A stretch of DNA of 60,587 nt from an uncultured Anaerolineae bacterium (GCA_964625745.1 CAZVCJ010000005.1:6514-67100), one strand, 5' to 3'. Positions 1 to 60,587 are shown, numbered from the stretch's first letter. Numbers and translations: made by a program. Notes: generated by a model not told the origin, from the letters alone.

Positions 1-254
1 TTCCAGAACCTGAGCTCGCCGCGAGCCAGTTGCGCCAGTTGGCCTCGTTCCCGCACAGCGGTGACATCATCGTCTTCGGCGCCTGGCGCGAGGATGGGGA
101 GGTGGTTTGCTTCGAGAATCAGGTGGCCAGCCACGGCGGCCTGGGTGGCCCCCAGGACTACCCCTTCATCATGTACCCCAGCGAGCTGAGCCTGAATTTG
201 GAGGACGTGACCAACGCCAGGGACCTGTATCCCCACTTTGCCGCTTACCTTTGA
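1..254 (+). CDS. 3' fragment of an alkaline-phosphatase-superfamily / type I phosphodiesterase-like gene (5' end outside window)
   Basis: Frame open from window edge to stop at 252-254. The C-terminal peptide ...CFENQVASHGGLGGPQDYPFIMYP resembles the SHGG metal-ligand end of AP-superfamily enzymes (motif memory only). Confidence 0.4.
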   Translation, partial: PEPELAASQLRQLASFPHSGDIIVFGAWREDGEVVCFENQVASHGGLGGPQDYPFIMYPSELSLNLEDVTNARDLYPHFAAYL

Positions 255-258
255 GAGG

Positions 259-308
259 GCAATGAGGAATGAGGAATGAGGCAACGAGGCAATGAGGATT
301 GAGAGTAG
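259..308. repeat. tandem word repeat (AATGAGG x3, CAACGAGG, CAATGAGG, ATTGAGAG)
   Basis: Read directly: gcaatgaggaatgaggaatgaggcaacgaggcaatgaggattgagag immediately after the stop of the upstream gene. Confidence 0.7.
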
Positions 309-314
309 CTGAGC

Positions 315-343
315 TTGACGCCGTTAGCTATCCAACGTATAAT
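315..343 (+). promoter_or_regulatory. sigma70-like promoter TTGACG-N17-TATAAT
   Basis: TTGACG at 315-320, 17-nt spacer, TATAAT at 338-343, pointing at the aminotransferase gene. Confidence 0.45.
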
Positions 344-350
344 ACCGAGT

Positions 351-505
351 GCAACCGTCCACTCCCTCTCCCTGCCAGGGAGAGGGCAGGGGTGAGGGTG
401 GGTTGTCGCCAACGAAAACAGGCACGCAACCAGAGACCGCCTGTCTGTAATGCCAGCATCCACCCTCCCCCAGCCCCTCCCTGAAAGGGCGGGGTGAACG
501 CTTGT
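351..505. mobile_element. 155-bp MITE-like element built from two inverted ~50-nt G/C-rich hairpin modules
   Basis: The left end (351-405) and the reverse complement of the right end (455-505) align at about 80%. Each end is itself a hairpin (CCCTCTCCCTgccAGGGAGAGGG). The element is flanked by the direct repeat ATACCGAGT (342-350 and 506-514). Confidence 0.55.
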
Positions 506-540
506 ATACCGAGTAACAGAGCATAGATTCGAGGAGGCAA

Positions 541-1614
541 ATGATGTACAAGAAGCTCTTTATCCCTGGTCCAACCCACGTGAGGGGCGAGATTCTGCAG
601 GAGATGGCCACGCCGATGATCGGCCATCGTTCTAAGGAGTACATGGCCCTACAAGCCGAAGTGACACCCAAGGTGCAAAAGCTGCTCTACACTGAGAACG
701 TGGTTTTTCTCTTCACCTCGGCCTCTTCAGGCCCCATGGAAGGGGCAGCGCGGAATTGCGTCCGGGACGGTAAGAAAGTACTGTGCACCATCAATGGCGC
801 CTTTGCCGAACGCTGGCACGAGATGGTGCTGGCCAATGGCAAGGAGGCTGACGTAGTGGAGGTGGAATGGGGCAAAGCCATCACCCCGGAGCTGGTCGAG
901 GCCAGGCTGTCCAGCGGCCAGTACGACGCCATGACTCTGACGCACAACGAGACCTCCACCGGCGTGATGAACAACCTCTACGAGATCGCGGAGGTGATGA
1001 AGAAGTACCCCGACGTCTGCTGGCTGGTGGACGCGGTCAGCTCCATGGCCGGGGCCAGGATCGAGGTGGACAGGCTGGGCATAGACGTTTGCATCGCCGG
1101 GGTGCAGAAAGCCTTCGCTCTGCCGCCTGGCCTCGCGGTGTGCTCCGTCAGTCAGAAAGCCTTCGACCGGGCCGGCGAGGTAAAGAATCGAGGCTGGTAC
1201 TTCGATTTCCTCGTCATGCTCAAGTACTACCAGAGGAATCAAACCCCGGCCACGCCGAGCATTAGTCACATCTTCGCGCTGAACAGGCAAATGGACGACA
1301 TCCTGGCCGAGGGGCTGGATGCCCGTTTTCAACGCCACATTGACATGGCCGAGTTCACCCGCGATTGGGCCCGCCGGCACTTCGCCCTCTACGCCGACGA
1401 GCGCTACCTCTCCAACACCCTCACCACCATCGTCAACACCAGGGGACTCAGCGTGCCCGAGCTGAACCAGGCCCTGGCCGAACACGGGGCCGTGATCGGC
1501 GATGGCTACGGCAAGCTGAAAGGGCAAATCTTCCGCATCGCCCACATGGGCGACCTCACCCTGGACGACCTGCGCTGGGTTACGGGTCTGATCGAGGAGA
1601 TATGGAATCTGTAG
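541..1614 (+). CDS. class V (AGXT/SerC-type) pyridoxal-phosphate aminotransferase, probably phosphoserine/serine-pyruvate aminotransferase
   Basis: 357-aa ORF with RBS GAGGAGG 6 nt upstream. N-terminus KKLFIPGPTHV and overall length are typical of class V aminotransferases. It lies directly upstream of serA. Confidence 0.8.
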   Translation: MMYKKLFIPGPTHVRGEILQEMATPMIGHRSKEYMALQAEVTPKVQKLLYTENVVFLFTSASSGPMEGAARNCVRDGKKVLCTINGAFAERWHEMVLANGKEADVVEVEWGKAITPELVEARLSSGQYDAMTLTHNETSTGVMNNLYEIAEVMKKYPDVCWLVDAVSSMAGARIEVDRLGIDVCIAGVQKAFALPPGLAVCSVSQKAFDRAGEVKNRGWYFDFLVMLKYYQRNQTPATPSISHIFALNRQMDDILAEGLDARFQRHIDMAEFTRDWARRHFALYADERYLSNTLTTIVNTRGLSVPELNQALAEHGAVIGDGYGKLKGQIFRIAHMGDLTLDDLRWVTGLIEEIWNL

Positions 1615-1675
1615 CTAGTTGGTACATTTCTACCAATCACCAGCCTACCGATTACTTGATGGAGGTAATCTGACA

Positions 1676-2614
1676 ATGCCTGCACTGAGCCCTGCCGAAG
1701 TGAAAGTCATAGTTAGCGATCCCATCGCCGACAAAGGCGTGGAAATGATGCGGCAGGCTGGCATCGAAGTAGATGTCAGGACCGGCCTGGCCCCTGAGGA
1801 GCTGGAGAGAACCATCGGCGACTACGACGTCATCGTGGTCCGCAGCGCGACCAAGGTGCGGAAGCCGCTCATCGAGGCGGGCAAAAATCTGAAGCTGATC
1901 GTTCGCGCCGGCGTGGGCCTGGACAACGTGGACGCCGAATGCGCCCAGGCCAGGGGAATCGAGGTGATGAACACCCCCGCAGCCAGTTCGAACGCGGTGG
2001 CTGAGCTGACCGTCGGCTACCTGTTCGCACTGGCACGTCAGATCCCGCAGACCACGGCCTCAATGAGAGCCAGAAAGTGGGAGAAGAAGAAATTCAGCGG
2101 CAGTGAGATCGCGGGCCAGACGCTGGGCCTGGTGGGCTACGGCCGCATCGGCTGGCTGGTGGCTAAGAAGGCCCTGGCTCTGGGGATGGACATCGTCGCC
2201 TACGATCCCTACGTCGCCGATCCCAGGGGGCTGGAGATGGAATTTGTCTCCCTGGAGGAGCTGTTGCAGAGAGCCGACTACATCTCCATGCACCTGCCCC
2301 TGACCGATGAGACCCGCAACCTGATAGACGCCCCCCAGTTTGAGACCATGAAAGACGGCGTGCGCATCATCAACTGCGCCAGAGGGGGCACCATCAACGA
2401 AGACGCCCTCTACGAAGCAATTGTGTCAGGCAAAGTAGCAGGGGCAGCCCTGGACGTCTATCTTCAAGAGCCAGCCCAGGACAACAAGCTTTTCGAGCTG
2501 GATGAAGTGATCGGCTCCCCCCACATCGGGGCAGCAACGGTCGAGGCCCAGCATCGAGTGAGCACTGAAGTCGCCGAGAGGGTGATCGAATTCCAGAAGT
2601 GCCTCGGGAGATGA
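1676..2614 (+). CDS. serA: D-3-phosphoglycerate dehydrogenase (short form) / D-2-hydroxyacid dehydrogenase
   Basis: NAD-binding GLVGYGRIG motif; catalytic-region motifs RGG..DE.AL and GSPHIGA. ATG at 1676 preferred over the track start 1619 because GGAGG lies at 1661-1665. Confidence 0.85.
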   Translation: MPALSPAEVKVIVSDPIADKGVEMMRQAGIEVDVRTGLAPEELERTIGDYDVIVVRSATKVRKPLIEAGKNLKLIVRAGVGLDNVDAECAQARGIEVMNTPAASSNAVAELTVGYLFALARQIPQTTASMRARKWEKKKFSGSEIAGQTLGLVGYGRIGWLVAKKALALGMDIVAYDPYVADPRGLEMEFVSLEELLQRADYISMHLPLTDETRNLIDAPQFETMKDGVRIINCARGGTINEDALYEAIVSGKVAGAALDVYLQEPAQDNKLFELDEVIGSPHIGAATVEAQHRVSTEVAERVIEFQKCLGR

Positions 2615-2624
2615 CCGCTCAGCA

Positions 2625-2703
2625 GTTCCCCTGAGTTCCTCCGAGTTCCCTCTTGCCTCACAGGAACTCAGGGGAACTCGTAGGAACTCTGGCAACCCTT
2701 TTT
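2625..2703 (+). terminator. long perfect hairpin plus T-run after serA
   Basis: GTTCCCCTGAGTTCCT (2625-2640) pairs perfectly with AGGAACTCAGGGGAAC (2662-2677); CCCTTTTTCTG follows. Confidence 0.6.
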
Positions 2704-2751
2704 CTGAACCAAACGTAGTCTGCTTTTTCATAACTCAACGGGGAGGAGAGA

Positions 2752-3639
2752 ATGAGCAGTAAGAGCTGCGAACCAGAGCCAGAATTGAAGATCGTGCCCG
2801 TCAAAGACATCATCATCCACGAACACTTTGACAAGACCAGATCCCCTAAGCTGGCCAAAATGATCGAGAAAGCCGGGGTCTTGCAGGATCCTCCCATCGT
2901 GGCCAGGCTGGGAGGGGGAAAATACGTCCACCTGGATGGCGCCAACAGGATCACCGTATTCCGAGAAGAGAATCTGCTCAACTGCCAGCACATCCTGGTA
3001 CAAATAGTGGACTACTTCGATCCAGAGAGCGTAAAAGTGAGCAGTTGGTGCCACTTGACTCAGCAGGACAAAGGCCCTTTCCTGTCCCGACTTAAGGACA
3101 GGAGCATCGAGCCTCTACCAATGGACTGCGATGCTGCGAGAGCTCTGGTATCGGAAGGAGAGGGAGTCTTGTGCTGCCTCTTCTTCCGGGATGGAGATGT
3201 CTTCGGGGTGAAGGGCGGAAGCGATTTTGAGTCACGGGTCAAGCTAATGAACGAGGTGGTCAGGACTTATGAGGGAAGGATAGAACGCGATCATCTTGAG
3301 CCTGAAGAGGGTGATTGGAAAAGGCAAATCAATGGTCTATTTGAAAAGCACGATGATTGCAACCTGATCGTCGCTTTCCCCAGGTTTACTCCAGAACAGG
3401 TTGTGCAGATAGCTACCAATCTTGCCGTTGGTAAGAACGGAGAAAATGCAGTCAAAATGCCCCCTGGAGTAACGAGACACATCGTGTTAGAGGGTAGAGC
3501 TTTGAGGATCAACTTCCCGCTGTCGGTGCTGAAGGCAGAAGGGATGTCGTTGGAGGAGAAGAACGAGGTGCTGAAAGAGTTTCTCAGAAAGAAGAAGCCC
3601 CGGCGTTACGAAGAACCGACGTTCATGTACGACGAATAG
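2752..3639 (+). CDS. ParB/Srx-fold protein, candidate SbnI/SerK-type free L-serine kinase
   Basis: N-terminus IVPVKDIIIHEHFD...PPIV...KYVHLDGANR follows the ParB/sulfiredoxin N-domain pattern. C-terminal PPGVTRH...LRINFPLSVLK...RRYEEPTFMYDE resembles what I recall of SbnI. RBS GGGGAGGAG. Visibly AT-richer than the neighbouring genes. Confidence 0.5.
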   Translation: MSSKSCEPEPELKIVPVKDIIIHEHFDKTRSPKLAKMIEKAGVLQDPPIVARLGGGKYVHLDGANRITVFREENLLNCQHILVQIVDYFDPESVKVSSWCHLTQQDKGPFLSRLKDRSIEPLPMDCDAARALVSEGEGVLCCLFFRDGDVFGVKGGSDFESRVKLMNEVVRTYEGRIERDHLEPEEGDWKRQINGLFEKHDDCNLIVAFPRFTPEQVVQIATNLAVGKNGENAVKMPPGVTRHIVLEGRALRINFPLSVLKAEGMSLEEKNEVLKEFLRKKKPRRYEEPTFMYDE

Positions 3640-3743
3640 ATTCCCTCTAGCAGCCTGTCGGAGAGGGCATGCTCCCAGACTTCGGAAGTCTTCTCCGACA
3701 AGCTCCTGGCAGCGTAGTACACTTACTCTCCAAGGAGACTGCC

Positions 3744-6700
3744 ATGCCGATCACGCCCGAGATCATCCGTAGTCACCTGGCCGAGCTTCCCCGCCGTCGC
3801 TCCCTCGACGCCGCCCTGGAGCTCTTCGACGCCCTGGGCTACGGGTACGCCGACGAGCTGCCCCTCCCCACCCGCGACTGGCCTGCGGGCGTGCAAAGCC
3901 TGGTGAGCCAAAACGCCGAGTCCCCCATCTACCTGGCCCAGCACCGCGACTTCCACGTGGTCTACACCCACCTCACCACCGATGACCTGTTCCGTACTGT
4001 TGAACGGCCCATCGTGGAGCACACCCTGCACAAGCTGCATCCCTACGCCCTGTTCGTCTTCGCCAACCGCGACCTGACGCTGTGGGATTTCGTCAACGTG
4101 AAGTACGCGGCCGAGGACGGCGCCCGCCCCTTCGACCAGGCTCAGGGCAGGCGCCGCACCATCCGCCGCATCCACGTGGGGCCGACGGAGCGGCTGCACA
4201 CCGCCGCCCAGCGCGTGGCCCTGCTGGCCGTGCCCGCTCCCGACACCAGCGCCCTCGAACTGCAAAGCCGCCACGACCAGGCTTTCGACGTCGAAGAGGT
4301 CACCAGGCAGTTCTACCGCGACTACGTGGGGGTATTCGACGCGCTGTGCAAGGACATCGCCCGGCGCAATCCCCACTGCCCGGCCGAGATCGAGGCCCAG
4401 CAACTCCTCGACCGCCTGCTGTTCCTCTACTTCATCCAGAAGAAAGGCTGGCTCGACGGCCAACTCGACTATCTCTACCAGCACTTCCAGGCCCACTACC
4501 GGGCCGATCCAGACGGCACCAGCTTCTACGGCGATTTCCTCTTCCCCCTGTTCGTGGCCCTGTCCAACGAGGGCGCGGCCTTCCCCAGCCTGGGCGACGT
4601 CCCCTTCCTCAACGGCGGCCTGTTCGAGGTATCTGCTGACACGCCCCTGGCCGATCAACTCGTCGTGGGCAACGCGGTCTTCCATTCCGTATTCGATGAC
4701 CTGCTGGAGCGCTACAACTTCACCGTGCGTGAGGACACCCCGCTGGACGTGGAGGTGGCCATTGATCCGGAGATGCTGGGCCAGATCTTCGAGAACCTGG
4801 TGTTGGGTCTGGAGCGGGGCGAAGACCGCCGCAAGGCCACCGGCTCCTACTACACCCCCCGCGTCATCGTCCACTTCATGTGCCGCCAGGCCCTCAAAGA
4901 ATGTCTGGCCGCCGAGAGCGGCCTCGATCCCGCCCGCCTGGAAGCGCTGATGGACGTCGGCCCGGCCGAGCAGTTGACGCCAGAAGAGGTGGCTGAGCTG
5001 GGCGAGACGATCACCGAGCCGCAAGCTCGCCTGTTGCGCGGGTTGGTGGAGGGAGCGCGGGTGCTCGATCCCGCCGTGGGGTCGGGCGCTTTCCTGGTGG
5101 GGATGCTCTACCAGATGGTGGCCCTGACCAGGCTGCTGGACGTGCGGCTGCACGGTCAGAAGCGGGTGCAGCGTCGCAACTACGACTACGACCTCAAGCG
5201 GGGCTTCATCGAGCGCAACCTGTACGGGGTGGACATCCAGTCCGAGGCAGTGCGCATCTGCGAGCTGCGGCTGTGGCTCAGCCTGATGGTGGACTACGAG
5301 CGGCGGGCTGGCGAAGCAGTGCCCACCCTGCCCAACCTGAGCTACCGCGTGCGGGTGGGCGACAGCCTGATCGAGCGGCTGTTTGGCGAGCCGGTGCAAC
5401 TGGACGAGCTGGCTGACGACGCCGTGGCCCGCCAACTGATTGACCGCATCCAGACCGAGAAGCGAGGCTATTTCCAAGAGCCCAACCTGTGGGAGAAACA
5501 GCGGCGCGAGCTGCGCATCCTGGGGCTACTGTGCGAGCTGGCGGCCAAACTGGTGGGAGCCAAGCGAGGCGCCGTGCTGACCCAGATGTCGGCGCAGGTG
5601 CCCTCAATGGGTGACGAGTTTTTGTCCAGGGAGCATCGCAAACTGAAAGAAGCGTTTGAGGCGGAGCTGACCCGCTACGCCGGTCTGATGGAACAGGTGA
5701 AGGGAGTGTACGACCAGGTGCGGGCCATGCAGAATGGCGAAGTGGGGGACGTGGGCGCCCTCCGCGCCCAACTGGGGCTGTCCTTCTTATGGCGGCTGGA
5801 CTTTGCCGAGGTCTTCGCCGACAAGGGTGGGTTTGACGTGGTGATCGCCAATCCGCCGTACATCCGCCAGGAGCGGTTCTCTGACCAGAAGCCGCTGCTC
5901 AAAGCAGCCTTCACCGACGTGTACCACGGCGTGGCCGACCTGTACGTCTACTTCTATCGCCGGGGATTGGCCCTGGCCCGGCCAAAGGGTGTGCTGACCT
6001 TCATCAGCTCCAACAAGTTCTTCCGCGCCGGTTACGGTCAGGGGTTGCGCGCCTACCTGCGGGACAACACCTGGTTGAAGACCGTGATTGACTTTGGCGA
6101 CCTGCCCATCTTTGAGGCCACCACTTACCCCTGCGTGCTGGTAACTGCCAATCGTCGTCCTGGCGATGGCGAGGCGGCGGCGCAAGCGCTGAACGTGCGC
6201 AGCATGGCCACGTTGGAATACCTGGCCGACGCCGTGCAGCGCGAGGGTTGGCCCCAGCCGCAGCGAAGCCTGCGTCGTGACGGGTGGGCCTTTGAGCGGC
6301 CCGAAGTGTTGACCCTGTTGGAGAAGTTGCGCCGCAGCGGGACGCCGCTGGGGGAGTACATAGGTGGGCGGTTCTATCGGGGCATTGTAACCGGGCTGAA
6401 CGAAGCTTTTGTCATTGACCAAGCCACCCGGGACCGGCTCATGGCCGAGGATCCCCACAGTGCAGCGATCATCAAACCCTGGTTGCAAGGACGGGACATC
6501 AAACGATGGCGGGTGAATTGGCCACAGTTGTATTTGCTGTACGTAGGGTGGGATTGCAAGATCAAACGTTACCCTGCCGCCTTGGCACACCTCAAACGAT
6601 TCAAAAAGGCGTTAGCGAAAAGGCCAGAGGTCAAAGATGGACGCTTCCCTTGGTACGCCCTCAGTCGTTATGCTTCCCAGTACTACCTGGAGTTTGATAA

Positions 6701-7109
6701 ACCGAAGATAGTATGGCCTAATCTGTGTATTGAACCTCGCTTTGCTTTGGATCTTGAAAAGTGTTATGTGAGTGCCCCTGCCAATATTCTGCCTATCGCA
6801 CCGGATGAGTTATTCCTGGTAGGCATCCTGAATTCATCAGCGGTGTCTTGGTTTATGAAGCAAATCGCGGCTGAGCGAGCAGGTGGCTTTATCGAGTACA
6901 AACCCATCTACGTAACTCAGATACCCATCCCGGATACTACCCCAATCCAACGCGCCGCCATCGAAGCCCTGGTGCGCAAGCTGCTGGATGCGGAGGGCCA
7001 GGGGCCACAGGTGGCGGAGTGGGAGCGGGAGTTGAATGGGCTGGTGTATGAGTTGTATGGGTTGACGGAGGGGGACGTTGGGATGGTGGAGGGTTTGGAC
7101 CACGAATGA
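3744..7109 (+). CDS. large type IIG / PglX-like N6-adenine DNA methyltransferase with C-terminal TaqI-like specificity region
   Basis: Motifs GSYYTP, DPAVGSGAFLV (AdoMet motif I), VIANPPY (motif IV) and GIVTGLNEAFVI (TRD). Tail EWERELNGLVYELYGLTEGDV is typical of this family. ATG 3744 with AAGGAG RBS preferred over the track start 3669. I could not recognise a PD-(D/E)xK motif in the N-terminus. Confidence 0.85.
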   Translation: MPITPEIIRSHLAELPRRRSLDAALELFDALGYGYADELPLPTRDWPAGVQSLVSQNAESPIYLAQHRDFHVVYTHLTTDDLFRTVERPIVEHTLHKLHPYALFVFANRDLTLWDFVNVKYAAEDGARPFDQAQGRRRTIRRIHVGPTERLHTAAQRVALLAVPAPDTSALELQSRHDQAFDVEEVTRQFYRDYVGVFDALCKDIARRNPHCPAEIEAQQLLDRLLFLYFIQKKGWLDGQLDYLYQHFQAHYRADPDGTSFYGDFLFPLFVALSNEGAAFPSLGDVPFLNGGLFEVSADTPLADQLVVGNAVFHSVFDDLLERYNFTVREDTPLDVEVAIDPEMLGQIFENLVLGLERGEDRRKATGSYYTPRVIVHFMCRQALKECLAAESGLDPARLEALMDVGPAEQLTPEEVAELGETITEPQARLLRGLVEGARVLDPAVGSGAFLVGMLYQMVALTRLLDVRLHGQKRVQRRNYDYDLKRGFIERNLYGVDIQSEAVRICELRLWLSLMVDYERRAGEAVPTLPNLSYRVRVGDSLIERLFGEPVQLDELADDAVARQLIDRIQTEKRGYFQEPNLWEKQRRELRILGLLCELAAKLVGAKRGAVLTQMSAQVPSMGDEFLSREHRKLKEAFEAELTRYAGLMEQVKGVYDQVRAMQNGEVGDVGALRAQLGLSFLWRLDFAEVFADKGGFDVVIANPPYIRQERFSDQKPLLKAAFTDVYHGVADLYVYFYRRGLALARPKGVLTFISSNKFFRAGYGQGLRAYLRDNTWLKTVIDFGDLPIFEATTYPCVLVTANRRPGDGEAAAQALNVRSMATLEYLADAVQREGWPQPQRSLRRDGWAFERPEVLTLLEKLRRSGTPLGEYIGGRFYRGIVTGLNEAFVIDQATRDRLMAEDPHSAAIIKPWLQGRDIKRWRVNWPQLYLLYVGWDCKIKRYPAALAHLKRFKKALAKRPEVKDGRFPWYALSRYASQYYLEFDKPKIVWPNLCIEPRFALDLEKCYVSAPANILPIAPDELFLVGILNSSAVSWFMKQIAAERAGGFIEYKPIYVTQIPIPDTTPIQRAAIEALVRKLLDAEGQGPQVAEWERELNGLVYELYGLTEGDVGMVEGLDHE

Positions 7110-7272
7110 CACGAAAGGGGGCGAAAGGCACGAAAGGGCTTCGTGCTTTTCGTGGCTTTTCGCTTGTTTCGTGATCCAAAGCACCGACGCGGAGATTGAC
7201 GCGCTGGTGTATGAGTTGTATGCGTTGACGGAGGAGGAAGTGAACGTGGTGGAGGGAGTGAGGACCTCGTAG
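7040..7272 (+). repeat. tail-hairpin-tail module, copy 1 (methyltransferase 3' end, about 80-nt imperfect palindrome, second tail)
   Basis: Contains ...LVYELYGLTEGDVGMVEGLDHE*, then the palindrome 7097-7176 built from CACGAAAGG words and their complements, then a second tail AEIDALVYELYALTEEEVNVVEG. Core 7086-7238 is repeated at 9335-9490 and 10827-10985. Confidence 0.85.
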
Positions 7273-7403
7273 CCAAGGCGGACTCACTGCTAGCGCCCCT
7301 TGAGCAGGGAGACAAGTCAGAAGCCAAGCGCTTGGAAGCGGAAGTTGATCCTATGGTGCAGGCGCTATATGGAGGTAAGCAAGCCGAGTGAAAGGAGAAG
7401 CCC

Positions 7404-8360
7404 GTGTCTGAAGAGATTCACTGCGAAGTGCTTAGGATTACATGGCCCGACTGGTCGTCAGTTTCCGATGAATCGAAAGAGAACATCTGGCAAGTACTGA
7501 GCCAGCGGGTTGAGGATGGAGAAGCCCCCAGCCGCAGAGGCTTCGTGGGGGCAACCAGGTTTGAGGACATCATTGCTGGATTTTTCGCTCACGAGGGTCG
7601 CCGCTTGGGAGTTCAATATGATGAGGATTGGAACAAAGAAGATAGGGAAGCTGCAGAGTTTGAGCATCTATTCTTCGCTTTGGTTCTCAGTCAAGGACAA
7701 GTTATACTGCAGCGCAAGCGGATCGGCCGCGAGTTCGTCACGATCAATATGCGGACGATGCGACGCGAATTTTTCAATTTGCTTGGAGTGGTGTTCCAGC
7801 GTGCTGGCTTTCCCAGTGATCGCATCGTCAGGCAACCATTTCACGAGGAACGCCAAAAGGATTACCTCATCCAGATCTTCAACACTTATCCATCTACATT
7901 GATTAGAGTAAGTAACTTGTTGGGTCGGAAGGTGCCTGAAGATGTAAGACTATTCAATCCAGATATTGATAAGGATTTGATACTCAAGCAAGTGCTTAAC
8001 GGTGATTACCAGCATGTGGACGAGCTTGAAGCGAAGGCTGGGGAAACGGAGGACAGCGACCTACGGAACGCGACGTCGATTAGAGCTGCAATGCTCGCCG
8101 GAGACCCTAGAGAAGTACGAGCTATTGTAGAAGCGCAAGAGAGAACGTTCAGGAAGACCCAGCATGAACGGTTTACCATGCAGCTTGACACCGAAACGGG
8201 CGAGCAAGTCAAGGAGGCAGACCTGGACCGGGTGGTCAGAATCATACGAACAGAGTATTTCATTCCAGAGCACTTAGTGCGGTCACAGGTCAGTCTGGGT
8301 CCGTTGTTTGACTGGGCAAAAGAGAAGGATGATGCCAGCGATGACAGACAAAGTGGATGA
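7404..8360 (+). CDS. hypothetical cytosolic protein (318 aa), no recognisable domain
   Basis: GTG start preceded by AAAGGAG. AT-richer than surroundings. Its 3' end overlaps the start of the next ORF. Confidence 0.6.
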   Translation: MSEEIHCEVLRITWPDWSSVSDESKENIWQVLSQRVEDGEAPSRRGFVGATRFEDIIAGFFAHEGRRLGVQYDEDWNKEDREAAEFEHLFFALVLSQGQVILQRKRIGREFVTINMRTMRREFFNLLGVVFQRAGFPSDRIVRQPFHEERQKDYLIQIFNTYPSTLIRVSNLLGRKVPEDVRLFNPDIDKDLILKQVLNGDYQHVDELEAKAGETEDSDLRNATSIRAAMLAGDPREVRAIVEAQERTFRKTQHERFTMQLDTETGEQVKEADLDRVVRIIRTEYFIPEHLVRSQVSLGPLFDWAKEKDDASDDRQSG

Positions 8361-9300
8361 AATCAGCAAGAAACTTGTAGCGGGGCAGCCACTCGGCGAT
8401 GAAACGGATATTTCGCTCGAAGAGTTTATTGCTCTGTACCAGAAGATTGGTCAACAAGCAAACACGAAACAACGGGTTGATATCGTTCTTCTGAATGATC
8501 GCGCCTTTGTTCAATTCACAGATCTGCCACCAGGTAATGGTATAGTGTACATCAAATCAGAACGTCGCCTGACCCGTCAAGATTTCTCCCGGACGGTCGC
8601 TAATCCAGTATTTCACGGTGATGTCCTCGCCAGCACGATCAAAGAACAGATCAAGGAAGATCGCAGCAACATTTTGCTCTCTGGGGCTATTGGCCTACTC
8701 TTCACCGCTCTGCTTTTTTCACTGGGTAACTCGGTCGCTCCTAATTACCCGGCCTATTTGATCACCCCTAATAGCTTCCCAGCTACGGAACGAGCCATCA
8801 ACATGATAGTGAAGGTCAACGAGATGCTGCTGACGAGTGCAACTCTATTCCTAAGTGTTTTCCTGGTCTTCACAGTAGCTCAAAGCGCCAAGCTACAAGA
8901 GGACATTCGGCTATTCGACACCGGCCTGCTCCACAAGTTTGAGCACGACGATCGATTGGTCACTGTCATTGCCATTGTTAGTCTGATTTTGAGCGTACTG
9001 AATGTCACGCTGCTTGGCTTGCCAGTGTCCTTGGATGTCACTGCGTGGAATATGCTCGGATACACAGTCACACTTAACAAGCTTTCGCTGATAAGCCCTC
9101 TGATAACTGGTCTCACAATTGGAGCCCTGATCTACTGTTTTCTTGTCCTGTTGTATTATCTCAAGAGGATGATGCTTATCACCAATCGTGACATGAGTGC
9201 GAAAGTCTTGGAGAGAGCTCGGAGCCACCATCTCCACCATCAAGGAACTCTGCCAGCAAGTCGGGACGACGGATCAGCAGATCAAAGTGCTGGTGTATAA
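8329..9300 (+). CDS. hypothetical membrane protein: ~120-aa soluble N-domain plus four predicted TM helices
   Basis: Hydrophobic stretches ILLSGAIGLLFTALLFSLG, LLTSATLFLSVFLVFTVA, LVTVIAIVSLILSVLNVTLLGL and LISPLITGLTIGALIYCFLVLLYYL. Start ambiguous (8308 TTG, 8329/8332/8341 ATG). The last ~30 codons are read out of frame through a methyltransferase-tail remnant. Confidence 0.6.
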   Translation: MMPAMTDKVDEISKKLVAGQPLGDETDISLEEFIALYQKIGQQANTKQRVDIVLLNDRAFVQFTDLPPGNGIVYIKSERRLTRQDFSRTVANPVFHGDVLASTIKEQIKEDRSNILLSGAIGLLFTALLFSLGNSVAPNYPAYLITPNSFPATERAINMIVKVNEMLLTSATLFLSVFLVFTVAQSAKLQEDIRLFDTGLLHKFEHDDRLVTVIAIVSLILSVLNVTLLGLPVSLDVTAWNMLGYTVTLNKLSLISPLITGLTIGALIYCFLVLLYYLKRMMLITNRDMSAKVLERARSHHLHHQGTLPASRDDGSADQSAGV

Positions 9301-9515
9301 GATGTATGGGTTGACAGAGGAGGAGATTGGAGTGGTGGAGGGTTTGGACCACGAATGACACGAAAGGAGGCGAAAGGCGCGAAAGCGTTTCGTGCTTTTC
9401 GTGTTTTTTCGCTTGTTTCGTGATCCAAAGCACCGACGCGCGGAGATGGACGCGCTGGTGTATGAGTCGTATGGGTTGACTGAAGAAGAGATTGCTATTG
9501 TGAAGGGAGGGAGGA
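9255..9515 (+). repeat. tail-hairpin-tail module, copy 2
   Basis: Reads TDQQIKVLVYKMYGLTEEEIGVVEGLDHE*, then the palindrome, then AEMDALVYESYGLTEEEIAIVKGGRNE. The last tail supplies the GGGAGGGAGGA RBS and ATG of the next gene. Confidence 0.85.
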
Positions 9516-10682
9516 ATGAGTACCATTGACCTAGAAACTCTTTTGAATCTGGTCGGCACACTGGACGACAGCGACGACCCTAACAGCGCCCGCGCCCGCT
9601 TTCGGGCCTACCTGCAGGAAAGTACCCACAGCGTCGGCGACCTGCGGGCCTATGTGGACGCCGCTCTCTCCTCCAGCGGTGAGCAATACAACAAGGCACT
9701 GCAAGACCTAATCAATCACGCCGGTTACCTGCTGGGCTTTGAAGTGGAGTTCGGTCGCTATCGTGGCGTGCCGGGGCAAATTGGCTTCGATGGCCTGTGG
9801 CGTTCGCCCACCGGCCAGGCGCTAGTTGTGGAAGCTAAAACCACTGACGTGTACACCGTCAAGACGGCCACTCTTCTGGGTTACGTCAACGACCTGGTGT
9901 CTGCGGGCCAACTCGAGAGACCTGGTCAAGCCATCGGGCTTTACATCTACGGTCGGTTTGATGCTGCCACGAGCCAACTGGAGAAGGCCATCATCGCCGA
10001 GGGGCGTCAGGAACAACTGCGTGTGGCCAGCGTGGATGCGCTGTTGAACCTGCTAGAACTCAAGCAGGAATACGAATTGGAGCACGAGACAGTCTTTCAA
10101 CTCCTGCTCCCGTCTCCTGTCCGGGTGGATACCATTATCAATCTGATCTTCGACATCACCTCTCAGGAGCGACGAGCGGCGGTCGAAGAAGCGCCGGCTC
10201 TCGTACAGCCTGAACAGCCCACTGCAGAAAAGCAGATCAACTATTATCTGCTGCCAGCGGCTGATTCCGAGGATGGAATGCCCGTGTTGGAAAACCTGCA
10301 TCACTGGCTGGACCGAGGCATGTGGGGGTTGGGACAGCGCACCGGCTATCGTAAGTCTTTCCGCTCTGGCGACAGGCTGTGCTTCTACGCCGTACGCATC
10401 GGCGTCGTGGTCGAATGCACGGTCACTTCCCCTGCATTCGACCTGGACCGTAAGAAAAGCCCCAAGCCCCACCTGGAGGTGCCTTACGGCATCCGGCTGA
10501 AGGACGTGCGCTGGTTCGAGGACACCCCGATAGCTCTGACACCGGAGGTACGGGCCGAACTCAGCGCTTTCGAGGGACGTGACCTCAACAAGGGGTGGGC
10601 TTGGTTTGTGCAGGGCACAAGCAAGTTAACGGCAGAAGACTTTGAGCTTTTGACGGGGCTGAGGAAGCCTGGGCAGGGATAG
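9516..10682 (+). CDS. PD-(D/E)xK (Mrr-like) nuclease domain fused to a C-terminal EVE/PUA-like domain; candidate modification-dependent (type IV) restriction enzyme
   Basis: N-half carries FDGLW...ALVVEAKTT (D...ExK). C-half YYLLPA...WGLGQRTGYRKSFRSGDRLCFYAV...GVVVECTV follows the EVE/PUA-like pattern. Confidence 0.6.
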   Translation: MSTIDLETLLNLVGTLDDSDDPNSARARFRAYLQESTHSVGDLRAYVDAALSSSGEQYNKALQDLINHAGYLLGFEVEFGRYRGVPGQIGFDGLWRSPTGQALVVEAKTTDVYTVKTATLLGYVNDLVSAGQLERPGQAIGLYIYGRFDAATSQLEKAIIAEGRQEQLRVASVDALLNLLELKQEYELEHETVFQLLLPSPVRVDTIINLIFDITSQERRAAVEEAPALVQPEQPTAEKQINYYLLPAADSEDGMPVLENLHHWLDRGMWGLGQRTGYRKSFRSGDRLCFYAVRIGVVVECTVTSPAFDLDRKKSPKPHLEVPYGIRLKDVRWFEDTPIALTPEVRAELSAFEGRDLNKGWAWFVQGTSKLTAEDFELLTGLRKPGQG

Positions 10683-10699
10683 CGAGTCACAGAACGGGG

Positions 10700-10765
10700 A
10701 ATGATCACACTGAAAGGGTTTCAGTGGTCTCAGGGGTTTCAGTGAAGTCAGTGGTTCAGCGGACG
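10700..10765. repeat. REP-like word cluster (CACTGAAA/TTTCAGTG, CAGTGGTCTCAG)
   Basis: cacactgaaagggtttcagtggtctcaggggtttcagtgaagtcagtggttcagcgg; a related copy is at 11767-11812. Confidence 0.6.
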
Positions 10766-10767
10766 TG

Positions 10768-10988
10768 CGGAGATTGACGCGCTGGTGCATGAGTTGTATG
10801 GGCTGACGGAGGAGGAGATTGGGACGGTGGAGGGTTTGAACCACGAATGACACGAAAGGAGGCGAAAGGCGCGAAAGGGTTTCGTGCTTTTCGTGGCTTT
10901 TCGCTTGCTTCGTGATCCAAAGCACCGACGCGCGGAGATTGACGCGCTGGTGTATGAGTTGTATGGGTTGATGGGGGAGGAGACTTGA
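10768..10988 (+). repeat. tail-hairpin-tail module, copy 3
   Basis: Reads AEIDALVHELYGLTEEEIGTVEGLNHE*, then the palindrome, then AEIDALVYELYGLMGEET*. Confidence 0.85.
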
Positions 10989-11003
10989 AGTGGGAGGGAG
11001 CCC

Positions 11004-11432
11004 CTAATCTATCTGATCAGGGAACTCTTTGGCAAAGAAGTCGCGAACGGTGAGGATGGGGATGCCTGCGTACCCGCCTAGGTCCAGGAGGTGATGGTCG
11101 CCAGACACAACGCAGACGGCACCAGCGACGGTGGCACAGCGGAGGAAAACGTCATCGTCTGGGTCGGCTACCACGATGGGATCTCCTTCTGGCACCTCAA
11201 AGACAGAAGCCAGGTTCAGAGCATAAGCGACCAGTTCCTCGGAGGCCAGTCCGAGTTGCTCCAGACGAGGTTGGAGTCGTTCGTAGGACAGCACTTCAGC
11301 CAGCTCGACGAGCATAGAAGGGGCTATGCACAACTCGACTTCACCCGCTTCGGCCAGACACAGCAATTTCCAGGGCATCCCCCGCCATAGCAAACCGGAA
11401 ACCCAGACGTTGGTGTCAATCACGATGCGCAC
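11004..11432 (-). CDS. PIN-domain toxin (TIGR00305-like)
   Basis: N-terminus RIVIDTNVWVSGLL; 142 aa; GTG start 4 nt after the antitoxin stop. Confidence 0.8.
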   Translation of the reverse strand: MRIVIDTNVWVSGLLWRGMPWKLLCLAEAGEVELCIAPSMLVELAEVLSYERLQPRLEQLGLASEELVAYALNLASVFEVPEGDPIVVADPDDDVFLRCATVAGAVCVVSGDHHLLDLGGYAGIPILTVRDFFAKEFPDQID

Positions 11433-11435
11433 GGC

Positions 11436-11678
11436 TTACCTCGCTCGTCGCTGACGTCGAACCTCGTGGACGATCTCGTTGATCTCTTCCAGGGACAAAG
11501 GTTCCTCTTCTGGAGCGTGAGCCACGATACTCGTCACTGGAGGTGGCGTGACGCGCTTGAGGTGCACAGTGTCCCCTTCCACCCAGACGACGAAGCGATC
11601 TGAGGGACGAAAACGAGCGGCGACCTCTGCGGGCAGCTTCAGGGTGTGCCGTGAGGTTAGTTCGGCTATCTCGACCAT
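11436..11678 (-). CDS. AbrB/SpoVT-type antitoxin (80 aa)
   Basis: MVEIAELTSRHTLKLPAEVAARFRPSDRFVVWVEGDTVHLKRV is a swapped-hairpin AbrB-like pattern. ATG at 11678 with GAGGAGG RBS. The longer track ORF (to 11987) runs through repeats and is rejected. Confidence 0.7.
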   Translation of the reverse strand: MVEIAELTSRHTLKLPAEVAARFRPSDRFVVWVEGDTVHLKRVTPPPVTSIVAHAPEEEPLSLEEINEIVHEVRRQRRAR

Positions 11679-11924
11679 CTTGGCCTCCTCATTCGGTAAG
11701 TAGACTGCTTTGGATAGTATACTATATCCACTACACGATGTCAATCTTGTGCTGGAGTGGGAAGGGGCCTCAGTGGTCTCAGAGGCTTCAGCGGGGTCAG
11801 TGGTTAAGGGGACGAGGCAACGGATGGGAGCGGATACCAGGGAGGACGCAAGTGACTTCCAGGAAAATAATCCCCCAAAAACACCGATGATTATTGCTGC
11901 CTGGGCTCTGGATCTTCGCCGACC

Positions 11925-12060
11925 GCACGGGCATGAAGTGCCCGTGCTACAGAACAGCGCCCGATAAATCGGGCTCTTCGCCGCCAAATACCCAGAAAAC
12001 CATCGTTCAAGGGTGATTTATCACCCGCTACTCCGTAGCCCGACGACTTCATCGTCGGGC
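11925..12060. repeat. cluster of four perfect short hairpins (REP/BIME-like) with CTAC/GTAG flanks
   Basis: GCACGGGCatgaagtGCCCGTGC (11925-11947), GCCCGATaaATCGGGC (11959-11974), GGGTGATttATCACCC (12011-12026) followed by gCTAC, and GTAG + CCCGACGActtcaTCGTCGGG (12034-12060). Confidence 0.7.
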
Positions 12061-12267
12061 GGGTCGTGGCAACCTTGGGAGGTTTCGAATTCTGGAATTC
12101 CCTAACCCCATACACAGCTTCTAACAATTGGGCAAGAAATAAAGACGGGATTGATGGTACTCCACCAACTGCATCACCAATAGCACCCAAGGCGCCATAG
12201 ACACAGGGGAAAACCCTCCCGTCAACGACTGCTATTATAGCACATTTCCTTCCGAAAGGAAAACCAA

Positions 12268-15200
12268 ATGCCCCACGACATCATAGACAACCGCACGCGG
12301 GAGCTGGCTCCCGAAATCAACAACTTCCTGGCCGATAGCATCCGCGCCCACTTCGCCGTCGGCTATTTCTTCCTGTCGGGCTTTCAGGCCATCGCCGAGC
12401 ACATCCCCCACCTGGATCAACTGCGCCTGCTCATTGGCAACGTCACCAATCGCCAGACTATCGAGCAACTGGCCGAGGGCACCCACCACCTGGCGACCCT
12501 GCAACGGGCGGTGCGCCGCGAACGGATGGCCTCCGCCCAGGCTCCTCTCATCCGCGCTGAGACCGCCGACTCCATCCAGACCACCCTGGAGCTTCTGGAC
12601 CAGACCGACGACGCCCAGGCCCTGGTGCTCTCCCTGGCCGACCTCATCGCCCAGGGCAAGGTGCAGGTGAAGGTCTACACCCGCGGCCGCCTGCACGCCA
12701 AAGCCTACCTGTTCGACTTCGACCCGGCCCGCATCCGCGCCCAGACCGGCGCGGCCATCGTGGGCAGCTCCAACCTGTCGCTGGGCGGCGTCAGCCACAA
12801 CACGGAGCTCAACGTCCGCGTGTTCGGCGACGGCAACCACGCCGAGCTCTCCCGCTGGTTCAACGAGCTGTGGGACGAAGCCGAGGACTTCGACGCGGAC
12901 CTGATCCGCGAGCTGCGCCGCTCCTGGGCCGCCAGCCAGGTGCCCACCCCGGCAGGCCTCCGCCCTGTCAGCCCCCACGACGTCTACCTCAAGACCCTCT
13001 ACACCCTGGTCAAGGACCGGCTGGAGGGCCGCCGCGACACGGAGCTCCTGTGGGAAGCGGAGATGCCGGAGCTGGCCGACTTTCAGCGGGTGGCCGTCCG
13101 CCAGGCCGTCAAGATCCTGGATACCTACCACGGCGTCTTCGTGGCCGATGTGGTGGGCCTGGGCAAGACCTACATCGGCACCACCCTGCTCAAGCACTAC
13201 GCCCTCTATCGCGGCGCCCGCCCGCTGGTGGTCTGCCCTGCCTCGCTGGTGGAGATGTGGGAGTGGTTCATGGAACGCTACCAGATTGACGCCCCCGTCA
13301 TCTCCATGGGCCTCCTCAGCCAGAAGGGCCACGAGCGGATGCTGGCCGACAACTGGCGCTACCGTGACCGCGATCTGGTGCTGGTAGACGAGTCCCAGAA
13401 CTTTCGCTACGGTGATACCCAGCGCTACGCCGCCCTGCAATTGTTCACCCAGACCCGGCCCACCATCCTGCTGACCGCCACGCCCCGCGCCACCACCGCC
13501 TGGGACATCTACCACCAGATCAAGCTCTGGCATCCCCAGGATACCACCAGCATCCCCATTAACCCGCCCAACCTGCCGGAGTTCTTCCGCAAGGTGGAGC
13601 CGCGCAACGAGGAGCCGCCCAGCCGTGACCTGCAGGAGATCCTCAACCACGTCCTCATCCGCCGTACCCGCCACCACATCCGCACCTACTACCCCGACGC
13701 CCAGATCAACGGCCAGCCCCTGGTCTTCCCCGACCGCGAGTTGGAGACCATCACCTACAGCATCGAGGACACCTACCGTGCCCCGGGCGACACGGCGGGG
13801 GAGAGCCGCGTCTACCAGCGCCTGCACGACCTGATGGGCCAGCTCACCTACGCCCGCTATGCCCTGTTCGACTACGTTCTGCCCGAACACCAGCACGAGC
13901 CTAATTACGGGGAACTTCAACGAGCGGGCGCTGCCCTGCGCGGTCTGATGCGGGTCATGCTCTTCAAGCGTTTCGAGTCCAGCGTCCACGCCTTCCGCCA
14001 GACCGTCAACCGCCTGCGAAACCTGCAGCGCGCTTTCCAGGGCGCGCTGGACCGCGACCTGGTGCCCGCTGGCGACGAGGCCACTGACATCCTCTACAAG
14101 TCCGACCTGGACGACGAAGCCACTCTGTACCAGGCCCTGGAGAAAGCCAGCATCCGCTACCCCATCAGCGACTTCGACGTGCCCAAACTCCAGGGCGCCC
14201 TGGACACCGACATCGCTCTCCTGGACGAAATGGCCCGCCTGGTGGAGCCCATCGGCCCCCAGGAGGACAACAAACTCCAGCAGCTCATGGCCCTGATGGC
14301 CGGGAGCCGCACCCTGCCCGGCGATCGTTCGGCTGAGCGCTCACGACGAAGCCTGCTCCACGGCAAGGTACTCATCTTCACCCAGTACGCCGACACTGCC
14401 CACTACCTCTACGACAACCTGAGGCCCCTGGGCCGCATCCGCGCCGTGGAGAGCGGCACCACCGACCTGGCCCGCGTCATCCTGCGCTTCGCTCCCAAGG
14501 CCAACAACTATCAGCTCCAACCCGGCGACGAAGAGCTGCGCATCCTGGTCTCCACCGACGTCCTCAGCGAGGGCCTCAACCTGCAGGACGCCAACCACGT
14601 CATCAACTACGACCTGCACTGGAATCCCATCCGTCTCATCCAGCGCGTGGGCCGCGTGGACCGCATTGGCACCGAGCACGATACCATCTACGCCTACAAC
14701 TTCCTGCCTGAGACCGGCCTGGAGCGCGAGCTGGGCATCGAGCAGCGCCTGGAGCACCGCATCGCCGACATTCACCGCACCATCGGCGAGGATGCCCCTG
14801 TTCTACACAAGAGCGAGCAGATCAACGCCGAGGCCATGTACGCCATCTATCGGGGCGATCCCAGCGTTTTTGAAGACGAACCCGAGCCCGACATCTTCAA
14901 CCTGCTGGAGGCGGAAGAACTCATGCGCCAGCTCCAGCGCACCGACCCCGACCGCTTTCAGGAGATCGCCACCATGCCCGACGGCATCCGCAGCGCGCGT
15001 CAGGCGGTTGGCGAGCCTGGCCCTTCGGCGAGCTCAGGACAGGGCCTGTTCGTCTTCTGCCAGGCGGGCAGCTACCAGCGCCTCTACCTGGTTGACCAAG
15101 CGGGTCATCGCACCGCAGATCCTCAGCGGGCCATCCACGCCATCCGCTGCGAGGAAGACGAGCCTACCCTGGCGCTGCCTGCCGGCATCAACCAGCGCAT

Positions 15201-15576
15201 CGCCGCCGTCAAACGCGACTTCGACGCCGAGGTTCGCGCCCGTGAGGCCGAGATACGCCACAGAGTAGGCACAGCCCTGGGTCGCGACTACGCCCTGGCG
15301 GAGCTGCGCCTCATCTTCGATGCCGAAGAGGACCCGGAGGAAAAAGCTCGTCTAACCCTCCTGTCCGAGATTCTCACCACTGTCCCATTGACCGCCCGCG
15401 CCCATCGTGAGCTCAACAACCTGCGTCGCAGCAGGATCACCGGCCTGGCCTTGATCGAGCAACTCCTGCGCATCGTCCGTGACTACAACCTGGAGGAGGC
15501 CCACCATATCATCGCCGACCGGGCTGAGGAAGCACCGCTGATCCCACGTATTGTTTGTAGTGAGGCGCTGTTGTAG
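12268..15576 (+). CDS. PLD-family (single HKD) nuclease domain fused to an SNF2-family helicase
   Basis: N-domain RLHAKAYLF...IVGSSNLSLGG (HKD motif). Helicase motifs DVVGLGKT (I), LVLVDESQNFR (II), ILLTATP (III), LSEGLNLQ (V) and QRVGRVDRIG (VI). Confidence 0.85.
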   Translation: MPHDIIDNRTRELAPEINNFLADSIRAHFAVGYFFLSGFQAIAEHIPHLDQLRLLIGNVTNRQTIEQLAEGTHHLATLQRAVRRERMASAQAPLIRAETADSIQTTLELLDQTDDAQALVLSLADLIAQGKVQVKVYTRGRLHAKAYLFDFDPARIRAQTGAAIVGSSNLSLGGVSHNTELNVRVFGDGNHAELSRWFNELWDEAEDFDADLIRELRRSWAASQVPTPAGLRPVSPHDVYLKTLYTLVKDRLEGRRDTELLWEAEMPELADFQRVAVRQAVKILDTYHGVFVADVVGLGKTYIGTTLLKHYALYRGARPLVVCPASLVEMWEWFMERYQIDAPVISMGLLSQKGHERMLADNWRYRDRDLVLVDESQNFRYGDTQRYAALQLFTQTRPTILLTATPRATTAWDIYHQIKLWHPQDTTSIPINPPNLPEFFRKVEPRNEEPPSRDLQEILNHVLIRRTRHHIRTYYPDAQINGQPLVFPDRELETITYSIEDTYRAPGDTAGESRVYQRLHDLMGQLTYARYALFDYVLPEHQHEPNYGELQRAGAALRGLMRVMLFKRFESSVHAFRQTVNRLRNLQRAFQGALDRDLVPAGDEATDILYKSDLDDEATLYQALEKASIRYPISDFDVPKLQGALDTDIALLDEMARLVEPIGPQEDNKLQQLMALMAGSRTLPGDRSAERSRRSLLHGKVLIFTQYADTAHYLYDNLRPLGRIRAVESGTTDLARVILRFAPKANNYQLQPGDEELRILVSTDVLSEGLNLQDANHVINYDLHWNPIRLIQRVGRVDRIGTEHDTIYAYNFLPETGLERELGIEQRLEHRIADIHRTIGEDAPVLHKSEQINAEAMYAIYRGDPSVFEDEPEPDIFNLLEAEELMRQLQRTDPDRFQEIATMPDGIRSARQAVGEPGPSASSGQGLFVFCQAGSYQRLYLVDQAGHRTADPQRAIHAIRCEEDEPTLALPAGINQRIAAVKRDFDAEVRAREAEIRHRVGTALGRDYALAELRLIFDAEEDPEEKARLTLLSEILTTVPLTARAHRELNNLRRSRITGLALIEQLLRIVRDYNLEEAHHIIADRAEEAPLIPRIVCSEALL

Positions 15577-15615
15577 CCACAGGGTGCAGCCCCAAACAAA
15601 TCGAGGAGGCAAACA

Positions 15616-16779
15616 ATGAAACTCGCTATCAGAATGACCAGGCTAGGCACGGAGACGGCCTTTGAGGTGTTGATGAAAGCCAGGGCGCTGGAGGCCCAGG
15701 GCCGGGAGATCGTCCACCTGGAGATCGGCGAGCCCGACTTCGATACCCCTGCCAACATCGTCGAGGCGGCCATCAAAGCTCTGCGCCAGGGCCAGACGCA
15801 TTACACCCCGTCGGCTGGCATCCCCCAGCTCAGGGAGGCCATCGCCGAGGAGGTCTCCACCACCCGAGGCATCGAGGTCAATCCAGACCAGGTGGTGGTC
15901 ACGCCGGGCGGCAAGCCCATCATGTTCTTCACCATCCTGGCCCTGTGCGAGCAGGGCGACGAGGTCATCTACCCCAACCCAGGCTTCCCCATCTACGGAT
16001 CCATGATCAATTTCGTTGGCGCCACACCGGTGCCCGTCCCGCTTCTGATGGAAAAGGACTTCCGCTTCGACATCGAAGAGTTCAAGAGCCTGGTCTCCCC
16101 CCGAACCAAGATGATCATCCTCAACTCGCCTCATAATCCCACCGGCGGGGTGCTGACCCAGGAGGATCTGGAAGCCATCGCCGAGGCGGCCATGGAGAAC
16201 GACGCCGTGGTGCTTTCGGATGAGATCTACAGCCGCATGGTTTACGAGGGAGAGTTCGCCAGCATCACTCAATTCCCCGGCATGGAAGAGCGAACCATCA
16301 TTTTGGATGGCTTCTCCAAGACCTACGCCATGACGGGCTGGCGGATGGGCTACGGGGTGATGCCCCAGTGGCTGGCAACGCAGGTATCCAATCTGATGGT
16401 CAACTCCAACTCCTGCACCGCCGCCTTCAGTCAGTGGGCCGGCGTCGAGGCCCTCACAGGGCCGCAGGACGAGTCCCAGAAGATGATCGAGGCCTTCCGC
16501 CAGCGGCGGGACGTCATCGTGGACGGCCTCAACCAGATCCCTGGCTTCCGCTGCCTGAGGCCCAAAGGCGCTTTCTACGTCTTCCCCAACATCGAGGGCA
16601 CGGGCAAGAGTTCCCAGGAGATGGAGGATTTCCTGCTCAACGAAGCCGGCGTGGCCACTCTGGCCGGCACGTCCTTCGGCGAGTACGGCGAGGGCTTCCT
16701 CCGCTTCTCGTACGCCAACTCGGTGGAGAACATACAGAAAGCCCTGGGCAGGATCGGTGAGGCCATAGCCGGGCTGTAG
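15616..16779 (+). CDS. class I/II PLP aminotransferase (aspartate aminotransferase-like)
   Basis: HLEIGEPDFDTP, NSPHNPTG and SKTYAMTGWRMGY motifs; RBS GAGGAGG. Confidence 0.85.
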   Translation: MKLAIRMTRLGTETAFEVLMKARALEAQGREIVHLEIGEPDFDTPANIVEAAIKALRQGQTHYTPSAGIPQLREAIAEEVSTTRGIEVNPDQVVVTPGGKPIMFFTILALCEQGDEVIYPNPGFPIYGSMINFVGATPVPVPLLMEKDFRFDIEEFKSLVSPRTKMIILNSPHNPTGGVLTQEDLEAIAEAAMENDAVVLSDEIYSRMVYEGEFASITQFPGMEERTIILDGFSKTYAMTGWRMGYGVMPQWLATQVSNLMVNSNSCTAAFSQWAGVEALTGPQDESQKMIEAFRQRRDVIVDGLNQIPGFRCLRPKGAFYVFPNIEGTGKSSQEMEDFLLNEAGVATLAGTSFGEYGEGFLRFSYANSVENIQKALGRIGEAIAGL

Positions 16780-16903
16780 AAGCGCCCACCATCCAACATC
16801 ACTCACCTCCAGCAATCTGTGAGTCAGCATCATGTTTACCTCTATTATTGTCAAGGGATACTACTCGACTCTGCCCCCTGGCCGGGTCTAATGTGGAGCT
16901 ACC

Positions 16904-18292
16904 ATGTACAGCCTGGATGATACTATTGCAGCCCTCTCTACTCCCATCGGAGAAGGAGGGATCGGCATCGTCAGGATGAGCGGCCCCGAGGCTCTAGCCA
17001 TCCTGCAAAAAATCTTCGTCAGAGGCAAACACTCCAATACCCAATATCCAGCTTCCAGCATCCAACTTCCAAACTACCTCTACTACGGTCACATCGTTGA
17101 TCCCGAGACCGCTGAGGTCATTGACGAAGTGCTGGCTTCCTACATGAAAGCTCCCCACACCTACACCCGCCAGGACGTAGCCGAGATCAACTGCCATGGC
17201 GGCATCGCCCCCCTGCGTCGTACTCTGGAGTTGTGCCTGCACCAGGGCGCGCGGCTGGCCTCTCCCGGCGAGTTCACGCTGCGGGCCTTTGTCAATGGCA
17301 GGATAGACCTGGCCCAGGCCGAAGCGGTGTTGGACATCGTGCGAGCCAAGACTGAGGCCGGGCTCAGGGTGGCCGTTAACCAGTTGGAAGGGCGACTGTC
17401 CGATCGGGTTCGAACTCTGCGCGGGCAACTCGTAGATGTTCTGGCCTATCTGGAGGCAACCATAGATTTTGAAGAGGACGAGATCCCAGAGCGGGACATC
17501 ACACCTGATCTGGAGGGAGCACGGAGGCAGTTGGAGAAGCTGCTGGCCCACGCCGACCTAGGGATGATCTATCGCCAGGGAATCCGCACGGCCATCGTCG
17601 GCAGGCCGAACGTGGGCAAGTCGTCTCTACTCAACGCCCTCTTGCGCACCAGCCGGGCCATTGTCACCCCCATCCCCGGCACGACCCGCGACATTCTGGA
17701 GGAGACCCTCAACCTGCAGGGCATTCCCCTGGTTTTGGTAGATACCGCCGGCATCGTCGCCGAGACGGAAGACGTCATCGAGCAACTAGCCATCGAACGC
17801 AGCCGGAAGGCGCTGGCCCAGGCTGATCTGGCTCTCCTGGTCGTGGATGGCAGCGAGCCTCTCACCGAAGCTGACCGCCAGATCGCTGACCTGACCACTG
17901 ACAAGACCACCATCCTGGTGGTCAACAAGACAGACCTGCCGCGAGCGGGGGGCAGCTTTGACGTACTACCTGAAGCGATGCGGGTGGAGATATCGGCTCT
18001 AACAGGAGAGGGGTTAGAGGAGCTGGAGGGGGCGATCATGGAGGTCGTTTTCTCTGGCAAAGTGCTGGCTTCCGATGAGCCTTTGGTCTCAAGCCCTCGA
18101 CACAAAAACATCCTGAAGCGGGCTTTGGACCACGTAGCCAACGCCCAGGGGGCTCACGCCGAGGGAATGCCCGCCGACTTCGTGGCCATTGATCTAACAT
18201 CGGCCGTGAACGCTTTGGGTGAGATCACTGGCGAGATGATTACCGAGGACCTTCTGGAGACCATCTTCAGCGAGTTCTGCGTGGGGAAGTAG
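16904..18292 (+). CDS. mnmE: tRNA modification GTPase MnmE
   Basis: DTIAALSTPIGEGGIGIVRMSG N-domain, G-domain GRPNVGKSSLLN / DTAG / NKTD, and canonical C-terminal CVGK. Confidence 0.93.
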   Translation: MYSLDDTIAALSTPIGEGGIGIVRMSGPEALAILQKIFVRGKHSNTQYPASSIQLPNYLYYGHIVDPETAEVIDEVLASYMKAPHTYTRQDVAEINCHGGIAPLRRTLELCLHQGARLASPGEFTLRAFVNGRIDLAQAEAVLDIVRAKTEAGLRVAVNQLEGRLSDRVRTLRGQLVDVLAYLEATIDFEEDEIPERDITPDLEGARRQLEKLLAHADLGMIYRQGIRTAIVGRPNVGKSSLLNALLRTSRAIVTPIPGTTRDILEETLNLQGIPLVLVDTAGIVAETEDVIEQLAIERSRKALAQADLALLVVDGSEPLTEADRQIADLTTDKTTILVVNKTDLPRAGGSFDVLPEAMRVEISALTGEGLEELEGAIMEVVFSGKVLASDEPLVSSPRHKNILKRALDHVANAQGAHAEGMPADFVAIDLTSAVNALGEITGEMITEDLLETIFSEFCVGK

Positions 18293-18315
18293 GGGGCAGG
18301 CTGGGTCAGAGGCCA

Positions 18316-18490
18316 GGACGACGAGGCGATGTTGGCCACGTTCAACGAAGCCTTCGCCGATCATTGGGACTTCATCCATCTGTCTCTGTGACGTCAACGA
18401 AGAGCACATCGCCCGCATTGGGCGCCAGGAAAGCTGGAGCGTGGGCTTCGTAGAGCGCAGGCGGTACGTTCTCTATCGGCGGCCTTTGTG
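18316..18490 (+). pseudogene. remnants of a GNAT acetyltransferase gene
   Basis: Two short frames: ...MLATFNEAFADHWDFIHLSL* and ...SWSVGFVERRRYVLYRRPL* look like an N-proximal and a C-terminal GNAT piece with the core deleted. Confidence 0.35.
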
Positions 18491-18523
18491 ACAACTGAAG
18501 TTGAGCGGTGGGCCAAAAGCAAA

Positions 18524-18550
18524 GCCGCCCTGCGATCAGGGCGGCTTTTA
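18524..18550. terminator. bidirectional intrinsic terminator
   Basis: GCCGCCCTGcgatCAGGGCGGC flanked by AAAAGCAAA upstream and TTTTA downstream. Confidence 0.6.
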
Positions 18551-18768
18551 CGATTGGGCGTCCGAGGACATTTGGAGACAGAAGGCCGACGGTCGGTTTT
18601 GCGGCGCTCAAACAGGGTTCGAGTCTGCCTAACGTGAAGCCGGGCATACCGTGGTTACCGGCCGTTGCGGGTCCAATCGTCCCTAGACCGCATCTACTCA
18701 CTGCAAATCTGGGATCTGAAATGCTTGCTCTTCACGTGCCAGCACTTGTACGCAATCGCCATTGTTCA

Positions 18769-19653
18769 TCAAGTAACCTCGAAGAAGAGTTTGCCAGTCC
18801 ACTCTCCGTCACAATACACCCCGACTGCGATTTTATCCCCTGGCTTGTAGGTTGCCGGGACGGTAGCCTCGATTTGGAGATTGGACCATGAGACAAGGCC
18901 ATCGGCTTGTGAACGGATAGTGCTGTCATTGAGCGAGACAAAATTCGCTCCCTGGTCATCGCCGAAGTTTTCCCCTAACAGAGTGATCGTGGTGCCGACC
19001 GGCCCCTTGAGTGGCAACATACTCTCGAGCTTGGGTTTCTTGAGAACGTCACGACTGACCAGTTTGTCGCCAACATACGATCCCGCGGATGCACCCATCA
19101 GGACGAGAAGGGCACCGTCTACGTCTGGCAGTGCAAGTGGCATGGTTGGGTCCAATACCCAGGCCTTGGCAGCGATGAACTTCACGACGCTAAGCAGGTA
19201 GACGCCGGCACCGATAAAGGTCCAGATGAGCATTTGCGTCTTGACGAGATCGCCCTGCTCCTTAGGATTGGTGGTCAGCCCGCCGCTTCTCTCTTCGACG
19301 AGACCTTGAGATTTGTACGAGACAGTCACACCTTTAGCGCCAGCAGCCGTAGCTACACTCAACCCCATCAGTACCAAAAGACGCACGGGAATACTTGGCA
19401 ACGAGGGGAGACCTGCCCCCGACTCAGATTCAAGAAAGAGGGTGCCAAAGACACTTGTGTAGGCGAACAAAGTGACCAAAGTCCACACCAGCGCCTGGAG
19501 TTTTGAAGCACTTAGGACTCCCTGCACTTGCCCGCCTACCGTGCTTTCAGAGATAGCAAGAGCCCAGGGCGCAACTTTTTTTCCCGTGACGACGTAGCTG
19601 AGAACCCAAAATACAAGCAGGGTCCCTACTCCAAATAGATATCCTGATGTCAT
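18769..19653 (-). CDS. multi-pass membrane protein with C-terminal IPT/TIG-like beta domain
   Basis: ATG 19653 with AGGAGG RBS (track start 19815 rejected). Several hydrophobic helices are followed by TITLLGENFGDDQG...LQIEATVP..YKPGDKIAVGVY. AT-richer DNA. Confidence 0.6.
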   Translation of the reverse strand: MTSGYLFGVGTLLVFWVLSYVVTGKKVAPWALAISESTVGGQVQGVLSASKLQALVWTLVTLFAYTSVFGTLFLESESGAGLPSLPSIPVRLLVLMGLSVATAAGAKGVTVSYKSQGLVEERSGGLTTNPKEQGDLVKTQMLIWTFIGAGVYLLSVVKFIAAKAWVLDPTMPLALPDVDGALLVLMGASAGSYVGDKLVSRDVLKKPKLESMLPLKGPVGTTITLLGENFGDDQGANFVSLNDSTIRSQADGLVSWSNLQIEATVPATYKPGDKIAVGVYCDGEWTGKLFFEVT

Positions 19654-19811
19654 TTTTGACCTCCTTTCTGAGATTGTACAATAGTGCGGAATCGCACTCT
19701 CTCCCGCAACGGCCGATAACTGCTGAGTATATGCAGCATTACGTATATCACTCATTTTTGGACGGATGTTTAGTACGAACTCTCCTGGAACTGCTTGGAC
19801 TCTTGTTGCCT

Positions 19812-20000
19812 TCATGTAAAAACAGCAAAAGCCAACCCCCTCCTGACCTGCGGAAAAGGTTGGCCCTCAATGTCTCATGCTCTCACCTCCTACATTGGCT
19901 ACCAGCTACATGAAAGCAGCGATGGCTAAGTGTCGGTCAATATCTACGTGCTATTGTAGCACACAACGACCCAAGCGTCAAATACAAACCGCGTCGCCAA
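19812..20000 (-). promoter_or_regulatory. promoter-leader module, copy A
   Basis: On the minus strand: TTGACG (19976-19981), N17 ending TGC, TACAAT (19953-19958), GGAGGTGA RBS, 3-codon ORF ATG AGA CAT TGA (19867-19878), then hairpin GCCAACC...GGTTGGC followed by TTTTGCTGTTTTT. About 85% identical to copy B. Confidence 0.55.
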
Positions 20001-20049
20001 TGTTCCCTGGTATTACAGATAGGAGTAATAGTAGCGATACACCAGTGCT

Positions 20050-20388
20050 TCATGCTGGTCTATTGATCCGAATCAGCCTACCCGCAAGTGAGTCATGAGA
20101 CTCGATTGCCTCATGAATGCGACTTGCCTGGCCAGTGAAGTCTAAGTCAACAGTGCATGCGATTATCCCTTTGTGCTCTGAGGATACCCCATGTAAGCGG
20201 ATGAAGTGTTTACGATTGATAGTCAATACGGCTCTATCGTCTGCACTGGCGGATGCCAACACCGCTTCATCTGGACACTCTTGATTCGCCTTGCCTGCCT
20301 CTTGAATTGTCAGTACATCGTGCCCTAATCGCCTGAGTTCCTCAACAACTGGCAAAGGGAAGTTCTCATTTGAGTACAAGCGAGCCAT
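20050..20388 (-). CDS. DUF5615-like (PIN-like/Mut7-C-type) putative toxin
   Basis: LYSNENFPLPVVEELRRLGHDVLTIQEAG...DEAVLASA..DDRAVLTINRKHF matches the DUF5615 pattern; it begins 3 nt after the DUF433 gene. Confidence 0.65.
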   Translation of the reverse strand: MARLYSNENFPLPVVEELRRLGHDVLTIQEAGKANQECPDEAVLASASADDRAVLTINRKHFIRLHGVSSEHKGIIACTVDLDFTGQASRIHEAIESHDSLAGRLIRINRPA

Positions 20389-20390
20389 GT

Positions 20391-20720
20391 TTATGCCGCC
20401 TCGTTTTCAACGATTTGTTGCTCGATTTCGCGCCGATGTGAACGGTAATAAGCCCAAGCGTTGGTCAAGTCCTCTGAGCGTAAGGTTGGATAACATCGGA
20501 GCAGGTCTGCTTCGCTGGCTCCAAGTTTCCTGAGTTGCACTAATACCCATACCGGAATACGAGTGCGTACAATGCGCGGTTCACCGCCACATATTCCGGG
20601 GGTGCTCTCGATCCCAGGAAAGGCGCCGCCAAGGTCGCGGACAATCCGCTGAAGCAATCGAGCCTTCTCTGTGCGTGTCATTGTAGAAAGCAACTGTTCT
20701 GCTGTTCGCATTGCCGTCAT
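20391..20720 (-). CDS. DUF433 putative antitoxin
   Basis: PGICGGEPRIVRTRIPVWVLV core of DUF433; ATG at 20720 (or 20711). Confidence 0.7.
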   Translation of the reverse strand: MTAMRTAEQLLSTMTRTEKARLLQRIVRDLGGAFPGIESTPGICGGEPRIVRTRIPVWVLVQLRKLGASEADLLRCYPTLRSEDLTNAWAYYRSHRREIEQQIVENEAA

Positions 20721-20774
20721 GTTATCACACTCCTCAAGAGGTGCAAAAAGCATTGGAATAGTACGCTGTCAGAA

Positions 20775-20962
20775 CAGGCAAAAGGCATCAAAAGCCCCCT
20801 CCTCCTGACCTGCGAAAAAGGTCAGCCATCAATGTCTCATGCTTTCACCTCCTACATTGGCTTACCAGCTATATGGAGACAATGATGGCTAAGTGCCGGT
20901 CAGTATCTACATGCTATTGTAGCACACAACGGCTCAAGTGTCAAAGCAAACCGCGTTGCCAA
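20775..20962 (-). promoter_or_regulatory. promoter-leader module, copy B
   Basis: TTGACA (20939-20944), N17 ending TGC, TACAAT (20916-20921), the same GGAGGTGA-ATG AGA CAT TGA mini-ORF, then hairpin CTGACCTttttcgcAGGTCAG. Confidence 0.55.
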
Positions 20963-20990
20963 GAGAACTGAACGGTGGTATAATTGCAGC

Positions 20991-23558
20991 ATGATAATCT
21001 CAGCAAAGCGTTTCTTCCAAAGAAGACTGGTGGGTATAGTCGCCACGGCGCTGTTCGTCGGCAGCTTTCTACTCTACGTCAGCACCATGGCCCCATCAGT
21101 GGCACCGGGGGACTCGGCGGAGTTCCAGTTCGTGCCCTACATCCTGGGCATCGCCCACCCGCCGGGCTACGCTCTCTACATTCTGCTGGGGAAGCTCTTC
21201 ACTCTCCTTCCCCTGGGCAGCGTCGCCTATCGGATGAACCTCTTCACCGCCCTCTGCGGCGCGCTGGCCGTTTCCCTCACTTACCTGATCATACTGCAAT
21301 TATCAGAAAAAGTAACCATAGGCCCACCCTCCCCTAGCCCCTCCCTCAGAGGGAGGGGGACTCAGATTCCTCCCCCTGGTAGAGCCTGCCCTGAGCTTGC
21401 CGAAGGGGGGAGGTTGGGAGAGGGTGGATTATGCAATGGAAATTCCACCCTCCCCCAGCCCCTCCCTCCAAGGGAGGGGAGCACCATACTCCTCCCCCTC
21501 GTAGGGGGAGCCTGTCCTGAGCGAGGTCGAAGGGGTTGGGAGAGGGTGGATTCTACAATCGCCGCCCAGGTGCCGGCTATCCTGGGCGCGGCCACCTTCG
21601 CCGTCAGCCCCAATCTCTGGCAACACTCCACCTTCACCAACGCCCACACCCTGACCGCGACTTTGGGCGCGCTGGCCCTGTTCCTCCTGCTCGCCTGGGA
21701 CAAGAGCGGCAAAGACAGGTATCTGTACGCTTTCGCCCTGGTTTGTGGCCTCAGCCTGACTCACCACCCTCTCATGTTGGTCAGCTTCCCCGCCTTCGCC
21801 GTCTTCATCCTGCTGGTCAAACCCCAACTGCTGATCAGCCCCAGGAAGCTGGCAACCTTCGGCCTTCTGTTCCTGCTCGGCCTCTCGGTTTACGTGTACT
21901 ATCCCATCAGGAGCGCGCCCCCTTTCGGCCCGCAGGATACGAACACACTGGACGGCTTCCTGCGACTGGTGACAGCGCAGGGGTTGCGCATGAATCTCTT
22001 CTCCTTCGGCTGGCGGGAGCAGCCCCAGCGCGTGCTGGCCCTCAAGACGCTCCTGGGCCTGCAATACAACGCCCCCGCACTCCTGCTGGGCATCGCGGGG
22101 GCCATCTGGCTGGCTATCAAAAGACGCAGGGCCTTTGTGCTTCTGGCACTCTTTTTCACCCTGAACTCGGCTTTCATCATGAACACCATCCAGGACGTGA
22201 TGAAATACCTGCACCTGCCCTTCATGGCCTACGCCGTCTGGATCGGCTGTGGGGCGATGGCCCTTTTCGATCTCCTGGAGAGAGGGCGGGCCAAGCCCCG
22301 CACGAAGGCCCTCTGCGCCATCGCCCTGACCCTCCTCTTGCTCGTATCCCCCTTCAAAATGGGACTGCTCAACCTCTCGCGCGTGGACCTGAGCGATTAC
22401 CGCTTCGCCGACGACTTCGTCCAGGCCACCTTCGACTACTTCCAGGATGAGGGGGGCGTCCTCCTCTGCGATTGGGACCACATCACCCCCCTCTGGTATT
22501 ATGACTTCGTCGAGGGGCGGAAGCCCAGGGTCGAGGCTAAGTTCGTGCCCGCTGGCACGGCCAATCCCTGGCTGGAGTTGGTGGAGGCCAACCTGGGCCA
22601 GGGCCCCGTCTATCTCTCAGGCTACCGGCGTTCGGTGGCGGATAGATACCGCCTCCTGCCAGTGGGGCCTTTCTACCAGGTGCTGCCCGAACCCCTATTA
22701 GAGCCCCCGTCCATGCAGCATCCCCTGGATGCGACGGTCGAGGACGTGCCAACAAGTTGGCCTATCGCCATCCTGGGCTACGACCTGGACCGTGAGGTGG
22801 CGCGAGTGGGCGAGACCCTCCACCTGACCCTCTACCTGCAAGCCCTGCAGAAGCTAGACGAGTACTACATGCCTTATGTCCACTTAGCCCACTGGTACCG
22901 CTTCACCACCGACAGCCGCTTCCTGACCCTCTTCTGGGAACCGGGCCAGGTGGTGGCCGAGCGCTACGACGTCACCATCCCCTTCGGCACCGAGCCTGGC
23001 CAGTATCCCCTGGAACTGGGGATCACCTCCCTCTCGCGAGGGCAGGACCTGCCTCTCTCCAGCGGGGGCACCACCATCGAGTTGGCGACGGTGCGCATCG
23101 AGGCGAGCCAGATCCAGCCGCCCTCAGACATCACAAAAAAAGCCCTGGCCAACTTCGACAGCAAGATTCTGCTGGAGAAAGCCAGGACCAACCCAACACT
23201 TGCGCACCCAGGTCAAGCTCTTTCTATCACCCTCTATTGGCGGGTGCTGCAGCCCATGGATGAGTGCTACACTGTCTTCGTCCACGTCATAGATCCATCG
23301 AACCGTATCTGGGGGCAGAAAGACTTCACCTCGCTGGGCGGCAGCTATCCGAACTTCCTGTGGATTCCCAAATGGCTGGAGGGACAGGTCATTGACGACC
23401 GCTACACCGTCATCCTCGACCCCCAGACGCCGCCGGGGGAGTACTGGGTCGAGGTGGGGATGTACGGCATCGCCACCACCAGGCGCGTGCCCATCTTTGA
23501 CGGAGAGCTGAACCTGACCGGCGATAGAGTCATCCTGGGCAGCATTCGCGTGGAGTGA
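20991..23558 (+). CDS. DUF2723-family polytopic membrane protein (putative glycosyltransferase)
   Basis: N-terminal APSVAPGDSAEFQFVPYILGIAHPPGYALYILLGKLF is the DUF2723 signature, followed by many TM helices and a large C-terminal soluble part. Confidence 0.75.
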   Translation: MIISAKRFFQRRLVGIVATALFVGSFLLYVSTMAPSVAPGDSAEFQFVPYILGIAHPPGYALYILLGKLFTLLPLGSVAYRMNLFTALCGALAVSLTYLIILQLSEKVTIGPPSPSPSLRGRGTQIPPPGRACPELAEGGRLGEGGLCNGNSTLPQPLPPREGSTILLPLVGGACPERGRRGWERVDSTIAAQVPAILGAATFAVSPNLWQHSTFTNAHTLTATLGALALFLLLAWDKSGKDRYLYAFALVCGLSLTHHPLMLVSFPAFAVFILLVKPQLLISPRKLATFGLLFLLGLSVYVYYPIRSAPPFGPQDTNTLDGFLRLVTAQGLRMNLFSFGWREQPQRVLALKTLLGLQYNAPALLLGIAGAIWLAIKRRRAFVLLALFFTLNSAFIMNTIQDVMKYLHLPFMAYAVWIGCGAMALFDLLERGRAKPRTKALCAIALTLLLLVSPFKMGLLNLSRVDLSDYRFADDFVQATFDYFQDEGGVLLCDWDHITPLWYYDFVEGRKPRVEAKFVPAGTANPWLELVEANLGQGPVYLSGYRRSVADRYRLLPVGPFYQVLPEPLLEPPSMQHPLDATVEDVPTSWPIAILGYDLDREVARVGETLHLTLYLQALQKLDEYYMPYVHLAHWYRFTTDSRFLTLFWEPGQVVAERYDVTIPFGTEPGQYPLELGITSLSRGQDLPLSSGGTTIELATVRIEASQIQPPSDITKKALANFDSKILLEKARTNPTLAHPGQALSITLYWRVLQPMDECYTVFVHVIDPSNRIWGQKDFTSLGGSYPNFLWIPKWLEGQVIDDRYTVILDPQTPPGEYWVEVGMYGIATTRRVPIFDGELNLTGDRVILGSIRVE
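21324..21549. repeat. two tandem ~105-bp palindromic elements inside the DUF2723 CDS
   Basis: Copies at 21324-21427 and 21445-21549 (period 121 bp). Each begins CCACCCTCCCC and ends GGGAGAGGGTGG. The ORF stays open although the two copies are read in different frames. Confidence 0.8.
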
Positions 23559-23840
23559 GGAACAACGGACTATAGGATTTAACGGACTGGTTGCACACAA
23601 CGGCCATTCGCGAAAGCGCCGGCTGAGTAGGCTTGGAGCGTAGCGGAGAGCCGTATCGAAGCCAAGCGGGACACTTGGCCAAACCCGCTCGCTTGATTTC
23701 GATACACCTACGGTTACTCAATCAGCGCTCGCTGTGATGGCCGAAGGTCTCCGACCGAGCTCCTTTCGCCCTGGTCAGAGACCTTCGGCGATCAAGGATT
23801 CACGGATCAGAATAATCCGCTAATCCTGCCAATCCGTGTT

Positions 23841-25082
23841 CTATATCCTCCCCATCAACCGCCGCAAGTCCTCCATCGTCGGCTCGATGAGGTGAGGCTG
23901 GCCAGTGGCCTTGATGGCGCCGGCGACGTCCTTGAGGCCGTTGCCGGTGACCACTACCACGATGCGCTCCTCAGGATCAATGCGGCCCTCGCGCACCAGC
24001 CTGGCCAAACCGGCGAAGCCCGTCGCCCCGGCGGGTTCCGCGAAGACGGCGGCCTGCCGCGCCAGCACCCGCATGGCATCCAGGATCTCCTCGTCGCTCA
24101 CCGTCACGTACTCCCCGCCGGTCTGCCGCACCGCCCGCAGGGCCTTGATGCGGTCGCGGGGCACACCCACAGAGATGCTGTCGGCCAGGGTATCGAGGAC
24201 GACGGGCTTGATCTCCTCTGTGCCCTCTCGCCAGGCCCTGACCAGCGGGGCTGCCCCCTCTGCCTGCACCCCCATCAATTTCGGCATCTTATCAATGAAA
24301 CCCAGGGCACGCAGGTCCTTGAGCCCTTTCCACAGCCCGCCGATGATGCCGCCGTCGCCGACGGAGACAAAGACGCGATCAGGCGCCTCCCACCGCAATT
24401 GCTCGCAGATCTCCAGGGCGGCCGTCTTCTTCCCTTCGGAGAGGTAGGGATTGAAGGCCGTGTTGCGACTGTACCAGCCATATTCTTTTGAGGCCTCCAG
24501 GCAAAGGTCGAAGGCCTGATCGTAGGTGCCCTCCACCATGATCACGTTGGCCCCAAAGATGAGTAGTTGGGCCACCTTGGCCTGGGGAGCCGTCTGGGGA
24601 ACGAAGATGTAGGTGGTCAGCCCCACGCTGGCGGTCAGGCCGGCCAGAGACGAAGCGGCGTTGCCTGTGGAAGCACAGGTCATTATGTCGCGCCCCAGCT
24701 CCAGCGCCTTGACCACCCCTACCGCGCTGGCCCGGTCTTTGAATGAGGCCGTGGGCTCCCGACCGTCATCTTTGACCCAGAGATGCTTGAGACCCAGCCG
24801 TTCCCCCAGCCGCTCGGCCCGATACAGCGGCGTCCAGCCCACCTGCAGCGGCGGGGCGAGGCTGAGATCGGCGATGGGTAAAAGGTCAGCGTAGCGCCAG
24901 ATGGATCTGGTCTGCTGGTCCTGGGCCAGATGGTCCTTGGTCAGCCGCCGACCGATGAGCTTATAGTCGTACACGACGTCCAAGGCGCCCTCGTCGCCAT
25001 GCTTAGGGCAGACGTAAAGCACCTCATCAACGTCGTACTCCGCACCGCAGAGAACGCATTTCAAACCGAGGACGTGATCCAT
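23841..25082 (-). CDS. thrC: threonine synthase
   Basis: N-terminal Cys-cluster LKCVLCGAEY...YVCPKHG, PLP-lysine motif SFKDRAS, GNAASS. Confidence 0.9.
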   Translation of the reverse strand: MDHVLGLKCVLCGAEYDVDEVLYVCPKHGDEGALDVVYDYKLIGRRLTKDHLAQDQQTRSIWRYADLLPIADLSLAPPLQVGWTPLYRAERLGERLGLKHLWVKDDGREPTASFKDRASAVGVVKALELGRDIMTCASTGNAASSLAGLTASVGLTTYIFVPQTAPQAKVAQLLIFGANVIMVEGTYDQAFDLCLEASKEYGWYSRNTAFNPYLSEGKKTAALEICEQLRWEAPDRVFVSVGDGGIIGGLWKGLKDLRALGFIDKMPKLMGVQAEGAAPLVRAWREGTEEIKPVVLDTLADSISVGVPRDRIKALRAVRQTGGEYVTVSDEEILDAMRVLARQAAVFAEPAGATGFAGLARLVREGRIDPEERIVVVVTGNGLKDVAGAIKATGQPHLIEPTMEDLRRLMGRI

Positions 25083-25230
25083 GGTTACCTCCCATAGTGC
25101 TCTTTCACAACAGACCCTGATTTTTCGCCGTGCCCGCTTAGCGCTGCGCTAAAAGAACAAAGCCCTACGGGCTAAAACCTGGCCCCGAAGGGACTCCGTT
25201 CTTCCAGCATGGGGGTTCAGCCCATGCGCG

Positions 25231-25446
25231 TCAAGCTAACTCGAAGGCAGCAAGGTCTTTTCGCTGTTTCTCCTGTCGCCCCCGTGCCTCCCGCCAGGCG
25301 CGAAAAGCCTGGTACTCGGTGATGGGGATGATAGCAGCCACCGGCTCACCGTCTCGCTCCAGGACAAACGGCTCCCGGCTCAGGGCCTCTTCCTCGATGG
25401 CCAGAGTGTAGGGAGCATGGGCTTCTTTCAATGCCACTCGTCTCAT
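25231..25446 (-). CDS. small Phd/YefM-like antitoxin-type protein, no partner toxin
   Basis: 71 aa; PFVLERDGEPVAAIIPITEYQAF resembles the Phd/YefM N-terminal pattern; no ORF downstream. Confidence 0.4.
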   Translation of the reverse strand: MRRVALKEAHAPYTLAIEEEALSREPFVLERDGEPVAAIIPITEYQAFRAWREARGRQEKQRKDLAAFELA

Positions 25447-25577
25447 AGGGCATCACCTCGCTTCAATAGCGAGTATACCAGCAAACTGTAGTTTCGTCAA
25501 GATGGAAAGCTGCCCCGCCTTGAGCATTTCGCCATCTTGTGGTATCATATTGGAAGTTGGAAGCTGGAGGTTGGATT

Positions 25578-28127
25578 ATGATCCCGCTCAAACTTCAATT
25601 ACGCAATTTCATGTGTTACCGCGAGCTCGATTCTCTGGATTTCTCGGGCATCCACCTGGCTTGCCTGGCCGGGGACAACGGCCACGGCAAGTCGGCCCTG
25701 CTGGATGCGATGACCTGGGCGCTATGGGGCAAGGCCCGCGCCAAACACGACGACGAGCTGATCCACCTGGGCCAGACGGAGATGGAGGTGGAGTTTGAGT
25801 TCGCCCTCGGCGAGAACCGCTACCGGGTCATCCGCAAACGGGACAGCCATGGGCGGGGGCAAAGCTCCCTGGAGCTACAGGTGCGCGACGACCACCTCTT
25901 TCGCCCCCTCACCGAGCCCACCATACGCCAGACCCAGGCCCGCATCAACAGGCTCCTGCGCATGGACTACGAGACCTTCATCAACTCGGCCTTCCTCCTG
26001 CAGGGACGCGCCGACGAGTTCACCACCAAGACCCCTGCCGAACGCAAGCGCGTCCTCGGCGAAATCCTGGGCCTCTCCCTCTACGATCAGTACGAAGAGC
26101 GAGCCAAGGAACGAGCTAAGGCCAGGGAAATAGAAGCCGAGCAAATCACAGCCCAGATCCGAGAGATGGAGCGGGAGCTGGAACGAAAGCCAGAATATGA
26201 GAGGGAGTTAAAACAGGCCCAGACTGACGTTGAGAGCTTGAACGCCACCTTGAGAGGGGCCGAGGAGGAGCTTCGCAAGCTGCGAGAGGAGTGGAAGGAA
26301 CTGGATCTTAAGCGAGTCCAGATCGAGGAGCTCTCGGCTCGGCTGGCCCAGGGAGAGCGAGAGCTGGCCGAAATCGGAGAGCAAATGGCGGCCTGCCAGG
26401 AACGCCTGGATGAGTACGAGGCGATCATACGTGACAAGGAGCCCATCGAGCGGGGCTTCGCCGCCCTGACCGCGGCCCGTCAATCCCACGAGGCGCTGAA
26501 CGAGAAGCTGGCAGAACTGGTGAAGCTGAACGAGCGCAAGGGCCAGTTGGAGGCAGCCATCGCCGAAGCCAGGCACGCCCTGAGCCTGGAGCAGCGCCTC
26601 TGTTCGGAAAAGGTGAGAGAGCTTTCGGCCCTGGCCCAAGAGCTGGAGTCACTGGGTACAAAGCTGCCCAGGGTCCGTGCCGAGCTGGAGCACCTGGTCC
26701 AGCAGGAGAGCGAACGGGAGGCCAGGCAGCAGGAGATAGGAGAGCTATCCAACGAGAAAGCCAGCCTCAAGACGCGAAACGAGCAGTTGAAGAGCGAAAT
26801 GGATTCCCTCGAGGAGAAAAACAAGCTTCTACAGGTTGCCGAAGCACAATGCCCTCTGTGCGGCCAGGGGCTTTCGGAAGAGGACAGAGTACGGCTCGTG
26901 GAGCAATTCTCCTCCGAGATGGCAGAGAGCGATGCCCTCTACCAGGCCAATCAAGCCCAAATCAAGGACCTGGCCGCCCGGAGCCAGACCCTGGTGCGAG
27001 AGATCGAGGCCATGGGGCAGGAGCTTGCGACCAAGGGGGCTTTGCAAAAGCAGGAGGCGACACTGGAGAAAAGCCTGGCCGAGGCAAAAGGAGCAGCCGA
27101 GGAGCTAGTCAAACGGCAGAAAAAACTGACCGAGTTGGACGAGCGCCTGACCAGCGGAAAATACGCCGAGGCTGAACAGGCCGAATTAGCGGGGCTTTTG
27201 GTCCAAATCGGGGAACTGGGCTACGATCCTGAGGCCCATCAGGAGGTGCGGCGAGACCTCGAAGTCCTCGGACGCTTCGAGGAAGACAAAGCCAGGCTGA
27301 AGGCCGCTCTGGCCCGCGTTGACGAAGAGCGAGCTAACCTGGAACGGCTACGCCATAATAAGGCCCGCTGGCAAGAGACCCTGGCCACTGACCTGGCCAA
27401 AAAAGAAGCTCTGTCTCAGGAATTGACCCGTTTGCCCGAGCTAGTCAGTCGGCTAGAGGGAAAGAGCAGGGAGGTGGACGGGCTGCGGACTAAGGAAGCC
27501 CGCGCTCGCCAGGTCCTGGGGGCGGCCAGGCAGAAGCTGGACTACTGCGAGTACCTGATCAGGGAGCGAGAGAAGAAGCTCAAGGAAAGACGCCGGGTGG
27601 CCGAGGAGAAGGCCATCTACGACGAGCTGAGGCTGGCCTTCGGCAAGAAGGGCCTGCAGGCCATGATCATCGAAAGCGCCATCCCTGAGATCGAGGACGA
27701 GGCCAACAGGCTTCTGGCGCGGATGACCGACGGACGCATGGACATGCGCTTCGAGACCCAACGCGAGACCCTCAAAGGCGACACCGTCGAGACGCTGGCC
27801 ATCAACATCTCCGACGAGCTGGGCACCCGCAGCTACGAGCTCTACAGCGGAGGGGAGAGCTTCCGCGTCAACTTCGCCATCCGCATCGCCCTGTCCAAGC
27901 TACTGGCCCGCCGCGCCGGGGCCAGGCTGCAAACCCTGGTCATTGACGAGGGCTTCGGCACCCAGGACACCCAGGGACGGGAGCGACTGGTGGAAGCCAT
28001 CAACTCCATTCGGGATGATTTCGAGAAGATCCTGGTCGTCACCCACATCGAGGAGCTGAAGGACGCCTTCCCCGTGCGCATTGACGTTTTCAAAACCCCC
28101 CAGGGCTCGCAGGTGGCGATCAACTGA
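25578..28127 (+). CDS. sbcC: SbcC/Rad50-family ATPase
   Basis: Walker A GDNGHGKSALLDA, long coiled coil with CPLCGQ zinc hook, signature LYSGGESFRV, Walker B LVIDEGFG. ATG 25578 after GGAGG. Confidence 0.88.
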   Translation: MIPLKLQLRNFMCYRELDSLDFSGIHLACLAGDNGHGKSALLDAMTWALWGKARAKHDDELIHLGQTEMEVEFEFALGENRYRVIRKRDSHGRGQSSLELQVRDDHLFRPLTEPTIRQTQARINRLLRMDYETFINSAFLLQGRADEFTTKTPAERKRVLGEILGLSLYDQYEERAKERAKAREIEAEQITAQIREMERELERKPEYERELKQAQTDVESLNATLRGAEEELRKLREEWKELDLKRVQIEELSARLAQGERELAEIGEQMAACQERLDEYEAIIRDKEPIERGFAALTAARQSHEALNEKLAELVKLNERKGQLEAAIAEARHALSLEQRLCSEKVRELSALAQELESLGTKLPRVRAELEHLVQQESEREARQQEIGELSNEKASLKTRNEQLKSEMDSLEEKNKLLQVAEAQCPLCGQGLSEEDRVRLVEQFSSEMAESDALYQANQAQIKDLAARSQTLVREIEAMGQELATKGALQKQEATLEKSLAEAKGAAEELVKRQKKLTELDERLTSGKYAEAEQAELAGLLVQIGELGYDPEAHQEVRRDLEVLGRFEEDKARLKAALARVDEERANLERLRHNKARWQETLATDLAKKEALSQELTRLPELVSRLEGKSREVDGLRTKEARARQVLGAARQKLDYCEYLIREREKKLKERRRVAEEKAIYDELRLAFGKKGLQAMIIESAIPEIEDEANRLLARMTDGRMDMRFETQRETLKGDTVETLAINISDELGTRSYELYSGGESFRVNFAIRIALSKLLARRAGARLQTLVIDEGFGTQDTQGRERLVEAINSIRDDFEKILVVTHIEELKDAFPVRIDVFKTPQGSQVAIN

Positions 28128-28132
28128 TTATC

Positions 28133-28161
28133 TTGACAGAGATTCGATTTCACGGTATACT
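28133..28161 (+). promoter_or_regulatory. sigma70-like promoter TTGACA-N17-TATACT
   Basis: Begins 6 nt after the sbcC stop and points into the toxin-antitoxin cassette. Confidence 0.5.
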
Positions 28162-28209
28162 AAACTATGCGAGTTTTCTGGTAAACGTGCACGTAAGCAG
28201 GAGGCAACG

Positions 28210-28467
28210 ATGAGTGATATCAAATTGTCAACTGTCAAAACCTTTTATGACCAACAGGGTGTCCCTCGCGAAGTACTGTTGAGCTATGACATCTACCGCG
28301 AAATGATGAGAGCGATCCGCGAGTTGGCGGTCGAGACTAAGCAAGCATATTTTTGGACGGAACAGTGGCAGGCAATGGAACGGGCTGCAGACGAGGCCGC
28401 TGCCCAGGGTCAATTCCGCACCTTTGACTCGATGGATGAGATGCTTGACTTCCTGGATGCCCAATGA
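28210..28467 (+). CDS. putative antitoxin (85 aa)
   Basis: AGGAGG RBS; acidic C-terminus; overlaps the next ORF by ATGA (28464). Confidence 0.5.
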   Translation: MSDIKLSTVKTFYDQQGVPREVLLSYDIYREMMRAIRELAVETKQAYFWTEQWQAMERAADEAAAQGQFRTFDSMDEMLDFLDAQ

Positions 28468-28676
28468 TTCGCTACCGCCCCCTGAAAACATTCTGGGAGG
28501 CTTACGCTGAACTCCCCGCCCATATCAAGACAAAAGTCCGACAGACGTTCAAGCTCTTCCAACAAGGCGCCGAACATCCGCCCTTTCACCCCTCGCTTCG
28601 CATCCGCAAGATGCGAGGATACCCCAACATCACCCCGCTGTACATTGCCAGCCTTCCTCTTCCCTGTGCGCATTGA
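28464..28676 (+). pseudogene. truncated RelE/ParE-family toxin fused to a displaced sbcC 3' fragment
   Basis: FKLFQQGAEHPPFHPSLRIRKMRGYPNI matches the N-half of ParE/RelE-like toxins. The frame then runs into the sbcC-tail copy and stops, and the C-terminal half is absent. Confidence 0.5.
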
Positions 28677-28718
28677 CGTGTTCAAAACGCCCCAGGGCTT
28701 GCAGGTAGCGATTAGCTG
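28659..28718 (+). repeat. second copy of the sbcC 3' end
   Basis: About 85% identical to 28066-28127. It encodes FPVRIDVFKTPQGLQVAIS* versus the authentic FPVRIDVFKTPQGSQVAIN*. Confidence 0.8.
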
Positions 28719-28742
28719 ACTAACGAGACCTGACAGGTTTTT

Positions 28743-29459
28743 CTAAACCTGCCAGGTCTGGCTTTCACGGTAGTAGTCGCAGTGCTCACGAAGGACGCAG
28801 GCGGCGCAGCGGGGTTGCTGCGACTTGCAAACCTCACGCCCGTGGGCGATGAGATTGAGGTGGAAGGTGTAGTAGATTTCGGGGGGGAGCAGCTCTTCCA
28901 AGACTTCGTGGGCCCGCTCACGCGAAGTCTTGGGGCCGATGAGGCCCAGGCGCTGGCTCACCCGATGGACGTGGGTGTCTACCGGGAAGGCCGGCTTGCC
29001 CAGGGAGAAGAGAAGCACGATAGCGGCTGTCTTGGGGCCCACTCCGTGCAGCGAGGTCAGCCACCGCCTGGCCTCGTCAACCTCCATCTCAGCCAGGAAG
29101 TCCAGGGTAAGCTCGCCTCGCCCTTCGGCAAGCTCAGGACGCTGCTCCTGCTTGATGACTTGCAGTACCTCCTGGATGCGCGGGGCCTTCACGTTGGCCA
29201 GACCTCCTAGACGGATGGCTTCGGCGACGTCAGTTGTATCGGCAGTCAGCACGCTTTCCCAGGTGGGGAATCTTTCCTTCAACCGCTTCCAAGCTCGATC
29301 GCGGTTCACGTCGGAGGTGTTTTGGGAGAGAATAGTGAAGATCAATTCGCTCAGCGGATCGAGACGGGGCCGCCACTTTTGCTCGCCATACTCCGCGATC
29401 AGGAGCTGGTGAACTGTCAGGGCCTTTGACGTTTCACGTTTCACGTTTTTACGTTTCAC
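28743..29459 (-). CDS. nth: endonuclease III-like HhH-GPD base-excision glycosylase
   Basis: HhH-GPD core (LHGVGPKTAAIVL, FPVDTHVHRV) and Fe-S cluster loop CKSQQPRCAACVLREHC. The predicted N-terminus is encoded by GTGAAACG word repeats, so the start is uncertain. Confidence 0.8.
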   Translation of the reverse strand: MKRKNVKRETSKALTVHQLLIAEYGEQKWRPRLDPLSELIFTILSQNTSDVNRDRAWKRLKERFPTWESVLTADTTDVAEAIRLGGLANVKAPRIQEVLQVIKQEQRPELAEGRGELTLDFLAEMEVDEARRWLTSLHGVGPKTAAIVLLFSLGKPAFPVDTHVHRVSQRLGLIGPKTSRERAHEVLEELLPPEIYYTFHLNLIAHGREVCKSQQPRCAACVLREHCDYYRESQTWQV

Positions 29460-29507
29460 GGTATCTTATGCTCCACAACCTATGCTATCGAACCGAAGGA
29501 GGCTCCA

Positions 29508-29963
29508 ATGATTGACGGCGTCAAAGTGCGCAAGTTACGGCTCATCCCCGACGAGCGGGGCTATTTGATGGAAATGCTGCGCTCCGATTGGGAAGAGTAC
29601 GACAAATTCGGCCAGGTCTACATCACCGCCGTCTACCCCGGCGCGGTCAAGGGCTGGCATTATCACAAAATCCAGACCGACCACTTCATTTGCGTCCACG
29701 GCATGGCCAAGGTGGTGCTCTACGATGGACGCGAAGGCTCGCCCACCCACGGCGAGGTGAACGAGTTCTTCATGGGCGAGCAGAACCCCACGCTGCTCAA
29801 GATCCCCGCCGGTGTGATGCACGGCTTCAAGGGCATCGGTCAGGAGATGGCCCTCATCGTTAACGTGCCCACTGAGCTCTACAATTACGAGCAGCCAGAC
29901 GAATACCGCCTGCCCGCCCACACCGACCAGATCCCCTACGATTGGGGCCGCAAAGACGGCTAA
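29508..29963 (+). CDS. dTDP-4-dehydrorhamnose 3,5-epimerase-like cupin
   Basis: 151 aa; DERGYLMEM...VKGWHYHK...D.F.CVHG pattern of RmlC-related cupins. Confidence 0.7.
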   Translation: MIDGVKVRKLRLIPDERGYLMEMLRSDWEEYDKFGQVYITAVYPGAVKGWHYHKIQTDHFICVHGMAKVVLYDGREGSPTHGEVNEFFMGEQNPTLLKIPAGVMHGFKGIGQEMALIVNVPTELYNYEQPDEYRLPAHTDQIPYDWGRKDG

Positions 29964-29980
29964 CACCCAATATCTAATAT

Positions 29981-31489
29981 CTAATCTCCAATACCCAATA
30001 TCCGATTCAACGCTTTCCGTACCGCCTCCCGATCATCCCACGGAACCTCCGTGATGCCAAAACACATGGACTGCTCATGGCCCTTGCCGGTGACGATCAC
30101 CAGGTCCCCGGCCCGGGCCATTTTTACGGCAAATTGGATAGCCTCTCCGCGGTCGCCGACGCGCCAGTAGTCCTCCCCTTCCCTGCACCCCGCGCTCTCG
30201 CAACCGACCGCGATTTGAGCCATGATGGTGTCCAGGTCCTCGGTGCGCGGATCCTCAGCCGTGATGACCACGCGGTCGGCCAGCTTCCCGGCTATCTCCC
30301 CCATCATCGGCCGCTTGGCCATGTCCCGCAGCCCTGCGCAGCCGAAAACGACGATGACCCGGCCATCGGTCAAGCAGCGCGCCGTCTCCAGCACCCGTCG
30401 GAGAGCGTTGGGCGTGTGAGCGAAATCCACGATGGCGATGAAGTCCTGCCCCAGGACGATGCGCTCCATGCGCCCCGGCACCCCTCGCACGGCGACGACG
30501 CCCTCCTGCATAGCCTCGAAAGGAACCGACTGCGAAACACCGACAGCGATGGCCGCCAGGATGTTGTAGACATTGAAAGGGCCGGGGAGCTCTGTCCGCA
30601 CTGCGAACTCCCCATCAGGGGTTACGGCGGTGAAGGTCGTCGCTGTTGGCGTGTACACGATGTCCCGGGCCGTGGCATCTGCTGGCCACTCCAGACTGTA
30701 GGTTAGATGACGGTCGGCGGGGATTGGGCGCAGGTATTCAAAAGAGGAATCATCGGCGTTGAGGATGGAGGTTTTCGGGGTGTCGGGCTTGCGGAAAGAA
30801 CTGGACAGGTCGCGAAAGAGGCGGGCTTTGGCCTCCCGATAGTCCTCGAAGGTTTTGTGATAGTCCAGGTGCTCGTGGGTGATGTTGGTAGCCACTGCCA
30901 CGTCGAAATCGCAGGCCGTGACCCGATGCTGGGCCAGGCCGTGAGAGGTAGCCTCCAGGACAGCGTACTCTGTGCCGGCGGTCACCATCTGAGCCAGGTA
31001 TCGTTGCACCTGGAGCGCATCGGGGGTGGTGACGTGAAGACCTGTCGTGTAGTGCTCGTCGCCGATGAGGGCCTCCACGGTGCTGATCATCCCCGTCTTG
31101 TATCCCGCGGCGGCCAGGATGCTCCGGATGAGCTCGACGGTGGTGGTCTTGCCGTCGGTGCCGGTGACGCCGACGACGCGCAGCTTTCGAGCCGGGTGGT
31201 CGTGGAAGGCGGCAGCCAGGTGAGCGAGAGCCTGGCGGGAATCGGGGACGAGAACGTACGGAACAGAGATGCTCGTCTCCCGCTCACCGACGACGGCCAC
31301 CGCTCCCTGCCGGATCGCATCGGGGATGAAATCGTGGCCGTCGGCATCGAGGCCCTTGACGGCCACGAAGAGATCGCCGGCCTGCACTTGACGCGAGTCC
31401 TGAGCCAGCCCCTTGATTTCCACATCCACGCGACCGTGGACTTGCTTGTGAGATAGAGCGGTTAGCAAGTTAGAAAGCTTCATACCCAT
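29981..31489 (-). CDS. murE: UDP-N-acetylmuramoyl-L-alanyl-D-glutamate--2,6-diaminopimelate ligase
   Basis: VGVTGTDGKTTT P-loop; ITAEDPRTED (DNPR-like) motif. Start at 31489 or 31483; the track start 31666 is rejected as an upstream extension. Confidence 0.88.
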   Translation of the reverse strand: MGMKLSNLLTALSHKQVHGRVDVEIKGLAQDSRQVQAGDLFVAVKGLDADGHDFIPDAIRQGAVAVVGERETSISVPYVLVPDSRQALAHLAAAFHDHPARKLRVVGVTGTDGKTTTVELIRSILAAAGYKTGMISTVEALIGDEHYTTGLHVTTPDALQVQRYLAQMVTAGTEYAVLEATSHGLAQHRVTACDFDVAVATNITHEHLDYHKTFEDYREAKARLFRDLSSSFRKPDTPKTSILNADDSSFEYLRPIPADRHLTYSLEWPADATARDIVYTPTATTFTAVTPDGEFAVRTELPGPFNVYNILAAIAVGVSQSVPFEAMQEGVVAVRGVPGRMERIVLGQDFIAIVDFAHTPNALRRVLETARCLTDGRVIVVFGCAGLRDMAKRPMMGEIAGKLADRVVITAEDPRTEDLDTIMAQIAVGCESAGCREGEDYWRVGDRGEAIQFAVKMARAGDLVIVTGKGHEQSMCFGITEVPWDDREAVRKALNRILGIGD

Positions 31490-31579
31490 CGCCTCAGCGG
31501 TGACATTCTCTCGCTCGCGACGGATTATCAAATCCGTCGCCTGGATCTGACGCTTGTCCTGTCGGGGTTTCCTCCGGTC

Positions 31580-31608
31580 TTGACAGGTTGTGATTGTTCT
31601 GCTATAAT
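31580..31608 (+). promoter_or_regulatory. consensus promoter TTGACA-N17(TGC)-TATAAT pointing into the cassette array (Pc-like)
   Basis: TTGACA 31580-31585, 17-nt spacer ending TGC, TATAAT 31603-31608. Confidence 0.6.
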
Positions 31609-31704
31609 GCCTGGTAAGGTGACCATGGACATACGCCAAAAGAGTGCGCATGGAGTTATTATACAAGAGGATTTCCGTAAATGCAACCCTGCGGATTGTT
31701 TAGG

Positions 31705-31757
31705 CGGATTCCGTCTAAGATACCGAAATAGCGGGGGAAGACGGATTCCGTACAAGA
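31705..31757 (+). promoter_or_regulatory. attI-like region: two 16-nt direct repeats upstream of the first core site
   Basis: CGGATTCCGTCTAAGA (31705-31720) and CGGATTCCGTACAAGA (31742-31757), with GTTAGGC at 31762-31768. Confidence 0.4.
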
Positions 31758-31777
31758 AATAGTTAGGCGCTGGAACG

Positions 31778-32602
31778 GTGGGTGAGATGCGATTCGTTAT
31801 TGCGCTTGGCGAGACCGCTTCGAAGCTGCACCCGGAAGCACAACTCTACATCGATAACCACCTTGCATCATATGGCGGTTGGCTTAGGAACAATCTCAAG
31901 CTGCGAGGGGAGATTCTTCACGATCCTGACGAACCGACGTTGGTTCAACGACTGAACGCTATTTCCGAATCAGAAGTTGAGGTGGTGACGACGTTGCAGG
32001 GTCGGTATTCATTATCCATGATCGGAAAGGTCGTAAACCACCTTCGAGATCGCGGCATAAACGTAGTCGTGACCATCGAGCCCATCCCTGAACACATACG
32101 AGAACTTGCTGGCGCACCTCGAATCAAGTACCACCAAATGCTGGATGCTTCCACACCAGAGTCCCGGCAACTCCGAGTATTCCTCTGTCATACTGCGGCA
32201 GACAAACCGTCGGTGCGCAAACTATACCAAAATATTCGCAAGCTCGGCGCGGAAGTGTGGTTCGACGAAAAGAGTCTGCTCCCCGGGCAAGACTGGAATG
32301 CCGAGATACAGGGAGCCATCCGCAACAGCGACCTCGTGCTCGTCTGTCTTTCGACTCGAGCAGTCAATAGAGTCGGCTATCTACAGAAGGAGATTCGGTA
32401 CGCGTTGGATTACGCAGACGAACAACCGGAGGGTTCCGTCTATGTCGTTCCAGTTAAACTCGAAGAGTGCGATGTCCCCAGCCGCTTAACACGGTGGCAA
32501 TGGGTGAATCTGTGGGAGGACGGCGGATTCGATAGGCTCGCTCAGGCACTACATGCTCGCGCAAGCGACTTAAGACGACGCTCAACGAATGGAGGTGCCT
32601 AA
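31778..32602 (+). CDS. TIR-domain protein with unknown ~135-aa N-terminal domain
   Basis: RVFLCHTAADKPSVRKLYQNIRKLGAEVWFDEKSLLPGQDW..I..AIRNSDLVLVCLS....RVGYLQKEIRYAL is a bacterial TIR_2 pattern including the conserved Glu. Start GTG 31778 or ATG 31787. Confidence 0.8.
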   Translation: MGEMRFVIALGETASKLHPEAQLYIDNHLASYGGWLRNNLKLRGEILHDPDEPTLVQRLNAISESEVEVVTTLQGRYSLSMIGKVVNHLRDRGINVVVTIEPIPEHIRELAGAPRIKYHQMLDASTPESRQLRVFLCHTAADKPSVRKLYQNIRKLGAEVWFDEKSLLPGQDWNAEIQGAIRNSDLVLVCLSTRAVNRVGYLQKEIRYALDYADEQPEGSVYVVPVKLEECDVPSRLTRWQWVNLWEDGGFDRLAQALHARASDLRRRSTNGGA

Positions 32603-32656
32603 CAAGCAAAATCAGCCGACGCTCGTACCTCGCGCGGCTGATTTGCAGCGTTAGAT
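32597..32656 (+). repeat. attC-like site 1
   Basis: Inverse core GCCTAAC overlaps the TAA stop. A 12-bp stem GCAAA(A)TCAGCCG/CGGCTGATTTGC has one extrahelical A, with a 16-nt loop. Core GTTAGAT at 32650-32656; a second GTTAGAC abuts the next ATG. Confidence 0.6.
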
Positions 32657-32668
32657 TTACAGTTAGAC

Positions 32669-33259
32669 ATGAAAACATTTATTGGAATAGACCCCGGTGG
32701 CGTCAAAGCCTTTGGCTGGTGCGTTATGGATGCAGCCCTCCCGGCACTATCGGTCAGTCGAATAGTAACTGGCACATGTTCTGGCATTTCAGAAGCTATT
32801 CCAGAGATTGAGCGGATTTGTGAAACTCAACCAGTCGGGGCAGGAATAGACGCACCGCTATATTGGGCACGAGCTGGCGAAAGAATGGCGGATCAGAAAA
32901 TCCGCAAAGCTGTCGCAAAAGCTGGTGGTTCCTCTTCTACTGTTGGTCACGTCAATTCATTACGCGGTGCATGTCTTGTTCAAGGCGTGCTCTCAGCAGT
33001 TGGACTTGCCGAAAAATGGCCACAAATTGCAATTACGGAGTCCCATCCCAAGGCCTTACTTTCTGTATGGCCCGGAGCTGTAGAATTTGTCAGACAATTT
33101 GAATTTTCAACCGATCATGAGCGAGATGCCGCGATTGGGGCATATGCGGCTTTTGCGTTTTTATCGCAATGGCCTCAATGGGTTGATTGGGTAGAATTAG
33201 AAGAAAGCTGCTTCATACCGTCTGGAGGGAAAGTAGCCTATTGGTTTCCACGGGTTTGA
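32669..33259 (+). CDS. DUF429-like (RNase H-fold) predicted nuclease
   Basis: FIGIDPGGVKAFGW...GIDAPL...ITESHPKA...DHERDA pattern of DUF429. Confidence 0.6.
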   Translation: MKTFIGIDPGGVKAFGWCVMDAALPALSVSRIVTGTCSGISEAIPEIERICETQPVGAGIDAPLYWARAGERMADQKIRKAVAKAGGSSSTVGHVNSLRGACLVQGVLSAVGLAEKWPQIAITESHPKALLSVWPGAVEFVRQFEFSTDHERDAAIGAYAAFAFLSQWPQWVDWVELEESCFIPSGGKVAYWFPRV

Positions 33260-33260
33260 A

Positions 33261-33320
33261 ATCTAGCATTCGGGTGGTAGGGACGCTCGTTCCTCGCGCC
33301 CCACACCCGAGGCGTTATAC
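33261..33320 (+). repeat. attC-like site 2
   Basis: ATCTAGC, stem TCGGGTG(T)G, loop containing ACGCTCGTTCCTCGCG, core GTTATAC. Confidence 0.5.
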
Positions 33321-33332
33321 GAGAGGAGAATT

Positions 33333-33941
33333 ATGACTGAGTATGAGGAGTACAGCCTACTTATTAGATTTCTCGGATCTCTTGTAACTGTTTTGGCAGT
33401 AATTGTTGCCATATGGGGTGAACGGTTGCGCCAGTTGTGGACTAAACCAAAGCTCAAAATATCGCTTGCCGACCCTCAAGGGTCATTTACCACCAGAGCA
33501 GACAAAAAAAAGGCAAGATACTACAGTCTTGATGTCAGAAACGATCGACGTTCGTCTCCAGCAAAAAATGTCAGAGTGCTTCTAACAGAAATCATCAAAC
33601 AAGGCCCTGATGGCAACTGGAGACCTATCGTTTTTAGTGGACCCGTTCATGTAACCTGGAAATGGCCAAACATAACTCCAGCATATACAACAATTGGTCC
33701 TGATGAAATGGCGACTTTCGGTTTTGTCGTTGAAGATGCCAAATGGTTTGCTCTTCAGTTGTATTGGTGTCCTAACAATTTAGAACCAGCTTTTCCTCCA
33801 AACGAACCAATTAGACTGAAATTCAAAGCAGTATCTGATTCAGAAGAATCCAATACTCTTACTGTACAGGTAGCATGGGATGGTATGTGGAGTGAAGGTA
33901 GTAAAGAGATGCAACAACATCTTATCGTCAAGGAAATCTAA
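33333..33941 (+). CDS. hypothetical protein: one N-terminal TM helix plus ~165-aa beta-rich domain
   Basis: LLIRFLGSLVTVLAVIVAIWG helix; RBS GAGAGGAG; AT-rich; no recognised domain. Confidence 0.6.
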   Translation: MTEYEEYSLLIRFLGSLVTVLAVIVAIWGERLRQLWTKPKLKISLADPQGSFTTRADKKKARYYSLDVRNDRRSSPAKNVRVLLTEIIKQGPDGNWRPIVFSGPVHVTWKWPNITPAYTTIGPDEMATFGFVVEDAKWFALQLYWCPNNLEPAFPPNEPIRLKFKAVSDSEESNTLTVQVAWDGMWSEGSKEMQQHLIVKEI

Positions 33942-33948
33942 TAAAATC

Positions 33949-33999
33949 ATATAACCAGGCTAATGCAGCCGACGCAAGAAGCCGCGCGGCCGGTTAGCG
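33949..33999 (+). repeat. attC-like site 3 (shorter, more degenerate)
   Basis: ATATAAC ... GCTAATGCAGCCG acgcaagaagccgcg CGGCCGGTTAGC; core GTTAGCG. Confidence 0.4.
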
Positions 34000-34075
34000 A
34001 CGTCAGGGCGGCTGGACATTCCTCACCCTCTCAGGCCCAATTCTGACCACGCCGAAAAGGTATCCAAATACAAAA

Positions 34076-34105
34076 GCGGGAGGCGCTTTAGACCTCCCGC
34101 TTTTT
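34076..34105. terminator. bidirectional intrinsic terminator
   Basis: GCGGGAGGcgctttagaCCTCCCGC with a T-run after it on the plus strand and an A-run before it. Confidence 0.6.
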
Positions 34106-34283
34106 CTGTGAACTGATCAGTCCCCAAATCCAACCCCAGTCCTCGACAGTTGTCTTGCCCCTCAAGAAACCACAATGATGCCCCACAAAGAAGAAACCTC
34201 AAGGAAAGACTCCTTGACGTCTTAAACAAAATCCAGTTTCCACTCTGCTCTCGCCGGATCGCCAAAGGGAAGACTACCGAACC

Positions 34284-36362
34284 CTAGAACAAATGGAAAG
34301 CGGCGATGATGGGGGCGAACAGGGAGGATACCAGAGACATCACAGTAATCAGGGTGTTGAGGGAAGGGCCAGCCGTATCTTTGAACGGGTCACCGACGGT
34401 GTCGCCTACGACGCTGGCCTTGTGGGCATCGGAGCCGGGGCCGCCGAACTCCCCCGACTCAATGAATTTCTTGGCGTTGTCCCACAGACCCCCTGCATTG
34501 GACATCAACAGGGCGAAGATAACCCCGGTGAAGATGCTCCCCCCCAGGAATCCCCCCAGGGCCTCAGGGCCAAGGATGATGCCAACCAGGATGGGGAGAA
34601 CGATAGCCAGGAAGGCCGGTATCACCAGGGACGACAGCGCGCCCTGGGCAGCCAGACCCACACAGGTCGCATAGTCGGGAGGCTCGGTGCCGGCCAGGAT
34701 GCCGGGGCGCTCGCGGAATTGCCGGCGAATCTCCTCGATCATATCGAAGGCATTGTGCGTAACGGCTAACATGGTAAGAGCGCTGAACAGCGGCGGCGTT
34801 ACCGCGCCCAACAGGACGCCGGCGATGACCACAGGCTCCCGCAGGCTGATGACCAGTTCCACCCCCCTGGCCCCCACGACCTCCGCGTAGGCGGCAAACA
34901 GCGCCAGGACAGTGAGGGCAGCAGCGCTGATGGCGAAACCTTTGGTGATGGCCTTGGCCGTATTACCAGCCGCATCGAGCACGTCAGTGGTGTCAATGAC
35001 TTCCTGGGACATCCCAGCCATCTCGGCGATGCCCCGCGCGTTGTCCACGATGGGCCCGTAAGCATCGGAGGAAACGATCATGCCGCTGACGGACAACATC
35101 CCCACCGCGCTAATGCCGACCCCGTAGATGCCGCTGATGCCGGATAATTCCGCCAGGTAGTAGGAAAGCAGCGTCGCCGCGACGATGCCAATGATCGAGG
35201 GAACGATGCTGACCAGCCCATAGCTGTAGCCGGTGATGATGTTGATGGCCGCGCCAGAACCTGAGACGCGGGCCGTCTCCATCACCGGGTGGAAATCAGA
35301 CGAAGTGTAGTAATCGGAGGTGAAGCCGATGACGACGCCAGTAACCAGCCCGGCCAGCGTAGCCCACAACACGCCGAGGCTGTAGCCGCCCAACAGAATG
35401 GTGGCAGCAGACAGCACGGCAAAGATGGCGCAGGTGATCATCGTTCCGCTATTGAGAGCCCTGCCTGGATTGCCGCTCTTACCCACGCGCACAAACCGGA
35501 TACCGATGAGCGAAGCAAATATGCCCAGCGTGCACAGAATCAAGGGAAACAAAACGTACCTGGTTTGCAAATCGCCGGCAAAGAGTGAGGCCCCCAAAAG
35601 CATGGCAGCCACGGTACTGGCCACGTAGCTATCGAAGATATCTGCCCCCATGCCAGCCACGTCGCCGACGTTGTCGCCAACGTTATCGGCGACTACGGCC
35701 GGGTTGCGGGGGTCATCTTCGGGGATGCCGATCTCGACCTTGCCCACCAGGTCGGCCGCGATGTCGGCCGTTTTGGTGTAGATCCCACCCCCCGCTTTGG
35801 CCAGCAAGGCCAGTGACGACGCGCCAAAGCTGAAGCCGAGGATGATCTCCGGGTCGCCAGTGACGAGATAAATCGTGCTCATACCGATGATAGCCAGGCC
35901 CACCATAGCCAGACCCATCACCGAACCGGCGTAGAAGGCCACTTGAAAAGCACGATTGATGCTCTCATTGGCCGCTGCTGCACTCCGCACGTTGGCGGCC
36001 ACGGCGACACTCATACCCATATACCCGGCGATGGCAGAACATATCGCGCCAGCCACAAAAGCTAATGCCATCGTGATACCCCGTGACGGGTTGACGGCTG
36101 CCGCTTTTAGACCCAGATGCTCGATATCGAAGCTGAACACGATAGCAATGATGACACCAAGCCCGACCGCAACGAGGGTGAGTGCCAGGTAGAGATGGCG
36201 CAAGTAGGTTTTCGCTCCATCTCGAATCCAGGACGCGACTTCCTGAGCCCTTTCGGATCCAGCATCCTGCCGGTTGACCCAGAGATATAGCCAGATCGCT
36301 ACTCCGAGAGAAAGGATTCCTGCAAAGATAGCCACGAAAATCCAGAGTTCAGATCCTGCCAC
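34284..36362 (-). CDS. hppA: membrane-bound proton-translocating pyrophosphatase, paralog 1
   Basis: GGIYTKTADIAADLVGKVEIGIPEDDPRNPAVVADNVGDNVGDVAGMGADIF. The GNTAKAITKG motif (Lys/Thr) suggests the K+-independent type. Confidence 0.92.
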   Translation of the reverse strand: MAGSELWIFVAIFAGILSLGVAIWLYLWVNRQDAGSERAQEVASWIRDGAKTYLRHLYLALTLVAVGLGVIIAIVFSFDIEHLGLKAAAVNPSRGITMALAFVAGAICSAIAGYMGMSVAVAANVRSAAAANESINRAFQVAFYAGSVMGLAMVGLAIIGMSTIYLVTGDPEIILGFSFGASSLALLAKAGGGIYTKTADIAADLVGKVEIGIPEDDPRNPAVVADNVGDNVGDVAGMGADIFDSYVASTVAAMLLGASLFAGDLQTRYVLFPLILCTLGIFASLIGIRFVRVGKSGNPGRALNSGTMITCAIFAVLSAATILLGGYSLGVLWATLAGLVTGVVIGFTSDYYTSSDFHPVMETARVSGSGAAINIITGYSYGLVSIVPSIIGIVAATLLSYYLAELSGISGIYGVGISAVGMLSVSGMIVSSDAYGPIVDNARGIAEMAGMSQEVIDTTDVLDAAGNTAKAITKGFAISAAALTVLALFAAYAEVVGARGVELVISLREPVVIAGVLLGAVTPPLFSALTMLAVTHNAFDMIEEIRRQFRERPGILAGTEPPDYATCVGLAAQGALSSLVIPAFLAIVLPILVGIILGPEALGGFLGGSIFTGVIFALLMSNAGGLWDNAKKFIESGEFGGPGSDAHKASVVGDTVGDPFKDTAGPSLNTLITVMSLVSSLFAPIIAAFHLF

Positions 36363-36376
36363 TATTGTTCCTCCTG

Positions 36377-36440
36377 ACGTGAAACAGGAAGGTGAAACGT
36401 AAAACGTGAAACGTAATCACGCATCACGTTTCACGCATCG
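36377..36440. repeat. GTGAAACG word repeats and hairpin upstream of hppA
   Basis: CGTGAAAC words x4, then the inverted CGTTTCACG. The same words occur in opposite orientation at 29429-29460. Confidence 0.6.
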
Positions 36441-36445
36441 CGGCT

Positions 36446-37216
36446 TCACATGTTGGCAGAGCGCCACCAATGATAGTATTTGGCACGCAGTTCCTCCTGC
36501 GAGGGCAGAGGGAAACACAGAAGCCCTTCTTTATTCCCCACGAATATCCCGCTCTTTATGGTGCGGTATGGAAACGAAGCCGGCTGGATGCGGTTGACCA
36601 TTTTGGAGTGGACGGTCTTGGTCCTCAGATCCACGAGACACTGGCGCAGATGACCGATGTTGGAATAGGGCAAGTCTCGCACGTCGCCGCGTTCAGGATC
36701 GGTGGCAAATTCACCCAGTCGCAGCTCTACAAAGCAAATCGCCGGCAGAGAGAGAAGGCTAGTCGGAGTCTTGACAATGAGATCGTAAAACTTGTGAGGA
36801 CCCAGGGTGCTGACGACCAGAGGATGTACAGGCGCGATCTCCTGATAGAGATGCAATCCTATTGTGTCTTCGGGGAACTCTCGGCTCGACTCCAAACCCA
36901 GCACCCGCCCATCCTGGGTCACCAGGTAGAGCCTCTGAATGGTGCCTAAAGGGATATGCTCCAGCACCCGATAGACGGAGATATAGATCGAGCGTTTCGG
37001 ACTTCCGTCTTCGTGAGGCACGCAACGCCGGATACCCTCTTCGATGTGGAAATAGTCGTGTCTGAAGTCCGGATCAATCTCAAAGAAAATGGCTTGTCCG
37101 CGTGACTTCTTCGCACTCCCAACAGCATAGTAGACCCCGAATTCTTCCGGGGTTAACATGGAGGCGATCAATGCCTCAGGTATCACGGATAAGTACAGGT
37201 GGACATCCATGGCCAT
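36446..37216 (-). CDS. conserved-looking hypothetical protein (256 aa)
   Basis: Long ORF with backbone-like codon usage; no domain recognised. Confidence 0.55.
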   Translation of the reverse strand: MAMDVHLYLSVIPEALIASMLTPEEFGVYYAVGSAKKSRGQAIFFEIDPDFRHDYFHIEEGIRRCVPHEDGSPKRSIYISVYRVLEHIPLGTIQRLYLVTQDGRVLGLESSREFPEDTIGLHLYQEIAPVHPLVVSTLGPHKFYDLIVKTPTSLLSLPAICFVELRLGEFATDPERGDVRDLPYSNIGHLRQCLVDLRTKTVHSKMVNRIQPASFPYRTIKSGIFVGNKEGLLCFPLPSQEELRAKYYHWWRSANM

Positions 37217-37296
37217 CTCCTCCTTAGAGGCTGGTACATCGGTAAATTGGTTGGTCGGTACATGTCCCAGTTTACCAATTTACCAGCCTACCACAG

Positions 37297-37929
37297 TCAG
37301 TCCGTAGCCCCTTCGTCCGCAATGCGTTGTGCACACTCCGCCAGTTCGCGAAGTCGCTGCGCATCACCAGAGAGACCGCGCGCACACTGCATGTGCTCGA
37401 AGGCCTGATTATATAGCGTGCATGCGTTCTCCCATTCGTGGGTGAACTCGGCGATGCGGGCTGCCTGCTCAAGCGCCATCGCCGCCAGTTCCCATTTGCC
37501 CTCGTCCGCGTACTGGGCGGCAGCCTTCTCCAGATCAACCGGGCGCTGCTTAGGCAGTCGGTGCTCTGACTCCGCCAGGACGCGCTCGATGGTCGGCAAC
37601 AGCAGGTCGTACCAGTTCGACTTGGGCAGGTACTCGTAGAAGTCTAACTGCGCAGCGCGGGCCTCGGTCTCCAGCGAGGCGTAGCCGGTGAACATGACCA
37701 CCCGCAAGCCAGGTTGCAACTGGCGCAGCATCGCCGCCACCTGGAACCCATCCATCTCCGGCATCTTCATGTCCAGCAGAGCTACGTCGCAGGGCGTCTC
37801 CCGCGCCTGTTCGAGTGCCTCGCGCGCAGTGCTGGCCGTCACGACGGCATAGCCTGCCTGCTCCAGGTAGTCCTCCAGACTTTCGAGCACCAGCAGATCA
37901 TCGTCCATCACCAGTATCGTTGACGACAT
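37297..37929 (-). CDS. response regulator receiver with helical C-terminal extension
   Basis: ILVMDDD...DVALLDMKMPEMDG...VVMFTGY. ATG 37929 chosen because the track extension runs through REP words. Confidence 0.8.
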   Translation of the reverse strand: MSSTILVMDDDLLVLESLEDYLEQAGYAVVTASTAREALEQARETPCDVALLDMKMPEMDGFQVAAMLRQLQPGLRVVMFTGYASLETEARAAQLDFYEYLPKSNWYDLLLPTIERVLAESEHRLPKQRPVDLEKAAAQYADEGKWELAAMALEQAARIAEFTHEWENACTLYNQAFEHMQCARGLSGDAQRLRELAECAQRIADEGATD

Positions 37930-37944
37930 TGCACTGCACCTCCT

Positions 37945-38054
37945 AAATGACTGTAGTAACTGTAGTAACTGTAGTAACGACTTCAGTCGTTCTTTGCAAC
38001 TGAAGTCGCCACCACGAAAACGCGCCATGAACACGTAGTAACAACTTCAGTCGT
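37945..38054. repeat. REP cluster left of the RAYT gene
   Basis: ACTGTAGTA x3, ACGACTtcAGTCGT, CAACTGAAGTCGCC, and GTAGTAACAACTTCAGTCG. Confidence 0.7.
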
Positions 38055-38651
38055 TTAGTCCCCGTAATCCCACGCATCCCCAATCGGGCATTTGACCCAT
38101 CGCTCGCGGAGCCATTGCTGCCCATACGTATCGAAGTAGAGATGCACACTGGACCACGGCCAATCGTAAGGGCTTTCGACGTACCCGTGTTTCACCGCGT
38201 TATAGTGGAGATAGTTCAGCGCGTGATAGTAATGACGCTCATCACGGATATAGCGATCACGGAATTTGTACCACACCTTGCGCTGCCCAGTGAGGCCATC
38301 CTCAAGATTCCACGCTCTGGCAGTGGTCCCATGGAGATGCTGGAGTATAGCCGAGATCTGCTCCAAGGATTGAACGCCCGCCAGAAAGTGATAGTGATTA
38401 GTCAAGATAACCCAACCCCCGATCTCAGCCTGGATGTCGGCCAGTTCTGAAAGGAGCTGATCCTCAAACGCAGTTAACCGGGCAGGGGAAGCCATGATGT
38501 GCGCGTGTTCGTAGTTGGCAACAGTGATGCAGTACCACCCGGCCTCGCGATAGGGATGCGGCGGCGAGTGTAAGGGGTAGCCACACTGCCGACGTTCTTC
38601 GACGACAACAGCACGCTCCTCGGGTGTCATGTGGCGATACTCGTAAGGCAT
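38055..38651 (-). CDS. REP-associated tyrosine transposase (RAYT, IS200/Y1 HUH family)
   Basis: HUH motif NHYHFL and catalytic-Tyr helix YLHYNAVKHGYV; 198 aa. ATG 38651 after GAGGGAGAG. Confidence 0.8.
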   Translation of the reverse strand: MPYEYRHMTPEERAVVVEERRQCGYPLHSPPHPYREAGWYCITVANYEHAHIMASPARLTAFEDQLLSELADIQAEIGGWVILTNHYHFLAGVQSLEQISAILQHLHGTTARAWNLEDGLTGQRKVWYKFRDRYIRDERHYYHALNYLHYNAVKHGYVESPYDWPWSSVHLYFDTYGQQWLRERWVKCPIGDAWDYGD

Positions 38652-38654
38652 CTC

Positions 38655-38833
38655 TCCCTCCGAAGCGACTGAAGTCGCCACTACGAAAGCCGTAGTAGCC
38701 ACGTAGTAGCCACTTCAGTGGCTTAAGCGCGACTGAAGTCACTACTACGGCTACTGCCACTACAAAGGCCACAATAGCCACCGTAGTAGCCACTTCAGTG
38801 GCTTGAGAGCGACTGAAGTCGCTACTACGGTCA
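38655..38833. repeat. REP/BIME-like cluster right of the RAYT gene
   Basis: Alternating hairpins GCGACTgaAGTCGC + CTAC and GTAG(TA) + GCCACTtcAGTGGC, at least five units. Confidence 0.8.
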
Positions 38834-39952
38834 CTATTCAGGCTGAGTTGGCAAGCGGACGGTGACGGTGGCTCCTTTGCCCACGGTGCTGGTCACCTCA
38901 ATTCGACCGCCGTGGTTTTCGATGTTCCTGCGGGCGACGTAAAGCCCCAGTCCGCTTCCCTTCTGCCCGTTTCTCCAGTCCGAGAATCCGATGCGGAAGA
39001 TTTTCTCCTGTGTCTCCGTAGGAATGCCGACCCCCGTGTCCTCAATGTCCACAGCGACCCACCCCCCTCCGACTCCCCCCTGAGAGGGGGGAGGGCCTTC
39101 CCATCGCGTGCGCAACGTGAGTGTACCACTGTCAGTCATAGCCCGCCCGGCGTTGGTCAGCAGGTTGTGGAAAGCCCGTTCCAACTGGGCGCGGCTGCCG
39201 TGTATCGGCGGGATGTCCTCGCCCCACTCTCGCACGACGGTCACGTCAGGGTGGCCGTAACTGAACTCTTGCACCAGCCGCTCCAACAGACGATGGAGGT
39301 CGAGAGGCTCCCAGCGCCAGGCCTCGCTGCTATCCAGGGCCACGGCCACGTGGCCCAGGTCGTCGGCCAACCGCTTGATGCGGGCCAGGATCTGCTGGAT
39401 GACCTCGATGGAACGCTCGCACTCCGCATCCCCGACCACCCGTTTGGATAGCGCCTGCACCCGCTGGGTGAGCACGAAGTAGGTCGTGCCGCCGATGTCG
39501 TGGCCGACCTCCCGCGCCAGGAGGCGCAGTTCCTCCTCGGCCTGCTGCTTGCGGAAGTGCAGTTCCTGCCACTCGAAACCGCGCTCGATGCGCACGATCC
39601 ACTGATCCAGTGGCTCCGACTTGTTGACGAAGTCTTTTGCCCCTCCGCGCATGGCCGCGACCACATTCTCATAAACGCCATAGGCGCTGAGCATGATGAC
39701 GTAGGTCTGCTCCAGCAGGTGCTTCTCCTGCATCAAGCGCAGCACTTCCATTCCGTCCAGCCCCGGCATGTTGATGTCGAGCAGCACGACATCGTACGGG
39801 GCTTGCTCCAGCCGGGCCAGCGCCTCCGTCCCACTCGCCGCAGATTCCACTTTCCAGACTCGCGCCGCAAAGGTGGAGTTACTGAGAAAAGCAACGACCT
39901 CTTCGCGAAAGAAGGGCTCGTCGTCTACTACGAGGATCGTTTTGTGTTCCAT
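38834..39952 (-). CDS. hybrid response-regulator / histidine kinase
   Basis: Receiver ILVVDDEP...DVVLLDINMPGLDG, H-box LAREVGHDIGG, N-box HNLLTNAGRAM, G-boxes DTGVGIP and GSGLGLYV. Confidence 0.85.
   Translation of the reverse strand: MEHKTILVVDDEPFFREEVVAFLSNSTFAARVWKVESAASGTEALARLEQAPYDVVLLDINMPGLDGMEVLRLMQEKHLLEQTYVIMLSAYGVYENVVAAMRGGAKDFVNKSEPLDQWIVRIERGFEWQELHFRKQQAEEELRLLAREVGHDIGGTTYFVLTQRVQALSKRVVGDAECERSIEVIQQILARIKRLADDLGHVAVALDSSEAWRWEPLDLHRLLERLVQEFSYGHPDVTVVREWGEDIPPIHGSRAQLERAFHNLLTNAGRAMTDSGTLTLRTRWEGPPPSQGGVGGGWVAVDIEDTGVGIPTETQEKIFRIGFSDWRNGQKGSGLGLYVARRNIENHGGRIEVTSTVGKGATVTVRLPTQPE
39062..39095. repeat. 34-nt G/C hairpin module inside the kinase ATPase domain
   Basis: CCCCCCTCCgaCTCCCCCCTGaGAGGGGGGAGGG, translated as PPPSQGGVGGGW. 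Confidence 0.75.
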
Positions 39953-39955
39953 AAA

Positions 39956-39989
39956 CCCCCCTCCGGCTCCCCCCTGGGAGGGGGGAGGG
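39956..39989. repeat. same hairpin module, intergenic copy
   Basis: CCCCCCTCCggCTCCCCCCTGgGAGGGGGGAGGG between the two kinase genes. Confidence 0.75.
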
Positions 39990-41828
39990 TCAGTTGTCCC
40001 TTCGATTCCCCCGATTCAAGGGCAATTCAAGCACGAACTGCACTGCTCCATCGTAAGCCTGCCAGGTGAGACCACCTCCGTATTGGGTCTTCACCGTCTC
40101 CTGGGCCAGTGCCCACTCGAAGTGAAGGGGCGACAGTTCCTCAGGCGCGCCGGCCGCCGGTTCGAGGATAGATGCAATGTTTCCACTCAAGGGGGCCTCC
40201 GGCGCGTGCACCTCCGTGCGAATGCGTTGACCGTCGGCGGATAAGGAGGTGTGCACCTCGATGAGGCCCCCCTGTGCCTCGAGGGCCTCCATCGCCAAAT
40301 GCAGGACGGTGACCAGGACGCCGAACAGTTCATTAGGCTCGATGAACAGCGTGGGCAGGTCTTCGTAGGTTACGTGCACCTCCACCCCGCGCCGCTGCCG
40401 CTCCGCTGCCAGCCAGATAAGGACCTCGCGTACCACGTCGTTCCAGTTTGTGGTCGTGCGGAAGAAGCCGATTTGCTGCGAGAATCTGAGCAGATCAAGC
40501 AGTTTGCCGCTGACCTCGTTCAGGTTGGTCTCAATGACGTCCAGCCGCCTGGTGAGAGCCCCCCCCCCAACTCCCCCCTGCGAGGGGGGAGAGCCTAACA
40601 CGTCACAGAGGTCGCTGCGCAGGTTGGTCACTGCCAGGCGAGCCACGGCCAATGGGTTTGCCGCCTCGTGCCGTATCCGTTGCGCCAGAGTGCCGAAGGA
40701 GGCGACCCGCTGCATCCGCATGGCGGTCACGCCTACCTCGCCCAGAGTCTTGAGGTAGCGAGCTCCCTCCAGCACGCCGCCGATGGCCGTGGAGAGCAAG
40801 CGCAGATACCCCTCGTCTTCGTCGGTGAACCAATCGCGGTGGCCAGCGGCGCTGGGAATCTTGTTGATCAACTCGAGGGTGCCGAGTATCTCGTCACCCA
40901 ACTGCAGGGAGACGCCAAGAAAGGAGCGATAGACGCCAGAGGGGAGATGCGAGGCGACCTCTGCGATGTGAGGATCACTCCAATCCGCCGCCGCTGCCAC
41001 CTCGCGTATCTGGACGGGTGTTCCAGTGTGGAAGATGTGGCCCGTCAGCCCCTCCTCTGTCATGTACGTCAGTTTGCCGATCAGCGTTTCAGGAAGGCCG
41101 CTGACGGCTCGCAGCTCTGCTCGATGGACATCCTCCTCGGCTTGCAGGTAAATCAGGCAGCCTTCGGTGCGGAACCCCTGTCTGACCCGCTCCGTTACAG
41201 CCTGTAGCATCTCGGCGATGGGCCGCCGTGGGTCCAATTCCTCGCCGATATCCAGTAGCAGCCGGAAGTAGCGCGCACGGCGCTTCTCCTGCTCGTAGCG
41301 TTGCGAATTCTCGATGGCGATATTCACCATCGCAGCCACGTGACTCAACAGCGCTTCATCCTGCGCGTCGAACCGCTCTCCCCTCGCCTTCCCGGAGACC
41401 CGCAACACACCAAGCACGGTGGACCCATCCCTGGAGAGAATCGGTACCCCCAGGTAAGCCTGGCCTGGTTTGGCGCTGATCTCGGAGTATTTCTTGCTCC
41501 AGACCAGGTCCTCGGCGATGCGTCGCAATTCTCCGTTGTCCCTGACGTTGGCGATGCGCAGTGGCTGACCTTGTTTGGCGATCCAGCCGGTCAATCCTTC
41601 GCCTGGCTCATACTCCACTCGCTCGGCGGGCATCTGTGCCCCCTCCAGGAGGCCGGTGGTGCCGCGCAGGACGTAACGGCCGGTGATGTCGTCGCGCAGG
41701 AAGATGGAAGAGCCACCAGCGCCGAGCCGGTCACGGGCATGGCGCACCACCAGCGCCATCAGCCGGTCACGGTTCAACTCGCCGTAGATTTCAAGCAGCT
41801 CTTTGTCAAATCCCGCTACCCGATTCAT
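39990..41828 (-). CDS. GAF-domain sensor histidine kinase
   Basis: Two GAF-like halves, H-box RIRHEAANPL, C-terminal ATPase region. Confidence 0.8.
   Translation of the reverse strand: MNRVAGFDKELLEIYGELNRDRLMALVVRHARDRLGAGGSSIFLRDDITGRYVLRGTTGLLEGAQMPAERVEYEPGEGLTGWIAKQGQPLRIANVRDNGELRRIAEDLVWSKKYSEISAKPGQAYLGVPILSRDGSTVLGVLRVSGKARGERFDAQDEALLSHVAAMVNIAIENSQRYEQEKRRARYFRLLLDIGEELDPRRPIAEMLQAVTERVRQGFRTEGCLIYLQAEEDVHRAELRAVSGLPETLIGKLTYMTEEGLTGHIFHTGTPVQIREVAAAADWSDPHIAEVASHLPSGVYRSFLGVSLQLGDEILGTLELINKIPSAAGHRDWFTDEDEGYLRLLSTAIGGVLEGARYLKTLGEVGVTAMRMQRVASFGTLAQRIRHEAANPLAVARLAVTNLRSDLCDVLGSPPSQGGVGGGALTRRLDVIETNLNEVSGKLLDLLRFSQQIGFFRTTTNWNDVVREVLIWLAAERQRRGVEVHVTYEDLPTLFIEPNELFGVLVTVLHLAMEALEAQGGLIEVHTSLSADGQRIRTEVHAPEAPLSGNIASILEPAAGAPEELSPLHFEWALAQETVKTQYGGGLTWQAYDGAVQFVLELPLNRGNRRDN
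40554..40595. repeat. same hairpin module inside the GAF kinase
   Basis: CTCCCCCCTGcGAGGGGGGAG core, translated as GSPPSQGGVGGGAL. Confidence 0.75.
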
Positions 41829-41846
41829 GTTCGTCAGTTACACGCT

Positions 41847-43967
41847 CTACTTCCAGGTCAACCCATAGGTGTAGAAGAGCGGCAGGAGGGTGATGGCCAG
41901 GATGTTCTGCAACTTGATAAGAATGTGCAGGGATGGCCCGGCAGTGTCCTTGAGAGGATCGCCAAAGGTATCGCCGATCACCCCGGCCTTGTGAGCTTCC
42001 GACCCCTTGCCACCCAAATGGCCTTCCTCGACGTACTTCTTAGCGTTATCCCACGCGCCACCGGCATTGAACATGAAGATAGCCAACGTCGCGCCGATGA
42101 CCTTCACCCCGATCAGGTAGAAAGCCAGAGGCCACGGGCCCATCAGGAAGCCGACGGCGATGGGGAAGGCCACCCCGACCAGAGTCGGTGCTATCATCTC
42201 CCGCAGCGCGTGGCGCGTCCCGATGTCCACGCAGCGCGAGTATTCGGGGACAGCCTGGCCAGCCATAAGCCCGGGGATCTCGCGGAACTGCCGCCGCACC
42301 TCGTCCACCATACGGAAAGCTGTCCGGCCTACCGCCTTCATCGCCTGCGAGGTGAACAGGAAGGGAATGGTGGAGCCGATCATCAGCGCAGCGATATTCA
42401 GCGGGTGGGCCAGGTTAAGGCCGCGCACGATGCTCAGGGCCGCTCCTTCTGGATCGGCGCCGCCGAAGGTGACAAAACTAACCAGACTATCGTGGCTTGC
42501 CCCAACCAGCTCAGCCGCGCTGAGAAGATAGGCGAAGAGGATGACGACGCTGGTCATCAGGGCACAGCACATACCATAGCCCTTGGTAATGGCTTTGGTG
42601 ATGTTGCCGGCCGCGTCCAAAACGTCTCCAGCCTGGCGTACCTGTGGCCCCAGCCCAGCCATCTCGGCGATGCCGCTGGCGTTGTCGGCGATGGGACCAA
42701 AGGCATCGGCCGCCATGATGACGCCCTTCATCTCGGTGATACCCAGCGTGGCCGCTGTGATACCGAGGATGCCAGGCAGACCGCCGCCCATGATGTAGAA
42801 GGCGATAACGTTCACTATGGCCACCAGGATCTTCAGAACGACCGCGCTCTCCATACCCCAGGCAAAGCCATAGATCAAGTTGATGGCCACGCCGCTCAAG
42901 CCCCCCTCAGCGATCTCTCTGACCGGCCTCTGGGTGATACCGGTGTAGTACTGTACCAGAAGCGAGACCAGAATGGCCGTGATCAGACCCAGGGTGAGGC
43001 AGTAGAACAGACGGATGTCGTGCATCACGTAGACGCCCAGGACGTAAAAAGAGGCCATAGAGAACAGGGCAGTTACCAGGAAGCCTATGTTCATAGATAC
43101 GATGGGATTGCGCTTCTCTGTTCCGCGCACTGCCAGCACCCCCAGCACTGCACCAACGGCGCCAATGGCCCGGCTCAGCAAAGGGAAGAGCACTGCTACC
43201 CAACCATAGGTGGGGATAAAAGTCAGGCCTACGATCATCGTGCCGATAAGATTGTCGGAGCCAGACTCGAAGAGGTCTGCCCCACGCCCGGCCACGTCCC
43301 CTACGTTGTCGCCCACCTGGTCGGCGATGACGGCGGCGTTACGCGGGTCATCCTCCGGGATGCCTTGTTCCACTTTACCCACCAGGTCGGCTGCAATATC
43401 CGCCCCTTTGGTGAAGATGCCGCCGCCCAACTGGGCGAACAAAGCGGAGACACTGGCTCCAAAGCCAAAGCCGACCAGCAGGTGAACATTCTCTGGGTGA
43501 ACCGGGCTCACGCCGAAGAGGATAAACAGCAGGGAGATGCCCAAGAGGTTCAGCGCTACGATAGAGAGTCCCATCACTCCCCCGCCCCTGAAGGCAATCA
43601 TCAAGGCCCGCGCAGCGGAAAAGCGGGCTGCGGAGGTGGTGCGCACATTAGCCCGCGTGGCCGCGTTCATCCCGATATAGATAGCCAGCATAGAGAAGCC
43701 GGCGCCGACGACAAAGCCTAGCGCGATCTGCCACTTGGGCCACATGACGACGAGCAGCAAGGCCGTCAACGCGACGATGAAATAGCCAATGGTCTGGAAT
43801 TCCCGCCTCAGGAAAACATTGGCCCCCTCTTGAATCCAGGAAGCGATCTCTTTCATGCGAGGCGTGCCTGCCTCTTGCTTGATGACCCACCAAGCGAGCA
43901 GGCCAACGAAGATCAGAGCGAATACTCCGGCCAAAGGAATCAAATACGTTACCAGGTCAAACACCAC
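41847..43967 (-). CDS. hppA: membrane-bound proton-translocating pyrophosphatase, paralog 2
   Basis: GGIFTKGADIAADLVGKVEQGIPEDDPRNAAVIADQVGDNVGDVAGRGADLF; GNITKAITKG (Lys/Thr) motif. Confidence 0.92.
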   Translation of the reverse strand: MVFDLVTYLIPLAGVFALIFVGLLAWWVIKQEAGTPRMKEIASWIQEGANVFLRREFQTIGYFIVALTALLLVVMWPKWQIALGFVVGAGFSMLAIYIGMNAATRANVRTTSAARFSAARALMIAFRGGGVMGLSIVALNLLGISLLFILFGVSPVHPENVHLLVGFGFGASVSALFAQLGGGIFTKGADIAADLVGKVEQGIPEDDPRNAAVIADQVGDNVGDVAGRGADLFESGSDNLIGTMIVGLTFIPTYGWVAVLFPLLSRAIGAVGAVLGVLAVRGTEKRNPIVSMNIGFLVTALFSMASFYVLGVYVMHDIRLFYCLTLGLITAILVSLLVQYYTGITQRPVREIAEGGLSGVAINLIYGFAWGMESAVVLKILVAIVNVIAFYIMGGGLPGILGITAATLGITEMKGVIMAADAFGPIADNASGIAEMAGLGPQVRQAGDVLDAAGNITKAITKGYGMCCALMTSVVILFAYLLSAAELVGASHDSLVSFVTFGGADPEGAALSIVRGLNLAHPLNIAALMIGSTIPFLFTSQAMKAVGRTAFRMVDEVRRQFREIPGLMAGQAVPEYSRCVDIGTRHALREMIAPTLVGVAFPIAVGFLMGPWPLAFYLIGVKVIGATLAIFMFNAGGAWDNAKKYVEEGHLGGKGSEAHKAGVIGDTFGDPLKDTAGPSLHILIKLQNILAITLLPLFYTYGLTWK

Positions 43968-44011
43968 AATGTCTCCTCCTCGTTAAGAATCACTAGCGCT
44001 AATTGAGCTCA

Positions 44012-44047
44012 AGAGCCTCTATCTTCACCAGGGCAGATAGAGGCTCT
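44012..44047. terminator. 13-bp perfect hairpin between the atp operon and hppA
   Basis: AGAGCCTCTATCTtcaccagggcAGATAGAGGCTCT; weak T-run. Confidence 0.4.
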
Positions 44048-44150
44048 ATCCATTTCTGAAATCAAAAGTTAAGCAAAGTAGGCAACGCTGTCCCAATGGC
44101 CAACTTCGAGCCCCGACCAAACAAACTGGAGCTATCTCCTGCCGGCAGGA

Positions 44151-44906
44151 TTACTCCAGTTGCTCCTGCAAAGCAACCAGCTTGCCAGCGACGCTGCCAT
44201 CTACGACGCGGTCGCCGATCTGGATCACCAAACCGCCCAGGATGCTGGGATCCACCTTGAACTCCAGCGCCGGCCTCTCGCCCAGATGCTCGGCCAGGCT
44301 GCCAGCCACCGTCTCCTGTTCACCTGCCGAGAGGGGCAAAGCAGTGGTTACGTGGGCCGTCATCGCGCCCGCCCGCCTGGCCCATTCGAGCTCTTCCTCG
44401 TCCAGGACCACCACCCGCCCCGCTCGGATCCCGCTGAAGAACTCATCAATCAACCGCCGCTGGCGCTGCTCATCCAGGGCTTCGCCGATGATCTTGTTGG
44501 AGACAGCGATAGCCAGGGTTGCCACCTGGCTCCGCAGCTCGGCCAGCATCTGCTGGCGATCTCTCTCAACCACCGCCCGCCCGTCAGCGATGATCCGCTC
44601 CACTTCGGTCCGCGCCTCAGCGACGACCGCCTCCTTCGCCTTCTCGCCTTCCTCCCTGGCCTGGGCGATGATCTGCCCTCTCTCCTGCTTTGCTTCCTCG
44701 ACCCGCCGCTCGTACTCCTGAGCGGCGCGCTCCCTATCCCGCCGGGCCTGTTCGGCATCCTCCATGCTCTGAGCGATTTTCTGGCGGCGCTCTTCAAACA
44801 CCTTCACGACCCGCTTCCAGAGCAGGAAATAGAGGGCGATGAACAGGATGAGGACGTTGACGATCTGAGAAAGCAGGGAGACAGGGTCAATACCTAGTTT
44901 CTCCAA
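44151..44906 (-). CDS. atpF: ATP synthase F0 subunit b fused to a delta (OSCP) C-terminal-like segment
   Basis: TM helix LLSQIVNVLILFIALYFLLW, then a long charged helix, then a C-terminus FKVDPSILGGLVIQIGDRVVDGSVAGKL typical of subunit delta. TTG start 44906 after AAGGAG. Confidence 0.75.
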   Translation of the reverse strand: MEKLGIDPVSLLSQIVNVLILFIALYFLLWKRVVKVFEERRQKIAQSMEDAEQARRDRERAAQEYERRVEEAKQERGQIIAQAREEGEKAKEAVVAEARTEVERIIADGRAVVERDRQQMLAELRSQVATLAIAVSNKIIGEALDEQRQRRLIDEFFSGIRAGRVVVLDEEELEWARRAGAMTAHVTTALPLSAGEQETVAGSLAEHLGERPALEFKVDPSILGGLVIQIGDRVVDGSVAGKLVALQEQLE

Positions 44907-44919
44907 GGGCTGGCTCCTT

Positions 44920-45168
<249 letters not shown>

Positions 45169-45195
45169 TTAGAATCCTCCTTGATTTAAGATGAG

Positions 45196-46083
45196 CTAGT
45201 GTGATCCCTCAGCATGGTGAACGGTGGCCATCATGAAGAAGATCAGGCTCAGCATGGCAAAGATGAGAGCCTGGACGAAGCCCACGAAGATCTCCAACAC
45301 CATGAAGGGAAGTGAGGCAACAAAGGCAGCCAGAAAACCGATGACGATGAGCAGCACCTCGCCGGCGAAGATGTTGCCGAAGAGTCGGAAGGAGAAGGAG
45401 ACAATCTTGGTGAACTCGCTGAACAACTCCAAGATGCCGACGAAGGTATTGACGGGCCTCTCGAACCATAGGGTGCCTCTGAAGGTGAAGAACTTCTTAA
45501 GATAGGCAAGCCTCTGCTCTCTGAGACCAAAGAACTGGGTGGCTGCCACGGAAATGAGGGCCAGGGCGAGCGTGGTGTTCAGGTCCGCATTGGCGGAGCG
45601 GAGCAGAGGTACCTGAACCACATGTCCCTCATGGAAGCCCTGGGCTTGGATGCTGCCAAAGCCAGGCAGCAGGCCCATCCAGTTGGAGATGAGGATGAAA
45701 AAGAAAAACGTAGCCACCAGGGGGAAGAAGAGCCGCGTCTTCTCGCCCGCCACCCCTTCGACGAAGTTGTAGAAAAGCTCTATCGGCACCTCGACAATGT
45801 TCTGGAGACCAGTGGGGACCAGCCTGGGCTTGCGGAAAGCGAAATAGGAGATGACAATGAGCAGAAGCATCGTCAGCCAGGTGGTCGGCAGGGTGTTGGG
45901 AATCTCGTGGCCGAAGAGAGGGATGGCGAAGGGAATATGGACCTTCTCAGCCGCCATGCTGATCTCAGGTATTCCTCTCTCACTTATGATGCCGCCTAGC
46001 ATGACCCCCCATGCACATAGCATCAACAATAGCAGTATAGCAATGGCGCATCCCAGCTTACCTACCCTGCTTTTGGGCATCAC
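45196..46083 (-). CDS. atpB: ATP synthase F0 subunit a
   Basis: FSFRLFGNIFAGEVLL (conserved Arg helix) and C-terminal FVQALIFAMLS. Confidence 0.9.
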   Translation of the reverse strand: MMPKSRVGKLGCAIAILLLLMLCAWGVMLGGIISERGIPEISMAAEKVHIPFAIPLFGHEIPNTLPTTWLTMLLLIVISYFAFRKPRLVPTGLQNIVEVPIELFYNFVEGVAGEKTRLFFPLVATFFFFILISNWMGLLPGFGSIQAQGFHEGHVVQVPLLRSANADLNTTLALALISVAATQFFGLREQRLAYLKKFFTFRGTLWFERPVNTFVGILELFSEFTKIVSFSFRLFGNIFAGEVLLIVIGFLAAFVASLPFMVLEIFVGFVQALIFAMLSLIFFMMATVHHAEGSH

Positions 46084-46357
46084 TACTCCCCCCCTGTTCT
46101 TTCTCCGCTTCTTTGGATTTGGCCGCCATCCTCTGCCGCACCGCTGTGGTCACCCAGCGATAGGCCACGATGGGCCCCAGCACCGTTCCCCCCCCGGTCA
46201 ACAACAACGTGATCCAGGGCAAGGTGTGGAGCCGGTTATCAATCCACCAGCCCGCCGCCAGGCCAAGCAACACCGGGAAAGCGATCGCCCCCCCCACCTG
46301 AGTGGCCAACGCCAGGCCCCAGGCGGCATCTCGCCAATCGGCCGGCTTCCAGTTCAT
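46058..46357 (-). CDS. AtpZ/AtpI-like small membrane protein
   Basis: 99 aa with two hydrophobic helices, directly upstream of and overlapping atpB. Confidence 0.6.
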   Translation of the reverse strand: MNWKPADWRDAAWGLALATQVGGAIAFPVLLGLAAGWWIDNRLHTLPWITLLLTGGGTVLGPIVAYRWVTTAVRQRMAAKSKEAEKEQGGSSDAQKQGR

Positions 46358-46413
46358 AACTCCCCCGCCTCAATCCATTTGGTGCATAATTGTACCGTAA
46401 AGGGACAATCTTG

Positions 46414-47841
46414 TCAAAGGCTAGCCAGGAAGGCCTCCGCTGCCTTCGTGGCCACCTGCAGGAACGGGGCCGAAGCAAAGCCCAACAGAGCCACGCCCAG
46501 GCCCGTCACCAGTAGCACGATGGTGGAAAGGGCCGGCACGGGCACTGGTTCCTCAGACGGCGGTTCTTCGAGGTACATCACCCGGGCGACGATCAGATAA
46601 TAGTAGAGGGAGATAATGGCGTTCAAAACGCCGATCACTACCAGCCACAGCAACCCCTGTTCAATAGCCGCGGCAAAGATGTACAGCTTGCCAAAGAATC
46701 CGGCCACCGGGGGAATCCCTCCCAGGGACAGGAGAGCCAGAAGCATCACCAGGGCCAGAGCCGGGGACCGCCGGCTCAGGCCAGCGAAATCCGCGATCTC
46801 GTCGCTGCCTGTGGCATTGGAAATCAGGATCACCACGGCAAAGGCACAGATGTTGGTGAGGGTATACACGATCAGGTAAAAGATGATCGAGGCCACGCCC
46901 AAAGCCGAGATACAAACCACACCGATGAGGACGTAGCCAGCCTGGGCGATGCTCGAATAGGCCAACATGCGCTTGATGTTCGTCTGGGGGATGGCCACCA
47001 CGTTTCCCAGGGTCATAGTCACCACCGACAGGGCGCCAACCACCGCTATCCAGTCAGGTCGGATGAAATCAAAAGCGCCGATAAAGACGCGCATCAGAAC
47101 GGCGAAGCCCGCCGCCTTGGAAGCCACGGAGACGAAAGCGGTGACCGGTGTGGGCGCACCTTCGTATACATCAGGTGTCCACATGTGGAAGGGAACGGCA
47201 GCGATCTTGAAGCCAAAGCCCGCCAGCATGAGCAGAGCGCCCAGGACGACCGGCAGCGGTTGATTAGAGGCAGTCAGGGCAACCGCCACCTCCCTCAGAC
47301 CCGTCTCGCCGGTCAACCCATAAACCAGGCTCATCCCATAAAGCATCAAAGCTGAGGAAAAGGCTCCAAACAGAAAATACTTGAGGCCAGCCTCGGTGGA
47401 CTTGGGGACGTCCCGCAGGTAGCCAGCCAGGATGTAGAGAGTGATGCTGGTCAGCTCCAGGGCCACGTAGAGCATGATGAGATCAGCGGCGCTGGCCATG
47501 AGGCTCATGCCCAGGGTGGCCAGAATGGTCAGTGCATAGTACTCCCCGTGAGACTTCAGGGGCTTATAGTCCACTGAGATCAGCACCGTCAGAATGGCGG
47601 CGACGATAAAGGTCTCCTTGAACAGCAAAGCCAGCAAATCGGTCTTGAGCATCCCGCTGAAGACCAGTTCGCCCCCCGTCCACGACCAGAACACATTGAG
47701 GACAAAGATGACAGCCAGGCCAGCGGCGGCCAGCCAGCCCAACCATCTTCTCTTGTCACCGCCGCTGAACAAATCCAATCCGAAAATCAGCAGGGCCAAA
47801 CAAAGCAGTGCTATCTCAGGCAGCAAAGCCGATAACTCCAA
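46414..47841 (-). CDS. nuoN: NADH-quinone oxidoreductase subunit N
   Basis: Polytopic antiporter-like protein. TTG at 47841 after GGGAGG, immediately following the nuoM stop. Confidence 0.85.
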   Translation of the reverse strand: MELSALLPEIALLCLALLIFGLDLFSGGDKRRWLGWLAAAGLAVIFVLNVFWSWTGGELVFSGMLKTDLLALLFKETFIVAAILTVLISVDYKPLKSHGEYYALTILATLGMSLMASAADLIMLYVALELTSITLYILAGYLRDVPKSTEAGLKYFLFGAFSSALMLYGMSLVYGLTGETGLREVAVALTASNQPLPVVLGALLMLAGFGFKIAAVPFHMWTPDVYEGAPTPVTAFVSVASKAAGFAVLMRVFIGAFDFIRPDWIAVVGALSVVTMTLGNVVAIPQTNIKRMLAYSSIAQAGYVLIGVVCISALGVASIIFYLIVYTLTNICAFAVVILISNATGSDEIADFAGLSRRSPALALVMLLALLSLGGIPPVAGFFGKLYIFAAAIEQGLLWLVVIGVLNAIISLYYYLIVARVMYLEEPPSEEPVPVPALSTIVLLVTGLGVALLGFASAPFLQVATKAAEAFLASL

Positions 47842-47843
47842 GA

Positions 47844-49307
47844 CTAACCTCCCAATCTGGCAACGATAGGCACCACACCGGTGTTGATGACATTCATCAA
47901 GATAGAGGGGTAAACGCCGACCACGATCAAAAGGGCGCACAGGATGAGAAGAGCGACTTTCTCACGCCGCGTTACGTCCCCCACGTGTTCAAACTCAGCT
48001 TTGAGGGGGCCAAAGAAAACGTGTTGCACAACCCGCAGGATGTAGGCCGCGGTGATGACGATGCCCAGGGCGGAGATGGCCGCCACCACGGGATAGGCCT
48101 GCCAAACGCCAATGAAGATCTGCAATTCGGCCACGAACCCTGAGAGCCCCGGCATGCCCATAGACACCAGTCCCCCGATAATGAAAGCGATGGCCACCAC
48201 CGGCATTTTCTGCGCAAAGCCCCCCAGGTCCGGTATGTGCCGCGTGTGGGCGCGATCGTAGACGCAGCCGACCACAGCAAAGAAGAGAGCCGTCATAATG
48301 CCGTGGGAGAACATTTGCAGGGTGGCCCCGTTCATGCCCATCACGTTCATGGTCGCCCAGCCCATGGTCACCAGCCCCATGTGGCTCACGCTGGAATAAC
48401 CAATGACGTACTTGAAGTCCTGCTGGGCCATGGCCACCGACGCGCCGTAGACCACGTTGACCACCGTCAGGATGACCACCCAGGGCAGCCAGAATTTGGC
48501 TCCGTCAGGCAGCAAAACGACCGCCACCCGCAGGCCGCTGTAGGCTCCCAGCTTCATCAAAACCCCAGCGTGCAACATACTGGCCGCCGTAGGCGCGGCC
48601 ACGTGGCCGTCGGGCGACCAGGTGTGAAAAGGCCAGATGCCAGCCAGCACTCCGAACCCGATGAAAATAGGCAGGAAGAAAATCCGTTGGAAATCCACCG
48701 GGAAGTTGACCGTAGCCAGCTCCAGCAGATCAAAGGTATGCAATCCGCTCTTGAAGTAGATGGCCAGAGCGCCCACCAGGGCGATGATGCTGCCTGCCAG
48801 CAAATAGAGCGTCAGCTTCATGGCCGCGTACTTCCGCGTCACTTTCCATCCCCAGACGCTGATGAGGATGAACATGGGCAACACAGCGATCTCGTAGAAG
48901 AGGAAGAGCAAGAACATGTCCGTCGTCATGAAGACGCCGAAAACGCCCGACACCAGCAGCAGCATCAGGGCGAAGAATTCTTTGATGCGCGGCATCGTCC
49001 AGGACATCAGGCAGCCGGTAAAGATCACGAAGCCCGTCAGGAGCAACATGGGCAGGCTGATCCCGTCCACTGCCAGATGGTAAGAAATGCCCAGGCTGGG
49101 TATCCAACGCGCGTGCTCCTCGAACTGGAAGCCCCCCCTGGTCATGTCGTAGGCACAATAGACGTAGATAGAAAAAGCCAGCGAGATAAAGGCCGCTGTC
49201 GTAGCCACAACCTTGATGGGCAAAGTCTTCTTTTCAGGCAAGGCCATGATGATGAAAGCCCCGATTAAGGGAGAGAAAAGAATGACACTCAGAAATGGGA
49301 AATTCAT
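47844..49307 (-). CDS. nuoM: NADH-quinone oxidoreductase subunit M (copy 2)
   Basis: Antiporter-like; WLPDGHVAAPTAASMLHAGVLMKLG-type motif (TWSPDGH...). Confidence 0.85.
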   Translation of the reverse strand: MNFPFLSVILFSPLIGAFIIMALPEKKTLPIKVVATTAAFISLAFSIYVYCAYDMTRGGFQFEEHARWIPSLGISYHLAVDGISLPMLLLTGFVIFTGCLMSWTMPRIKEFFALMLLLVSGVFGVFMTTDMFLLFLFYEIAVLPMFILISVWGWKVTRKYAAMKLTLYLLAGSIIALVGALAIYFKSGLHTFDLLELATVNFPVDFQRIFFLPIFIGFGVLAGIWPFHTWSPDGHVAAPTAASMLHAGVLMKLGAYSGLRVAVVLLPDGAKFWLPWVVILTVVNVVYGASVAMAQQDFKYVIGYSSVSHMGLVTMGWATMNVMGMNGATLQMFSHGIMTALFFAVVGCVYDRAHTRHIPDLGGFAQKMPVVAIAFIIGGLVSMGMPGLSGFVAELQIFIGVWQAYPVVAAISALGIVITAAYILRVVQHVFFGPLKAEFEHVGDVTRREKVALLILCALLIVVGVYPSILMNVINTGVVPIVARLGG

Positions 49308-49371
49308 AAAGCTGTCCCTCACGCTTGTTTTCAGGCTTCCGAAGTCTGGGGAGACTTCGGAAGCCTGGCTG

Positions 49372-50901
49372 TCAACCGATCAGGTGCAAGACCGTCTGAT
49401 TGATGACGTTCAGGATCCACGATGGATAGATCCCAATGGCCAGCATCAGGACCATGAGAGGGGCCACGGCCACCACCTCTCGAAGGCTGATCTCCGTTAA
49501 TCCGGCCCAACGGGGGTTGAGGGGTCCCAGCAACACCCGCTGGATCATCCACAGCAGATAGGCCGCGGTGACCACCAGACCCAGGGTGGACAGAACAGTC
49601 AAGGCCGTGAACACGGGAAAAGCCCCTCTGAAGACCATGAACTCGCTGACGAAACCGTTCAAGCCCGGCAGTCCCAAGGAGGCCAGGGTGCAGAAGAGCA
49701 GGATCCCCCCATAGGCCGGCGCTACCACACCAACTCCGCCAAAGTCTTCCAGGTTCCGGGTGTGAGCGCGCTCGTAGATGACACCGACCAGGAAGAACAT
49801 GGCCGCTGCGGTGATGCCGTGATTGAACATCTGCAAGACCGCCCCGTTGTAGGCCATCACCCGGCTCTCCAATGGAGCACCGGCTACAGCTATAGTAGCG
49901 ATGCCCAGGATGACAAAGCCCATGTGGTTGACGGACGAATAGGCCACCAGTCGTTTGAAATCCTTCTGGGCCATGGCTGCCAGCGAGCCCAGGACTATTC
50001 CCAGGAAAGCCAAGACGGCAATCAAGGGGGCGTAGTGCTGAGCCATGTCGGGAAAGATGCCCAGCACGACGCGCAGGAAGCCGTAGGCACCCAGCTTGAG
50101 GAGCACCCCCGCCAGGAGCATGGAGCCGGCGGTGGGCGCCTCCGTGTGGGCGTCGGGCAGCCAGGTGTGGAAGGGCCAGATAGGTACTTTGATGGCAAAG
50201 GCCAGGGAGAAGGCGAAGAAGGCCAGGATGCGAGCCGTCGTATTATCAATGAACCACAGGGCACGCCCTTCAGTGAGGAAGGGGCTTTCCCTGGTCAGGG
50301 TGACGATGTCGAAGGTGCCGCTCTCGAGGCCGCCCGTGGCCCACCAGATGCACTGGATGGCCAGCAACATGGCCACGCTGCCCACCAGAGTGTAGACGAA
50401 GAACTTGAAGGAGGCATAGCGCCGGTTGGCCCCACCCCAGACGTTGATCAGGAAGTACATGGGCACCAGGCCGATCTCCCAGAAGATGTAGAAGATGACG
50501 AAATCGAGGGAGGCGAAGACGCCAAACATGCCCATCTCCAGCATCAGAAAGAGAGCGAAGTAGGCCTTGACGTGCTCCTTGATGCTGAAGGAACAGAGCA
50601 GCGCCGCCGGGGTGAGCAGGGCCGTCAGGAGGACCATGGGCACGCTGAGGCCGTCCACGCCCAGATGGTAGCGGGAATGGATCACCGCAAACCAGGTGTA
50701 GTTCTCCTCGAACTGCATACCCGCTTGCGACGGATCGTAGTTCACCCAGACGACGATAGCCAGGATCAAGGGGATCAGGCTGACCAGAAAAGCCGTCCAC
50801 TTGATGGCTTTCTCCTTCTCCCCAGGGATGAACAGGATAATAGCCGATCCCAGGATAGGTATGAAGGTGATTAGTGTCAGGATAGGAATGGGAAAGTCCA
50901 T
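49372..50901 (-). CDS. nuoM: NADH-quinone oxidoreductase subunit M (copy 1)
   Basis: HTWLPDAHTEAPTAGSMLLAGVLLKLG. ATG 50901 (MDFPIPIL). Clearly divergent from the adjacent copy. Confidence 0.85.
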   Translation of the reverse strand: MDFPIPILTLITFIPILGSAIILFIPGEKEKAIKWTAFLVSLIPLILAIVVWVNYDPSQAGMQFEENYTWFAVIHSRYHLGVDGLSVPMVLLTALLTPAALLCSFSIKEHVKAYFALFLMLEMGMFGVFASLDFVIFYIFWEIGLVPMYFLINVWGGANRRYASFKFFVYTLVGSVAMLLAIQCIWWATGGLESGTFDIVTLTRESPFLTEGRALWFIDNTTARILAFFAFSLAFAIKVPIWPFHTWLPDAHTEAPTAGSMLLAGVLLKLGAYGFLRVVLGIFPDMAQHYAPLIAVLAFLGIVLGSLAAMAQKDFKRLVAYSSVNHMGFVILGIATIAVAGAPLESRVMAYNGAVLQMFNHGITAAAMFFLVGVIYERAHTRNLEDFGGVGVVAPAYGGILLFCTLASLGLPGLNGFVSEFMVFRGAFPVFTALTVLSTLGLVVTAAYLLWMIQRVLLGPLNPRWAGLTEISLREVVAVAPLMVLMLAIGIYPSWILNVINQTVLHLIG

Positions 50902-50912
50902 CCACGTTTCTC

Positions 50913-53036
50913 CTACAAGAGATACGTATACAATGTTATCAGAAACAACACAGAGATGAGCGCTATCAACAAGTAGTTCTGCGCCCGGCCGGTCTGGAGA
51001 GGGCGAAGGGCCCGCCCCAGCCACTTGACGCTGTTACCCACCAGATTCACAGCCCCGTCAACCACATTCCTGTCGAACCAGCGATTGCCCAACGCTATGG
51101 CAAAGGCTCCTTTGGCAATGGCATGCAGCGTCCCGTCAATGATGCCTCTGTCAATCCAGGCGTAAACGTGATTAGCAATCCACACTGTAGGGCGAATGAA
51201 GACCACCGCGTAAATCTCGTCAATGTAGTACTTGTTGCGGAGAAGGGTGTGAACGGGGCCCAGGGCTTTCACCAGCGGGTCGGGCTGGCCAGCCTCCAGA
51301 GGTTTCCGCCCATAGACGAGCCATCCCAGGAAGAGCCCCCCCAGGGCCACCACCAGCGAGACCGCCAGCGGGAAGAAGTTAAAGGGTGCCGCTTCGGCCT
51401 CGATGTGCAGGGCTTCAGCCAAGCTGCCGATGAAATGGTGAAAGGGATTGTGCAAGATGCCGCCCAGCAGGGGGAAATCCTCGGGGATGCCGATCCAGCC
51501 GCCGATCACCGCGAAGCAAGCCAGCACCACCAGCGGAATTGTGATCCAGGGCACGCTCTCCGGCACGTGCTCCGCCACTTTGGTGCGGGGTTTGCCCAGG
51601 AAAGTCAGGCAAATCTGACGTCCAGTGTAGAAGGCGGTCAGCAACGCCGCCAATGCCAGGGTCCAGAAGACCAGGGTATGGCCATGAGCCCAGGCGTCGG
51701 CAAAGATCTCGTCCTTGGACCAGAAGCCAGCGGTGATGATCGGAAAGCCGGACAGAGCCAGTCCCCCTATGATGAAGGTCCAGGCGGTGAAGGGCATCCT
51801 TTTGAGCAGCCCACCCATGCCCGTCATGTCGTTGGGGTCAAATTCACCCTCACCCCCATGCCCCTCTCCCTGAGAGGGAGAGGGGTGAGGGGTGAGGGTA
51901 TGATGGGCGTGCTCCATGCCGTGGATGACCGAGCCGGAGCACAAAAACAGGAGGGCCTTGAAGAAGGCGTGGGTCAACAGGTGGAAAATGCCAGCGACGT
52001 AGGCCCCGATACCCAAAGCGGCGATCATGTAGCCCAACTGGCTGATGGTAGAGTAAGCCAGCACCCGCTTGATGTCATTCTGGGCCACGGCGATGGTCGC
52101 AGCAAAGAGAGCGGTGAAAGTGCCGATAGCAGCCACCACCGTAAGCTGCGGGCCGTGTTCCACAGCAGTAAAGAGGGGGAACATACGGGCCACCATGAAC
52201 ACACCAGCCGAGACCATGGTCGCAGCGTGGATCAGCGCGCTGACCGGCGTGGGACCTTCCATCGCGTCAGGCAACCAGACGTGGAGGGGGAACTGAGACG
52301 ATTTACCCACCGCTCCGCCAAAGATCAGGATGGCGATCACCGTAGCTATCGGCAACGTCCCCACCAGGGGCAGGGTCACACTGGTCTCAGCCAGGGTGTG
52401 AAGCGTCTCCGGGGCGAAAATGCGGGCGTAGGACAGATAGCCTGTCTGGGAGTAGAGATAGAGCATCCCCAGGAACATGATCACGTCGCCGATGCGGGTG
52501 GTAATGAAGGCCTTTATGCCAGCCAGGTAAGCCGAGCGCTTTTCGAACCAGAAGCCTATGAGGAGATAAGAGCAGAGGCCCATGATCTCCCAGAAGATGA
52601 AAAGCATCAACAGGTTATCGGCTACCACCAGGCCCAGCATCCCGCAGGCAAAGAGGGAGATGTAGGCGAAAAAGCGGGAGTAGCGGGGATCGCCGTGCAT
52701 GTAGCCCACGGAGTAGATGAAGATCATCAGGCAGACCAGAGGGACCATAAAAAGGCCGGCTGCGGTCAGGGGGTCCACCAGGACGCCCATGGTGAACCAA
52801 TCCTCGCCTATGGGAAGCCACCGAAACGCCGCGTGAAAAGGTTCTTCTCCCAGTTGATGCACCCCAATGGCTGTCCAGAAGACCAATTGGGAGACAACGA
52901 AGGACAAAGCAATGGCTCCAATAGCCAACCAGTGGCTGACCCTCTTCCAGCGGTTGAAAAAGAGGATGATCAGACCAAAGGCCAGCAGGGGGAACAGTGG
53001 GATCAACCAGGCCAGGTTAAAGAAAAACTCTTGCAT
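50913..53036 (-). CDS. nuoL: NADH-quinone oxidoreductase subunit L
   Basis: HVWLPDAMEGPTPVSALIHAATMV, DMTGMGGL, and a long C-terminal amphipathic-helix region. Confidence 0.9.
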   Translation of the reverse strand: MQEFFFNLAWLIPLFPLLAFGLIILFFNRWKRVSHWLAIGAIALSFVVSQLVFWTAIGVHQLGEEPFHAAFRWLPIGEDWFTMGVLVDPLTAAGLFMVPLVCLMIFIYSVGYMHGDPRYSRFFAYISLFACGMLGLVVADNLLMLFIFWEIMGLCSYLLIGFWFEKRSAYLAGIKAFITTRIGDVIMFLGMLYLYSQTGYLSYARIFAPETLHTLAETSVTLPLVGTLPIATVIAILIFGGAVGKSSQFPLHVWLPDAMEGPTPVSALIHAATMVSAGVFMVARMFPLFTAVEHGPQLTVVAAIGTFTALFAATIAVAQNDIKRVLAYSTISQLGYMIAALGIGAYVAGIFHLLTHAFFKALLFLCSGSVIHGMEHAHHTLTPHPSPSQGEGHGGEGEFDPNDMTGMGGLLKRMPFTAWTFIIGGLALSGFPIITAGFWSKDEIFADAWAHGHTLVFWTLALAALLTAFYTGRQICLTFLGKPRTKVAEHVPESVPWITIPLVVLACFAVIGGWIGIPEDFPLLGGILHNPFHHFIGSLAEALHIEAEAAPFNFFPLAVSLVVALGGLFLGWLVYGRKPLEAGQPDPLVKALGPVHTLLRNKYYIDEIYAVVFIRPTVWIANHVYAWIDRGIIDGTLHAIAKGAFAIALGNRWFDRNVVDGAVNLVGNSVKWLGRALRPLQTGRAQNYLLIALISVLFLITLYTYLL
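51846..51899. repeat. nested perfect palindrome inside nuoL
   Basis: ACCCTCACCCCCatgCCCCTCTCCCTgagAGGGAGAGGGGtgaGGGGTGAGGGT, translated as TLTPHPSPSQGEGHGGEGE just before the conserved DMxGMGGL. Confidence 0.8.
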
Positions 53037-53049
53037 GAATTACCTCTTA

Positions 53050-53112
53050 CTGGAGATTGGAGGTTGGAGGTTGGACAATCCAACTTCCAACTTGCAACCT
53101 CTAACTTCCAAG
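53050..53112. repeat. GGAGGTTGGA / TCCAACTTCC word hairpin in the nuoL-nuoK spacer
   Basis: ggagattggaggttggaggttggacaatccaacttccaacttgcaacctctaacttcc. Confidence 0.75.
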
Positions 53113-53115
53113 TGG

Positions 53116-53433
53116 CTACCACTTCATCAAGTCAATATCTTCCACGATGACCGTGTCGCGGCTGCGATAGATGGCGATGATCAGAGCCAGGCCCACGGCG
53201 GCTTCGGCTGCGGCCACGGTGAGGACAAAGATGGCGAAGACCTGGCCGATGACCGCCTGGGGGGTGATGTAGCGCCAGAAGGCTACCAGATTGATGTTCA
53301 CGGCGTTCAGCATCAGCTCGATGCCCATCAGGATGCCGATGGCATTGCGGCGGGACAGGACTCCGTATAGACCGATGCAGAACAAAGCGGCAGCGACGAC
53401 TAGATACCAAGATAAAGGGATTACCATATTCAT
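53116..53433 (-). CDS. nuoK: NADH-quinone oxidoreductase subunit K
   Basis: [36 protein letters not shown]. Start ambiguous among several ATGs between 53427 and 53454. Confidence 0.88.
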
Positions 53434-53447
53434 TGCCATTTCCATTT

Positions 53448-53476
53448 TTGACAAATGCGATCTCTTGTGCTATACT
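53448..53476 (+). promoter_or_regulatory. plus-strand promoter-like TTGACA-N17(TGC)-TATACT, antisense to the nuo operon
   Basis: TTGACA 53448-53453, TATACT 53471-53476; same architecture as other promoters in the window. Confidence 0.35.
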
Positions 53477-53565
53477 TTTGTCCAGAACCGGGTGACCTGG
53501 TGAATCCCTGGCACACCACCAGGGTGTAAGCAGGTTGTGTCGCGCAAGCGTCCCCCGGTCATTTT

Positions 53566-54036
53566 TTATGCCCGTGCCAACGCTTCCAACAACTCATTGA
53601 GCGTTACCCTGCGGTCGGGCTCTTCACGTCCTCGCGATATGGCGATGGCTCGCCTATGTGCTCCAGATTTCCTCCCCACCCTGTCGAATGTGACGACCTC
53701 TTTGGGTATCCACAGCCCAGTTGTTCCCCGAAGCAGTTGTAGTAACCGGCCTCTCAACATGGCTTCATGTCCTGGGTATTCCTCATCAATGACCACCAGC
53801 GTCAGTTGATCAGCCACATCTCGCAAAAGCAAGAATAATGCAGCAGCAAATATCAGGAGTACAGCCAGCTTTGTTGATTTGTCTAACCGACGCAGACGAG
53901 CAAGGGCCTCACGCTTAACGGCGGCCGGGATAAGGATAGCATATTGCCGTTGATTAGAGAAGGCCAGCACTGTATCCTGTGGTTCTTCTATCCGTCTACT
54001 TTGATCAACCTCAAGTTGTAGTCCGGCATGAACCAC
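53566..54036 (-). CDS. hypothetical protein (156 aa) inserted between nuoJ and nuoK
   Basis: GTG start 8 nt after the nuoJ stop. One hydrophobic stretch LAVLLIFAAALFLLL. Motif LVVIDEEYPGHE. AT-richer; no domain recognised. Confidence 0.5.
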   Translation of the reverse strand: MVHAGLQLEVDQSRRIEEPQDTVLAFSNQRQYAILIPAAVKREALARLRRLDKSTKLAVLLIFAAALFLLLRDVADQLTLVVIDEEYPGHEAMLRGRLLQLLRGTTGLWIPKEVVTFDRVGRKSGAHRRAIAISRGREEPDRRVTLNELLEALARA

Positions 54037-54042
54037 CGAGGG

Positions 54043-54543
54043 TCATTCCCTTTCCCTCGCGATGATAATCGAACCCACCAGCGCTACAAGCAGCAGCACC
54101 GAGGCTACCTCGAAGGGCACGGCATAGGTGCTCATCAATTCCTGGCCAAGGATGCTTATACTTTCGTAAGAGACGGCGGCCTCTACCACAGGCCAATTCA
54201 CTCTCAGCAAGACAAAGCCTAACACAGCAAAGAAGAGCAAGGCCACCAGGCTTGAGATGCCCCATTGGGCGTTGCGCTGCACCAGATCTTTGGCCATCAG
54301 GCGACGAGTGAGCATGATGGCGAAGATGATCAGGATGGCGATGGCTCCCACGTAGACCAGGATCTGCACCGCAGCCAGGAAGCCCGCTTCCAGCAAAACG
54401 TACAACCCCGCCACACCCACAAAGGAGAGGACCATGAAGAGCGCGCTGTGGAACAGGTTCTTGCTCGTCACGACGGCCACGGCGGCTCCTAGTGTTATGA
54501 TACTGAAGACAATGAAGACAACTTGCAGCATGCTCGCTCCCAC
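54043..54543 (-). CDS. nuoJ: NADH-quinone oxidoreductase subunit J
   Basis: 166 aa; five hydrophobic helices; VYVGAIAILIIF motif. Confidence 0.88.
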   Translation of the reverse strand: MGASMLQVVFIVFSIITLGAAVAVVTSKNLFHSALFMVLSFVGVAGLYVLLEAGFLAAVQILVYVGAIAILIIFAIMLTRRLMAKDLVQRNAQWGISSLVALLFFAVLGFVLLRVNWPVVEAAVSYESISILGQELMSTYAVPFEVASVLLLVALVGSIIIARERE

Positions 54544-54551
54544 CTTTTGGG

Positions 54552-54623
54552 ATTAGAGATTAGAGATTGGAGGTTGGAGATTGGACTTACAACTTCCATT
54601 TTCCAACTTCCATCTTCCAACTT
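54552..54623. repeat. word hairpin in the nuoJ-nuoI spacer
   Basis: gattagagattagagattggaggttggagattggacttacaacttccattttccaacttccatcttccaacttc. Confidence 0.75.
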
Positions 54624-55121
54624 CTATTCCCAATCCTTCCCCGACTCATGAACGCCGTACTTATCCCCGATGGCCAACATCTTCTCCAAATCCCACACCA
54701 TCTCCGGCGAATAGCTGGCCAGTTCGTATTCGTGGCTCATCTCGATGGCACTGAAGGTGCAGGCCTCCACACAGAGGCGACAGAAAAGGCACCGCGCCAG
54801 GTTGTAGCAGAAGGCGGTCACTTTTCGCTCCCGCCCCTTGCCCTCTCCTTCCACTTCGAGGACGTTATTGGGACAGGCTCGCACACACAAGCCGCAAGCG
54901 GTGCACTTCGGCTCGCCCGTCTCGGCATCGCGCAGTTGCATCAACGCGCCGCGGAAGCGGGGAAACATGGGCAGCTTCTCCTCAGGATACTGCACCGTGA
55001 AGAGGCCTTCCAGCACGGGGTCGGGACGTATGCCTCCTCGAATCCCCGTATGTCCCAGATAGCTCTGGACGAAATGCTTGCCCGCAACCCAAAGACCTTT
55101 TGCTATGCCTAGACCGAACAT
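54624..55121 (-). CDS. nuoI: NADH-quinone oxidoreductase subunit I
   Basis: Two 4Fe-4S motifs CTACGLCVRACP and CLFCRLCVEACT. Confidence 0.92.
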   Translation of the reverse strand: MFGLGIAKGLWVAGKHFVQSYLGHTGIRGGIRPDPVLEGLFTVQYPEEKLPMFPRFRGALMQLRDAETGEPKCTACGLCVRACPNNVLEVEGEGKGRERKVTAFCYNLARCLFCRLCVEACTFSAIEMSHEYELASYSPEMVWDLEKMLAIGDKYGVHESGKDWE

Positions 55122-55149
55122 GAATACCTCTTACGAATCAGCGAATCTG

Positions 55150-56307
55150 CTATCTTCGCGCCGTGATGCGTTGCAGGCGCCTGGATCGCGACTTGCGACT
55201 GACAAAGGCCAGGAGGCCGATAACGACGGCGGCAATGGCAATGTTGGCAACCAGCAGGACAAAGCTTTGCACGAGACCATCAGCGATCAATTTGTCCACC
55301 AGGCCGACCGCCATCAAGTTGACCAGCGCCAGCGGCACCAGGAATTTCCAGGCCAGGTTCAGCAGGTGATCAATGCGGATGCGCGGTATCATGCTGCGTA
55401 CCCACCAGAAGAGAAAGATGACCGCCGCGCACTTGACGAAGAACCAGACGTAGCCCGGCAGGATGGGGCCACGCCAGCCGGCCAGGAAAAGAGTGGTGAT
55501 GACGGCAGACATGGCGAACAGGTTGATGTACTCGGCCATGAAGAACATCACGAACTTCATCCCGCTGTACTCGGTGAAGTAGCCAGCCACCAGCTCCGAG
55601 TCGGCCTCGATCATGTCGAAGGGAGCTCGGTACAGCTCTGCGAAGGACGCCAGCAGGTAGACGAAGAAAACCAGGGGCATGGTGATGAGATACGGCACCG
55701 ACTGCTGGCGCACGATCTCGACCATGGACATCGAGCCGGTCAGCAAGACGACGGCCACGATGCTCAACAACATCGGGATCTCGTAGCTGATGAGTTGGGC
55801 CACCACGCGAAAAGCGCCCAGCAGCGAATACTTATTGTTGGACGACCAGCCGGCCATCAAGACGGCAATGGTTCCCAGAGAAGCGATAGCCACTATGTAC
55901 AGGATGCCGATGTTGAGATCGGCGCCCCACGCCCCCTCGCCAAACGGCAGCACAGCGTAAATGAGCACGGCGGGGATGATGATGCAGATAGGGGCCAGGA
56001 GATGCACCCAGTAGTCGGCTCCCTGGGGGACGATGTCCTCTTTTGTCAGCATCTTGATGCCATCGGCCACAGGAGTGAGAATGCCCCACGGTCCCCAGCG
56101 GTTGGGACCCAAGCGGTCTTGAAATCGCCCGATGACCTTGCGCTCGCCCAGGGTGAGAACCAGCACCGAACCCAGTCCGATGAAAAGAAGAATGAGGCCC
56201 ACCCCGAAGTGCACCACGAGTCCCGCAGCCCACAGCGGCAGGAACCCGGCCAGCCAGGTGGTGATGGCCTCACGAAGATTGACGAACAATAGATTCAGTA
56301 CATCCAT
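55150..56307 (-). CDS. nuoH: NADH-quinone oxidoreductase subunit H
   Basis: GERKVIGRFQDRLGPNR, AELYRAPFDMIEADSELVAGY. Confidence 0.92.
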   Translation of the reverse strand: MDVLNLLFVNLREAITTWLAGFLPLWAAGLVVHFGVGLILLFIGLGSVLVLTLGERKVIGRFQDRLGPNRWGPWGILTPVADGIKMLTKEDIVPQGADYWVHLLAPICIIIPAVLIYAVLPFGEGAWGADLNIGILYIVAIASLGTIAVLMAGWSSNNKYSLLGAFRVVAQLISYEIPMLLSIVAVVLLTGSMSMVEIVRQQSVPYLITMPLVFFVYLLASFAELYRAPFDMIEADSELVAGYFTEYSGMKFVMFFMAEYINLFAMSAVITTLFLAGWRGPILPGYVWFFVKCAAVIFLFWWVRSMIPRIRIDHLLNLAWKFLVPLALVNLMAVGLVDKLIADGLVQSFVLLVANIAIAAVVIGLLAFVSRKSRSRRLQRITARR

Positions 56308-56317
56308 GCCTTGTCCC

Positions 56318-57424
56318 CTAACGATCCAAGTCGGCCATGGTCAGGTTGACACTGCCCACAATGATCACGATGTCCTGTATTTTGTGCCCCTCGCACATTT
56401 CCTTCAGGGCGCTGAGGTTGATCTGCGACGGTGGGCGGATTCGGACGCGGTAAGGCTTGGCCGACCCATCGCTCACGACGTAGAAGCTCAACTCTCCCTT
56501 GGGACACTCAATGCGCCCGTAGGCCTCGCCCTGGGGCGGACGGCGCAAAGCCTTAGCCGCCTGATCGTTCATCACTTCGCCCTCTGGAATGTCAGTCAGC
56601 GCCTGATCAATGATCCGCACACTCTGGCGCATCTCTTTGATGTGCTGGTAGTAACGGTCGTAGACGTCGCCGCTGGGGCAGGTGGGCACTTCAAAATCGA
56701 AGCGGTCGTAGATGGAGTAGTGGTCCACCTTGCGGATGTCGTAGTCCACGCCGGAGGCGCGCAGCATAGGGCCGGTGATACTGGCGTTAATGGCCACATC
56801 GGCAGGTAGCACCCCGACATCCACGGCCCGGGCCAGGAAGACCTCGTTCTCATTCAGGAAAGTCTCCAACTGGTCAATGAAACCTTTGAAGTGATCGCTG
56901 AACTTCTTAGCAGCCGGCAGGAACTCTTCCGGCAGGTCAGCCGACACACCGCCAGGCCGCATGTAGTTGCACATCATCCGCGAGCCACAAGCCCTCTCGA
57001 AGAGGTCCAGAATGTGCTCGCGAGCTCGGAAGCAATAGAGGACCGGCGTAAAGTACGCGCCCAGCTCATTCCACAGGAAACCGACGGCCATCATGTGGTT
57101 GATGAGGCGGGTCAGCTCGGCCATGATGACCCGGATGTACTCTGCCCGCTCAGGCACCTCAAGCCCCAGGAGTTTCTCCACGGCCGTCACATACGCCTGG
57201 TTATTGGTCATTGAGCAGACATAGTCCAGACGGTCGGTTAATGGCACTACCTGCACGTAGGTTACATCCTCGCAGAGCTTTTCGATGCCCCGATGCAGGT
57301 AACCCATGACCGGTTCAAGGCCCACCACGGTTTCGCCGTCCAGTTGCAATTTCAATCTGAACACCCCGTGAGTGCTGGGATGCTGGGGGCCTAAGTTGAG
57401 TGTGATGGTCTCTGTTTTGAGCAT
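56318..57424 (-). CDS. nuoD: NADH-quinone oxidoreductase subunit D
   Basis: LNLGPQHPSTHGVFRL, HRGIEKL, C-terminal IVGSVNLTMADLDR. Confidence 0.92.
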   Translation of the reverse strand: MLKTETITLNLGPQHPSTHGVFRLKLQLDGETVVGLEPVMGYLHRGIEKLCEDVTYVQVVPLTDRLDYVCSMTNNQAYVTAVEKLLGLEVPERAEYIRVIMAELTRLINHMMAVGFLWNELGAYFTPVLYCFRAREHILDLFERACGSRMMCNYMRPGGVSADLPEEFLPAAKKFSDHFKGFIDQLETFLNENEVFLARAVDVGVLPADVAINASITGPMLRASGVDYDIRKVDHYSIYDRFDFEVPTCPSGDVYDRYYQHIKEMRQSVRIIDQALTDIPEGEVMNDQAAKALRRPPQGEAYGRIECPKGELSFYVVSDGSAKPYRVRIRPPSQINLSALKEMCEGHKIQDIVIIVGSVNLTMADLDR

Positions 57425-57483
57425 ACGTTGTCCAGTTGGTTTATCGTTTATGGTTTATCATCGCCGGCAAATGGCGAGTGACT

Positions 57484-57648
57484 CTATCTCAGTAGTTCCT
57501 CGACCGTTGCCAGGTATGTCTCTATAGCATCCTTTATGTTTTCTAGTGCTTCTTCCTCAGTAGAACCCTGGGACCAACATCCTGGCAATCCAGGGCACCA
57601 GACCGCATAACCTTCGTCGGTTTTCTCAAGCTTGACTCTATATCTCAT
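57484..57648 (-). CDS. HicB-like (UPF0150) small protein, 54 aa, not in the ORF track
   Basis: My translation is MRYRVKLEKTDEGYAVWCPGLPGCWSQGSTEEEALENIKDAIETYLATVEELLR*, the canonical HicB N-domain pattern. RBS GAGAGG; AT-rich DNA. Confidence 0.6.
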   Translation of the reverse strand: MRYRVKLEKTDEGYAVWCPGLPGCWSQGSTEEEALENIKDAIETYLATVEELLR

Positions 57649-57660
57649 CAAGAACCTCTC

Positions 57661-58155
57661 TCACCAGTCCGGCCCTGTGGGTCGCGTGGGCTTCAACTCT
57701 TCAAAGGTGTAGGTCCGATTCTCGAAATCCTTGCGCAGCGGGTGGCCGGGGAACCCCTCCCAAAGCAGGATGCGCTTGAGGTTGGGGTGGCCCTCGAAGC
57801 GAATGCCCATGAGATCATAAGCCTCGCGCTCCTGGTAGTTGGCTCCCCGCCAAACGGGAGTCACCGACGGAACCGCCGGGTTCTCCCTGTCCTCGATGTA
57901 GACTTTCAGCACAAAGGGCTCGGTCGTCCGCTCCTTGACGGACCACAGGTGGTAAACCACCTCGAACCGCTCTGGCCGGTCCACGGCAGTCAGCAAGGCC
58001 AGGTAATCCAGTCCACACTCGTCGTGCAGAAACCGCGCCACAGCGGCCACTTTCTCCGGCCCGATAGCCACCGTGAAATCAATCAACTCCGGCACATCAA
58101 CCACGGCCTCGGGAAAGCGTTCTCTGAGCTTGCTTAGAATCTCCTCGTTGGTCAC
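57661..58155 (-). CDS. nuoC: NADH-quinone oxidoreductase subunit C
   Basis: ANYQEREAYDLMGIRFEGHPNLKRILL motif. Confidence 0.9.
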   Translation of the reverse strand: MTNEEILSKLRERFPEAVVDVPELIDFTVAIGPEKVAAVARFLHDECGLDYLALLTAVDRPERFEVVYHLWSVKERTTEPFVLKVYIEDRENPAVPSVTPVWRGANYQEREAYDLMGIRFEGHPNLKRILLWEGFPGHPLRKDFENRTYTFEELKPTRPTGPDW

Positions 58156-58205
58156 CTCACTACCTCACTGAATACTGGCTACTCATCACTCGTTATCGTT
58201 ACTGC

Positions 58206-58706
58206 TCACTTGTACCACGACACCGTCTTTATGGATTGATTCATCACCATGTCGTGCAGCTTCATGAATCCCTCGAGCAAGGCCTCGGGTCGCGGGGGAC
58301 AGCCAGGCACGTAGACATCCACAGGCAGAATCTCTTTGGCCCCTTGCAACACGGCATAAGACGAGAAAGGGCCGCCCGATATGGCACAGTTGCCCATGGC
58401 CAGCACGTACTTGGGTTCTGGCATCTGATTGTAGATGCGCAACACCTGGGGGGCCATCTTGTGAGTGATGGTGCCAGCTACGATCATCAAGTCGGCTTGC
58501 CTGGGCGAGGGACGCATGATCTCCATCCCAAAGCGCGACATGTCGTAGCGAGCAGCCGCCGCGGCGATCATCTCAATAGCACAGCAGGCCAACCCAAAAC
58601 TAACCGGCCACATGCTCGACTTGCGCCCCCAGTTGTAGACCTTGTCTACGGTAGTGAGGAAGATGTTACGTTTAAGCTGCTCTTCAATCAATTCTTCTTC
58701 AGACAT
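58206..58706 (-). CDS. nuoB: NADH-quinone oxidoreductase subunit B
   Basis: [20 protein letters not shown] and [11 protein letters not shown] cluster-N2 ligands. Confidence 0.93.
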
Positions 58707-58718
58707 AGATTCCTCTTG

Positions 58719-59075
58719 CTACACCCACTCCAGCGCACCCTTCCGCCAGGCGTAGATCAAGCCACCCACCAGGATAGCCAGGAAGATGAACATCTCCACC
58801 AGGGCGAAGAGGCCCAACTGGTTGTAGGCCACTGCCCAGGGATAAAGAAAAACGGTCTCGATATCGAAGATGACGAAGACCAGGGCGTAGATGTAATACT
58901 GAACCCTGAACTGTACCCACGTCTCACCGATTGTCTCGAGACCGCATTCGTAGGTGGAAGATTTAACGGGGTCTGGCTTTTTGGGGCGAACGATGAAGGC
59001 CAAGGCTAAGGCAATAATGGGGAAGAGAATGGCAATGATGGCAAAGATACCGATGAAGATATATTGGGTTAGCAA
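58719..59075 (-). CDS. nuoA: NADH-quinone oxidoreductase subunit A
   Basis: YECGLE...[29 protein letters not shown] 59075 after GAAGGAG preferred over the track start 59192. Confidence 0.85.
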
Positions 59076-59115
59076 AGCCCAAACTCCTTCGTTGATGCTG
59101 TCACAAACGCGGACT

Positions 59116-59144
59116 ATTATAACATACTTCTCGCAAAAGGACAA
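59116..59144 (-). promoter_or_regulatory. nuo promoter P1: TTGTCC-N17(TGT)-TATAAT
   Basis: Minus strand: TATAAT is the reverse complement of 59116-59121 and TTGTCC of 59139-59144. Confidence 0.45.
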
Positions 59145-59203
59145 GCGTAAGTCGCGGGACAAAGAGCCCAAATTCCTCGTTGACCTTGACACAAACGGGC
59201 GAT

Positions 59204-59232
59204 ATTATAGCATACTTCTCGCAAATGTGCAA
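59204..59232 (-). promoter_or_regulatory. nuo promoter P2: TTGCAC-N17(TGC)-TATAAT
   Basis: Minus strand: TATAAT is the reverse complement of 59204-59209 and TTGCAC of 59227-59232. It lies in a ~55-bp unit duplicated 88 bp from P1. Confidence 0.45.
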
Positions 59233-59304
59233 ATGGTGCAAAAGTGACTCTTGGCGAAAGATGTGGTATAATAGGATCATCAGCGAGGAAGGGATGATCC
59301 AGCT

Positions 59305-60420
59305 TTGCGCGTTCACTCAACCGGCGATACAAACGAAAGTGATTGGAATTCCTTCGTGGCCGCATCCCCTGTGGGTCACGTCCTGCAATCGAGCCAGTGG
59401 GGCCAACTGAAGGAAAGATTCGGCTGGCAGGTCGCTCACCTGGCCATCGAGGATCGAGGCCAATGGCGGGCCAGCGCCCAGGTGCTCTTCCGCCCCCTGG
59501 GTCCTCAGACCATCGCCTATGTGCCCAAAGGGCCCATCACAGACTGGGCCGATGCAGAGGCGACCCAGGCTCTGCTGGAGGCTCTGCACCAGCTTTGCCG
59601 CCAGCGCCGCGCCATCTTCCTCAAGATCGAGCCAGACCTGACCGAAGACCGTTCGGCTGAGACTTCGTCGAGCTCAGTCGAGACGCGCTCACGGCAAAGC
59701 CCCACCCTGGCCCAACGCCTCACAGAACTGGGCTTTCGCGTCAGCCCACAGACCATCCAACCTCGATGCACCATCCTGTTGGATCTGACACCCAAGCCCG
59801 AAGCCATCCTGGCCCGCATGAAATCCAAGACCCGCTACAATATTCGACTGTCGGGGCGCAAAGGCGTAACCGTGCGTGAGGGCACGGCTGAGGACTTGCC
59901 CGGCTTCTACCATCTGATGCGGACTACTGGCGAGCGTGATGGTTTCGGAATCCACAGCGAGTCATATTACGAGACCGCCTACCAGCTTTTCGTACCCCAG
60001 GGCCTGGCTAAACTCTTCCTGGCGACTTTTGAAGACCAGGTTTTAGGCGGGATAATGGCTTTTGCCTTTGGCCGAAGGGCCTGGTACATGTACGGTGCCT
60101 CGTCCGACGAACACCGCAACCTCATGCCTAACCACCTCCTCCAGTGGGAGGCCATCAAATGGGCCAGGAAACGCGGCTGCCTGACCTATGATTTGTGGGG
60201 CATCCCCGATGAAGAAGAGGAGGTACTGGAAAAGGAGTTCCTGAAGCGGAGCGATGGCTTGTGGGGAGTCTATCGCTTCAAACGAGGCCTTGGTGGCCAG
60301 GTGGTGCGCTACCTGGGCGCCTACGACTACGTTTATTCACCATTACTGTACTGGCTTTACAACAAAGTAGTGAGTTACAGGCAAGGTAGAGGAAGCCCGA
60401 GGCTGAAGCCATCGGGCTAA
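59305..60420 (+). CDS. FemAB-family peptidoglycan interpeptide-bridge aminoacyltransferase
   Basis: DWNSFV...GHVLQSSQWGQLKERFGW N-terminus and WEAIKWARKRGCLTYDLWG C-region. TTG start after GAGGAAGGG. Extended -10 TGGTATAAT at 59264-59272. Confidence 0.75.
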   Translation: MRVHSTGDTNESDWNSFVAASPVGHVLQSSQWGQLKERFGWQVAHLAIEDRGQWRASAQVLFRPLGPQTIAYVPKGPITDWADAEATQALLEALHQLCRQRRAIFLKIEPDLTEDRSAETSSSSVETRSRQSPTLAQRLTELGFRVSPQTIQPRCTILLDLTPKPEAILARMKSKTRYNIRLSGRKGVTVREGTAEDLPGFYHLMRTTGERDGFGIHSESYYETAYQLFVPQGLAKLFLATFEDQVLGGIMAFAFGRRAWYMYGASSDEHRNLMPNHLLQWEAIKWARKRGCLTYDLWGIPDEEEEVLEKEFLKRSDGLWGVYRFKRGLGGQVVRYLGAYDYVYSPLLYWLYNKVVSYRQGRGSPRLKPSG

Positions 60421-60587
60421 AAGAGCAAAGCCCCCTTCGGCAGGCTCAGGACACCGCTTCGGGCTGGTCATTCCTGGCCCTGTAGGGGCTTCGTTCTCTC
60501 AGCGCGGGGATTCAGCGCTTGGCGAGCCAAACCAGGATACCGGCAAAGTGCGAGTAACTGAGGTAACAGAGCGCAATCTTTGGAACG

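Follow-up and report, generated by a model that had tools for sequence, protein, structure and literature searches.

A probable sedentary chromosomal integron without its integrase gene between murE and hppA of an uncultured Anaerolineae bacterium

Genes and features of the murE–hppA interval

Analysis of a 60,587-nt stretch of DNA from an uncultured Anaerolineae bacterium (the window) showed that the interval between murE and hppA (31.5–34.3 kb) contained three one-gene cassettes, whose products are a TIR protein, a DUF429 protein of the RNase H-like type, and a beta-sandwich protein with a membrane anchor. Each cassette consisted of one ORF and a 60-nt attC site. The surviving parts also included an outward-facing promoter, an attI-type docking site ending in GTTAGGC, and a conserved platform end with a terminator. 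The following features were assigned:

31487–31579, no strand: spacer from the start of murE to the promoter, intI scar
31580–31608, plus strand: cassette promoter (Pc-like), TTGACA-N17-TATAAT with an extended −10 TG
31609–31768, plus strand: attI-like leader with three direct repeats, ending in the crossover core GTTAGGC (31762–31768)
31763–32650, plus strand: cassette 1, 888 bp, ORF 31787–32602
32597–32656, plus strand: attC site 1, 60 nt, R'' GCCTAAC and R' GTTAGAT
32651–33314, plus strand: cassette 2, 664 bp, ORF 32669–33259
33261–33320, plus strand: attC site 2, 60 nt, R'' ATCTAGC and R' GTTATAC
33315–34002, plus strand: cassette 3, 688 bp, ORF 33333–33941
33949–34008, plus strand: attC site 3, degenerate, 60 nt, R'' ATATAAC and R' GTCAGGG
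34009–34283, no strand: distal flank, conserved, including a hairpin (34072–34104) that resembles a two-way terminator and separates the array from the convergent hppA

A preliminary description of this DNA had read the region as an integron or CALIN that matched in every element except the integrase. Our analysis supported this reading, and nearly all of the elements it listed were found in place. These included three same-strand ORFs, of which the first two matched Pfam families (TIR_2, 6e-27; DUF429, 7e-5) and the third had no match. The absence of an integrase was confirmed by tblastn with IntI1 and with the integrase of a relative (L025), which gave no match in the 60 kb. The murE and hppA flanks were indeed less AT-rich than the array (GC content of 0.60–0.66 and 0.43–0.55, respectively), and GC content dropped stepwise from 0.52 to 0.50 to 0.44 from cassette 1 to cassette 3. 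An Rfam search of the full window at the gathering threshold returned no matches.

Promoter and attI-like leader

The promoter facing the array was perfect, as had been described: its hexamers agreed with the consensus at 12 of 12 positions, and a TG preceded the −10 box. Both hexamers were kept in the relatives L019, L020 (in two copies), and L023. The corresponding promoter of L025, which carries intI, was TTGACA-N17-CATAAT and adjoined the start codon of intI in back-to-back orientation. The window promoter is predicted to be active. Inspection by eye of the surrounding DNA revealed no convincing LexA-type box near the promoter.

The two 16-nt direct repeats noted previously were present and could be extended to 19 nt (31702–31720 and 31739–31757, 84% identical). 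A weaker third copy was found at 31665–31686, and the period was 37 nt. These repeats may represent integrase-binding sites, but the case for this role is weak because in L025, which carries intI, they could be recognised only in part. The leader was 93.5–95.5% identical to that of relatives, compared with 85–90% for murE and hppA DNA. Homology with every relative stopped at ...AAGAAATA|GTT, and at least nine distinct sequences followed this junction (in the window, L019, the two copies in L020, and L110–L118). Because conservation stopped at its GTT, with a conserved platform up to the crossover point and variable cassettes after it, the leader is predicted to act as the attI site. A candidate attC ahead of cassette 1 (31713–31768) was rejected: it scored 3.7–5.2 bits, had no L stem, and lay in a region that behaves as attI.

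A 45-codon ORF within the leader ended exactly at the attI TAG|TT. It was frameshifted in L020a and its substitutions carried no coding signal, and it was therefore treated as probably non-coding.

Structure of the attC sites

Two covariance models were built in this analysis from sites that had been shortened to 60 nt where the variable loop was long; they differ from the curated model of IntegronFinder. Model R1 was trained on 18 class 1 integron attC sites from plasmid loci, and model R2 was trained without aadA1-like sites. R1 failed on the attC sites of L019 and L025, which have long loops: it missed them, or joined the right R'' to a wrong internal GTT; the attC sites of these two relatives were read by eye. 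A scanner combining regular expressions with folding returned 40 candidates in the window, was considered unspecific, and was not counted as evidence.

Sites 1 and 2 are attC sites. Site 1 scored 35.6 bits with R1 (E 7.6e-7), spanning model positions 1–60, and 27.3 bits with R2 (E 1.7e-4), and it was identical to a class 1 integron attC at 41 of 60 positions without gaps. Site 2 scored 22.1 bits with R1 (E 0.0024) and 18 bits with R2 (E 0.039). These were the top two matches of R2 as well as of R1, both on the plus strand, and R1 found nothing else with E <1 over the 60 kb. Site 3, in contrast, aligned end to end with R1 at 8.1 bits, had a window-wide E >10, and failed the model on its own; its fold showed no advantage over shuffled sequences. 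All three had pairable ends of the type R'' RYYYAAC and R' GTTRRRY, with one change in site 2 and a degenerate core in site 3. Sites 1 and 3 shared the inner motif GCCGACGC-N7-10-GCGCGGC, of which two copies were present in the window and none expected, and the attC motif had no further copies in the 60-kb window.

When folded as DNA, sites 1 and 2 showed the architecture expected of attC: paired R boxes, a central spacer left unpaired, an L stem carrying extrahelical bases, and a variable loop. For site 1, folding energies were −16.9 kcal/mol on the plus strand and −18.0 kcal/mol on the minus strand (z of about −4.4), and none of 200 shuffled sequences folded as well. Within the 16-nt loop originally assigned to site 1, three more base pairs form a stem, which an extrahelical A separates from the rest. 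The bottom-strand counterpart of this A is a T, the conserved extrahelical base of attC sites. The bulged T of the bottom strand lay in a GCG-T-CGG context, as in aadA-type sites; the bottom-strand fold of site 2 had two bulged bases. Site 1 resembled the attC sites of class 1 integrons of the aadA1/aadB type (the "59-base element") in its length of 60 nt, its ends (GCCTAAC/GTTAGAT), and the inner GCCG-A-CGC...GCG-CGGC with the extrahelical A. It differed from them in that the outer L stem was re-paired by other bases through compensatory changes and the first extrahelical base was displaced, which results in a shorter unpaired spacer.

Some details of the preliminary description had to be revised. 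The first three cores (GTTAGGC at 31762, GTTAGAT at 32650, and GTTATAC at 33314) and the three inverse cores (GCCTAAC at 32597, ATCTAGC at 33261, and ATATAAC at 33949) stood. Recounting from the sequence also upheld the observation that each inverse core complements the core ahead of its own cassette (7/7, 6/7, and 6/7) better than the core behind it (5/7, 4/7, and 4/7). The proposed fourth core, GTTAGCG at 33993, fell in the L' arm, and the additional GTTAGAC at 32662 was incidental. Model alignment and the homology breakpoint with relatives placed the last core at GTCAGGG (34002–34008), so that cassette 3 measures 688 bp rather than 679 bp; the sizes of the other two units (888 and 664 bp) were correct. 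At the homologous position, relatives have GTTAGTG or GTTAGCA, directly followed by the conserved flank. Of the three regions proposed for attC matching, 32597–32656 and 33261–33320 were matched end to end, and only the third fell short. Contrary to what had been assumed, the attC sites were not all intact. Site 3 was degenerate and the R'' of site 2 was mutated: its ATCTAGC derives from ATCTAAC, and a near-identical copy in L098 keeps this canonical sequence.

A CALIN was defined here as at least two same-strand attC sites within 4 kb and no nearby intI. The window contained two sites that passed the models and a third, degenerate one within 1.4 kb, and its 60 kb held no intI. The arrangement of a complete integron, with intI beside attI, was absent from the window and present in L025.

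Cassette-encoded proteins

The protein of cassette 1 (271 amino acids) consisted of an N-terminal domain without assignment followed by the TIR domain. Its first 128 residues had no Pfam match, and a sequence search of solved structures showed a resemblance to the AbTIR NADase (6e-6). A start of this ORF at GTG 31778 was rejected; the corresponding product was absent from records, and the gene is called elsewhere from ATG 31787. Cassette 2 encoded a DUF429 protein of 196 amino acids whose fold is RNase H-like. The fold search with its AlphaFold model (pLDDT 93) found RuvC-like resolvases, Endonuclease V, and ASKHA-type ATPases at no better than E 0.04, weak matches that are generic for RNase H-like or ASKHA folds. 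The 202-amino-acid protein of cassette 3 had no matches in Pfam, NCBIfam, or PADLOC. Its model (pLDDT 94) showed a single N-terminal membrane helix (residues 3–37) followed by a beta-sandwich domain, for which the fold search returned generic Ig-like matches. Sequence searches of solved structures returned nothing for the DUF429 and membrane proteins.

In PADLOC, the TIR protein matched models of ThsB-like and of pAgo-associated TIR proteins, PDC-S44 was weakly matched by the DUF429 protein, and no full known defence system was matched. The matches to ThsB models were weak (E 7e-6 and weaker), and a ThsA-like protein, as would be found in Thoeris, was absent among the three cassette proteins. 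Homologues of the cassette genes adjoined DarTG, a cluster of PLD/SNF2-helicase and DUF1156 genes, and Mrr and HNH genes. The cargo comprises a putative TIR NADase with a putative sensor domain, a putative nuclease with an RNase H fold, and a membrane-anchored beta-sandwich protein. An anti-phage role of the cassettes is plausible.

Cassette mobility and variation among relatives

The cassettes have moved independently of each other. The DUF429 cassette was 89.5% identical (605 of 676 positions) to a unit in an unrelated attC array (L098). Identity was limited by GCGTTAGAT and GAGGCGTT, i.e., by GTT cores; the flanks were unrelated and the neighbouring cassettes differed. A homologue of the TIR gene, 83% identical, was found in another unrelated array (L106), where homology likewise started at a GTT core and an attC match followed the gene. 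A homologue of the membrane-protein gene (71% identical, in L104) was preceded by an attC and started at GTTATGC.

At the locus itself, Anaerolineae relatives kept the promoter, the leader, and the distal flank, with wholly different genes in between. L019, L020, and L023 had syntenic murE and hppA flanks, and the cassette DNA of the window was absent from them. Homology broke off precisely at the attI GTT and returned right after the last core, from where the distal flank was 88–93% identical to that of the same three relatives. Presence and absence of cassettes varied precisely at the G|TT junctions, the pattern that the preliminary description had named as a check. Nine metagenome contigs with the same leader (L110–L118) added at least six further first cassettes. 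The platform was tandemly duplicated in some relatives, and the arrays read here were short, with about 2–4 ORFs. The hairpin within the distal flank was a perfect 12-bp inverted repeat followed by a T-run.

Probable loss of the integrase gene

L025 carried an integron integrase of 320 amino acids (TIGR02249, 484.6 bits with a cut-off of 265; 56% identical to IntI1) at the same locus. Its gene lay between murE and the promoter, with attI and cassettes bounded by attC sites after it. In L022, the IntI C-terminus lay directly ahead of murE, and N-terminal intI stumps were found in L018, L019, L020, and L023. At the position of the scar, L019 retained 151 nt (approximately 52 intI codons), in place of which the window had 16 nt. 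Positions 31545–31559 of the window agreed at 14 of 15 nt with the sequence just 3' of the L025 intI stop codon, a weak match (E 0.037). The absence of an integrase from the window is explained by the integron integrase of L025 at this locus and the decaying stumps of the others. A 2016 survey (PMC4889954) proposed intI loss as one way in which CALINs originate, and integrons are already known in Chloroflexi.

Discussion

We conclude that the murE–hppA region very probably represents the cassette end of a chromosomal integron of the sedentary type, belonging to an uncultured member of the Anaerolineae (Chloroflexota), and that intI was deleted from this integron. The element is a clear but ordinary case of a known kind. 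Its assembly can be proposed from established integron biology. An integrase like that of L025 would have recombined the folded bottom strand of the attC of a circular cassette with attI. As this crossover falls between G and TT, cassettes start with TTRRRY and end in ...G. The TIR cassette, which adjoins the promoter, would be the most recent arrival, and all three genes would probably be expressed from this promoter as a single message ending at the hairpin at 34072–34104. Two of the three attC sites were altered at positions that are otherwise invariant: AAC had become AGC in site 2, and GTT had become GTC in site 3. Because of these changes and the lack of an integrase at the locus, the array is probably frozen unless an integrase comes from elsewhere.

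The same strand, tight spacing, and single upstream promoter of the three genes would also suit a fixed anti-phage operon of a TIR protein, a nuclease, and a membrane effector, in which the palindromes are ordinary terminators or attenuators, and the PADLOC matches of the TIR and DUF429 proteins point in that direction. We regard such an operon as very improbable: close homologues of each gene occurred apart, with other neighbours and bounded by attC, and the trio was found together nowhere among the relatives and homologue contexts except in near-identical copies of the same locus. Moreover, the palindromes fitted the attC models end to end, R boxes included, and GC content differed among the three genes. 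It is scarcely conceivable that the palindromes are REP- or MITE-type repeats within a horizontally acquired island inserted by another mechanism. They are imperfect, uniformly 60 nt long, and share an inner motif, as such repeats might, but the dispersed copies typical of REP or BIME elements were absent from the 60 kb. In addition, the elements are strand-specific with canonical RYYYAAC...GTTRRRY ends, the units are bounded at G|TT, and L025 has an integron integrase at the same locus.

A different question is whether the integron remnant is frozen at all. The platform could instead still be in use, with the leader as a landing pad and cassettes exchanged by an integron integrase that is encoded elsewhere in the genome or brought in by incoming elements, or through homologous recombination with the conserved leader and distal flank as arms. 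L113/L116 and L114 share an intI truncation junction and have wholly different arrays, all nine leader-bearing metagenome contigs lacked a full intI and had diverse first cassettes, and the non-coding leader was better conserved than murE and hppA DNA. Mobilisation of CALIN cassettes in trans was raised as a possibility by Cury et al. (PMC4889954). Continued exchange nevertheless seems unlikely for this locus, given the mutations at invariant positions of two of the three window attC sites and the same three-cassette order in all 18 contigs with the exact DUF429 protein. The common truncation junction might itself have spread by recombination, and no second integrase was seen. More broadly, and only tentatively, the promoter–attI platform of this clade may outlive its integrase and stay in use under selection, while arrays turn over through an integrase in trans or swaps of whole arrays. 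If the platform were kept in this way, populations would therefore hold many alternative small arrays at one site, and some of these, including the TIR, DUF429, and beta-sandwich cassettes, may be undescribed single-gene anti-phage systems.

As an integron remnant, the locus resembles the superintegron of Vibrio cholerae, the Xanthomonas integrons, and other sedentary chromosomal integrons in its lineage-fixed chromosomal position, mutually similar attC sites, and strain-specific cassettes. In Xanthomonas, intI is known to have decayed within a clade, and toxin-antitoxin cassettes, as in sedentary integrons, also occurred in the relatives L025 and L104. The very short arrays, the Anaerolineae host, and the tandem duplication of the platform in some relatives set the present case apart. 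With the CALINs of the 2016 survey (PMC4889954) it shares a cargo unrelated to antibiotic resistance. In contrast to these, the present array is still joined to attI and the cassette promoter, and its relatives allow intI loss to be reconstructed; a recognisable intI pseudogene was nearby in just 15 of 279 CALINs in that survey. The cassettes are also comparable to the anti-phage integron cassettes described by Darracq et al. (2024, bioRxiv 10.1101/2024.07.02.601686) in being compact, single-gene units with defence-type domains, with the difference that any defence role is putative here. Neither "TIR" nor "DUF429" appears in the main text of that study.

These results do not overturn the present understanding of integrons; rather, they extend the well-documented chromosomal integrons to uncultured Anaerolineae. 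The locus constitutes a clean natural example of CALIN origin, with the full series at a single site in one clade, from the intact integron through integrase stumps of various lengths to complete loss. Its short, well-delimited cassettes, encoding TIR, DUF429 RNase H-fold, and membrane beta-sandwich proteins with homologues near defence genes, are reasonable candidates for phage-defence screening.

Layout of the murE–hppA interval

The interval between murE and hppA spanned 2.8 kb, with a GC content of 0.43–0.55 vs. 0.60–0.66 in the flanks. Its features are listed below together with the flanking genes; each of the three ORF stop codons was followed by an imperfect palindrome of 60 nt.

Near 31486, minus strand: start of murE (our reading of the real start)
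31580–31608: promoter TTGACA-N17-TATAAT, perfect consensus, with TG ahead of the -10 box
31665, 31702 and 31739: three direct repeats with a 37-nt period, 3' of the promoter
31762: core GTTAGGC, after the repeats
ORF 1, 271 aa, same strand as ORFs 2 and 3: TIR domain in the C-terminal half (Pfam TIR_2, 6e-27)
ORF 2, 196 aa, same strand as ORFs 1 and 3: DUF429 (Pfam, 7e-5)
ORF 3, 202 aa, same strand as ORFs 1 and 2: no family match
34284–36362, minus strand: hppA

The coordinates of the preliminary description, which had read this interval as an integron-type cassette array, agreed with the sequence throughout, except for the last core site. Other genome and metagenome records are denoted here by L-numbers; L019, L020, L023, and L025 are Anaerolineae relatives. 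The attI-like leader between promoter and cassette 1 (31609–31768) contained a 45-codon ORF (MDIRQKSAHGV...IPYKK; 31625–31762), whose TAG stop overlaps the attI G/TT junction. This ORF was present in L019; in L020b it had lost 3 nt in frame, and in L020a it was frameshifted. It recalls the short attI1 ORF of class 1 integrons, which aids cassette translation.

Identity of the attC sites

A search of the window against Rfam gave no match. The sequence of an aadA1-type attC joined to the beginning of the 3' conserved segment was present in more than 5000 plasmid records, and 18 attC sites cut from seven class 1 integron arrays served as training set. All 18 folded into the canonical architecture. 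The variable loops of long sites were trimmed, giving a length of approximately 60 nt throughout, and the sites were aligned; the imposed structure paired 75% of the cells, a value reached by 0 of 500 shuffles, and slid controls were much lower. The covariance model built on this alignment (R1), run with all filters off, matched site 1, after the TIR ORF (32597–32656, plus strand; 35.6 bits, E = 7.6e-7), and site 2, after the DUF429 ORF (33261–33320, plus strand; 22.1 bits, E = 0.0024). Each match covered the full model, positions 1–60. The sole further match in the window with E < 1 was the reverse strand of site 1, as expected because the site is a near-palindrome. A second model (R2), built only on the ten training sites that were not aadA1-like, gave the same top two (27.3 and 18 bits), so that both models recovered the attC sites proposed at these positions. 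Site 1 was identical to a class 1 attC at 41 of 60 ungapped positions. The two have GCCTAAC and GTTAGAT as ends and an inner GCCG-A-CGC...GCG-CGGC, extrahelical A included, whereas the outer stem of site 1 is re-paired by other bases. Sites 2 and 3 folded better on the bottom strand, via G·T pairs; the bottom strand is the one that recombines in attC sites.

Site 3, after the membrane-protein ORF, reached only 8.1 bits with R1, aligned end to end as 33949–34008 with the core (R') GTCAGGG. The last core had been placed at 33993 (GTTAGCG), but this heptamer falls in the L' arm, and the relatives place the core at 34002–34008: their conserved flank starts directly after the homologous heptamer (L019 and both L020 copies, GTTAGTG; L023, GTTAGCA). 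Since these all read GTT, the GTC of the window is derived and alters an otherwise invariant position. The inverse core (R'') of site 2 is ATCTAGC, and a near-identical copy elsewhere reads ATCTAAC. Together, these substitutions indicate decay in two of the three window attC sites (2 and 3).

Variation at the cassette junctions

A MurE scan of species-representative genomes yielded ten Anaerolineae/Chloroflexota metagenome-assembled genomes with MurE 76–90% identical. The flanks were syntenic in L019, L020, and L023, which had none of the three window cassette genes, and the cassette DNA (31769–34001) found no match in any relative searched. In L019, promoter and repeat-bearing leader were conserved up to ...AAGAAATAGTT, followed by unrelated sequence with three other ORFs; homology returned at GCGGCTGGACATTCC, directly after the last core. 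Nine additional contigs came from a metagenome scan for a 31-nt pattern of the leader, and at least nine different sequences followed the common ...AAGAAATA/GTT among the window, L019, both L020 copies, and these contigs. The non-coding leader was 93.5–95.5% identical between genomes, compared to 85–90% for the murE and hppA DNA of the same genomes. Cassette presence thus varied exactly at the G/TT junctions, the outcome looked for in relatives under the cassette reading, and by these comparisons the leader behaves as an attI site heading a variable cassette array.

Alternatively, the three genes might form a fixed operon. The exact DUF429 protein was found on 18 metagenome contigs with the gene order of the window in 18 of 18; given this order, the contigs represent the same population. 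Distant homologues sit singly in other attC arrays. An 89% identical DUF429 gene (L098) has an ATC_hydrolase cassette as one neighbour and an unrelated 251-aa gene as the other, and attC matches flank it on both sides; the two DUF429 cassettes are identical at 605 of 676 positions from GCGTTAGAT to GAGGCGTT, and the alignment outside is noise. An 83% identical TIR homologue (L106) shares its array with Mrr, GNAT, and PIN genes; its homology begins at the GTT core, and the gene is followed by an attC match. The membrane-protein homologue (L104, 71% identical) is preceded by a RelB-like pair and an attC site, and begins at GTTATGC. Because of these separate contexts the fixed operon was rejected, and the window cassettes count as mobile units independent of one another.

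The platform was tandemly duplicated in some relatives (L020 5958–10000, the same record as L117; L023 1–2232; L111). The first half comprised the distal flank (34009–34283 in the window, between last core and hppA), cassettes, leader, and an intI stump joined to a C-terminal fragment of hppA; the second comprised the distal flank, a second, different cassette set, leader, intI stump, and murE. The duplication thus leaves two integrase-less arrays in a row. In L026 (1083–10000), the hppA–murE gap was about 8.9 kb and held a duplicated 5' murE fragment, several distal-flank fragments, and a run of unrelated ORFs; this hotspot is rearranged well beyond simple cassette exchange.

Loss of the integrase

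The window lacks an integrase, as the preliminary description had stated, and tblastn detected no intI coding remnant in it. In L025, tblastn with IntI1 revealed a full-length homologue (56% identical over residues 7–328) between promoter and murE, transcribed away from the array. This 320-aa IntI scored 484.6 bits against the NCBIfam model TIGR02249, 'integron integrase' (cut-off 265). Beyond it lay TTGACA-N17-CATAAT, an attI ending CAATA/GTTAGCC, and cassettes with long canonical attC sites at their boundaries, one being an ORF pair that, by eye, resembles a VapBC-type toxin–antitoxin. The L022 record begins inside the IntI C-terminus, directly ahead of murE, and N-terminal intI stumps of differing lengths and deletion junctions were found in L018, L019, L020, L023, and metagenome contigs. 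From the intact gene in L025 and these stumps, the integrase-less state is a secondary loss. Deletion end points differ between the window and L019, with 16 nt in the former where the latter has a 151-nt stump. A 15-nt stretch of the window (31545–31559) weakly matches sequence 3' of the L025 intI stop, suggesting excision of the whole ORF.

A GC-rich 24-nt unit (CACTTCGACAAGCTCAGYGCAGGC) interrupted the decaying intI remnants in L020, L023, L114, and L118, sometimes as two or three variant copies per remnant; a diverged copy with 3 mismatches occurs elsewhere in the window (21384–21407).

Other loci in the window

A 215-aa ORF without Pfam match (38055–38702, minus strand) separates response-regulator and histidine-kinase genes that are adjacent in L019 and L020, where it has no counterpart; it is apparently a small insertion restricted to the window genome. 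Two overlapping ORFs of 85 and 70 aa (28081–28700), called as genes on the metagenome contigs, occupy a stretch of lowered GC (0.50–0.55) between sbcC and a HhH-GPD glycosylase gene. They had no Pfam match and might be a toxin–antitoxin-like pair.

Possible functions of the cargo

The TIR domain matched the NAD+ hydrolase AbTIR (6e-6), and the protein gave partial matches to the PADLOC TIR models for pAgo-associated TIR, PDC-S66, and ThsB. Read against the TIR_2 consensus, it probably keeps the Glu of ...LQKEIRY... at the expected catalytic position; its N-terminal 128 residues had no Pfam match. The predicted structure of the DUF429 protein (pLDDT 93) has an RNase H-like core, whose best matches were weak: Hsp70/ParM-type ATPases, RuvC-like poxvirus resolvases (TM-score 0.39–0.53), and Endonuclease V. 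D8, D61, H126, and D153 were invariant across its homologues. Neighbours of DUF429 homologues include DarTG, a large DUF4011 helicase, and a PLD/SNF2-helicase and DUF1156 gene cluster. The third protein, without family match, was predicted (pLDDT 94) to have one N-terminal helix (residues 3–37) and, after it, a beta-sandwich; its fold matches were all generic. Association and the published precedent of integron cassettes make a defence role of the cargo plausible.

In Xanthomonas cerealis (L102/L103), a DUF429 homologue with 56% identity lies outside any detected attC array; its neighbours are DarT-Macro (DarTG) and a PLD/SNF2-helicase and DUF1156 gene cluster. Ordinary defence islands thus also contain members of this family.

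Place among integrons

Integrons have already been reported in Chloroflexi, and CALINs are defined by at least two attC sites without intI; intI loss is one proposed origin, with a recognisable intI pseudogene nearby in only 15 of 279 CALINs in the 2016 survey (Cury et al., PMC4889954). The window is a CALIN by this definition and goes beyond it in having retained attI and promoter. Among the metagenome contigs, L113/L116 and L114 have one intI truncation junction in common (...ccctttcYtSgcgaatggagtagtgttt...) and leader regions 86% identical, and carry wholly different arrays, with no common cassette downstream of attI. This, with the unusually conserved leader, hints that arrays may keep turning over without a local integrase, a possibility that we consider rather doubtful. 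The value of the locus lies in the clean natural series that it presents of an integrase decaying at one site, and in its delimited candidate defence cassettes.
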